Of a DNA stretch of 37,971 nt, positions 1 through 37,971 are shown piece by piece (the first letter of the stretch is position 1; every line of letters begins with the position of its first letter). The position numbers were made by a program, and so were the translations under genes. The stretch covers positions 9,495,323-9,533,293 of the forward strand of contig NC_057752.1 of the NCBI RefSeq assembly GCF_004010195.1, read 5' to 3'. The notes beneath the pieces are model-generated. The model did no database searches and was not told the DNA's origin. It worked only from the letters and a program-made list of their open reading frames with translations. The stretch is from Chiloscyllium plagiosum. Lineage: Eukaryota.

Positions 1-50
1 TGATAGTGTGGCATCAAGGCGCAATAGTTGAGTGTAGTGCTGAGGGTTTA

Positions 51-180
51 CTCCTGAAGAAGGGCTTAGACTCAAAACGTCGATTCTCTTCTCTTCCTTG
101 GATGCTGCCTGACCTCCTGTGCTTTTCCAGCACCACACTCTTGACTCTGATTTCCAGCATCCGCAGTACTTCCTTTCTCC
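51..180 (+). mobile_element. Penelope-like terminal repeat fragment with a degenerate hammerhead core
   Basis: CTGAAGA-agggcttagactc-AAAACGTC, then gatgctgcctgacc…ccagcatccgcagt…ctttctcc. Same family as 1785-1900 and 9903-10063. Confidence 0.6.
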
Positions 181-214
181 CATCAAGGAGCAGTACCAAA
201 GCTGAAAACAATGG

Positions 215-1240
215 GATGCATTTGAGTGGGAAAATTCCTCCTGCTATTTGGAGTCATACCTGGGACAAAAGCTGATTGTGATTTGTTGGAGGTTTATCAT
301 CCTGGGGCTGAGATATCTCTGCACGAATTTCTTGGGTTAGTGTTCTCGGCCTAGCCACCTTCAGCATCATCAATGACCTTCCCTCCGTTATAAGGTCAGA
401 AGTGGGAACGATTGCTGATGATTGCACAACATTCAGCACCATTCGTGACTCCTCAGATACTGAAATAGTCTATTCTAAATGTGGCAACACCTGGATAATA
501 TCCAGACTGGGGGCTAACAAATAGCAAGTAACAAAAAATAAGAATTGCTGGAAAAATTCAGGTCTGACTGCATCTGTGGAGATAAATCCAAGTTAATGTT
601 TTTGGTCTAGTGACCCTCCTTCAGAATGCCACTAACATTCACTTCATGTTGGTGCTAGGCAATGAGCATCTCTAACAAGAGAATTCAACCTTGATGTTTG
701 GCATAACTGACTAAATACCCCCAAGATCAACACCCTGGGGGTCATCACTGACCAGCAACTCAACTGGACAAGCCATGCAGATACTGTGGCTGGCCGAGGA
801 AGCCAGAGGCTAGAGATCCTGCAGTGAGAAGCTCTCCTCCTGACTCCCGATAGTCTGTCCACCACTTGCAAGGCACAAGTCGGGAGTGTGATGGAATACG
901 CTCCATTTTTCTGGTTAGCTCAGTTCCGACAACACTCGAAGAAACCCCATTTGAAGACAAAGGAATCCACTTGACACCACATCCACAAATGTCCATTCCC
1001 TCTTTCACTAACTGAGTGAGTAGCAGCAGTGTGTACTATCTACAAGATGCACTGCCAAAATTCAACAAAGATTCTTAGGTGGCACCTTCCAAACCCACAC
1101 CATCCTGAGTTGGAAATGTATCACTGTTCTTTCAGTGTTGGTGGGTTCAACTCCTGAAACTCCCTCTCTGACAGCATTGTGGGTCTACTGAAAGCACATG
1201 ACTTGCAGGTTTTAAGGAGGAAACTTGCTGCCACCACCAC
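215..1240 (+). mobile_element. Old CR1/L2-group LINE RT and 3' fragment
   Basis: Degenerate RT (…IINDLPSVIRSEVGTIADDCTTFS… at ~368-436) followed by typical C-terminal and 3' sequence. Interrupted by a Penelope-type piece at ~533-626. Confidence 0.7.
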
Positions 1241-1593
1241 CTTGACGCTGACTGTGGATGGACAACATGTTTTGTACTGCAGAGCAGGAGCAGTCCTAAA
1301 GCTCTAGGGTACACACCAGTTGATGGGAACCAACACTAGATTGTAACTAGTTACATTAAAACTGAATAGAATAGAGTAGCAGAGTCACAACAACCAATTT
1401 TAACAGTGGTATTCCGAGAGGACAGGAAACCAAATGTGAGTAGAATTAAAACAGGAGCAATACTGGAAGAATACTGAGCATTTTGTTTTCTCTTAAATGT
1501 TTTGGCTTAAAGTTGCCCTTTGGTGAGCTGATTTATATATGTTGAATGGATTATAGTGCATTTGTGATCTGTGCTTGGTTAAATAGTACAAAC

Positions 1594-1901
1594 CTGAAAA
1601 TGTGTTGCTGGAACAGCGCAGCAGGTCAGGCAGCATCCAGGGAACAGGAGAATCGACGTTTCGGGCATAAGCCCTTCTTCAGGGGAAAAAAAAACAAACA
1701 CCTGTTAAATTTTAACCATTTTTTTTTTTAAATTAAAAAATGGTCTTAAACTAGGAAAAGATGCAAAGATAACAGCTCAAAACAGCTTATGCCCGAAACG
1801 TCGATTCTCCTGTTCCCTGGATGCTGCCCAACCTGCTGCGCTGTTCCAGCAACACGTTTTCTGCTCTGATCTCCAGCATCTGCAGACTTCACTTTCTCCC
1901 C
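1594..1901. mobile_element. Inverted pair of Penelope-like terminal fragments with a 13-bp TSD and internal filler
   Basis: TSD AAATAGTACAAAC at 1581-1593 and 1902-1914. Arms 1594-1685 (-) and 1785-1901 (+) are largely reverse complements. Confidence 0.75.
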
Positions 1902-2274
1902 AAATAGTACAAACAACAATTGAAAGTGAATTTCAGAAACTTTTATTTGTTAATGATGTTTCTCACCACCGTTCCTTTCTTTGCCTGATACATAACTTTT
2001 TTCATTGCTTTCCTGAAAGCACATTTCCATGTGTTTTAAAGGCAGGTGTTTGCTTTGGTTTACTGCAATTTCATTTGAACCTGTGGCTGCAGTTGCTCTT
2101 CTACTCAACTGATATTGGTGAGGCTCTCTGGAGTAATCTACAGTATATGGCTTTAGGTAGTGTCATTATGGCTGGAGGGAAGTATGAAAGATTTGCTGCC
2201 TCTTTCTCCTCTTCCAGTAGCAAGAGGTCCCTGCTCAGCCTCTGAACTAGAGCCGAAAAATAATTTGACTGCTC

Positions 2275-2398
2275 AAACTAGGAAAAGATGCAAAGATAAC
2301 AGCTCTAAATAGGAACACCTTTTAGTTTAAAAAACTGGTCTTAAAATTTAACAGGTGTTCTTATTTTGAGCTGTTATCTTTGCATCTTTTCCTAGTTT
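2275..2398. repeat. Inverted repeat with 46-bp arms (outer 31 bp perfect)
   Basis: AAACTAGGAAAAGATGCAAAGATAACAGCTC (2275-2305) is the exact reverse complement of 2368-2398. Pairing extends to 2320/2353 with 2 mismatches. Confidence 0.9.
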
Positions 2399-2804
2399 AA
2401 GACCATTTTTTAATTTTAAAAAATGGTTTTAAAATTTAACAGGTGTTTCTGTTTTTTTAAAAAAAAACTCCCACAGCATTGTCTCAAAAGGCAGCAGTGG
2501 AGTACTCCCTGGTGACCAAGCTAATATTTGTCTCGACCAGTATAGTTAAGAAAACTGATTGCTTGAATGTTATCTCATTTGCCATTTTTGTAATCTTACT
2601 GTGGATAAATTTGGCCACTGTTTTCTTCATTACAGTAGTGACTACACTTAACCTCAGGGCATCCAAAAACACTTTATGAAAGGTGCATACAAATATTTGT
2701 TGAGTTGGAACCATTTTTTTTGGGTGACGGAACACTGCTTGAAGATTTTTTTTTAAAAGAAATCCAACCTGTTTGGTCATGTTCTAACACACCCCTCTTG
2801 TGGC

Positions 2805-2872
2805 CATCCCATCCTGAAGTGGAACTTAACCCCAGACCTCCTGTTCCAGCGATCAGGATGCTACCACTGTGC
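2805..2872 (-). mobile_element. tRNA-like SINE head remnant
   Basis: Minus strand gcacagtggtagcatcc…ggggttaagttcc gives degenerate A and B boxes. Confidence 0.4.
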
Positions 2873-3804
2873 TGCAAGACCTTATCTACACTGTTTGAAC
2901 TTGTTTCTTGAAATTGTACTAAAATGATTTGTTTACACTTCAATTATTGACTTTTACATTTGTTCTTGGTTAGAATATTTCTGCTGTCTTTTATGCAATT
3001 GGCTCAGTTTGCTGAAAGAGGGTACCTCTGTGTACCACATTTTAGAATTTTTTTTTTCTTCTTTTGCTCAAGTATTTTAGTGTTGTAACTTGTTACAAGT
3101 TGATAGCTGCATGTTACTGAACACAGCCTTAAACTAGTGAGATTTAAGAACGGGGAAGAAAATGAAGGGATTTAGAAAGAACAAATGGATTACAAAGGAG
3201 GAGGGGCAAGAGACAGAACGAATTATGTGTAAGAATCAGAAGCTACAATTTATTGCTCTTTTCTTTTTGAGGGGAGGATGAGTAACATTGCAGGAATGTA
3301 GACCATTGACAGTGCCTTTGCATCGTTTGAGTATTAGCTCAACTTTGCATGTTATGTTTGTTTTGCATTTTTAAACCAAATTAGTAATTTCTTGAAGGTT
3401 TACAGCTTGCTGTGATTTTTCATCAGGCTGATAGTGGGAATTGTCTGGCAATTTGATCATCTTGTGGATTATCTGTTGCACAGCAATGATGAGCACGTTT
3501 TTAAACTTGTCGTTTTACTTTCTAGCAAATTCTGGACTGTTGCCTCCTAATCATTTTGTGGTGATGAGATGTGTACAGTAGTGGAAACAATTCCACCATT
3601 TTTGCACTGCAGGTTGGAACAAAATCGGCACTTTTATTGAGCTTTTGCCAAGTGTGCTCTGGAACAGATGATGTGCTGCTCCCCTCTTTTGAATAGGTTT
3701 GGGAAGGGGGCGGAAGGTAGGGGTGGATGGAAGTGGCTGATTAAGCCTGGGTGTTTTGTTGGAACAGGGCTTCCCACACCCCAAACACTGAGCTACCATC
3801 AGCG

Positions 3805-3995
3805 TGTTTCTCACTCTTGCTTTCTTCTCCATTTGTTCTTGCATGCTTTCTCTCTTGCCTTCTGTTGCGTGCTCACACTCTCTTACATTTGTGCCCTCTT
3901 TATTTTTCTCTTTCTAGTTTTTGTTCTCGCTCACGCGCTCTCTCTCTCTCACACCTATTCTGTCTTTCTCTCATGCACTCTTTCATACACATGAA
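3805..3995. repeat. CT/CA-rich low-complexity tract
   Basis: Degenerate (CT)n and (CA)n. Confidence 0.7.
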
Positions 3996-6442
3996 TTGTC
4001 CCACTTTTCCTATAGCCATTGCGAAAGTTAGATTTTTATAAAAGTACACACACTTCCCCAATTTACCTGTATTGCAAGAACCAGATTTTTATACTTAACT
4101 TCCTGTTTATTATAAACTAAACTAAATAGATTCTTGCTATGGATAAACAATAAAGAATTGTTGCCAGTTAATTCTCCTACTGCTTAAAACATACATATAC
4201 CCACGCCATATGTTGGAGGGAAAGACTGGGATGTAATTTAGTGGCAACTGTTTTCCAGGGTTCACAGAGATGGTCCTTTTTTGAATTTTTCAGGATGCAG
4301 TGCTCCTTGATATGCCATCTCTGGATACTTTTGCTTGCTTGCAAAAGGTACAGGGTGGTTGGTTCACAGTTCTAATGTTTATGGCTTACTGATTTTTAAG
4401 AGCCACAGCATACCACAATGCTGAGGGAAAAGTAAACTGAATTTCTTCAGGCTTACTTGGGCTTTAATATAGAGCAATAACAACTCCCTTTTGAGAGGTC
4501 TGGTTTCTGCCCCAAGCATTCACACTTAAAGCTGTTCAGCTACCTGGAGACCAATCACATGGTTGCTGGCAGGCAGAAACCTTTGTCATTGTTCTGTAAC
4601 TAGTGACTAGTTATCAGTCAAGCTACTTATTGCTGGCATAATCTGTGTGTACTCCCTCGTTTTAGCTCATCTGCAGTAAAGGTACTGGCACTGAGGTAGG
4701 AAAACTGACTGACTGCTCTGCAAGTAGTTTCCTTTTGGGCCTTGATCTTCCACAACCGAATTTCCATACAATTTTTTTTTTCTCTGATTTTTGTGGGGCA
4801 GAGGGGTAGAATTGTAATTTTGTAATTGTTTCACAGAATGATAGATGCAAAAGGGGCAGTGAGCTTGTCTGGGATATACAAAAAAAGCAAAGCTGCCAAT
4901 TCCCATCATCAGGGTCATCGGTTTGCAGTGACCAAGTCAGATTCAGAGTTCCAGGGCTTGTATGTTTTAGGAAACTAAGTTTTGGCTGTTTGCTTTGTCT
5001 CTCCCTTATTCAACCTGAGCAAGTTTAGCTTTGATTGTAAAACAGAGTCACAAGTGAGCTAGGAAATGGTTTGTAAGAATAGAAGAACTGGCCAAGTTCA
5101 TGAAAAAAGACTTTGCGCTCACTGCATGGATTCATTTCGGCCAGGATCTGGGAAAATTTATAAGCTGACTTTCATCCCAGTCGAAGATGAATTGAAGTCA
5201 GTCCTTGGGTCAAAAGGCCAGTCTGCTAATGCACTGTGCTACAGTTTTGTGTGCCAAAACAAATTCTGTGCCATTTCAAAAATATGCATAAACATTGGAT
5301 TATTAAGTTCAAAACATAAAAGAAGACACTAAAAGCTAGTTTCTATCCAACTGTCAAAGGTCAACAAACTTCCCTTTTTCAGATCACTTCACAATAAATA
5401 AAATTCAGTGTAATCTTGAAACCACAAAACGAGGATAGGGGAAGAGTCTATCTGATATTACTACTTTTCTCCACCCCCTCTCCTATCCACACTCTCTCTC
5501 TCCTGCGATCCTTAATGTTTTACTGTCCATTATTCTGTTCTCCTGCAACCCCACAGAAAAAATAAAGCCTGTAGGCCCAGTGTTCAGCAAATTAATTATG
5601 GTAGCATGGAACAGTAACTTGACGTTTACTTCCCAATTCTAACTCTTAAAGCACAGGATGGGAAGAGGGTTGCACAAGAAACAGCTTGCACAGAGAGCAG
5701 CTTTTGAGGGTTTAAGAATGAGTTGTATTCCTTCATGGAGTATAATCCATAAATCAAACAAATCCGTGCTAAATAAAAACTACAATCACAAAAGATTTCC
5801 ATTCTTGTCTCTTGTGTTTTTCACCCCCTATTTAAATTAATTGAGCTGCCTCACAAGACCTGCTCAAACAGCAAACGTCTGCCATTACTTGGTCAACCAA
5901 GTGCTTATTGTGAGAAAACATCTGTCTCTTGCAGCTAGTACAACAACAGTAAAGCCAAACCCCCTATGTAGTTCCCAATCAGCTCCAAGAGCTACAGAGT
6001 GAAGCCACATGATGGCAACTTGGATTAGGATAGCATCCTTAACGTGATGGGATATGACAAAATCTAGCACGGTGAGGTAAAGACTATATCCCCCTCCTTT
6101 GAAAAGCTACCTTTGCTTACCTGGTTTAATAAAGAGGCTGCAAGCCATAGGGAGGGAGTTGCAGAGATTGTAACCTAGGCATCTGAAGGTTCAGCTACCA
6201 ATAGTGGAGTGATTTTCATATTTAGAGATAAGAGGTTGGAATAGAGCGATCTCAGAAGGTTGTGTGGTTGGGAGGACATTAGAGTGATTTGAAAACAGCT
6301 GAATTTTATCAGTAAGCTCTTCCCTTTTTTTTTTAAAGAAAGGAGTGGTTTAAACAGGGCATTTTTCTCTCTTCAAGCCTTCCTAACCAAAGCAGACACC
6401 TCTCTCTATTTATCCAGACAACACTACATCTTGTGAAACTTT

Positions 6443-6770
6443 TGGCACGGTGGCTCAGTGATTAGCCCTGCTGCTTCACAGCACCAGGGACCCGGGTTCG
6501 ATTCCAGCCTCTGTCTGGATTTTGCATATTCTCCGTCTGTCTGTCTGTCTGGGTTTCCTCCCACAATCCAAAGATGCACAGGTTAGGTGGATTGGCCATG
6601 CTAAATTGCCCATAATGTTCAGGGATGTTTAGGCTATGTGCATTAGTCAGGGGGAAAATGTAAAGTAATAGTGTAGAGGAATGGGTCTGGGTGGGATACT
6701 CTTTGGAGGCTCACTGTGGACTTGTTGGGCCAAATGGCCTGTTTCCATACTGTAGGGATTCTATGATTCT
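6443..6770 (+). mobile_element. HE1/V-SINE-like tRNA SINE
   Basis: A box (ggtggctcagtg), B box (ggttcgattcc), core shared with 34481-34800, and a gattctatgattct tail. Confidence 0.85.
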
Positions 6771-7523
6771 TTTTTATGGTTTGAGGCTCTGGCCTTTCAG
6801 TGCTGTGACTTGAGCTCAGTCAGTGCTTGGGTGCTTCTAGAAGGATTTAAGTCCGTGTCAACTCGGCCCCAAACAGGATCTATAAAATTCAAGAAGCAAT
6901 CACAAAGATGGTTGGTGTGGGGAACATGTAGCAGTCTGGGGCTAGGAGCAGTGACTTTGCTTTAGTGCAAATTTATTCATGATTAAGCCTATAGTATCTC
7001 CAAAAAAGGATTTTCTAAAGATGGTGCTACTGTGTTTTTGGGAAAAAAATATGTTCAGCTGGTTGTTCCTAAGTGCACACTATAATTACAGGAAAAATAA
7101 TAGAAGAACAAAATAACTTTCTTTTCTGCCCCCAGAGGGAGCTTTTAACTGTGTGGCTTAACATGTGCCTGATGAACTCTAATAAACAGAAAACGCTGAC
7201 CAATTTTCTCTACTTAACAAGCAACTATTTATTCATTATAAATCCAAATAATCAACTTTTTAATGCTTTTGTTTCTAACTTAAGGCCCTGCATATGTCCA
7301 GACAGACAAAATAAAATACATGGATGTTATGGGTGGCGGGGAAAAGAAAATTAGGGCCACATAGTTCAATAGCATTAGTCTACAGGATTCACCTGAGATG
7401 TTGCTTTTGCTTCTTCCAAGATCACAACAAAAAAAACTACTTCAATAACTAGACCTATCAACCAGATTTCTTAATAAACAAAATTGATTCAGTAAGTATT
7501 TATTATCAATAAAGGTGTAATAA

Positions 7524-7776
7524 CCCAGCCTTGGGCGACTGTCTGTGTGGAGGTTGTGCATTCTCCTCGTGTCTGCGTGGGTATCCTCCGGGTGCTCCGG
7601 TTCCTCCCACAGTCGAAAGATGTGAAGGTCAGGTGAATTGGCCTTGTTAAATTGCCCCATAGTGTAAGGTGCTTTAGTCAGAGGGAAATGGGTCTGGATG
7701 GGTTACTCTTCGGAGGGTCGGTGTGGATTTGTTAGGCCGAAGGGCCTGTTTCCACACTGTAGGGAATCTAATCTAA
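7524..7776 (+). mobile_element. 5'-truncated HE1/V-SINE-like SINE
   Basis: Core and (AATCT)n tail match 34545-34800. Confidence 0.85.
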
Positions 7777-9901
7777 AGAAAAATTGATTAATGTAAATAT
7801 AAAGGTATAAATGATTACCACTATAAATATCCCCAAAGTGCGCACATTCATCAAGAAAAGCGGAGTTAAAAGATTTCTCTGTCAAGACTAGCTTTTTGAG
7901 GGGGGGGGGTGGAAACTTTGCCTTCTATGCGAACCTATTCGCCAAAAGGATTAAGTGTGGAATGTTTAGGAGTCTGTTGCTTTGATGTTCTGGCATTTGT
8001 GGTCGAGTCACCAATCACGCACAATTGTCTTGAGGTTGTGCAGACCTAGCTTGCACAGGAAATACAACTTTGAGTTCAGTTTCTGTTCAAAGGATCAAAA
8101 AGGTTTCACCCTGAAATCCACAAGGTTTTTTTTTTCCCCTTTTTTAGAAATGGGAGAGATAGCTGAGCAGCTTATTCATAGCATGGTTTTTCTCCAACTT
8201 TGTTTTGTTTTTTAGCAGGTTTCCCTACAATCGAACGAGATAAAACCAGAACCTCTGCAACTCTTGTCATTGTTCCAAAATCGACCCCAACAAGGGCTTA
8301 CAGCAAAGCACACAGTTATCACCAGTTATGATTTTTAGGAAGCCTTGCTGTGAGAAGTATTTTGTTTGAAAGTAAGCGATTCTAAACACAAATCATCTTC
8401 GTATAAGCACCAGGTAAATATCTACAGTAAAACCGGGTATTTCCATTTAATTTGCTATTGTAATGAATCGGGCAGCCTGGTTGCAAAAACCTTTGCTTGC
8501 TCTGTAGAGCACTTTTGTTGTAAAAGTGACTCTATATTCTGGTCAAATTGTATGCGGCAGTGTTGTTTTTATAATTCACCCTGAATTTCAATCTCATTTT
8601 GATTATCTTTGAGCTGTTCGATGTACAAGTAGAGTGGATGATAGCATGTCACCTAATTAGCTATTTATATGTATTTTTCCTCATTCAAAATCCCTAATAG
8701 ATGTGAGCTTTACTCTTGTACTGTTCCTGCAGTTTAGCTCCTGATTATAATGCAGCAACGTTTTAGTATCTGCATTTCCATCCTTTTTTGATGGGTAAAA
8801 CTCCCTTTAATGTGCTTCTTTCAAATGCTCAGATGTCTGTGGTTTGCCATGTGTGATTGTTCATCTGTTGAATGACCTTCTGCTTGGCCTGAAGAGCACT
8901 GTTGCCATGGTGAAAGGGGTTTCAAGAGGTTTTCTGTGTTTAAATACATAGGGGTGTGGATGATTTTTGAATTATAAGCCTTTTATCAATCTGGTTCAGT
9001 TGGCCCTTTTTTTTATTTTTCAATAAAAATATCTTCCTACTTTCAGAATTGATTACATTCCCCCAAATGGCTCAGTCACTGCACTTTCTAGTTAGGCTAA
9101 GGAAACTCTGGTATGATCCCCGTCAATGCTGTATTAGTCGATCGCCTCCTTTTGCATGGTATTTGCAGTGCGTCCATTGGCTCTTCAGTGGCAGTTCTCA
9201 ATTGGAGTTCAGTCTCCTGGCTCCAAGAAATGAGCTTGCTTGAAACTCAAATAAGGCAGTTGTTTCTCTGTGAATTCTGAACAATTTGCCATGATATCCT
9301 GGGTTTTGAATCTGTTTATAATTAGACTATTGTCAGTCACTAGTATCTCTCCATAAAATCTTAGCATGTTAAGTAATGATACCAAAATGGAGGAGAGCAA
9401 AGATGAGATAGCTAAAGCTTCAATGAGAGGAATTGCATGTGAGTATCTTTCCCAAATATGTGTTGGTGGGAGTCATCTTCAAGTATGGTATAGAGGTGTT
9501 ACTGACCTTGTAAAATGATCTTTTATCCAACAAAACAGTTGTTTTTTTTTGTTGTTGGACTAATTGGGATGCAATCATCCACTCTTAGTTGGTGCCTTCA
9601 GTAAAATACCCTTTTTGTGTGCGTTTTTAGCAATCTGGATCTCTGGTGATGAGCCACTTTTAATGATGCAAGAAATTTGCTGGGGCATCATAGTCTGTGT
9701 ACAGACAGCAGAATCTCAGCTCTTTATTGCAGTTCGAAAAGATTTACCTTTTTTTTAATAAATGGAGATTGAAAGGCCTGATAAGTGTACTTTTCTTGAA
9801 ATGCTTCATGGAAGGAACTGAAAGTTCTCTGTTATTGTACAATATGTGTAGCAAGTTACTCTTGAGCTTCTGATTGCCGACTGGGTTTATAAACATGATT
9901 A

Positions 9902-10063
9902 TAGGAGAAAGTGAGGACTGCAGATGCTGGAGATCAGAGTCGAGAGTGTAGTGCTGGAAAAGCACAGCAGGTCAGGCAGCATCTGAGGAGCAGGAAAATC
10001 AACTTTTCGGGCCTCATTCCTGATGAAGGGCTTTTGCCTGAAATGTCAATTTTCCTGCTCCTC
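9902..10063. mobile_element. Inverted Penelope-like terminal fragments with a TSD
   Basis: TTATAAACATGAT (9887-9899) and TTATAAACAAGAT (10064-10076). CTGATGA…GAAA core at 10020-10043. Confidence 0.75.
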
Positions 10064-10294
10064 TTATAAACAAGATGTCCCTTTTCAACTGGAATAAGGT
10101 TGTATCCTTGAAGGAGTTTAATATTTCAATGGGTGAGTTAATGAGGTCCCAGTGCAAAAATTACCTAAAATGAAGATAATACAAATTAAAGGTTACTTTT
10201 TTTAACCAAGAATTCTTTTTGACAGGATGTTTTGGCTTTTGGTTATAAAATGGCATGTTGTATTTGTATATTTCCTTTTCATTTACTAGTAGGG

Positions 10295-10875
10295 TGGGAG
10301 TGTTGCTGGCCGGGCTAGCATTTATTGCCCTATCCATAGTTGCACTTGAAGGTGGTGGTGAGCTGCCGCCTTGAACTGCTGCAGTCTGTGTGTTGTAGGT
10401 AGACTGTCAAACTGGGGAGAGAACTCTAGGATTTTAACCCAGTGACACTGAAGGAATGGTAATATATTTCCAAGTCAGGGTTGTGAGTGACTTGGGGGCA
10501 ATTTGCAGGTGGTTCCCATGTATCTCCTGTCCTTGTCTTTCAAATGGAACAGGCTGTGGGTTTGAAAGGTCTATCTAAGAATTTTTGCAGTACAGCACTG
10601 CTGCTATTGAACACTGTTGGTGGTGGGCTGCCAATTAAGCTTGACACCATCATCCCGGATAAAACAGCCTGCTGAAGTGTTGTTGGAGCTGCATTCATCC
10701 AGTGGGGATGTATTCCAAGTGGGGAGTATTCCATCACACTCCTGACATGTGCCTTTGGTGGACAGGCTTTGGTGAATCAGGAACTGAGTTACTTGCTGCA
10801 ATATTCCCAGCTTCTGACTTGCTCTTGTCGCCACTGTATTTATATGCCAAGTCCAGTTCAGTTCCTGGTCAATAG
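10295..10875 (-). mobile_element. Old CR1-group LINE 3' fragment, same family as 215-1240
   Basis: Reverse complement matches 730-1230 (WTWHINTVATRASQKLGILQ; gagtgtgatggaatac). Confidence 0.7.
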
Positions 10876-10914
10876 TGTTTGTGTGGCACATATATTACTT
10901 ACTTTCATAAAGTC

Positions 10915-11230
10915 CTAAAGGACAGAAACAGACCCTTCAGTCCAACCAGTGCATGCCGATTGTAATTCCAAACTAAATTAGTCTCACCAAATTCCAAACT
11001 AAACTGCCTGCTTCTGGCCCATATCCCTTCAAACCTTTCTTATTCAGGTACTTCTTTAAGTGTCTTTTAAACATTGTAACTATGCCCACATCAACCACCG
11101 TTCTCAGGAGGTTCAATACACAAAAGAACCACTGGTTTAAAAAAAAAAATCGCATCATCTTTTTTAAATCTCCTTTTTGTTCAAGTCGCATCTAATGTTC
11201 CTATCTATCCTTGATCTTCTGCTCCTAGTG
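10915..11230 (-). mobile_element. CR1 3'-end fragment
   Basis: Minus-strand FKRHLKKYLNKKGLKGYGP, a typical CR1 ORF2 end, followed by the 3' tail. Confidence 0.6.
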
Positions 11231-11599
11231 GTGCGTGTACAAGAAAAAGTGAAAATAAGTTTCTTCCCCCCCCCCCCCCCCCCCCCCCCTTTTGCGTTTG
11301 TCTGTTTACAAAACACAAACCACCTCAATGCAGAATTCTTACTCGCTCATACACTTTCTGACTTTGCTGGTCCAATATGAATATTAACATGTTGTCTGTG
11401 TCAAACTTCAATACATTTTTTTTTCAAAATACCAATCAGCACAGCTCTGGAAAATGTACCATTGCAAGACTGTGTTTTAAAGTACAGTGTTGTTCTCTGA
11501 AATATTAAGTGAGGGGTGCAGAGATTGGGAGAAGCAGGGCCCTAGATTGATTTAATGTTATTTGAATTGTTTTTTCTTCTTAAGAGTAATCCACTTTAC

Positions 11600-14030
11600 T
11601 TTTAAAGGTGAAAGTCAGAGAAGGAAAGTTCAAGGTTGTGGTCTATTCTTCCTGCTCAATGGGAAGTCAGGCACAGTTCCAGTGCCAGAATGTATCCTGG
11701 AACTGTTTTCAGCAGCAACTCCTGGAAGCCTGGGTTTCTGAGCTGGAGCGGCAGCTGGGGACTCTGTGTACGTGCTGTCTGCTACTTGCAGCTTTGTGGA
11801 TGCTCTGCAGAGGTGGTCACGCTGCATGGGCAGAAAGGGAATGGGTAATCACCCTGCACAGTAAAAGGACTAGGCAGGCTATGCAAGAGTCTCCTGTGAC
11901 TACTCCCCTTGTAAAACACACCTACCACATTGGATACTGTTGAGGGGAATGGCCTTTCAGGCGAGTCGCAACAGCCAAATTTGTTGCACCACAGTTGACT
12001 CTGCTGAATGGGAAAGCAGGAATGCAAGGAAAAGCTAAAGTAATAAGGGGTTCAATTGCAATAGGAATCGATAGATATTTCTGTGGCCTCAAACCAGATT
12101 TCAGGATGGTATGTTGCCTCCTAGGTGCTAGGGTCAAGTTTGTCTCGGGGGCTACAGGACCTTCTGGATGGGAGGGTGAACAGGCAGTGGTCATGTTACA
12201 CATTGATACCAGCAACGTAGGACCTCCATTCCTTTTTCTTTTAAATCTAAGAGCAGAATATAGGGACTTAGGAAGTGGGGTTTTAAAAAATAGGACCTCC
12301 AAAGGTAGTGATCTCACTGGTTGCTACCAGTGCCACATGCTAGTCAGAGTAGAAGTAGCTGGATATATCAGTTCAATCAGTGGCTGGAGAGATGGTGAAG
12401 GGGGAGGGTTTCAGTTTCCTCAGATCTTGGGACTGGATCTGGGGGGGATGGCCCAGTACAGATTGGATAGGATCCACCTGGACAGGACCAGGACTGATGT
12501 CCTAGGAAGGAAATGCCAGTGTTTGTTGGGGAGGGTTTAAACTGAAATGGCAGGGGGATTGGAAACTATACAAGGAGATAGAAGAGAAGGAAACAGGACA
12601 AAAACAAAAGACTGAATGGGAAATAAGAAAGTGATTAGGCTAAGAATTAAAAGGCAAGGATATCTGGGCCACATGTGGCAAAATGAGAATGGGACTAAAT
12701 GTTTGAAAAGACCAGACTTTAAGGCCTTGTGTCTTAATGTGCAGAACATTCAATAGACAATAGGTGCAGGAGTAGGCCATTCAGCCCTTCGAGCCTGCAC
12801 CGCCATCCAATATAATCATGGCTGATCATTCCTAATCAGTATCCTGTTCCTGCCTTATCTCCATAACCCTTGATTCCACTATCTTTGAGAGCTCTATCCA
12901 ACTCCTTCTTAAATGAATCCAGAGAGTGGGCCTCCACTGCCCTCTGGGGCAGAGCATTCCACACAGCCACCACTCACTGGGTGAAGAAGTTNNNNNNNNN
13001 NNNNNNNNCTCGTGAACCTACGCTGCACTCCTTCAATAGCCAGAATGTCTTTCCTCAAATTTGGAGACCAGAACTGCACGCAGTACTCCAGGTGTGGCCT
13101 TACCAGTGTTTTGTACAGCTGCAGAAGCACCTCTTTGCTTCTGTACTCAATTCCTCTTGTTATGAAGGTCAGCATGCTATTAGCCTTCTTCACTACCTGC
13201 TGTACCTGCATGCTTGCCTTCATTGACTGGTGTACAAGAACACCCAGATCTCTCTGTACTGCCCCTTTACATAAATTGATTCCATTGAGGTAGTAGTCTG
13301 CCTTCCTGTTCTTGCCACCAAAGTGGATAACCATACATTTATCCACATTAAACTGCATCTGCCCACTCACCTAACTTGTCCAGGTCACCCTGTAATCTCC
13401 TAACATCCTCATCACATTTCACCCTGCCACCCAGCTTTGTATCATCGGCAAATTTGCTAATGTTATTGCTGATACCATCTTCTATATCATTAACATATAT
13501 TGTAAAAAGCTGCGGTCCCAGCACGGATCCCTGCGGTACTTTATTCATAATAAAGTGGATGAATTGATCACTGACATAGATGTGAATGGGTTTAATATAG
13601 TTGGGATTATGGAAAAATGGCTGCAGGGTGACCAGGGATGGGAACTGAATATCCCAGGGGCATTCCATTTTTAGGTTGGACAGATGAAAAAGAAATGAAG
13701 GTGGGGTAGCATTGCTGGTTAAAAAGGAATTAACACCAACATGAGAGAATATTAGATCTGGTGAAGTGTAGTCTGAGCTTAAAAACACCAAGGGGCAGAA
13801 AATGATAGGGTGTTGGATGTAATGGTAATGTGGGGAAGGCATTAAACAAGACATTTTTAGAAATGCAAACAACAAAAATACAGCTGTAGTTATGGATGAT
13901 GTTAATCCCCATCGAGATTAGGCAAATCAAATCAGTAACAAAACCTTTTTAGAGGAGGAATTCCTGAAGTGTATGGGATGGTTTTCAGGATCACTAGGTT
14001 GCAGAACCAACTAGAGAACAGGCCATTCTG
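11600..14030 (+). mobile_element. Older CR1 LINE 5' portion (ORF1 esterase-like region plus APE endonuclease start), split by the younger CR1 at 12751-13536
   Basis: ORF1-like RMVCCLLGARVK and RLDRIHLDRTRTDVL. Endonuclease-like KALCLNVQNI|NKVDELITDIDVNGFNIVGIMEKWLQGDQGWELNIPG resumes after 13540. Many frameshifts. Confidence 0.75.
12751..13536 (-). mobile_element. Young 5'-truncated CR1 LINE
   Basis: [19 protein letters not shown]...SKFADDTKLGG, then MQFNVDKC...RDLGV...LYKTLVRPHLEYCVQFWSP. Ends in a (CTATTGT) repeat tail at 12751. Confidence 0.92.
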
Positions 14031-14099
14031 TGTCTTGTGGTCTCTTGAGTCGTAAGCTCAGACCTGAATATTTAACCAACATCGTCATTCTGTTAGCAG

Positions 14100-14580
14100 T
14101 TGCCACTCCTCCATCTTTCCCTTTTTTTTTATTACTGGAGCGTTTTGTCTCTGTTTGAGCTATTTTTGATTTGAGAGAACAAACCGTTTAAGACCTCGCC
14201 AAATCTAGTGAAAAAAGGGTTCTCCTGACCTCCGGACTATATGGCTGGCCCTGTAATGCCAATCTCTCCAGTCTGGGGAAATTGCCTTTCCACATCTACC
14301 CAGTCTAGCCCTGTTAAGAATTTTATACATGTCAATGAGGTCAGCTATTATGAAGCCAGCAAATATAGGCCCATGCCACATGATTGTACTTTTCTAGGGT
14401 AATCAGTTCATTCCAGGGATTGGTCTAATAAGCCTTAGTTGCACAACAAGTGCATCCTTTAGATAGGAGACCAAACCTGTGCATAATTACTCCATGTGGC
14501 CTAGCCAAAAGCCAGTACAATTACAGGAAAAAATTCATTTTATTATGGTGCTCTATTCCCCCTTTGCAATAAAGGCGAAC
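14100..14580 (-). mobile_element. Highly degenerate CR1 C-terminal fragment
   Basis: Remnant motifs such as ggagaccaaacctgtgcataattactcca, antisense to EYCAQVWSP. Confidence 0.45.
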
Positions 14581-14844
14581 CTACAGGCACAGGGCAAGAA
14601 ATTGGGAAAATGATTGTAAATTAACAGAATGTAATATTTTTGGTTTTATAATGGTCTGTGTGAGAGTGCATTCCTTTAATCCCCTCTCTCATTCCTTCAT
14701 CACTAATGGGAAGAGAGGCAAAACCTTAGACAACAGCATGTTCAGGAATGAGAGTGAATGTAGGCTTCATTTTGCTAAGATGGGGCACCTAGTGCCTTCT
14801 GCCCTTAGAGGACCCCAACATTCTTCTGACCGCAAAGAAACCAC

Positions 14845-15033
14845 CCCTCAATCCCTGTAACCCTGCATCTCCCATGGCTAATTCACCTAACCAACACATC
14901 TTTGGATTGTGGGAGGAATCCCACACAGACGTGGAAAATGTGCAAGCTCCATACAGCCAGTCACCTGAGGATGGAATCTAACCCAGGTCCCTGGTGCTGT
15001 AAGGCAGCAATGCTAACCACTGAGTAACTGCCG
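14845..15033 (-). mobile_element. HE1/V-SINE-like SINE fragment
   Basis: Reverse complement has the tRNA head (ctcagtggttagcattgctgcct) and the V-SINE core. Confidence 0.75.
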
Positions 15034-15981
15034 CTCAAATGTCCTGTAAGGTTTCAATGTCTGCACATAGTAGAAGTTTAGTCATCTTTGAATAGATTGT
15101 AATAGTGTGAAATACCCTCGAATCTGTTAATGTGCTACCTTCGTGGCTGTTGGTTTTCTTTACTGTCCTGAGCGTAGGTGAGTTGCATATATAGTACAGC
15201 ATTGTATAACAGGGATCATTGTTGCATAAAAGCTGATATTGTTGTACAGCAACGTTTGGAAACTACCTCCCAGCCCCCACCATTGCACATGGCCTCCTGT
15301 CAAGCTGATCCTTGCCCTCCAGCAGCTCAACCCTGTCGACTGAAATTGGAGTTTGTCATTTCAGTCATGTAGTGTTGTGAAACATGTGAACCTGTGCGTT
15401 TCTGTGGAAAGCTGTTCCTCTTGTTATGACGCTGCAAATCCTACATTGTTTTGGCTGTTGTATTTCTAAATATTAGCTATGGCACATTTATTCTGTCATC
15501 TTCGCAATACCTGAGGAATGATAGCTGTTTGGTGGGTGCTGGCTACCCTCCTATAATACCTAGCTGAAGTAGCTATTCCACAGGATGGGCGCACACATTG
15601 CAGTAGAAGTCACTGGACTGTGTTTAAAAACAATGCTGCAACCCACCCTGCTTTGAATGGGCATAGCCTGCTGAACAACCTAAAATACAACTGAAGAGCA
15701 GAGGGTCTGTTTTTGATGCACTGGTAGACAATTCAAAAGTGACAGCTGTAAATCGGTCAGTAATGCAATGAATGTCATCTCTGGATTCATATTTAGAAGC
15801 ATGGGATGCAAAAGCAAAGGCTCCATGTTGGGCTTAGAGGGCCTCGCTGCAGCTGGAGTTTTGGATGTAGCTTGACAACTTGAAGCTTTCATTTCAAGAA
15901 TTGAGATGGTTGAGTGGTGATCTGACTGAGATCTTTTGCGATTAAGGTTACAACCAGGTAACTTTTTTTGATGAAATACCA

Positions 15982-16073
15982 ACAGAAATTGCTGAAAAAG
16001 CTCAGCAGGCCTGGCAGCATCTGTGGAGAGAAATCAGAGTTACTGTTTCAGGTCAAGTGACCCTTCTTCAGAA
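15982..16073 (-). mobile_element. Penelope-like terminal fragment with a hammerhead-like core
   Basis: Minus strand CTGAAGA-AGGGTCA-CT-TGACCT-GAAAC. Related copies at ~533-626 and 18300-18590. Confidence 0.6.
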
Positions 16074-16489
16074 CACTAGTCAATGGGATAGTTATAGAAA
16101 AATAGTTTCTGTAACATAACCACTGGCTTTCGTCTACAATCTACATTGAATTCATAATGTCTGTAAATTATTGGGGGGGAAAAAAAACTGAATTTCCACT
16201 CACCCCTGTTGAGAAATTTTGTTTTGTAGTGTATTCCCAGGTGTGATAGCTATAAAAGGGCACACAGAGTGAGCAGGAGAGTTGGGATTAGACTAGGTGG
16301 CTTGTTGGGGCGGAAAACAAAGTGCTGATAGAATAAATGGCCTGTTTTGTGCTGCAACATTTCAGGATTGTGGAAACTAATTTTTAAGCTTCTGTTGGGG
16401 GGAGAAAAGATCTTTTGAGTGAATGTGAAAGGGGTCAATTAAAACTGTGAAGCTCACCCTTTTTAATAAAAACTTGTTTCATAAAATGT

Positions 16490-16725
16490 ACTTATCCCTT
16501 ATTGTCCTTGAGCTCACCACTAATGTGAACCACTGCAGTCCATATGCTGTAGGTAGACCCACAGCGCTGTTCTGGAGGGAGTTCTGGGATGATTATATTT
16601 CCAAGTCAGGATGATGGGTGAGTAGCTTGAAGGGGTACTGACCACGTATCTGCTGCCCTTGTCCTCCTCTGAAGGAAGTGATGATGGGTTTGGAAGGTGC
16701 TGTCAAAGGCCCCTTGATGAATTGT
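16490..16725 (-). mobile_element. Old CR1-group 3' fragment
   Basis: Similar to 10320-10585 (tatttccaagtcagg, gggtttggaaggtgctgtc). Confidence 0.55.
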
Positions 16726-17356
16726 CTTAAAAAGTGCTTTCGCCTTCAATTGGACTGTATCCAGTTTTGAAAGAGTGATGGACTAGGTGGTCGTTCCCAT
16801 TCGTCTCTGGACTGGGACCCAGATCCATACTATACAGAGTTCTTTTGATACACAACCCCATAGATTCTGCATTCCACAAATACAAAATTACTAAAACCAA
16901 CTCTGCTATTTGTGTTTGAAGATGCTTTTATGTGGAGAGATTTTTGGGATTTGGATTCCAGGGAGCTCGTGTTGAGTTGGCTCCTAGTTTTTGTATGCCC
17001 AACTCCCCCATTCATTTGGCAGGATCTGGTTCTGCCACAAGGGGAAGGAAAGCTTAAAGGCAGGAGCCCAGCTTGAATACCTGTCTCTGGGAATTCAAAT
17101 TAAGCTGATGGTGTAGGCACTGTTGTACTGGTTCTACCTTGTTGCAGTAGGTTGTGGGAAAGCTCAGAATTGAGGGCCAAAAGTATGTTGTATTTGTTGG
17201 TGATTATCAGGAATTCAAGAGAAAGTTTCTTTCCTAGAAAGTGAGGAGAATGTGTAGCTTGCTACCATTTTAAGCCAAATGGCTTGATTTTGTGCTGTGA
17301 ATTTTTAGGAGTGTAGCCATTGTTGAGATCACATTCTGCTTTTATTGGTTGGAAAT

Positions 17357-17570
17357 GGTCAGATGTCACATGACACCAGGTTATAGTCCAACAGGTTTAT
17401 TTGAAATAACAAGCTTTTGGAGTGCTACTCCTTCGTCAGCTAACACTACTTCGCCTAATGAAGGAGCAGCACTCCAAAAGCTTGTGATTTCAAATAAACC
17501 TGTTGGACTATAACCTGGTGTCATGTGACATCTGACCTTGTCCAGCCCAGTCCAACACTGGCACCACCTC
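17357..17570. mobile_element. Palindromic Penelope-like insertion (~83-bp arms) with a TSD
   Basis: Arms 17357-17439 and 17455-17537 are near-perfect reverse complements. Flanks ATTGGTTGGAA at 17344 and 17571. Confidence 0.75.
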
Positions 17571-17860
17571 ATTGGTTGGAAGTGGCCATGGATTTGGAAT
17601 GTGCTGTCTAAGAAACCTTGATGAATTTCTGCAGTGCATCTTGTAGATAGAGGGAGGGGTACCTCATCCACAAACAGTCAAATGGATTCCTTTGTCTTCA
17701 ATGTGTTGCTTCTTGAGTGTTGTTGGAGCTATACTAACCAGGCAAGCAGGGAGTCATCCATCACATTCCTAACTTTATGCCTTATTGATGGTGGACCAAC
17801 CTGTGAGGAGTCAGGAAATGACCATTTTCCTAGCCTCTGACCTCTTGTTGTCACTATATT
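17571..17860 (-). mobile_element. Old CR1-group fragment
   Basis: Similar to 10550-10840 (gtgttgttggagct…ccatcacattcct). Confidence 0.55.
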
Positions 17861-18025
17861 TATACTATATCGAGGGGTGGTGGTTGAATTCTGTCTTCTT
17901 AGAGTTGGTCACTGCCCAGCACTTGCATTGTATGGTAGTTACTTCCCACTTGTAAGTAACTTTACCAATTTGAATAAGCTTGGGGTGAAACTGAAATGTT
18001 TTGTTTTTTTTTTTAAACAAACCAG

Positions 18026-18131
18026 GTTCATTGCCAAACCATGTGCCCTGAGCCTTCGAATCCAAGCAAATGGACCACGCAGAGCACAGCCCAATGCTAT
18101 CCTAGAAAAAGTCTTTACATCAATTACTAAG
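18026..18131 (+). CDS. CERS5: Ceramide synthase (CERS5/6-like) internal coding exon, (R)[35 protein letters not shown]
   Basis: Pyrimidine tract plus ccag acceptor (18022-18025) and AAG|gtgagt donor. 106 bp, phase 2 in and phase 0 out. The peptide matches the CERS5/CERS6 segment just before the Hox-like domain. The paralogue call rests on the downstream exons. Confidence 0.9.
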
Positions 18132-18299
18132 GTGAGTGCTATGGTCCTGGAGCTTCACTCACCTTTCTTTTGTTTTTACCAGAAAGTGCATGTTTTCTGC
18201 AACTGAGGCTGACTGGGTATCCACCCCCAAACCAGTCTTGTATAACAGCCCAACTCCCTGACTGGGTAGAGCAGCATTCTGTACACCTTTTACAAATTA

Positions 18300-18590
18300 T
18301 AGCAAAATATTGAGGGTGCTGGAAATTTGAAACAAAGATTGCTGGAAAAGCTCTGGTAGCATCTGTGGCGAAAAAACAGTGTTAACTTTTCAAGTCCAAT
18401 ATGACAGTTTAGAACTGAAATGTGTTGGAATTTTTTACGCCAACACTTATTCAACACGCAGTACCTGCTTGTTTTTTTTTAAATAAGAATTTTTCAACAC
18501 CATTTTGGATCTGAAGAAGTCAAAATGTTAACTCTGCTTCTCTCCCCACAGATATTGTCAGACCTGAGTTTCTCCAGTATTCTCTGTTTG
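18300..18590. mobile_element. Degenerate inverted pair of Penelope-like terminal fragments
   Basis: 18300-18420 (gctggaaaagctc…agcatctgtgg…gttaac) and 18505-18590 (ctgaagaag…gttaactc…ccacagat…gacctgagtttctccag) are oppositely oriented. Confidence 0.5.
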
Positions 18591-20349
18591 TTTACTCCGA
18601 GGCTGGTCAGTGTTAAAAGAAGTTATATTAAATGACAGTGCCTTAGTTGCTGTTTTGTACTGACTTCCCAAATATTTGATGTTTTTTCCATCCTGCTTTC
18701 CTCTTTTTAATGATACTAAATCTTTCTATCTACATAAATGAACTAGACACAGAATTTTTAACCCATTGCACTTATACGTCATTGACTCAGGTATTATTCA
18801 TAACATAGCTACAAGTCCCAACAGAACAAATATCCAAAAGGACACATCTTTTTGATAATAAGTCTTTTTTTTTATTTGAACCTAAATACTCTCTGCTGCT
18901 CTTAGAGCAGGGGATTCGCAAAGTTGAAACTTCTCAGTAACGCAATCATCCATTTTAATTGAAGTTACTTACAGCAAATAGATTGTGTGACTTTAAAGAG
19001 ACAAGCTAACTCCACCCTTGGCAGCAGAACAATACATTGTGTGATAGATGGCCTAAAATTCCTGTTTTGCAATATAACATCGCAGGAGATCTGCAAGTAT
19101 TGCAAATTCTGACCTGTGTAAGTGTCTAACATGAAGCCTTGTTTGGGTTTTATTTTGTCCATGCCTTTTTAAGCCGTGACTATCAATCAATCTTGATCTT
19201 CTCTTTTAAGATCTATCCATTGGGCAACAATGTTATATCCTTTCCAAACTTTGAGGCCCCATAAATCTCAAACAAGCCAAGCCTGTCACAACTAAGTATT
19301 TCAGAATAGTACTGAAATGATTTAGCTTTGGTGTGCTAGACTGCTCAGGGTTGTGGCCTGTAGCTGGCCCAGCAAAATGTAGTTTGCACTTCAGTATCAG
19401 ATGACTTTAATAGTCAACAACCAACAGATGGATTTGAAAAACATAGGGTTGTTTTCACTGCTGCAGGCTTTTATTCCTGTGTCTCCTCTCCCCTGTGCAG
19501 GAGTGAACCCCTTCTTAGCAGTGTTGTGGTCTAGCTTAGCTGATGTGCCCTGATGACAAATTGAACGTGGCATGTGCTGACCTTGTGCTATATTTTCTGG
19601 ATGTCTTCAAATACTAGTGGAGTGCTTTATAGAAAGAATTTGCTGAGGGGCTTGGACTGGGATAAATTGCCCCAGTCATAGGGGAGGACTGTATAGAATG
19701 GAGAGTTGGAGGTCCATGTGTGTAGATTTGGTTTTCGGGTCTGCTTCTCATTCTGTGCAGCAGATATCCTTTAACCATTTTGTTTAGAATTTCTAATTCT
19801 TTTAAAAAGTGAGCAGTCACTTCAGAAAGGCCTGTGACCTTTTTATTCTTCTCTCGCACACTCATATTTGCTCTCGACGAAGGGTCAGACTCTTGAATCC
19901 TATAAGAAAATGATCTCCGAAGTGGGGGTTGTGCTGCTGTTGGCTTGCTAGAGATCTGGCCTGGTGATGCCACTCCCCAGGCAGTAGTTGTGTACCTGCA
20001 GCACACTGTGCTCCCATATGGTAAAAGTGTTAATACAGTTTCCATTCTATTTAACAGCAGCGTGAAGATATCCATTTGGCTATTGCACCTGTATTAAAAG
20101 CATGTTTTTGTGAATTAAATGTGTGGCATTATTAAAATGAAAATTTTAAATTTTCTCTATTACAATAATTCCAACAGCTAGTAGATTGAAATAATTTGTT
20201 TATATTCGCACCTTTATGCAGCCTTGTGCTGTCCCAGGTGTGCTTTTACAACTGAGACTATTTTGCTTCCTGGAGGAGCTGACTGGGTGGAAGGTGAGTG
20301 ATCATTGAAATGCCCCTGAGACTGGTGTTGGGCATTCTGAAGAATCGCC

Positions 20350-20815
20350 AAATCTCCATCCCACCTCCCCTAAAAGAACTTCCTCATCCCCTCCGTCCCA
20401 AATGGTCTATTGAGAGAGTTTGTCCTCTGGCTCTAGACCTGCCACAATGCACCAAAACAATGCTGGGGGAAGCACTTGTGCTGCACTTACCTTGTCAGGC
20501 CCTGTAAGAATTTTGAGATTCAACGGGAGATTCACCTAACCAATGCAGGCCCAGTTTCCTCAATTTCCTCAGTCTCTCCTCCCAAGAGCAATCCTGTCAT
20601 CCTAGTCTGGTGATCTTTTGTTGCATTCCCTTTTATGGTAAGAATATTCTTCCTTTTGGTAAGACCACCAAAACTGCGCGCACAGAATGTAGCCTCATGA
20701 AACCTTGATACAATTCCAGTAATCCTTTACTCTTGTACTCTCATCACCTTGAGAGGCCAGTATACTATTTACCTTCCTAATTCCTCCTTATCATTGCATG
20801 TTGGTTATCAGTGAT
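20350..20815 (-). mobile_element. Highly degenerate CR1 C-terminal fragment
   Basis: Remnant motifs similar to 14100-14580 and 13040-13230. Confidence 0.45.
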
Positions 20816-22499
20816 AAACCACAAATTGTTTAAAAATTTTGGAGTTGAGGATCATTGGGAAATGGAGGTCTTTTTTACTTCTGTAGGTACATGAACTAGG
20901 ATGACGATCATCTGCATTTGCATGTGATCTTGTTGCTGGTCAGTGGTTGGTTGAAATCATTTGTCAGTATATTTAAGTGTGTGGTGATGAACTCCTGTAT
21001 GCCACAATAGTGATGGCGAGGATCTGAAAAACCTATTATTAGGATTTCTATTTTCATGGGTGGTGCAGAAATTACAAAGCTTGTCATTGCATTTCCATAT
21101 TTTGCATTCCTTCTCACTAGGTCAAAAATTCTGGTGCTCTCTCCCTAACAGCCCTGTGGGTCTACCTGCACCTCATAAGTTACAGAGGCTCAGAAAGGCA
21201 ACTCCCCACCATCTCATCAAGGACTGTATAAGCTGTTTCTCTGGTGCTGTCCCATGATGAATTAAAGACAATTAATCCCATGACCTCTGCCTAGGTAGAT
21301 CGCCCCTGACTATCTGAACAGCTGTATAGCTGTTGTGGTTAAGCTAGCATTGGTCCTATTTGTACACGTTTGGGGTGTTTTGGTTTAATTTAAAAGCTCT
21401 AGAACCTTTTTGAAGTGCAGAAACACATCTGCAGATGCTCTAAATGGTCAATTGTGTGGATAAAAGATTTCACTAAGCATTGGCAATCAAGACCAATAAA
21501 ACCTGATCTTGACTCCTACATAAACAGTTAGCTTATTGACTCTCCACAATAAAAGCACCATTTCATAAATGGGAAAATGTAGTAAAGTAGCTGCTGTAAA
21601 TCGCTCCTTAGCAGCAATCCTAAATGGGAGAGCTGGCAGAGTGACTCAATCTTGTATTGTGGATTATTCTAGTGGAGTCTGTCAGAAACTCTCTGGATGG
21701 TAAATTAGTTTGATCAAGTCATTACAGCTATGTCTTGGGGAGGAGGGGTGGGTGTTGGAGGACAGTAAGGAGGAGGAAAATTTCAATTAACTTTAAAGCT
21801 TGGATCTTCAGAAAATGGTGCATTAATAACATTTTGAAATTGTTCCTAAAAGCCCTTTTGTTAATGCATTGAAGTTTTAAAATCCTGTTTTTTTGTTTTT
21901 TGTTTTGTTCGTTCATTTGATGTTTTAGCAATATAAAGCTGATCTAAAGCTTACAATCAGGCTTTTGTTTTTGTTTAACTTGTCTTGCTTTGCAATCTTC
22001 TGTACAATTAGGAGGAGGCCATATGGCCCCTAATATCAGTGACTGCTCTTTGCCAGAGTAATCCAAAACTAAATATGCAACCCCAATCTCTCCTCGCTGT
22101 CTTGCATTTTTCAATAGCAATCCTTTTGTATTTATACAGCGCCTCCTCTGCAAAAAAAATTTTGAGCAGCTTCAGGGGTATATTAAGGCAAATGGATGCT
22201 GAGCCAAAGAAAGGATTGGTAGAAGAGACCACAAGCTCAGTCAAAGAAATGAGTTTTAAGTTGGACTTTCAAGAGTGGTAAGGAGGAGACACTCCCTCTT
22301 GTGTGAGGCCGATGTGGCTGAAAGCATGGTCACTGTTGTCAGCGTGAAGGGTGTGAAAGATTTAGAAGAAGCCGGAATTTGAGGATAGGTCATTTGGGCT
22401 GGAGGACACTTGCACAGATGCGAAAGAGTAAAGCCATGATTAAACTCACAAAAGTTAGTACTTTTAAGTTTTGAGGCTTCGGGGCTGAGCAAGTGGAAA

Positions 22500-22860
22500 G
22501 AAAGAAAGCATCTTTATGTATAGAGCACCTTTCTTCACCTCAGCAAATGAAGTCCTTTTCAACTGTCGTCACTGTGATGTAAGAAGTGCACTTGCACACA
22601 GCAAGATTTTACAAGTTGCAATGCAGTAATCACTAGAGGCATTTGATGAAGGATGAATATTAGCCAGACCACTGGGAGAGTTTCCCTGTTGTTACAATAG
22701 TGCTTTGGGACCTTTTACATCCACCAAAGAGGGTAAACAGAGCCTCCATTTTATCTATTTTCTAAAAGGAGGCCTGCTCAGACTCTGCAGCACATGTGCT
22801 CTGAAGGGGAAACCTAGATTTTTGATTTGACTTGGCTCGGTGACAGGGACTTGCACAAAG
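22500..22860 (-). mobile_element. Ancient DeuSINE (SacSINE1/AmnSINE1-like) remnant
   Basis: Deu-domain-like motifs: gtcactgtgatgtaag…tgcacacagcaagat…atattagccagaccactgggagag…atagtgctttgggaccttttacatccacc. Confidence 0.65.
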
Positions 22861-25044
22861 TTCACCACCTAAGTTTACGTCAGCGTGTTGGAGTGACAGG
22901 TGGGTGGGAATTGTTGCAACATCTGGTAAAGATTGGGTAGAGATCTGGATGTCTTCTGACTTTTGAACTCTGGTATATGTCTACACCGGCATCTTTAGGA
23001 TATCATGTATGGCCTTTTGTGCTGTTTGCAGTATAAGGAGTTTTGACAGCAAAAGACCTTTTTAGAAATGGTGATTGAAGTCTTTATCTGTGAAACTAGG
23101 AACATTTTCAAGGGGCCACAATGTAGCACAACTACTTCCTGAAGAGCTTTGAGTATCTGAGATGGTCATCTCCTTAGCTATTGGATTTAGGAAGGTCCCT
23201 GGAGCATGCTAAGCATGTTTATCAACTAGAACAGCTGTGGTGCTATTACAATTAACCACAGGAGCCCTGTGTTAAATGGGTTGGGGCAGCTGGGAGGTTT
23301 TGTAGTACAAAACCAGAGCACCTGGCCACTCCAAGTAAATGGTAAGTGCCATTTCAGAAGGTACGCCAAATTAGATAAAAAAGCAGTAGGACATAGTGAT
23401 GAGCTCTGGGGCATATCATTGCCACCAATAATTCAGTCTGGGAACAGTTTATTGACCCAGAGGCCTCTGTGCCACTGCTACCAGATCTAATCAAACTCTG
23501 CTAAAATGACTCTCTTGTACCTCCTGGCTGCATTATTAAATGAGTTCTTGCTTATAGCCATAACCATAACTGTAGCCGTACACTGTGATCCATACGGCTA
23601 TTGAGTAAAGTGCTGGAGCAGAATTTGATCTAATGTGACATATGTAGAGTAGCATCTACATTAACCGTCTCCTTTCTGTCATTTTGTGCTGCCCACTCTG
23701 CAACAGCTTCTGTCTATTTTTCCCCTTTGACAACTCCACTCCGTGCACATTCTGAGAAATGCATGATTGCCAATGCTTTGGCATTTGGCCCAAGTGGAAT
23801 TGGGTGCATTAAAACAGCAACTAGTCCAAGTTGTTCCATTTTTACATTTGGGGGATAGATAGCAGCCATTCTCTTTGTACTGCTAGAATCCTATAACATG
23901 CATGATCTACTGTTTACTTGCTTCCACCCCCATAACATTTCTGTTCAAGAAAATTTCCTGTCACCACAGTTTTAATCCCTCTCGCACTTCACTTTTAGTG
24001 ATGCACTTTTAACTAAGCTCATTTCTCATGCCACCTGTTTGCTGACTTTCAAAAAGTTTGTGTTTGCTCTCCCACGCCTTGGGGAAATGTATCAACTGGT
24101 GTGTGCTGGTGAGTTTGTATCAATTTAGGGATGCTACATGTTTGATCTCTTGGGTATTCTTGGCACAGGTCACTAATTTAGTTTGGCACACGATGGGTGC
24201 CAGAGAGGGAAAAGAAATGAGTTGGGATTTCTGCTCACTGAGTTTTGTAGGGAGGACTATATCTGGTTCTGTTTTAATGCCCTATCCAATTGATTTAGTT
24301 TGCTAATGCTTGCTGTCTTGGTTTAGTTTTGAAGACAAGGCACCTTGGGCATTATATCAGAGCTGCCAATGACTGTGAAGCTGCCTGAGCACAGGCAGTA
24401 CCATCTGGAGCGTAGGGGTGAACCTTCCCCTTTACCCTTAAACTCACCTGCTACTCCATACAGCAGCCCCCTAACACAAGCCAATGTATTGCACTGAGGA
24501 AAAGCTCACCATATGGGTTCACAATATTGATTTTAAAAAATTGTCATCTTTTCCAATACCTCTTTGATACTGTCTATTGATGCATAGCAGCCAAATGTGC
24601 TGTCCACTTTAAAATGATTGAACAATGTATGTTTCTAGTTAAACTCCAAAGAAAAGTAATGTCTGATGAAGCTTTACAATAAAATATCAACTGCAATTCA
24701 TGCATCCCTTTTTTTAATCACCTTGGTTCCCCTCTCACTTCCTTGCTTTAGGAAGGCGGCTAGTCCTGTATGCTAATCTAAGTAAACACAGAGTTCCACT
24801 GAACCCTGTAGTCATCCTTTTAGGGAACAATACTGAGTGTCTTCTTTTCTGGTTTTGTTTACACTAGCCTTTTGGATAGAAAGGTCTTGAGTCTGTTGTC
24901 TGTATCGTTTAACAATGTTATGTCAAAGACTTTTGTAAAACTGAATATTGGTGCAAGTTAATTCTGATGGATCATGATATGCAGTGAAGTTTTTTTAACC
25001 TGTTCAGCGCATCTCTATTTGAGTTTTATGAAGGTCTCTGACTA

Positions 25045-25320
25045 TTAGAGGGGGTAAATTCAGAACAGAAATGCGGAGACATTTCTTCAGCCAGAGAGTA
25101 GTGGGCCTGTGGAATTCATTGCCGCAGAGTGCAGTGGAGGCCGGGATGCTAAATGTCTTCAAGGCAGAGATTGATAAATTCTTGATGTAACAAGGAATTA
25201 AGGGCTACGGGGAGAATGCGGGTAAGTGGAGTTGAAATGCCCATCAGCCATGATTGAATGGTGGAGTGGACTTGATGGGCTGAATGGCCTTACTTCCACT
25301 CCTATGTCTTATGGTCTTAT
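25045..25320 (+). mobile_element. CR1 3'-end fragment
   Basis: FRTEMRRHFFSQRVVGLWNSLP…FKAEIDKFL…GIKGYG and a (TCTTATGG) tail. Confidence 0.85.
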
Positions 25321-25610
25321 TAAGTTACTTCACCTAGATTTGAGCATTTTATTTTGGGGGTGGGGTAGAGAAAGCAATATTTTTGGCATCCCTTGTCCTT
25401 AAATATCCTGAACACTGCATTTTTTTTTTATGTTTCAATTCCGCTTTTATGTCCTCTAGTAAAACAAAATTGCGTCCCACATCACACCATGCCGTACGTT
25501 TTTGAACGTTGTCAGTTATCGCTGGAGCGGTGTCTGCAAACCTTAAATTCATGCTAATGTATTCTCTTTCTTTCTTTCTTTCTTTTCTCTCTTTCTTTCC
25601 TTCCTCTCAG

Positions 25611-25741
25611 TCTCCTGATGAGAAAAGACTTGAAGGCCTGTCAAAACAGCTTGACTGGGATGTCCGCAAAATTCAGCGTTGGTTTCGACATCGAAGGAAT
25701 CAAGATAAACCAAGTACCCTCACAAAATTTTGTGAGAGCAT
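25611..25741 (+). CDS. CERS5: Ceramide synthase exon encoding the Hox-like domain, [43 protein letters not shown](M)
   Basis: Long CT tract ending ctcag at 25610 and AT|gtacgc donor. 131 bp, phase 0 in and phase 2 out. [13 protein letters not shown] and TKFCESM resemble CERS5 more than CERS6 (RSIQ, RQRRNQEKP, TRFCESM). Confidence 0.93.
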
Positions 25742-26559
25742 GTACGCCTTTTTTTCTCTTTTTTTTTTTNNNNNNNNNNNNNNNNTTTTTTTTTTTCCTT
25801 CCCCCCCCCCCCCCCCTCTCTCTTAACTGTTGTTGAGTCTTCAATTGAATTCCATTAAACTTAGTTAAGGCCTATTGTGCGATATTCCTGCTACTGTAAT
25901 TGCAGTTTCGGTTCATACGGGTGAGCATTCATGCATTTCTGAAAACAAGTCTTGTAGACAACTGATAATCTTCATGTAAACCCTTTGTTCTGTCCTCCTT
26001 TAACTGTGCTAGTTAGTACTTTACCTGGGGGGGGGAAAATAAAAGTCTATGCAATTTGTGCTTCTGATTTCCTTCCCAAACTACTTCTGAAAAGATCTGC
26101 ATTGTAGGCTTTGCAAAAGAAAGCCACCAATTGAAGGATGAAGATGCAAATGAAATGGTGGTGCCTTTCCTAATATTCTTTCCTTAGAACATCCAGATTA
26201 TTTCCAAGATTTCTCTAAAAGAATAGTGGATGTTGTTGGCATGTGATGCACATTTATTATTTTGTATGTTTCTTTTTAATGTATAATCTTCCACCACACC
26301 TACATCCAGAAATTGGAATGGAGTTGGCCCATAATTGGGGCAACTGGTTTACGGTGACTGAACAAGTGAAATTTTTTTTCTTTTTTGATTAATTGCACAA
26401 GGAATCATTTTGTAGGCTTGACCCCAATGGTTGAAATGACCGCGAGTGAGCGAAAATGTAGTCGTCATAAGTGTTTGGCAGTTGTCTTGTCTTGATATTT
26501 TAATGCTCCTAATACTGCCAACTCTTGCGTAAGCTTTTCAATCTGCTGGACAGGAAATA

Positions 26560-26780
26560 ATGACACAAGCAGCAGTGACATTGACAGTGCCAAATGCTGG
26601 GCAAGAATGGTAGCAGAGCCCAGGCGCCAATGGCTGATGAGTTAGGGCAGTGGCGGCACAGCATGAATGGCCATGACAGCTGAGTTTAGAACAGCAGTGG
26701 CAAAAAGCACAAATAGCAAAGGCGGCAGAGCATGAGCGGCAATGGCGGCACAGCATGAATGGCAACAATACTACCATGGG
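26560..26780. repeat. Degenerate ~23-bp minisatellite
   Basis: GCA(G/A)TGGCGGCACAGCATGAATGGC-like units at ~26647, 26716 and 26739. Confidence 0.6.
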
Positions 26781-27039
26781 CATTTATAGTTTGCTTATTA
26801 GTTTTGGTGAAAATGACCTAATTTCCTCCTGCAAGACCTTTGTATGCCACTAGCACCAAGTTCAGAATCCTGTATGGCCCACTCTATTTTATTTTTGTTT
26901 GCACTGTCTTGTTCAGGAGTGCTTTTGCCCATATTTAATAGCAAGAGTTGTTTTTTGGAGCAAATGTATTCTTGCTAATCAATATCAGTATAGCTCTGTC
27001 CCTTTAGTTTGATTTGATAAGTTTAACATTTGTCACATG

Positions 27040-27540
27040 GCACAAGAGGAGGCCTTTCAGCCCACAGTTCCTGTACCAACTTTTTTTGACTTTTGAGAAT
27101 TATCCAATTAGTCTTGCTTCCCTAGTCAGTCTCTCTCTATAGCCTTGCAAATTCTTCTGAGTCGTCACTGACTTTCTGACTCCTGACTTTCTGAATCTAC
27201 TAGCACCGCCCTTTCAGGTAGTCTGCTCCAGATAATAACTTGCTATGTTGATGGAAAAGAAACATTTCTTCACAATGCTGCACTTTTGCTAGTTACCTTT
27301 TTAAATCTGTGTCCTCTGGTTACTAACTGCCTGGCTAGTGGCAACAGTTTCTCTTTTAACTTGCTCTGTCAATAGCCTTCTGGGTTTTTAACACCTCCAT
27401 CAAATCTCTCCTCTCCTTCCTGTTTTCTGCTCCCAAGGGAACTTTTTCTTTAAAAAAAAAGGTGTCCCTACAGAACTGAAATCCTGCATCTCTTCTACTG
27501 AAAAGTGTTTGATGTCTGGAAGCAGACTGACTGACAGTTT
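27040..27540 (-). mobile_element. Degenerate CR1 3' fragment
   Basis: Minus-strand ENRKERRDLMEVLKTQKAIDR resembles CR1 RRLRGDLIEVFKIMKGFD. Confidence 0.5.
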
Positions 27541-30500
27541 CTTCTCTGTTCCCACCTCCCGTCCTCCTGTAAAAATGGAGGGTGAATCCAGAGTGTAGCT
27601 TGTGCCATTGTATCCTCCCATTTGTCTGGGTGCAGGGAGGAAACAGCAAAAAACTGCGCTAATGGGTGAGTGAGGGAAACCTGTGAGTATTATCAAGTTA
27701 CTCTTATCAATGTAGTTGCTGATTATAGACCAGAAAAGTGAGGAAGAGAAAGTGCAGCATTCTTTTGGGGAAAGTCTTGGACTGCCATGAGCCTTACAGA
27801 GCCACAAACCAAATGTTGTTGTTCCTTTGTGTTCAGCTTTTTCATATTGCTACCTGCAATTGTAGCCCCTGGAAGTGGGATTCTTGAACTTTGATAGTCT
27901 GGTATTCTCGCTGCTGTGGAGCTTTATTTTGGAGCCCATTGATTTGATCACAAACTGAACAATAATAATTTTGGAGGTCAAACAGCAGTCTGTATCTGTC
28001 TCAAAATGGAAAATCTTAGGATTGTTTTTCCTGATCTGAATCAGAGTTGTGATTGATAGAGTGTAATTACCTGTGTTATCTGTGCTTTGCAGGGAGAATG
28101 AAATTAACTAGGGTACCGCTCCTGAATTGCTGTTCAACACCTATTCCTGTGTGTGGCTGTGGTTGCATATAGGCTGCAGTTTGGATTCATGTCCTCTCTC
28201 TAGTCACGATAGCCTGCTGGTGCTTGCTGCCTCAACTCATGCAAAGAATGACCAAGACCACTGATTTATTGGATGCACAGAAGTGGGCAGTGTGATTTCC
28301 AAAATGTCACTGGAAATCCTGGAGGTTCATGTCAAAAACATTGGGAATTTGCTTACTCAGTCACTGTAAACCAATGGCCCCAATTTGTAATCCATCGAGA
28401 TTGGATTCCCCCCCCCCCCCAACCACCAAGAGTAGCCAAACCCACAAGGGAATGGATTTGATTTGCTTGTTGCATAAATCAGTGGCCTTGATTTTAGGCC
28501 ACTTGGGCACCCACTGAGCTGTACTCCAATGGAAAAAGGTAATAGCCCCATGAAAGATGGAAAGAATTGAGTTTGTGGCCCAGTGTTTTCTATGGTAGTC
28601 CAAGGCTTTCTGAAAGGAACTTCCCAACTTCCTGTGCTTTCCTTGATCAACAGACGAGCATGTGGTGAGAGCACAAATTCACGCTCAGCAAATGACTTTT
28701 ACTGTCGCCTGTCTGCAATCAGATAATTTTGAGTTTTTCACTTTCATTTGGTTTAGAAGAGGATAAAAATATCTAAGTTCTGGGGTAGAATATAAACACA
28801 TTACTGATAATTGAGAGACCATTGCAAACTTCACTTGCTGCACTGTCTACTAAGACATTGACCAACACAAATCTTCATTGCTTGTTTAATTTCTCGCTGT
28901 GTTTCTGGGATCCTGGCCAGCTCTGAAATGCTGTACCAGTTCTTGTCATTGGTTTTTGGAGTTGTATTTGATGTGGGCTGTCCCAGATAAATTCTATTGG
29001 GGTTTGTGGTCTAATCTGTCCAGGGAAACCATTTCTCTTCGTGTCCAAGTGTTACCCTTAACAGTGTATGTTGCACTTCCCCAATATGGTGTTGAGAGCT
29101 GTTGAGGGGAATATGAGACTGTAATGGGATAGTGGGTTGACCTTGCTGTTAACCTGTTGAGTTTTGTAGCGCTTCGAAAGTCAAACACTTTTTTTTAAAT
29201 GTGAAGTTATTTGTTTAGAAATGCTCACAGATTTGCAGGGACCTTATGAAGCAGCACTCTAGGAAGTTGTCTAAGGTTCTGGGCAGAGAACCGCAGCAGG
29301 TACTGTTTTGTGATCTCGTTCTTTCCTCCTAAGAAACAGAATGTCCTGATTTTTGTATTATTCGTAGATGAAGTTTTGCGCTTCTAACAGAATAGCCTTG
29401 TCCTCTCCAGGATGTGTCCCCTCTGCTTTTACCTTTTTGTGTGTGTGGGAATTCACACGTCCTGATCAGTGTTCAGCATACTGTGCCAAAGGCTGCTTCA
29501 TTTAATTCACAGAATCTGGGATGTTCTTGTCATTCTTGAAATATACAATCTGTATTCAGTTTAAAAAAAGACACCAGTCTTCAAAAAAAAAAGTAATTTC
29601 ACTAAACAGGTCATGAGTCTCTGCAGAATCGAACAGCTTATTTTGCTGATTGTATTGCTACTTTTATATCGTTGTGGCGAGAGACTGATCATTTACAAAT
29701 TGATAGGAAAATGTTCGGATTGTCTCTTCTGCAAATACTAGAGCAGTAAATGTCCAGGGAATGATAGGGATCTTTTAAAGGCAGGCTAATATTCAGATGT
29801 GTTCACTTGCGCTCTTTAAAGTGAGGTCAACACTGAAGTGGTTTGGCATTTTTATTTGCCAGTTAATTTTTATACAAACACAACGCTTGCCTCCCTGAAT
29901 GGCAGCTGAACTTTGCATTCCAAACACCTAAATTCACCTCCACAGTGAGAGGCAGTAAACCAAGGTGCTTTACATTTTTAAAAATCAAAAATGAGCCTAT
30001 TTACATTATCTAGCATCCAATTGTATTTTGCTTTTGCCTAGGTGATTTGTTAATTTAGCTCCCTTTTTTTTATTGTTGGACTGCGTAAATGCCTCCCTCC
30101 ACCCATGAATCATCAGTGTTTGGAGTCTTCAAGTCTGCCTTTTTTGACTTTGCTTAAACTCCAAGTAGAAATTTTCGAGGGTGTGAAGCCTTTTAATGTA
30201 ATTCACATGCATGTTTGAGCTATTTGTGAATTAGGCCCACTCTGCAGTGTTCATTGTGGATTACAAATGTGGAATAGATGCACTTGAGTGCTTGTAGATT
30301 ACAGGGATAGGAAAGCTGCAAAGTACGTGATCATGAAGTAATTGCAGCACTGAGGGATGCTGATGAATGACTCCTAATAGTCACTTCAGTTGTTAACAAC
30401 ACTGGCTGTGTGACTGGTTAAAGACTAGCATTAAAAGCTTCTGTATTAACGGACTTTTTGTTGGTGGCCTGCAATATAGAAAGATTTATGCTGCGTGCCC

Positions 30501-30913
30501 ACTTGTTCTGGAAGAATAAACTAAGCTTTGCTGTTTTTCTCCAAGTATTTTCCCCAATGGTTGAGCCCCAGCTATATATTTTAATCTGGGAGGCTTGTGG
30601 CCAAAGGCCCTTCACCTGAGGAGTCATTTGAACATAACTGATCTATGAGGCACAAGAGCAAAGGCTGAAGCAAACTGACCAAATTTCTGGGCTGTTCTTG
30701 TGAAGTTCTTATCATGCAAGGAGTAGATTAGGGTAGGGGAAAAGTTTTTTTTTTCTCTCTCTCCTCCCTCTCTTTGAAAACCTTTTTTTATTTTTAAAAA
30801 AAGAAATTTTTTGGAGTCCAGATTGGTCAACGTGAGCTCCTTTTTTTTTAGACTTGATGGGGATAAAGCCCCCACCCCCTCATTTTCTGATTTCAAGTGT
30901 TTTGTGTTTGCAG

Positions 30914-30971
30914 GTGGAGACTTGTATTTTATTTCTATATATTCTTCTATGGAGTGAGATTTCTATGGAAG
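30914..30971 (+). CDS. CERS5: Ceramide synthase exon at the start of the TLC domain, (M)WRLVFYFYIFFYGVRFLWK
   Basis: ttgcag acceptor (ends 30913) and AAG|gtaagt donor. 58 bp. Its first G completes the ATG split from the previous exon, giving the conserved FCESMWR motif. Confidence 0.92.
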
Positions 30972-31274
30972 GTAAGTGCTGTTATGTGTGTGTGTCTATA
31001 AATCTGCACCACCCTGCCCCAAAGGGAAGAAAACATTTTTTAATTTTTTAATCTTGATTAAAAGAAAAAGAATCATAGGATATCCTCCTTAGAGGAGCAA
31101 TGGTCCGACAAAGTTACTGATGTGCAGTATAGGGGGCATTCTGCAATAAGTTACGATTGTGTTCTGTTGCTTACCAATGTAACTCTAATAGAGTAAATTT
31201 ACTTATGCTTTGCAGATATAGTTGAGGGGGAGTGGTGGAAGATGTGTACTGTTTACTTGCCAATCAAAGTAAAG

Positions 31275-31600
31275 AAAAATCTTGCATCTATCACTACGTC
31301 AGAACAGCCAGTGAAATGTGTGAAGTTTCATCACCTGAGACATTGGGAAAGATGATGACCAGTTTACACACAGCAAACTCTCTCCAACAAAGAATCTTTG
31401 TATAATGATGTAGTTTCTGCGGTCAGGACAATTAGGGAGCTCCTCTGCCGATTGACTAGTGTAAGAGGATCTTTTACCTGCACCTGAGAGGAAAGCAGAA
31501 TTTCAGCTTAGTGTTTGGAATGTTTGTCAAGATATTAATGTTTTTGAGTGTGGTTTGACTCGATGACATCCTAAATGAGTAGGGGGCACTAACACTCAAC
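31275..31600 (-). mobile_element. Second DeuSINE-like remnant
   Basis: Shares cacacagcaaac and ggatcttttacctgcacctgagag with 22500-22860. Confidence 0.55.
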
Positions 31601-32169
31601 CAAGGCCAAAACATAGTTTAAACTGGGCAAGAAGCATTTTAATAAGTGTCAAATGAAGTTGTTCAAGGGAGCACTTGATGGGAACTGTGGTGATGCAGTG
31701 ACAAACTGCCAGCTTCTATCATGTTTGAATAGTACAGTTTATATCCAGAGCGCTTATGTTGCAGGGGGTCACATCCCTGCTTTTCAGTCCACAGTTACTA
31801 ATGCCCTCTTAGGGTATGGTGCCTAAAAAGAGCAAGTACAGTTGTTTGTTGCATTTTAAGTTATTCCTTTTTCTCCTTTTTAATAAAACTCACATTTTAA
31901 AAAAAATTTTAGGGTTGGAGCTGGTTATCTTTCAGTTCTTTGAACTAAATGACTCCCAACGTTTTATGGCAGTTGTTTCTGCGTGTTTAAAATGCCTCCT
32001 CTATCAAGGTTTATTGGCTTACACTTCATACCAGTCTACTATATCATGGCTAGAATCATAAAACTCAAATGTGTGGAAGGTTGTGGGGTAAAGTCCACAT
32101 CCCATGACCCGGGGTGCTGCATTTCAAAACCGCGAGAGATGTTTTAACAGATGAATCCGGAACAAGAGT

Positions 32170-32520
32170 CCCTCGTGCCTGCTCCGCCATTTAATAAGAT
32201 CATGACTGCTCTAATTACTCCATATTCTTGCAAACCCAATTAGTTTTCCATCTCTTGCTTATCAAGAATCTACCCACCTCTGTTTTTTTTAATATAAAGA
32301 ATGTCAAGACGCTCATCCTCAAAAGGCAAAGGGGGAAGTTCTGTCTTAAATGCCTGACCCATTTTTAGAAACCGTAACCCCTACTTCTAGATTCTCCCAC
32401 AACCATCCTCCCCACATTTGCCCTGTCCAGATCTCTCAGGATCTTGTGTGTTTCAATCAAGTCACCTCTCCATCTTCTAAATTCCTAGTGAATACAATCC
32501 AAGCCTGTCTAATCTTTCCA
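32170..32520 (-). mobile_element. Degenerate CR1 3' fragment
   Basis: cctgctccgccatttaataagatcatgactg matches the CR1 3' end at 12790-12830. Confidence 0.5.
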
Positions 32521-32804
32521 CATAAATATTCACTAGTACTTTATTCTCCTCCTACATTTACACTATAGTGCAAATACATTTTAGTCACTCTTTATGGCTG
32601 CGTTATCCTGCCCAGCAGTGTATACATGACTGCCAATGTAGTTCCCATGGGCAGCTGTTTCTAATGGGCTTCCTGCTGCGAGCACAGTGTGCCTTGCTGT
32701 CTGTGCCAATTGGGTTTGTGTAGAAAAACATTGAATGAATGAAAAACAAACCTAAAGACCCCACCTACACACCCCTCTACAGAGGCTGGTATCCCGTCAC
32801 CAAA

Positions 32805-33718
32805 TTTGATAAGGTGCCCCATGGTAGGCTCATTGAGAAGGTCAGGAGGAATGGGATACAGGGGAACTTAGCTGTCTGGATACAGAATTGGCTGGCCAAC
32901 AGAAGACAGCGAGTGATAGTAGAAGGAAAATATTCTGCCTGGAAGTCCGTGGTGAGTGGTGTTCCACAGGGCTCTGTCCTTGGTCCTCTACTGTTTGTAA
33001 TTTTTATTAATGACTTGGATGAGGGCATTGANNNNNNNNNNNNNNNNNNNNNNNNNNNNNNNNNNNNNNNNNNNNNNNNNNNNNNNNNNNNNNNNNNNNN
33101 NNNNNNNNNNNNNNNNNNNNNNNNNNNNNNNNNNNNNNNNNNNNNNNNNNNNNNNNNNNNNNNNNNNNNNNNNNNNNNNNNNNNNNNNNNNNNNNNNNNN
33201 NNNNNNNNNNNNNNNNNNNNNNNNNNNNNNNNNNNNNNNNNNNNNNNNNNNNNNNNNNNNNNNNNNNNNNNNNNNNNNNNNNNNNNNNNNNNNNNNNNNN
33301 NNNNNNNNNNNNNNNNNNNNNNNNNNNNNNNNNNNNNNNNNNNNNNNNNNNNNNNNNNNNNNNNNNNNNNNNNNNNNNNNNNNNNNNNNNNNNNNNNNNN
33401 NNNNNNGCATAGATAGAGTCGATAGCCAGAGACTATTTCCCAGGGCAGAAATGACTAACACGAGGGGTTATAGTTTTCAGCTGGTTGGAGGAAAGTATAG
33501 AGGGGATGTCAGAGGCGGGTTCTTTACACAGTTGAGAGAGCATGGAATGCGCTGCCAGCAGCAGTTGTGGAAGCAAGGGCATTGGGGACATTTAAGAGAC
33601 TGCTGGACATGCATATGGTCACAGAAATTTGAGGGTGCATACATGAGGATCAGTGGTTGGCACAACATCGTGGAGTGAAGGGCCTGTTCTGTGCTGTACT
33701 GTACTGTTCTATGTTCTA
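32805..33718 (+). mobile_element. 5'-truncated CR1 LINE (RT C-terminus and 3' end) with an assembly gap, inserted in the LTR
   Basis: FDKVPHGRL...[22 protein letters not shown], then IDRVDSQRLFP...RGGFFTQ. Ends in a (TTCTATG)-like tail. N run at 33032-33406. Confidence 0.9.
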
Positions 33719-34025
33719 AATCGCCCTTTATTTACATGTGGAGAGTCCTTGACACTGATCCAGCTCTGTGAACAGAACCGCTGACACTCCTGTTCTTTTT
33801 TGTTAACCCAAAAAAAAAACATTTTTAAAAGTCTACCTGAAACAAGGGGGAGAGAAAAAGAAAACTCTCCTCCTTAGTAGGAAACCCAACAGCAGTAATA
33901 ACATACTGACTATATGGTCCAGGCAGTTCAGAGGTCAGTCCCCTCTCTCAAAATGAAGAGTCTTTTACCATTGTTCCAGCTCCCTCAGAGGCACCTCTGA
34001 GTGAACAGAACCTCTGACACTCCTG

Positions 34026-34193
34026 TTTTTTTTCTATTTTTTTCAAAATCTTCCCCCATACCACTGCCTAAGTGCGGTAGTGCTTATTTTTCCCCAGCAC
34101 CCATGTCATGTGTGTGCAGGTGTCAGACACGGCGAAGAACAAGAAGTGTGCAAATCTTCCTTTCTTCCTAGTGGTGGAATATAAATAAAGATA
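34026..34193 (-). mobile_element. Diverged Tx1 3'UTR fragment with a 5' inversion
   Basis: 34026-34158 is antisense 3'UTR. 34159-34192 (cctttcttcctagtggtggaatataaataaagat) is the adjacent upstream UTR segment in the opposite orientation. Confidence 0.75.
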
Positions 34194-34231
34194 CTTTTTT
34201 TTACACCTGAGTGGCCAGTGATATATTCCTG

Positions 34232-35557
34232 TTTTTTTTTCCCCTTTATTAACCCCCACACTACTGCCTAAGTGCGGTAGTGCTTATTTTTCCCCAGCAC
34301 CCATGGTGTGTGTGCAGGTGTGATACACAGTGAGAGACACAAGGTGTATGAATCTTTATTCAAATTCCACCACCAGGAAGATAGGAAAACACCCGGGTGG
34401 CCAGTGACAAACACTCCCCTTCACATCAAAGGGCAGTGCTGTGTGATCAAACAGCGAAGGGGAGGGTAGGGACTAAATGTGGGCGGCACGGTGGCGCAGT
34501 GGTTAGCACTGCTGCCTCACAGCGCCTGAGACCCGGGTTCAATTCCCGCCTCAGGCGACTGACTGTGTGGAGTTTGCACGTTCTCCCCGTGTCTGCGTGG
34601 GTTTCCTCCGGGTGCTCCGGTTTCCTCCCACAGTCCAAAGATGTGCAGGTAAGGTGAATTGGCCATGCTAAATTGCCCGTAGTGTTAGGTAAGGGGTAAA
34701 TGTAGGGGTATGGGTGGGTTTCGCTTCGGCGGGTCGGTGTGGACTTGTTGGGCCGAAGGGCCTGTTTCCACACTGTAATGTAATCTTTGTAATCTAATCT
34801 AAATCAAAATAGAGTTGGAGGGAGAAATGATGCACTCCACTCCCTGTGGCGCCCACCTCTCCATGAACAACTCCAGGGTGTTGGTCGACACCGTGTGCTC
34901 CTTCTCCAAGGACACCCGGGCCCTAACGTAACCGCAGAAGAGGGGCAGGCAGTCGGCCCTAATGGCCCCCTCCACGGCCCGCTGCCTCGACCTGTTGATG
35001 GCCAGTTTGGCCAGGCCCAGGAGCAGACCCACGAGGAGGTCTTCAGACCTGCCCTCCCTCCTCCGTACCGGGTGCCCAAAGATCAGGAGCGTGGGACTGA
35101 AGTGCAACCAAAAGCAGAGGAGGAGGTTTTTCAAAATCAAAAAGGGAGTGCAAACGCCGACACCCAATATACATGTGGTCCACGGACTCCACAGCGCCAC
35201 AGAACAAGCAGTTGGGCTGGGAGTCCGTGAACCACCGCAATCTGCGGTTGCAGGGGACTGCTGCGTGCAGCACCCTCCACCCCAGATCCCCGAGAGAAAG
35301 GGGGAGGACTCCCGCGTAGAGAGCCCTCCACTGGGGATCCCCACCGCCCGGTGGCAAATGGGCATGCCAAGGCGTGTCCGGACGGTGGATGAGGGAGAAG
35401 AGGTGGACGGTGTGCAGCAGCAGTCTATACAGGGCCCTCCTTTTTACCCCCTGGAAGGGAACAAAATTAAAATTCCGGAGGCGGCTCAGGTTGTGGGGCA
35501 CAGGCTCCCGCGGGAAGTACGGGACCTTGGGGCCAATGTGAAATTCCGTCCAGGCTG
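34232..35557 (-). mobile_element. 5'-truncated Tx1-clade (L1 superfamily) non-LTR retrotransposon: ORF2 C-terminus with zf-RVT, 3'UTR and poly(A), interrupted by a SINE
   Basis: Translation ...DLGWRVLHAAVPCNRRLRWFTDSQPNCLFCGAVESVDHMYIGCRRL..., a frameshift near 35135, then ...LLLGLAKLAINRSRQRAVEG...ERWAPQGVECIISPSNSILI* (stop 34799-34801). The CxxC-H-C knuckle and C-terminus are typical of Tx1 ORF2. Confidence 0.85.
34481..34800 (+). mobile_element. Young full-length tRNA-derived SINE (HE1/V-SINE-like) nested in the Tx1 copy
   Basis: A box GGTGGCGCAGTGG (~34490), B box GGTTCAATTCC (~34536), V-SINE core (gtgtggagtttgcacgttctccccgtgtctgcgtgggtttcctccggg), CpG-rich, (TAATC)n tail. CTAAAT is duplicated on both sides. 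Confidence 0.9.
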
Positions 35558-35571
35558 TAAACTGTTGTACG

Positions 35572-36473
35572 TTTTTTTTTTGACAAGAAGCACAGTCATT
35601 TATTTCTCTGAACAGTTTACACAGTGAGTCAACAGGGAGTGCAAATGACATTCAGTAATTCCAGGCTTAGGGTCTGCGCTGAGTCCTTGCTGAATCTTGG
35701 GATGCATGGAATGAATCCGGTTCCTCTGGAGAAAGGGGAAATTGTTCCAAAGATCTTTGTTCCTTTCCTGCACCTAGGCAGCAAGGAATTATCTGGGCTG
35801 ATTTGGTGACAGTGCATGTGGTGAAGAGCAGAAGCTCCAGCTTCAGGAGATGTTGTTTGTGGGACCTTAATGATGCCGAGGTCTCTAACAGATCAACAAC
35901 ACTGGTGAGAACAAATCTATCCGCTGGCTTCGATCTCCTCTGAATCATATTTGAAGTCCTGAAGAACCTCATTAATTGCCTCAATGGTTTTCCTAATCTG
36001 CTTCAGTTCTCGGGCCTCCTCCTGGTAGGTCTCATTGCCTGGATGGTCCAACATATTCTGCTTGGCAAGTTGTCGCCTGGTTGTCAATTCTAGCTTTTCC
36101 TGTTCCCGTTCCTGAACTCTCGTGATGTGCTCAGAGAGATCTGGGTGATCATACTCCTCATGAAACCGGTCCTTGAGCTGAATCACTTCCTTGGAGATCC
36201 GGTTAAATGCCTGGGTGATTTCGTGCACCAGCTGCCGGTATTTGATAAAGTTATAGTTGGGAGCAGAGCGGAGATACGCCTGATGTCCTAGATCAAAAAG
36301 CCGATAAGCTTCAACACGCTCCTCCTGTAATGCATAAAGGGTCCGCACCAGTGTATTCAGTCCATTTGCAATCATCCTCCATCCAGAGCGCGACTGGCTC
36401 AGGGACTTGCTCCTGTCAGCCGCCTGGTCCTCCTGCGACAGCAACAACTCAGGCCAGGCTGCGTTACTGCAGG
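35572..36473 (-). pseudogene. REX1BD: Processed retrocopy of REX1BD (C19orf60) mRNA: 5'UTR, uninterrupted ORF, 3'UTR, AATAAA and poly(A), flanked by a TSD
   Basis: Intronless ORF with ATG at 36375 and stop ending at 35917. AATAAA on the minus strand at 35599-35604, A10 tail at 35572-35581. Flanked by TAAACTGTTGTAC (35558-35570) and CAAACTGTTGTTC (36474-36486). Confidence 0.85.
35917..36375 (-). CDS. REX1BD: Open 152-aa ORF of the REX1BD retrocopy (required-for-excision 1-B domain protein); expression unknown
   Basis: Motifs LQEERVEAY, GHQAYLRSAPNYNFIKYRQLVHEITQAF, VQEREQEKL and KTIEAINEVLQDFKYD match the REX1B/C19orf60 family as recalled (human GHRQYLRSGPDYDFARYR...KTMEAISEVLQDLRFD). No internal stop. 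Confidence 0.75.
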   Translation of the reverse strand: MIANGLNTLVRTLYALQEERVEAYRLFDLGHQAYLRSAPNYNFIKYRQLVHEITQAFNRISKEVIQLKDRFHEEYDHPDLSEHITRVQEREQEKLELTTRRQLAKQNMLDHPGNETYQEEARELKQIRKTIEAINEVLQDFKYDSEEIEASG

Positions 36474-36486
36474 CAAACTGTTGTTC

Positions 36487-36669
36487 TTTATTTTTTTTTC
36501 AGTGAAAGACACAGTGCACGAATCTTTATTCAAATTCCACCACCGGGAAGATAGGAAAACACCCGGGTGGCCAGTGACAAACACTGCCCTTCACATCAGA
36601 GGGCAGTGCTGTGTGATCAAAACAGTGAGGGGGAGGGTAGGGACTAAATCAAAATAGAGTTGGAGGGAG
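36487..36669 (-). mobile_element. Tx1 3' fragment polyadenylated at the proximal AATAAA
   Basis: Same 3'UTR (gggtggccagtgacaaacactgcccttcacatc...gggactaaatcaaaatagagttggaggga). Flanked by exact CAAACTGTTGTTC at 36474 and 36670. Confidence 0.85.
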
Positions 36670-36746
36670 CAAACTGTTGTTCGTTTTTTTTTTTTTTTTA
36701 CACTCACAATAGGCAAACACTCAAGTGGCCAGTGACCAAACTGTTC

Positions 36747-37042
36747 TTTTTTTAATAATTCAACCCCCACACTACCACCTAAGTGCGGTAGTGCTTATTT
36801 TATCCCCAGCACCCATGGTGTGTGTGTGCAGGTGTGAGACACAGTGGAAGACACAAAGTGCACCAATCTTTATTCAATTTCCACCACCAGGAAGATAGGA
36901 AAACACCCGGGTGGCCAGTGACAAGCACTGCCCTTCACATCAAAGGGCAGTGCTGTGTGATCAAAACAGTGAAGGGGAGGGTAGGGACTAAATCAAAATA
37001 GAGTTGGAGGGAGAAATAATGCACTCCACTCCCTGCTGCGCC
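36747..37042 (-). mobile_element. Tx1 3' fragment (last ~17 ORF2 codons plus full 3'UTR and poly(A))
   Basis: Near-identical to 34232-34478 plus 34801-34853. Bounded by caaactgttc (36737-36746) and caaactgttgttc (37043-37055). Confidence 0.85.
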
Positions 37043-37158
37043 CAAACTGTTGTTCTTGTCTGTCAGCTAGGGCTCCCTGATTGGACCAGATTAATAGCTG
37101 TAATTAGGGAACTCCTATTCTGAGGTCCATCTGGCTGTTCTCATTACAATCACCCACA

Positions 37159-37971
37159 TCCTTCCCCCTCTGAGTCAGAGGACATAGGCCTGTTCTTTTT
37201 TATTTCTCCTTGTGGTTCCTCCTGCACCGGTTCGAGTTTCTCCAACTCTGCCTGTGGTGCACAGTCGCTCACCTCTTGCATCCAGAGCATTGTTATACCT
37301 CTAGTAGAGTTGCTAATCAAATAGGAACTGGGATAGTTTGGTATCTAGTAAAGCTGTAGGCTGTTTCTTTTAGCCAGCCTTCAAAGTTTGGACTGCACTT
37401 TCTTTCAGACAAACGGTTGATGGATGGCATGGAGCTGTCCTTGTACGCTGAATACCATTCGACTTTAGGGAATTCTCTAATTCTAAATGATGGCCTGTTA
37501 TCTGTGACCAGCACTTCTGGGAATCTGTATATTGCAAACGATGCACACAGTTTTTCTATCATCTTTCCCGTGTTTGACAAATGAACTCTGCGCGTTCAGT
37601 GACATTGAGTGGGCGACTACAGTGACTGAACATAAAGTCCATGATGTGGGGGAGCTGCTACCAGTTATTTTTGTGTTTGTTGGCACCCTGGGCACTATCC
37701 CCATCAATGCGGCTATGGCTTCATTCAGTCCTGGTTACCAGACATAACGTCTTGTCAACGTCTTCATTTTGGATACCCCTGGATGACCCCGGTGGTGTTC
37801 AGCCAGTATCTGGCAGCGACCTTTGCTCAGGACAATCACTCTTGCTCCCATAATCATGTGTCATCCTGTACTGTGATCTGGTCTGTGTCCAAAAAAGTTT
37901 CAATTCTTTGGGTGAAGATTTGTAGCTCGGGTGCTCGTTGTTGTGGTTCTGTTCACCGAGCTGGAAATTTT
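37159..37971 (-). mobile_element. Degenerate Gypsy/Ty3 pol, integrase region, plus PPT
   Basis: Minus-strand reading gives LAEHHRGHPGVSKMKTLTRRYVW*PGL...CPGCQ (integrase H2C2 zinc domain) and IEKLCASFAIYRFPEVLVTDNRPSF (rve core), with stops and frameshifts. Runs off the window end. Confidence 0.85.

Follow-up and report, generated by a model that had tools for sequence, protein, structure and literature searches.

Repeated insertion of a Tx1-type LINE and a host mRNA copy at one point of an apparent Gypsy-type LTR in Chiloscyllium plagiosum

Introduction

The closest described systems are crocodilian. Kojima (2015) described Tx1 families of crocodilians with a preference for LTR retrotransposons, as well as tandem insertions with a common duplication (PMC4494074). 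Tx1-8_Crp and Tx1-4_AMi, to which we liken the shark LINE by their described LTR preference, group with Keno, and the main text names neither an LTR family nor a position for them (PMC4494074). A family is classed there as target-specific when >20% of its copies are flanked by the target (PMC4494074). As at the locus described here, Tx1-Mar and SINEU-3 always lie at one position and in one orientation within Mariner-N4_AMi, a transposon that is old and disrupted; tandem insertions sandwich one duplication, and other RNAs reach the same site; for Tx1-Mar, transcription from the target is also discussed (PMC4494074). The Tx1-Mar target is, however, described as a DNA transposon with snRNA-derived SINEs as passengers, whereas here we find an apparent LTR and a protein-coding mRNA. 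In Xenopus laevis, Tx1L inserts at one site inside another transposon, Tx1D, using a sequence-specific endonuclease (PMC1950540, PMC4494074) that is reported to nick almost solely its own target in vitro (PMC1950540). We set Tx1L beside the shark LINE by description; its target is a piggyBac-type DNA transposon, unlike the LTR considered here.

A search that was thin on subscription papers and Repbase reports found no paper on this shark LINE family. For passengers of cellular origin, the relevant comparison is L1, which makes processed pseudogenes as poly(A)-primed copies of spliced mRNAs between site duplications, and whose 5′ inversions arise via twin priming.

Results

We analyzed a window of 37,971 nt from Chiloscyllium plagiosum (contig NC_057752.1), part of which is contained in 20 of the 24 sequencing runs listed, with no RNA run listed as containing it. 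The window stops at 37971, on the integrase side of a Gypsy-type LTR retrotransposon. Stops and frame changes interrupt every one of the three frames of its decayed integrase region (37172..37971, minus strand). A profile search of the window matched Integrase_H2C2 (E=9.8e-07, 29.2 bits versus a cut-off of 25.5); the zinc-binding domain lies at ~37710-37820 and the integrase core is fragmented. Atlas features for the region gave an agreement of 0.97 with recognition below threshold, and a PDB search returned no significant match. A 13-nt polypurine tract follows (PPT; 37159..37171, minus strand), with TG immediately after it (37158); because the window holds eight purine tracts with TG directly after, the weight of this one comes from its place beside the integrase. 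The upstream, U3-like half of the LTR (103 bp; 37056..37158, minus strand) starts with this TG and contains CCAAT. On the far side of the array, also on the minus strand, a downstream LTR part (33719..33795) continues into AATAAA (33732-33727). The ~50 bp downstream of the break is duplicated: the outer copy, with its end at 33795, is the one continuous with AATAAA and is missing 17 nt, and up to this deletion the inner copy (33976..34027, minus strand) matches it at 27/30 nt. Both flanking sequences quoted in the first-pass annotation are present, although the left one, ending at 34027, proves to be the inner copy.

The arrangement is Gypsy-type: pol closes with the integrase, the PPT and LTR follow on the same strand, and there is no env. 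The flanks resemble the 3′ LTR of such an element. Both array edges share GAACA with AA before it (5–7 letters), as a split and duplicated site would be expected to give. On the LTR strand, the break lies 24 nt after the end of CCAAT and 64 nt ahead of AATAAA, in keeping with the position first proposed; the TATA box expected at the break is absent from this LTR copy, which reads GACAAGAA. As first annotated, the distal part of the LTR is divided by a 5′-truncated LINE (32805..33718, plus strand; RVT_1 E=9.4e-10), which we take to be CR1-type from its tail and RT rather than from a tree, and which holds a 375-N assembly gap (33032-33406). Behind it lies the probable distal LTR remainder (32740..32804, minus strand). 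The initial proposal of a ~260-bp TG…CA LTR beside a PPT and integrase keeps its PPT, TG and Integrase_H2C2, but not its CA end: the 75 nt behind the CR1 contain four CA dinucleotides, no complement of the LTR start (5 or 6 letters) occurs within 305 nt, and a length of 245-262 bp is an estimate because it hangs on picking the CA at 32740. From anatomy alone we infer that the two halves form one LTR. Pattern scans of viral contigs, prokaryote genomes and metagenome contigs found no uninterrupted LTR copy, with 0 stretches in viral contigs and 0 in prokaryote genomes; all 29 of the 29 metagenome matches were discarded as chance, because only 19-30 nt were shared and the flanks were unrelated.

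Eight poly(A)-tailed units sit at one point of the LTR, all in its orientation (minus strand): four 5′-truncated Tx1-type pieces, one REX1BD mRNA copy, two short related tails and one unit of unassigned origin. Their 5′ ends and poly(A) sites vary. Counting from the U3-like half, unit 1 (36747..37043) is a Tx1-type 3′ end of ~290 bp plus A7 that shares 93-95% identity with units 3 and 5, a range that holds for the 3′ UTR segments shared by the three. Unit 2 (36684..36737), a 38-bp tail plus A16, resembles a central stretch of the 3′ UTR of the LINE (24/28 nt). Unit 3 (36487..36670) is a Tx1-type piece that ends at an inner poly(A) site, its AATAAA starting 31 nt before the tail, and matches unit 1 at 143/150 nt. 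The longest Tx1-type piece, unit 5 (34232..35558), comprises the final 253 ORF2 codons with a single frame change near 35135, the 3′ UTR and A9. Nested within it, as delimited by its junctions and a 6-bp duplication, is a tRNA-headed SINE (34479..34798, plus strand), presumably an HE1-like V-SINE, which entered unit 5 later on the opposite strand and has other copies in the window at 6444, 7525 and 14873. Unit 6 (34195..34225), bounded by its junctions, is a very short tail resembling unit 2 plus A8, and keeps an LTR-type duplication at its 5′ junction. Unit 7 (34026..34194), the most diverged Tx1-type 3′ end (83-90% identity to units 1 and 5), has an inverted 5′ piece (34157-34192) and adjoins the LTR downstream half. 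Unit 8 (33796..33975) is an A-tailed 174-bp insert with no match elsewhere in the window or in Rfam; Rfam likewise gave no credible match for units 1-3 and 6-7. The divergence gradient along the array is weak and could reflect subfamilies. What was first read as a Tx1 stack does contain Tx1-type units, but it is mixed, holding a host mRNA copy and the nested SINE.

That host copy, unit 4 (35572..36474, minus strand), is an A-tailed, intron-less copy of the mRNA of REX1BD (C19orf60), matching Pfam DNA_repr_REX1B (E=1.6e-29) and the Chiloscyllium plagiosum REX1BD protein (94% amino acid identity). It is near full-length, with AATAAA 23 nt ahead of the tail; one codon is lost and conserved columns are changed. 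The lack of introns, which we take the parent gene to have, the poly(A) after AATAAA, the flanking duplication and the decay make unit 4 a probable processed pseudogene. Selection on its reading frame was considered and rejected, because conserved residues are altered. The copy and the 5′ inversion of unit 7 resemble L1-made pseudogenes and twin priming; L1, in contrast, scatters over a short consensus, whereas this copy lies at the array's fixed site.

The repeated unit is supported as a Tx1-type LINE. The C-terminal ORF2 piece has 180 relatives at E<=0.001, and proteins of whale shark, sturgeon and turtle join it in one cluster with 100/99 support. Its full-length relatives, at 30-34% identity, go by the name Transposon TX1 and combine an endonuclease with RT and zf-RVT; among the closer subgroup, the searches recovered no full-length member. 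The zf-RVT match in unit 5 falls just below its cut-off (E=6.9e-06, 27.1 versus 27.5 bits), and the units share the poly(A) tail, 5′ truncation and site duplication of the Tx1 clade. All are 5′-truncated, with no Tx1-type endonuclease or RT left in the window. All four clear LINE copies in the window lie at the site (one locus), and the other ~33 kb holds no further piece of this LINE. LINE 3′ UTR patterns gave 0 stretches in viral contigs and 0 in metagenome contigs, the scans yielding no second array, and a search of proteins by word index, with the ORF2 piece as query, yielded none among 636 candidates. The ORF2 tail aligned with one viral locus over 34 residues (41%). The fold of the LINE's 3′ end beats shuffles in only one of four sequences.

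A 12-bp site duplication recurs between the units on the minus strand, with its outermost copy at 37044..37055, further copies at 36671-36682, 36475-36486 and 35559-35570, and a 9-bp form at 36738-36746. The 12-mer has four exact matches in the window, all within the array, versus 0.03 expected; because the search pattern came from the array itself, only three repeats count. Ten of 14 matches to its 8-letter core lie off the junctions (chance expectation 7.8), and an empty 9-letter core match lies at 37190, 135 nt upstream of the site. The inheritance of the duplication suggests that the site is rebuilt with each insertion. In sequence the 12-mer is largely non-LTR, with the LTR accounting for only a part of it. 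An origin of its extra letters in unit 5's own ORF2 is not favored, because a whale-shark relative has other residues there, in one distant comparison. Given this mixed composition, and since an A-tail followed by the 12-mer might serve as a target in its own right, the order within units 1-4 is unproven.

Discussion

We favor, with a probability of about 0.7, the reading that a LINE of the Tx1 clade, whose APE endonuclease would be sequence-selective, repeatedly hits one promoter-region site of a Gypsy-type LTR, based on an array at one locus. The LTR-like flanks, the Tx1-type units and their single point and orientation uphold the Gypsy LTR target first proposed, with anatomy joining its halves. 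The endonuclease would nick one site in the promoter region across the LTR family, and target-primed reverse transcription would then carry out the insertion, in every case in the LTR sense direction. Priming on poly(A) tails would deliver the LINE's own truncated RNAs and, as a consequence, sometimes a host mRNA. Each insertion would duplicate the bases after the nick and thereby rebuild the site. The earliest units would have duplicated native LTR sequence; the new 12-mer would then have arisen at unit 5's 5′ junction and been inherited by the four units upstream of it, which would imply a nick probably set by upstream sequence and the first few downstream bases, with a second cut probably placed by distance. 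Because the LTR looks like a relic, the LINE's gain would be a harmless multicopy landing site. Inactivation of the LTR element, an earlier suggestion, is unsupported: its integrase, with stops and several frame changes, is far more decayed than the LINE copies, which show one frame change in unit 5's 253 codons and 93-95% identity over the 3′ UTR segments that three units share.

The same array might be built by an abundant, loosely selective LINE that reads a short AA/GAACA-type motif, with the LTR as a hot spot and stacks growing by self-targeting as each A-tail and duplication creates another good site. The largely non-LTR character of the inherited 12-mer and the resemblance of the inner junctions to the site agree with this scenario. 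We nevertheless consider it unlikely, because 9-12 empty cores of 7-8 letters lie elsewhere in the window, yet no dispersed copy occurs in ~33 kb, and because three insertions, units 6-8, would have gone into the native LTR site before the 12-mer arose.

Ty3 and TRE5-A reach Pol III promoters by tethered targeting, and the break 24 nt past CCAAT, at the position of a TATA element, and the apparently promoter-side arrival of new units would suit tethering to proteins that occupy the LTR promoter instead of DNA recognition by the endonuclease. Such tethering is highly improbable here: the site in this copy lacks a TATA box, the LTR element is a relic, and base-exact reuse fits reading by the endonuclease, as shown for Tx1L. 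We give equally little credence to flanks from unrelated repeats or to an array made by local duplication or misassembly. The scans found no uninterrupted LTR, the CA end was not found and an assembly gap lies within the CR1; against this, PPT-TG-CCAAT stands on one side and AATAAA on the other with edge letters common to both, the units are 5-17% different with varied ends and include a host mRNA, and no tandem repeat is called at the array.

A further, rather doubtful proposal would make the LINE a promoter parasite. Sense insertion behind the CCAAT/TATA region, with the newest copy nearest the promoter, would let full-length copies be transcribed from the LTR and would place host mRNAs behind a ready promoter; if the inferred order holds, the REX1BD copy would once have had the promoter half immediately in front of it. 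Were this true, sharks would have a directed route to expressed retrogenes, and each array would be a dated stack of insertions.

Because an LTR-preferring crocodilian Tx1 has already been described, this locus adds a clear further case without establishing a new principle. The range of LTR-preferring Tx1 elements would now cover crocodilians and sharks, with a base-exact site, and a protein-coding mRNA has been delivered to a fixed site. The array is also a natural record of site-selective LINE cutting, in which the duplicated sequence switched partway through and the new form was passed on, a hint that distance sets the position of the second cut. An intact member of the family would offer a new APE specificity beside the few examined so far in targeted insertion.

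Eight A-tailed units in a putative Gypsy-type 3′ LTR

The sequences on either side of the array have what appears to be the anatomy of a minus-strand Gypsy-type 3′ LTR (upstream half 37056..37158, downstream half 33719..33795), which we infer to have been contiguous before the array and a CR1 element each interrupted it once. At the window end, a profile search of the minus strand identified an Integrase_H2C2 zinc domain over the cut-off (E = 9.8e-07), and the integrase-like pieces that follow it are scattered in three frames and interrupted by stops. A 13-nt purine tract then precedes a TG at 37158; because this combination occurs 8 times within the window, the tract is informative through its position only. 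The first-pass annotation had described a TG...CA LTR, and its TG start stands; for its CA end four CA dinucleotides are candidates, none with an inverted-repeat match of at least 5 letters to the LTR start. Its placement of the break between a CCAAT box and an AATAAA is borne out, as the first insertion lies 24 nt beyond the CCAAT end and the AATAAA lies 64 nt past the last insertion (minus strand), whereas the examined LTR copy has no TATA box at the break, about where that annotation expected a TATA box or start site. The same few letters are found at both array edges. Scans for the LINE's 3′ UTR in viral and metagenome contigs, and for the LTR in these and in prokaryote genomes, yielded no second array and no unbroken LTR copy. 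At 37945-37965 (+), 21 nt match 33759-33779 in inverted orientation (20/21, BLAST E = 1.6e-4, to the shortened LTR form); this is either coincidence or the margin of an LTR fragment in reverse orientation.

The array (33796-37055) consists of eight A-tailed units, numbered from the promoter side, all in the LTR's sense; if orientations were independent, this agreement would arise about once in 128 cases. Units 1, 3, 5 and 7 are copies of a single LINE family with different 5′ ends. Identity is 93-95% among the 3′ UTR segments common to units 1, 3 and 5 and 83-91% among the terminal segments of units 1, 5 and 7; unit 3 terminates at an inner poly(A) signal. The 5′ piece of unit 7 is inverted (34157-34192), a pattern seen with twin priming. 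Units 2 and 6 (36700-36737 and 34203-34225, minus strand) are very short tails whose starts resemble the central part of the LINE's 3′ UTR and whose ends differ; they possibly represent a related family or a SINE whose tail is shorter.

Unit 4 (35572-36474, minus strand) corresponds to an almost complete REX1BD mRNA and is enclosed by the array's 12-bp duplications. Its best match is a Chiloscyllium plagiosum protein (94%), which places the DNA in a shark near the bamboo sharks. The frame is open, yet conserved residues are altered and one codon is lost, and we therefore regard the copy as a pseudogene. Unit 8 (33796-33975, minus strand) has no match elsewhere in the window and no credible Rfam match. 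It is flanked by an unusually long LTR duplication of about 50 bp, with the inner copy at 33976-34027; the outer copy has lost 17 nt, which in the inner one make up a hairpin. Within unit 8, CAG follows a pyrimidine tract, as in a splice acceptor. Unit 5 is interrupted on the opposite strand by a later arrival, a tRNA-headed SINE (34479-34798) with its own 6-bp duplication, which did not use the array site; three further copies lie at 6444-6763, 7525-7787 and 14873-15040. Tandem duplication does not account for the array's mixed units, and a tandem repeat caller found no repeat in it.

The plus strand carries two exons, a homeodomain exon (25605-25742) and then a hydrophobic one (30915-30972), of a gene that we take to belong to the ceramide synthase family. 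Since no further exon was found after these two within the window, the array and the Gypsy relic probably lie in an intron of this gene, antisense to it. Elsewhere, long near-perfect inverted repeats at 1589-2467 and 17347-17547 (arms 60-93 nt, 92-98% complementary) may be fold-back or MITE-like elements, or SINEs that have been rearranged, and a second CR1-type RT fragment lies in pieces at 12909-13917 (-).

Assignment of the LINE family

In unit 5 the final 253 codons of ORF2 survive with a single frame change, along with a zf-RVT match slightly under the curated cut-off. This piece has 180 relatives at E ≤ 0.001. We built a tree from 29 C-terminal pieces out of 271 proteins, hand-picked for closeness or a name, in which unit 5 clusters with whale-shark, sturgeon, turtle and unnamed proteins (support 100/99), the whale-shark row filling only 22% of the alignment columns. 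The remaining 20 rows stand at about 30-34% identity, some of them named Transposon TX1, and two full-length proteins among them bear an endonuclease, an RT and a zf-RVT. Judged by its ORF2 C-terminus, the part left in window copies that lack endonuclease and RT, the LINE is very probably of the Tx1 clade, given the zf-RVT match, the relatives, the tree grouping and the Transposon TX1 proteins with the full domain set. PMC3747384 describes Tx1 as the target-specific branch next to L1.

Site selectivity and order of insertion

A 12-letter pattern derived from the array junctions themselves matches four times in the window, each time within the array, versus 0.03 expected; at a fifth junction the form is 9 letters long. 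The 8-letter core of the pattern has 14 matches, 4 at junctions and 10 elsewhere, close to the 7.8 expected, and no part of units 1 and 5 was matched outside the array within the window. A 9-letter core match at 37189-37197, just upstream of the polypurine tract and 135 nt upstream of the site, is empty and serves as a natural negative control. Together, these core matches and the confinement of LINE pieces to the array indicate that the short core is insufficient for insertion. The three downstream units stand on native LTR sequence. In the five upstream units the 12-mer is present instead, and its second half has no counterpart in the downstream LTR. In the simplest history, the 5′ junction of unit 5 would have created the 12-mer, subsequent insertions would have copied it, and every insertion would regenerate the site. 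Such creation and inheritance suggests that bases upstream direct the first nick and that distance determines the second cut. Unit 7 is the most diverged, in weak agreement with this order; inner junctions may have been reused, so that units 1-4 may have arrived in another order.

The array is real, and from this one locus we give a probability of roughly 0.7 to its being the product of a target-selective Tx1 family that uses a Gypsy-type LTR site. The main rival is a loosely selective LINE at a self-reinforcing hot spot: regeneration of the site would feed it, the empty core matches and the lack of LINE pieces in the rest of the window speak against it, and we consider it unlikely. A bolder reading is that the family captures the LTR promoter and thereby delivers retrogenes in a directed way; we hold this to be unlikely too.

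Known Tx1 systems offer partial parallels. PMC4494074 describes an old Mariner element hit at fixed positions and in fixed orientation, tandem SINEU-3 copies that enclose one duplication, and the mobilisation of further RNAs to this site; transcription from the target is also discussed there. It reports two LTR-preferring crocodilian families as well, Tx1-8_Crp and Tx1-4_AMi, whose LTR targets, named in its supplements, may make them a closer or a more distant precedent. The Tx1L endonuclease nicks almost exclusively its own target, according to PMC1950540. A literature search that left most subscription papers and Repbase outside its range found no paper on this shark family and none on a protein-coding retrocopy at a Tx1 site.

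Sitting in a 3′ LTR, an array that carries poly(A) signals would probably cut transcripts short, and the first-pass annotation had proposed that insertion could inactivate the LTR element. The Gypsy copy is far more decayed than the LINE copies, which speaks against that proposal: the element was probably dead before most insertions, and the locus is better read as a relic that offers a safe place to land. The most useful details of the locus are its mRNA passenger and a duplication sequence that changes midway through the array.

Follow-up and report, generated by a model that had tools for sequence, protein, structure and literature searches.

The window analyzed here, 37,971 nucleotides of Chiloscyllium plagiosum contig NC_057752.1, contains in its assembled sequence eight T-tailed units (33796-37055) which split a single LTR of ~270 bp at its TATA position. 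Each unit opens with a T-tract at the first of its coordinates in Table 1, which bears out the original prediction of a stack of about eight T-headed units in one orientation. A 13-nt junction of the CAAACTGTTGTTC type recurs at 35558, 36474, 36670, 36737 and 37043, exactly in three cases and with two mismatches in the other two. When the stack was shuffled 500 times this motif appeared 0.036 times on average and never more than once, and with up to two mismatches it had 0 matches in the 32,967 bases of window 1-33000. Exact copies of GACACTCCTGTT lie at 33783 and 34016; the predicted motif positions thus stand for both types, but the putative copy at 34224 is TATTCCTGTT only, and no motif is recognisable at the 34195 boundary. 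The explanation proposed below does not account for the first eight bases of the junction at this locus.

The LINE units of the stack correspond to reference positions 14-109+, 3-986, 81-249 and 3-280 and differ in their poly(A) sites and 5' ends, and Tandem Repeats Finder reported no array in the stack. The proposal that the units are independent events is supported to this extent, but does not extend to units 1 and 2, which probably did not arrive separately here. Both LTR halves at the locus carry a private C after TGTT, and an assembly gap lies near the stack (33032-33406). Four DNA-type read runs from two samples contain 0.69-0.83 of the words of 35400-36700, with no RNA run among those listed; the source sample may be included among them, and this is not counted as evidence.

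Table 1. Features of the stack and of the LTR retrotransposon that it interrupts
Feature	Position	Strand	Match or basis
Downstream (R/U5-side) half of target LTR	33718..33795	-	aligned to empty LTR copy L044
Unit 1: T-tail, then multicopy-family sequence (167 nt) and LTR sequence of another copy (57 nt)	33796..34025	-	
Unit 2: older-subfamily LINE 3' tail	34026..34194	-	82% to reference copy L078; variant tail common to L079
Unit 3: ~19-nt LINE 3' UTR fragment, junction TATATTCCTG	34195..34231	-	repeat family D5
Unit 4: longest LINE piece, 3' UTR and ORF2 C-terminus, junction 35558-35571	34232..35571	-	reference 3-986
tRNA-headed SINE, later insertion in unit 4, opposite sense	34480..34798	+	LINE collinear on both sides
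Unit 5: retrocopy of REX1-B domain gene, spliced and with poly(A) tail, junction 36474-36490	35572..36490	-	PF14966 E=1.6e-29
Unit 6: LINE 3' UTR piece, internal poly(A) site, junction 36670-36683	36491..36683	-	reference 81-249
Unit 7: ~37 nt from a composite LINE/LTR-flank RNA, junction 36737-36746	36684..36746	-	same tag in L013, L030
Unit 8: LINE 3' UTR piece, junction 37043-37055	36747..37055	-	reference 3-280
Upstream (U3-side) half of target LTR	37056..37158	-	aligned to empty copy L069; score 148 vs shuffled maximum 27
Polypurine tract and putative broken integrase region of LTR retrotransposon	37159..37971	-	purine run 37159-37170

Composition of the stack and its target LTR

The R/U5-side LTR half carries an AATAAA-like signal, ends in ...GACACTCCTGTTC, is 19 bases shorter than intact copies and is broken off at the left by a LINE tail. 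The U3-side half has CCAAT at 37080-37084, a mutated TATA-like element and a TGT start on the minus strand; judging by motif shape, the CCAAT and TATA elements of the LTR would have promoter roles. Since a polypurine tract and a putative broken integrase region adjoin it, the split LTR is the 3' LTR of its element, and matches to this adjoining region also lie beside 6 of 30 empty LTRs. A Gypsy-type placement of the element would be tentative: it has LTR ends and a purine tract, and an integrase zinc-binding match that is sub-threshold only (Integrase_H2C2, PF17921, E=1e-4, in one of the four stop-free pieces scanned).

The family represented in unit 1 has at least 265 first-look candidates at 78-86% identity, and a unit-2-type tail comes next in three of the five relatives sampled. 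A single source locus for unit 1 was rejected, as the search gave this multicopy family instead. The LTR piece of unit 1 is without the 19 bases absent from the left LTR half of the locus, and it has two base differences. Units 1 and 2 probably arrived as one read-through RNA, with unit 1 being downstream flank carried with unit 2. The zf-RVT match of unit 4 (PF13966, E=9e-6) reaches 26.6 bits, slightly below the cut-off of 27.5, and the SINE within this unit, which we take to be of an HE1-like family, has more copies in the window (families D3, D4, D13 and D14). The unit 7 tag in L013 and L030 runs on into LTR-like sequence. Unit 8, with copies elsewhere at 95-98% identity, is probably the newest.

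Unit 5 is a processed pseudogene: its introns are gone, a T-tract lies at 35572-35581 and the junction motif stands on both sides. The parent, presumably REX1BD, has five exons at C31:42544693-42557735 which are 96-99% identical to unit 5 and joined in it, and unit 5 is the sole intron-less match among six candidates. Among 30 filled sites picked without regard to content, the LINE tail was found in 25, spliced host mRNAs in 2 and non-self inserts in ~12. Intron removal was seen in three inserts in all. The claim that the array includes non-self RNA is supported by the REX1-B retrocopy, and such RNA also occurs at these content-blind sites.

The insertion site and the LINE that uses it

Pattern and similarity searches of the genome found at least 673 T-tailed against at least 2039 empty copies of the LTR insertion site; these counts are lower bounds, and the filled copies include some LTR pieces within stacks. 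For a second T-rich site within this LTR, used as a control, the counts were at least 52 T-tailed and at least 2579 empty, with most of the 52 being near-empty matches. In LTR sense, insertions lie between ...CTCCTGTT and TATATCTGTCAGC, with a target duplication of ~11-15 nt. Of 20 closed content-blind sites (10 of the 30, with no visible right LTR half, being left out), 16 show a duplication of 11-13 nt up to TGTT, plus 1-3 ambiguous bases, and locus-private bases were copied into the duplication at L105 and L109. Junctions vary between loci and drift within them: the bases by the nick persist, as does the U3-side flank, and the remaining junction changes, at the window locus to CAAACTGTTGTTC. 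Because the junction motif is found in at least 2039 empty LTRs and varies from stack to stack, it belongs to the target and not to the LINE, which answers the question of whether it could be part of the LINE consensus.

When loci were picked by LINE content instead, 16 of 26 (L014 included) ended in the LTR U3 half and 10 of 26 outside the LTR; three of 29 were dropped for want of a visible right flank, and L006 (35 vs 27 shuffled) and L026 (34 vs 33) were scored as non-LTR. The targeting of the LTR site by the LINE is thus a preference. The predicted site-specific element stands in so far as the LTR site is enriched over the control, but not as a strict rule, given the off-LTR loci.

Domain matches and insertion habits place the driver among the APE-RT LINEs of the L1/Tx1 group. 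A long copy (L073), which has an assembly gap over most of its RT, matches the APE domain PF03372 above cut-off (E=9e-8) and, below cut-off, the start of RVT_1 (E=9e-5) and zf-RVT (E=2e-4). The best solved matches of its endonuclease are the L1 endonuclease and loop chimeras of it; the L1/Tx1L loop chimera 2v0r reaches 49 bits and the L1 endonuclease 46, a margin too small to discriminate. Homolog and Atlas searches with the LINE returned no named Tx1 protein among the matches listed, and no clade name. Copies have a poly(A) tail, 5' truncation and target-site duplications in the 10-20 nt range, as for an APE-type LINE, and the preference for one site in a multicopy sequence is a trait of the Tx1 clade, to which the LINE may belong.

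Direction of growth and shared 5' ends

In 19 of 24 stacks the left-most unit had diverged more than the right-most one (p=0.007), and 5 of 24 showed the reverse. Non-selected units had a median divergence of 3.9% to the left of the selected unit (n=34) and 1.5% to the right (n=15); homopolymer and GT-repeat columns were skipped in unit comparisons. These data support growth of the stacks towards the promoter (U3) side as a tendency, and no rule.

Units within a locus often share a 5' end. Leaving out 15 of 143 units with no usable 5' end, sharing was found in 50 of 225 within-locus pairs and in 181 of 7903 pairs between loci; 5000 permutations gave a within-locus mean of 6.2 and a maximum of 17, and new loci repeated the pattern (14/73 vs 15/707). 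Poly(A) sites differ in 36 of the 50 sharing pairs. Rare alleles are common to both units in 24 of 52 cases at up to 30 nt from the shared end and in 4-13% in farther bins. In L100 and L027 the sequence passes directly from an internal position to the last 64 and 17 bases of the resident, followed by the junction. The common 5' ends thus probably arise from re-copying of the resident tip. Because rare alleles are seldom common beyond 30 nt from the shared end, cis copy-back of the transcript of the stack itself was rejected for most pairs. Divergence is lower by shared 5' ends in only 12 vs 4 of 17 loci (p=0.077), and the second locus set did not show this effect (22/394 vs 92/1805). Among adjacent unit pairs only 16 of 71 share a 5' end, 26 new units extend beyond it, and in the window stack no 5' end is common to any of its own units. 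Plain DNA duplicates are apparent in a few pairs (units 4-5 of L014, with 0 differences, and a repeated block at L095).

Origin of the stacks and comparison with known systems

Target-primed reverse transcription (TPRT) is the established mechanism of LINE insertion. The whole explanation that we consider highly probable is that a LINE of the L1/Tx1 group, preferring one LTR site, inserts serially by TPRT and leaves stacks as a by-product. The endonuclease would nick the LTR-site strand and the free end would prime on a poly(A) tail, with the duplication restoring the site on the promoter side. Later events appear mostly to enter the rebuilt site, and because of this stacks would grow towards U3, with the newest unit under CCAAT/TATA. 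The enzyme evidently accepts other poly(A) RNAs too, including spliced host mRNAs, a SINE and LTR-derived RNAs. Read-through transcripts may bring along adjoining units and flanking sequence of other stacks; this would account for foreign junctions and for units 1 and 2 here. Finally, a new cDNA may pair with the resident unit and the resident 5' tip be copied along with the target, so that successive units would inherit one 5' end. Of the predicted repeated insertion building a direct-repeat array, insertion into a regenerated target holds, while the repeat is only a target-site duplication of 11-15 nt which drifts per locus, and some neighbours probably arrived together.

It is unlikely that, within the same TPRT process, tethering to proteins or to open chromatin of the CCAAT/TATA promoter is what chiefly sets the site, with the endonuclease reading only a loose T-rich nick motif. 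The left eight bases of the site do vary freely, in contrast to the U3-side flank, which is kept and has ATTGG ~30-40 nt off, and the off-LTR sites L016 and L021 also show TTTAT and then ATTGG at that distance. However, ATTGG is missing at that distance in 8 of 10 off-LTR sites, the window junction is common to five units even though the TATA-like element of this LTR copy is mutated, and the endonucleases of Tx1L and R1Bm are described in the cited part of PMC1950540 as sequence-specific on naked DNA. Differing poly(A) sites and tails among units argue against DNA-level duplication, unequal crossing-over or repeat mis-assembly by the gap near the stack, as do the locus junction flanking a single-copy spliced retrocopy on both sides and the private C in both LTR halves. 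For 15 of 17 unit bodies the nearest relative sits at a different locus, in a best-of-many comparison which itself favours 'elsewhere'. Such an origin is very unlikely, even with assembly gaps within or near several stacks, common rare alleles at the 3' ends of units 6-7 of L010, and the identical L014 units and repeated L095 block.

A further reading takes the stacks as a time-ordered germline RNA record, transcribed from the LTR and used by the host, for example for silencing small RNAs. Growth is polarised beside promoter-like motifs, non-self inserts occur at the content-blind sites, and LTR-derived RNAs among the inserts imply that some copies are transcribed. Nevertheless, we hold this reading to be extremely unlikely: the tail of the LINE itself dominates the inserts (25 of 30 sites), inserts are sense to the promoter and range from ~10 nt to >1 kb, no linked processing gene was seen, and housekeeping mRNAs are captured, whose silencing would be costly. 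The junction repeat varies between loci and therefore offers no processing signal. The predicted 'RNA recording' array, with a repeat that is not conserved and a spacer length that is not near-constant, is instead read as a side effect; the stack is a by-product of transposition and a variant of a known transposon habit. There is likewise only a very slim chance that hundreds of LTR promoters carry self-renewing, time-ordered logs of germline poly(A) RNA whose inserts, each placed in sense right beneath the CCAAT/TATA elements, are transcribed from these, re-mobilisable and used by the host as piRNA-like precursors or promoter-equipped retrogenes. If this were true, a vertebrate would have an RNA-acquiring memory locus made from a LINE and an LTR.

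L1 elements make processed pseudogenes and 3' transductions, and chimeric L1s arise when new cDNA pairs with a resident copy. The stacks resemble these in poly(A)-dependent mRNA capture in trans, read-through flanks and homology-based joining. L1 targets are scattered, whereas the repeated use of one site here makes the events accumulate in order. CRISPR arrays with RT-Cas1 acquire spacers from RNA. The likeness, by analogy only, lies in polarised growth, RNA-derived inserts and duplicated sequence between them, but here there is no integrase-type acquisition and no fixed repeat or spacer length. In non-mammals, part of a recent report links retrocopies to CR1/Tx1 (bioRxiv 10.64898/2026.06.26.734816).

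As described in the cited part of Stage and Eickbush 2009 (PMC2718515), the 28S rDNA of Drosophila contains tandem R1 arrays with a ~14-bp target-site duplication between head-to-tail copies, further copies enter this duplication at the 5' end of the resident, and cDNA-target annealing shapes 5' junctions. R1 is likewise an APE LINE with duplication-separated copies and new entry at the 5'-side duplication, comparable to the shark polarity (19/24). The R1 target is rDNA, whereas here it is an LTR with thousands of copies scattered through the genome, the units are mostly short tails mixed with host mRNA, SINE and LTR RNAs, junctions drift per locus and 5' ends are inherited within stacks. In crocodilians (Tx1-Mar, Tx1-8_Crp, Tx1-4_AMi and SINEU-3), the cited part of Kojima 2015 (PMC4494074) reports that Tx1 families favour insertion within other transposons, LTR retrotransposons in the case of two; that tandem SINEU-3 copies sandwich a target-site duplication, read as sequential insertions, with trans-mobilisation; and proposes transcription from flanking target sequence. 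That part gives no position within an LTR element, though Figures S3-S4 may show target sites, and no long mixed stacks, spliced host mRNAs at the target or polarity test. Tx1L of Xenopus laevis similarly has a sequence-specific APE endonuclease aimed at another transposon, the DNA transposon Tx1D; its target differs and it is called stringent, whereas the shark LINE family has many off-target copies (PMC1950540, in part). Among openly available papers, Repbase Reports aside, searches turned up none that describes Tx1 stacks at the TATA position of an LTR in a cartilaginous fish, or units of such stacks inheriting a 5' end.

How the 5' end of LINE cDNA is joined and how second-strand synthesis starts is still described as an open question (PMC6895275, in part). 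The stacks amount to hundreds of natural experiments: in each, the sequence past the target duplication is known and has homology to the cDNA that arrives, and the inheritance of 5' ends suggests that pairing extends well beyond the customary stagger of 14 nt. This would be a vertebrate LINE family that delivers poly(A) RNAs of any kind to one set position beneath a Pol II promoter, which has a bearing on retrogene birth, and the ordered stacks are usable for dating LINE subfamilies.

The stack and its target

Eight T-tailed units, all antisense on the plus strand, split a single ~270-bp LTR in this 3.56-Gb genome, as the original prediction of about eight same-orientation units had it. The two flanking LTR halves share a private C after TGTT. 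To the right of the stack lie a purine tract and a weak match to an integrase zinc-binding region, which on sequence grounds mark the target as the 3' LTR of a minus-strand LTR retrotransposon. The empty site reads ...GCTGACAGATATAAACAGGAGTGTC... on the minus strand, between an upstream CCAAT and a downstream AATAAA-like signal; TATA and CCAAT labels were assigned by motif shape and position.

Features of the window and their coordinates
Feature	Position	Strand	Description
Target LTR, one half	33718-33795	minus	Aligns to half of one empty LTR
Eight T-tailed units	33796-37055		Stack
Target LTR, other half	37056-37158	minus	Aligns to the other half of that empty LTR
Composite segment	36700-36736		LINE tail, LTR fragment and GC-rich downstream stretch
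Broken LINE piece	32790-33717		RT motifs
Broken LINE piece	12909-13917		RT motifs
Inverted repeat	17347-17547		93 nt, near-perfect, 15-nt loop, MITE-like
Nested long inverted repeats	1589-2460		Around SINE-like pieces; 84 nt 93%, 60 nt 98%, 64 nt 86%

The shared junction motifs proposed for the stack stand in part. A CAAACTGTTGTTC-type junction terminates five of the eight units, has no match in window positions 1-33000 and appears at most once per shuffle in 500 shuffles of the stack. In the left group GACACTCCTGTT lies at 33783 and 34016, the copy near 34222 is weak, and motif comparison within the group found no clear junction motif at the 34195 boundary. Comparison of loci showed that junction sequence is private to each stack; in the window only the last five bases of the junction are of LTR descent, and a string resembling the eight that precede them occurs twice in another locus, L095. 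As five window units share one junction despite a mutated TATA-like element, insertion seems possible without the site's left part and without a TATA that is intact.

One LINE family, an APE-RT element of the L1/Tx1 group, supplies units 2, 3, 4, 6 and 8 as 3' pieces, with unit 4 extending to the zf-RVT region and containing a later-inserted SINE. A long copy (L073) carries an APE endonuclease, the start of the RT and zf-RVT, most of the RT falling in a gap; homolog search placed the closest named relatives of the endonuclease in cartilaginous fishes and sturgeon, so that the host is probably itself a cartilaginous fish. For a 30-mer taken from the main poly(A) site, at least 6014 genomic matches were counted. 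Unit 5 joins five exons otherwise spread across 13 kb of contig C31 (identity 96-99%) in a reading frame matching PF14966 and, judged from this structure, is a retrocopy, which bears out the claim of non-self RNA. The unit 7 tag also occurs in loci L013 and L030, where it continues into LTR-like sequence, indicating a composite read-through RNA as its source. Unit 1 belongs to a family of at least 265 candidate members; its LTR part was not copied from the LTR at the window locus and a unit-2-type tail comes next in three of five fetched relatives, so units 1 and 2 probably arrived as one transcript. The eight units, supposed to be independent, therefore represent at most seven events.

The composite segment recurs in L013, L014, L029, L030 and L040, which suggests one prolific read-through source locus. 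One broken LINE piece abuts the target LTR on its left and spans a 375-base gap; from their RT motifs we take both pieces to be CR1-like.

Site preference and insert content

A 31-mer search allowing up to two mismatches located the LTR site empty in at least 2039 places and followed by a T-tail in at least 673, whereas the control, the LTR's own T-rich poly(A) signal, was empty in at least 2579 and filled in at least 52, the latter mostly near-empty matches. Among 29 loci chosen by LINE tail alone (the best 30 of 47 matches minus the window), the right flank was visible in 26; 16 ended in the U3 half, or promoter side, of the target LTR family and ten at T-rich non-LTR sites. The site-specific insertion originally proposed is thus a strong preference rather than strict specificity.

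The first 30 of 100 listed filled sites, picked without regard to content, were fetched and read. The tail of the LINE family described above was present in 25 and spliced host mRNA in two: L074, with three joined exons of a Vps5-domain gene (presumably SNX2), and L091, a ferritin with exon junctions at ~60 and ~190. Other inserts comprised a SINE (L098), LTR-derived RNA (L075, L078, L083, L093, L099, L109), a second tail family (L099, L106), a short fragment resembling antisense CR1 (L104) and one insert without assigned identity (L081). Target duplication, measured at 20 of these sites with a visible right half, was 11-13 nt and extended up to TGTT in 16, and was 5-8 nt in three and 42 nt in one, where the insert is LTR RNA.

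Several additional features were observed at these loci. The ferritin insert directly adjoins the TATA-side junction; about ten intron-containing copies of its parent type are clustered at G000:C39:4.62-4.72 Mb, and many intron-less copies lie elsewhere. The second T-tailed family, whose T strand starts ...ATTAAACAAATTACAAAAACAG, occupies the same site in L003, L008, L014, L030, L079, L099 and L106 and may represent another LINE's tail. At L081:60-690, just inside the first insert's T-tail, lies a DNA-transposon-like element bounded by terminal inverted repeats, and a coding-like, GC-rich stretch containing a Cys/His-rich motif (L075:1080-1391) lies ~1 kb from a filled site without a right LTR half.

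Stack growth and shared 5' ends

Stacks would grow at a site rebuilt on the U3 side, the right side in the window. With divergence taken as the distance between a unit and its nearest counterpart at a different locus, a measure that leans on a young-subfamily sample and on non-independent units, 19 of 24 stacks showed higher divergence in the left-most than in the right-most unit (p=0.007), and non-selected units had medians of 3.9% to the left of the selected unit (n=34) and 1.5% to the right (n=15). Window units 4, 6 and 8 gave 4.3%, 3.0% and 0.8%, the last biased low as the query. This trend is compatible with U3-side growth.

Comparison of 5' ends covered 143 units from 49 loci, 128 of them usable. 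Ends coincided within 3 nt in 50 of 225 within-locus pairs versus 181 of 7903 between-locus pairs, permutations yielding at most 17 within-locus pairs; shared ends were present in 18 of 30 multi-unit loci, and the poly(A) site differed in 36 of the 50 pairs. New loci repeated this pattern, with 14/73 within versus 15/707 between (4 of 7 loci). Within 30 nt of the shared end, the units of a pair had rare alleles in common in 24 of 52 cases, compared with 4-13% per bin farther away. In the last unit of L100 and of L027, sequence passes directly from an internal position into the 64 or 17 bases that end the resident unit, followed by the junction. Shared ends are probably inherited by re-copying of the resident tip, a step that would occur when new cDNA pairs with the resident unit. 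Several results count against such re-copying: the per-locus sign test gave 12 vs 4 (p=0.077), the divergence contrast was absent in a second set of loci (5.6% vs 5.1%), neighbouring units had a common 5' end in just 16 of 71 adjacent pairs, and the window's own units have none in common.

Among other stacks, L089 (G000:C97405:11700-20500) is very large, with 12 LINE pieces and many micro-units in 8.8 kb including a 2.9-kb gap, and four of its units have 5' end 313 and one junction in common. Micro-units of 5-20 nt lie between T-tail and full junction in many stacks (e.g. L089, L090, L095, L103) and are probably very early aborted reverse transcription. L040:2111-2230 holds an inverted LINE segment, which we liken to twin priming in L1.

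Relation to known target-reusing elements

Drosophila R1 inserts at a resident's 5' TSD, giving arrays spaced by the 14-bp TSD (PMC2718515); in crocodilians, LTR retrotransposons are the preferred targets of two Tx1 families, and tandem SINEU-3 copies enclose a TSD (PMC4494074). Non-mammal retrocopies are linked to CR1/Tx1 content (bioRxiv 10.64898/2026.06.26.734816), and template jumping or strand invasion is proposed for R2 5' junctions, with APE LINEs left open (PMC6895275). Our literature search found no account of this LINE family, though one may exist in supplementary files or in Repbase. The recording analogy serves as a description of stack shape, and any function is hypothetical. The stack behaviour is real and genome-wide, and varies the known behaviour of target-reusing LINEs; what it adds to that behaviour is the capture of host mRNA at a site on the promoter side, a tendency to polarised growth and, probably, the inheritance of 5' ends.

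Follow-up and report, generated by a model that had tools for sequence, protein, structure and literature searches.

A processed REX1BD mRNA copy in a bamboo shark genome, probably inserted in trans at the LTR target of an L1/Tx1-type LINE

The window, a 37,971-nt stretch of the Chiloscyllium plagiosum genome (NC_057752.1, positions 9,495,323 to 9,533,293) to which all positions without a prefix refer, carries two CERS exons on its plus strand: a CERS5/6 homeodomain exon (25611..25742), which matches CERS6 with an E value of 2e-22 and also matches CERS5, and the next exon (~30916..30969), whose frame reads RLVFYFYIFFYGVRFLWK. The latter is the last exon before an array of repeat units, and the following one lies ~11 kb beyond the window. 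The array and the REX1BD copy that it contains are antisense inside this CERS5/6 intron, as the preliminary description of the locus had proposed. Elsewhere in the window, long inverted repeats lying close together, with arms of 64-93 nt that are 86-93% complementary, were seen at 1589-1868, 2272-2455 and 17347-17547; these are probably SINE pairs or MITE-like elements.

The array is a head-to-tail stack that splits a ~240-nt repeat, in which the REX1BD copy is one unit and has the same orientation as the LINE units. Intact copies of the ~240-nt repeat contain a CCAAT motif and a TATA-like box as well as AATAAA, and they end in CA. From its sequence we read the repeat as an LTR, possibly of Gypsy type; an Integrase_H2C2 match next to it is weak (E 1e-4, under the cut-off). 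Followed along the minus strand, the stack begins with the U3 half of the LTR (37059..37152), which has a CCAAT-box-like motif and lies behind degraded internal sequence and a purine tract. Adjoining the U3 half is the target site (37044..37058), a 15-nt variant with four differences from the common site TAAGAACAGGAGTGT. Three LINE fragments follow: unit A, a 5'-truncated LINE 3' end comprising the end of ORF2 and the 3'UTR (36754..37043), with an A-tail and a shortened target behind it (36753-36738); unit A2, a 38-nt piece of the LINE 3'UTR (36700..36737), with its A-tail and target (36699-36671); and unit B, a LINE 3' end polyadenylated after an internal AATAAA (36500..36670). Beyond the REX1BD copy lie unit C, a longer LINE 3' fragment containing the zf-RVT region (34241..35558; PF13966, E 9e-6) and split at ~34481-34800 by a SINE in the opposite orientation, an A-tailed unit with an LTR-R-like start and then non-LTR sequence (33802..34025), and the R half of the same LTR (33720..33795), which begins with the common target and ends at another repeat at ~33719. 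The altered target AACAACAGTTT occurs at five junctions, namely 37058-37044, 36746-36738 (shortened), 36683-36671 and both flanks of the REX1BD copy, bearing out the earlier statement that the copy shares its target duplication with the neighbouring LINE units. The far end of the stack carries the common target form, unlike the altered form at the U3 side.

The REX1BD copy occupies 35559-36486 on the minus strand. By alignment to the parent, it consists of a 99-nt leader derived from parent exon 1 (36474-36376), a 152-codon open reading frame found in the ORF list (36375-35917; REX1-B domain, PF14966, E 8e-30) and the 335-nt 3'UTR of the parent mRNA (35916-35582), which contains an AATAAA signal (35604-35599) and is followed by an A10 tail (35581-35572). 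The copy is bracketed by a target duplication of 12-13 nt with one mismatch, of which the 5' copy, GAACAACAGTTT (36486-36475), is a locus-private variant of the LTR site, and the 3' copy is CGTACAACAGTTT (35571-35559). The encoded protein is REX1BD, as had been suspected from the letters: it is 94% identical to the named bamboo-shark REX1BD and 75-92% identical to those of other cartilaginous fishes. The reading frame, the 3'UTR, the AATAAA signal and the A10 tail all lie where the preliminary description had put them. The leader, described there as ~98 nt of 5'UTR, is present, but 72 of its 99 bases are coding in the annotated 177-aa parent form (P0001). The upstream ATG of that form is TTG in the copy (36447-36445), and the 152-codon frame matches the 152-153-aa REX1BD form of other sharks and rays, whose start it retains.

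A genome search located the separate, spliced parent at G000:C31:42544691-42557739, with five exons that are 96-99% identical to the copy, and alignment to it showed that all four parent introns are absent from the copy. Across 902 aligned columns the two show 23 substitutions, besides small indels, and the reading frame of the copy, having lost 3 nt at the last exon junction, is one codon shorter than the 153 codons of the parent. The parent DNA has no A-run at the position where the A10 of the copy starts; this start coincides with the cleavage site of the parent, where 265 RNA reads have loose poly-T ends at 35572. A contig from the public DNA run X2, whose independence from the assembly is uncertain, spans the 3' junction of the copy (35527-36026; two differences, one gap), indicating that the insertion is not an assembly artefact. 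Around the parent itself, about five tandem 55-nt repeats, each with an ATG, lie in exon 1 or just upstream (L004:1600-1910; G000:C31 ~42557740-42558050); the retrocopy begins within the last 55-nt unit, and an RNA-like contig, X17, extends into the repeat. On the opposite strand, ~1 kb downstream of the parent gene, the LINE family of the stack forms another, degenerate array (L002:430-760).

The LINE of the stack is abundant, with 4,895 first-look candidates in the genome, the best copies being 95-96% identical. One long copy (L050) has pieces of an APE endonuclease (PF03372, E 2e-4), a reverse transcriptase (PF00078, E 4e-19) and a zf-RVT domain (PF13966, E 4e-5), and matches human L1 ORF2p with an E value of 1e-36. 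The closest relatives found were unnamed turtle and fish proteins, 37-64% identical. We therefore call the element L1/Tx1-type, the label Tx1 being based on domain layout and targeting behaviour rather than on a tree with named Tx1 elements. The genome also holds a second, more L1-like LINE (L048; human L1 ORF2p, E 4e-50) that shares 23% identity with the element preferring the site. In six loci (L059, L077, L100, L107, L122 and L123), the same LTR site is occupied by another family of A-tailed 3' ends, which contain internal GC-rich repeats. Since an L1-like LINE is present and a second 3'-end family uses the site, we infer, rather than identify, the LINE that moved REX1BD.

The landing position of the LINE within the LTR was examined in 66 U3 halves, 20 of which continue as intact LTRs and 46 of which do not. 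After dropping 16 of the 46 interrupted halves that had no LINE match near their start (diverged LTRs or non-LINE cargo), we found that in 26 of the remaining 30 the first LINE insert starts 13-19 nt past the CTGACAGA motif of the LTR, in loci that were chosen by LINE or LTR queries and hence form a non-random sample; the insert in the window starts at +15. Among LTRs retrieved by LTR sequence alone, 5 of 29 had a LINE insert at the site. A pattern of AATAAA, an A-tail and the right half of the LTR gave 25 matches, as compared with none in a reversed control. The LINE tails (n = 139) start all along the 271-nt 3'UTR, 78 near its end and 61 elsewhere, as would be expected if poly(A) suffices for priming. 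A target-like motif follows 71 of the 139 tails, as counted by a rough regular expression used with no control. In addition, four loci (L056, L104, L110 and L119) consist of arrays of target-plus-A-tail repeats with little or no cargo, that is, very short or abortive insertions.

Long copies of the LINE (30 loci, L164-L193; also L050:1940-2080) begin with LTR-R-like sequence. In 27 of the 30 loci they are headed by a piece of the element's own 3'UTR that ends at about position 91-103, and the other three run on directly from the LTR. These starts suggest transcription from the LTR or the array, or recurrent template jumps. We had also considered the R-like units as re-inserted LTR pieces, a reading that was rejected when many proved to be the 5' ends of long elements.

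The preliminary description had set the occurrence of other retrocopies at this target as its key test, and on other contigs the same LTR site was found to hold three further host-RNA copies: one of RPL30 and two of 3'UTRs. The RPL30 copy (L093, on C9), which came from a search of the L7Ae family that was blind to the site, is 5'-truncated, spliced across the last junction and 97-99% identical to the parent exons. It stands directly after a U3 half, keeps a 9-nt remnant of a duplication on its 5' side, and has LINE 3' ends and the R half lying behind it. At this locus, the array behind the copy contains two tandem copies of a ~740-nt segment (L093:1-760 and 520-1430), through either a local duplication or an assembly artefact. 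The two 3'UTR copies emerged from the 25 pattern matches described above, as the two in which the last unit is unique host sequence (L120 and L103). L120 (on C33) is a 303-nt 3'UTR copy, 98% identical to an AT-rich stretch of C19 that ends after AATAAA with no A-run and whose gene is unnamed; it is the sole insert of an otherwise intact LTR, with a duplication of ~16 nt. L103 (on C3), a copy of 460 nt with an A-tail, matches two pieces of C28 at 91% identity; the parent gene there is likewise unnamed. We rejected L103 as a spliced copy, and it is no proof of splicing, because the ~700 nt skipped between the two pieces do not have GT-AG ends. Two other sequences are found at the site as well: a SINE piece, and a near full-length 5S rRNA copy (L116:1183-1291; Rfam RF00001, E 2e-9) joined in sense orientation to the LINE 3'UTR, which may be either a single chimera or a SINE3-like family.

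Family searches blind to the site yielded four retrocopies in all. Apart from RPL30 at the site, they are older, broken and dispersed copies of UBE2N (L138, G000:C7:20947726), UBE2I (L154, C3:68335362) and RPS12 (L087, C1:55487528), which are ~82-92% identical to their parents; no LTR or LINE-family match was found within 1.5 kb of these three, nor was a clear target duplication found at them. The L7Ae search had 10 matches, all of which were examined and two of which are retrocopies, and the UBE2 search gave two retrocopies among the 30 of its 52 matches that were examined, while the RPSA and GAPDH searches for retrocopies returned parent exons only. If the arrays are assumed to make up 0.2-0.8% of the genome, the chance of finding one of four retrocopies at the site is 0.008-0.033, so that even this proportion exceeds expectation, albeit in a tiny sample. 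The contrast that had been drawn with the dispersed retrocopies of mammalian L1 accordingly needs tempering: four copies do share one site, but three of the four retrocopies from the family searches lie elsewhere.

Taken together, these results make the L1/Tx1-type LINE responsible for the stack, with its preference for the site, the most probable agent of a trans insertion of the REX1BD copy; to this targeted trans-mobilisation of an mRNA we assign a probability of roughly three in four. The earlier proposal that the LINE machinery had placed a cellular mRNA at its own target thus stands as the best explanation, because the LTR site holds three other host-RNA copies elsewhere in the genome. 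As we envisage the process, the LINE endonuclease would nick the TATA-like box of the LTR on its bottom strand, and a poly(A) tail would serve to prime reverse transcription, the 3' end of the LINE itself being largely dispensable. Cutting a second time ~15 bases further on would then generate the duplication, renewing the site for the next insertion. On the simplest reading, unit C was the first in the stack, since the altered target lies on its 5' side and the common target on its 3' side; units A, A2, B and the REX1BD copy would then have entered the altered site.

A broader version of this reading is that the TATA box of an LTR is the homing site of a vertebrate LINE that takes any poly(A) RNA. 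The LINE would thereby deliver both itself and host mRNAs directly beneath an existing RNA polymerase II promoter, acting as a natural, site-specific retrogene machine with an inbuilt promoter trap. In our own reading of the LTR sequence, first inserts begin ~15 nt past the TATA-like box and just before an initiator-like motif, and the RPL30 and C19-derived copies are directly under U3. The LTR-R-like starts of the long LINE copies, three of the 30 being continuous with the LTR, belong to the same line of evidence. We offer this generalisation tentatively and consider it doubtful on balance.

The strongest competing account holds that an ordinary, non-specific L1 made the REX1BD copy, which landed in the array since earlier A-tails provided a good T/A-rich nick site. 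L1 and Alu insert into mammalian A-tails, the bamboo shark genome contains an L1-like ORF, the junction of the REX1BD copy is A-rich, and the majority of the site-blind retrocopies are away from the LTR site. However, L120 sits alone in an LTR that has no earlier tails, yet shows the same phase and a duplication of similar length, and the RPL30 copy directly follows U3. Moreover, the 12-13-nt motif duplicated around the REX1BD copy is the one that the LINE units duplicate. We therefore regard an ordinary L1 as an unlikely source of the copy.

The preliminary description had also raised the prospect of an LTR-driven retrogene, that is, a functional REX1BD copy with a reading frame kept by selection and transcribed from the upstream U3. 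The frame is open from an ATG common to other sharks, the sole coding indel is in frame, and omega is below 1. The coding differences between copy and parent, however, comprise eight nonsynonymous and four synonymous changes and one lost codon, and the omega of 0.56, which is based on only 12 unpolarised coding substitutions, does not differ significantly from neutrality (p = 0.30). An open frame with the ATG kept was also obtained in 59% of simulations with 12 random substitutions (substitutions only). Six of the 23 substitutions are CpG transitions, and several residues changed in the copy are invariant among other sharks and rays.

The RNA reads likewise argue against a functional gene. Copy-specific letters had been suggested as a check on transcription, and at the diagnostic sites the parent letter was found in practically all reads of library X21: 356 of 357 at 35637, 286 of 287 at 35718, 286 of 286 at 35738, 130 of 130 at 35821, 78 of 78 at 35853 and 20 of 20 at 35923, these counts coming from one poly(A) single-cell library of unspecified tissue, at ~2% of the run, whose donor may or may not carry the insertion. 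Contig X17 also has the parent form of REX1BD. Position 35794 was excluded as diagnostic because X21 and X17 differ there, probably through a polymorphism of the parent. As for the promoter, the copy does lie downstream of the U3 half, as had been noted, but ~570 nt away, with three LINE 3'-end fragments, each carrying an A-tail, in between. Because of the neutral-looking divergence, the parent alleles in the reads and the three A-tailed units after U3, we treat the copy as a young, likely silent pseudogene, and selective retention as a gene seems very improbable.

The possibility that REX1BD travelled as cargo of a LINE unit, either by 3' transduction from an older retrocopy or as a template-switch chimera, is largely excluded. 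Chimeric units do occur in the arrays, as in the 5S rRNA fusion at L116, and a piece of the element's own 3'UTR heads most of the long elements, but no second REX1BD retrocopy was present among the six candidates of the genome search, and the copy ends in an A-tail of its own and is bracketed by target copies. Least probable of all, and in our judgement almost certainly wrong, is the capture of the mRNA by an LTR retrotransposon through template switching during its replication: the copy does lie inside an LTR beside the degraded integrase-like sequence, but its insertion point at the TATA-like box splits the LTR, and both its poly(A) end and the duplicated LTR sequence are characteristic of target-primed reverse transcription.

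The REX1BD copy, an ordinary-looking young pseudogene, is of little importance on its own; the interest of the locus is in the route by which the copy arrived. The maker of non-mammalian retrocopies has so far been argued from correlation: a survey of vertebrate retrocopies, which found them to be common in cartilaginous fishes (14,081, of which 15.7% have an ORF), proposed from the correlation with LINE content that retrocopies outside mammals are sustained by CR1 or Tx1 (bioRxiv 10.64898/2026.06.26.734816). The passages available from that survey give neither insertion-site evidence nor targeting, whereas the shark case is built on a shared landing site. A landing site that is both rare and shared signals its user directly, so that one could count what proportion of shark retrocopies this LINE family has produced. 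The available parts of PMC13320880 and 10.1101/2025.02.02.635956 hold no shark or Tx1 site data. We found no published mRNA retrocopies at a LINE's specific site, by Tx1 or in sharks, in a literature search largely confined to openly available papers.

Among known systems, mammalian L1 provides the model for the copies themselves. In the accessible text of two papers on L1 processed pseudogenes, these are characterised by intron loss, poly(A), a target duplication and relaxed recognition of the poly(A) tail (Ohshima 2012, PMC3472496; 2013, PMC3747384), traits shared by the shark copies, apparently including the relaxed recognition. In contrast to L1 retrocopies, which use loose endonuclease sites genome-wide, the four shark copies occupy one site in one repeat family, stacked with LINE 3' ends.

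For the choice of site, a parallel is TRE5-A of Dictyostelium, an L1-clade element with a fixed landing position beside a promoter (Siol et al. 2011, PMC3159450; review PMC5911963, both as far as their accessible passages go). TRE5-A requires its own 3'UTR, and according to its authors the genome is without processed pseudogenes from TRE5-A (PMC3159450, in the part available). Both elements use a fixed site near a promoter, whereas the shark element appears to combine this choice with priming on poly(A) only. Most site-specific LINEs put to the test depend on their own 3' end, as the available passages report for TRE5-A (PMC3159450) and R2 (PMC3472496 / PMC3747384), and relaxed LINEs are usually without a strict site, so that an element with both properties would fill a gap. 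The combination of site choice and relaxed priming, if true, would be of interest for RNA-templated targeted gene insertion.

A further close resemblance is to the crocodilian Tx1 elements. Tx1-Mar LINEs and SINEU, Tx1-8_Crp and Tx1-4_AMi are described as preferring sites in other transposons (Kojima 2015, PMC4494074); in the same passages, two such families target LTR retrotransposons, the trans-mobilisation of SINEU is deduced from the shared target, and possible transcription from the flanking target is discussed. The shark and crocodilian elements thus have in common a site in another transposon and a trans-mobilisation argued from a shared target. They differ in cargo, which consists of snRNA-derived SINEs in the crocodilians and of polyadenylated mRNA of protein genes in the shark, and the shark site is the TATA-like box, while the crocodilian passages (PMC4494074) give no position within the LTR. 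Tx1 site preference in transposons with carriage of SINEU, and the processed pseudogenes of L1, are therefore known already; what likely differs here is the cargo, an mRNA at the LINE's own site.
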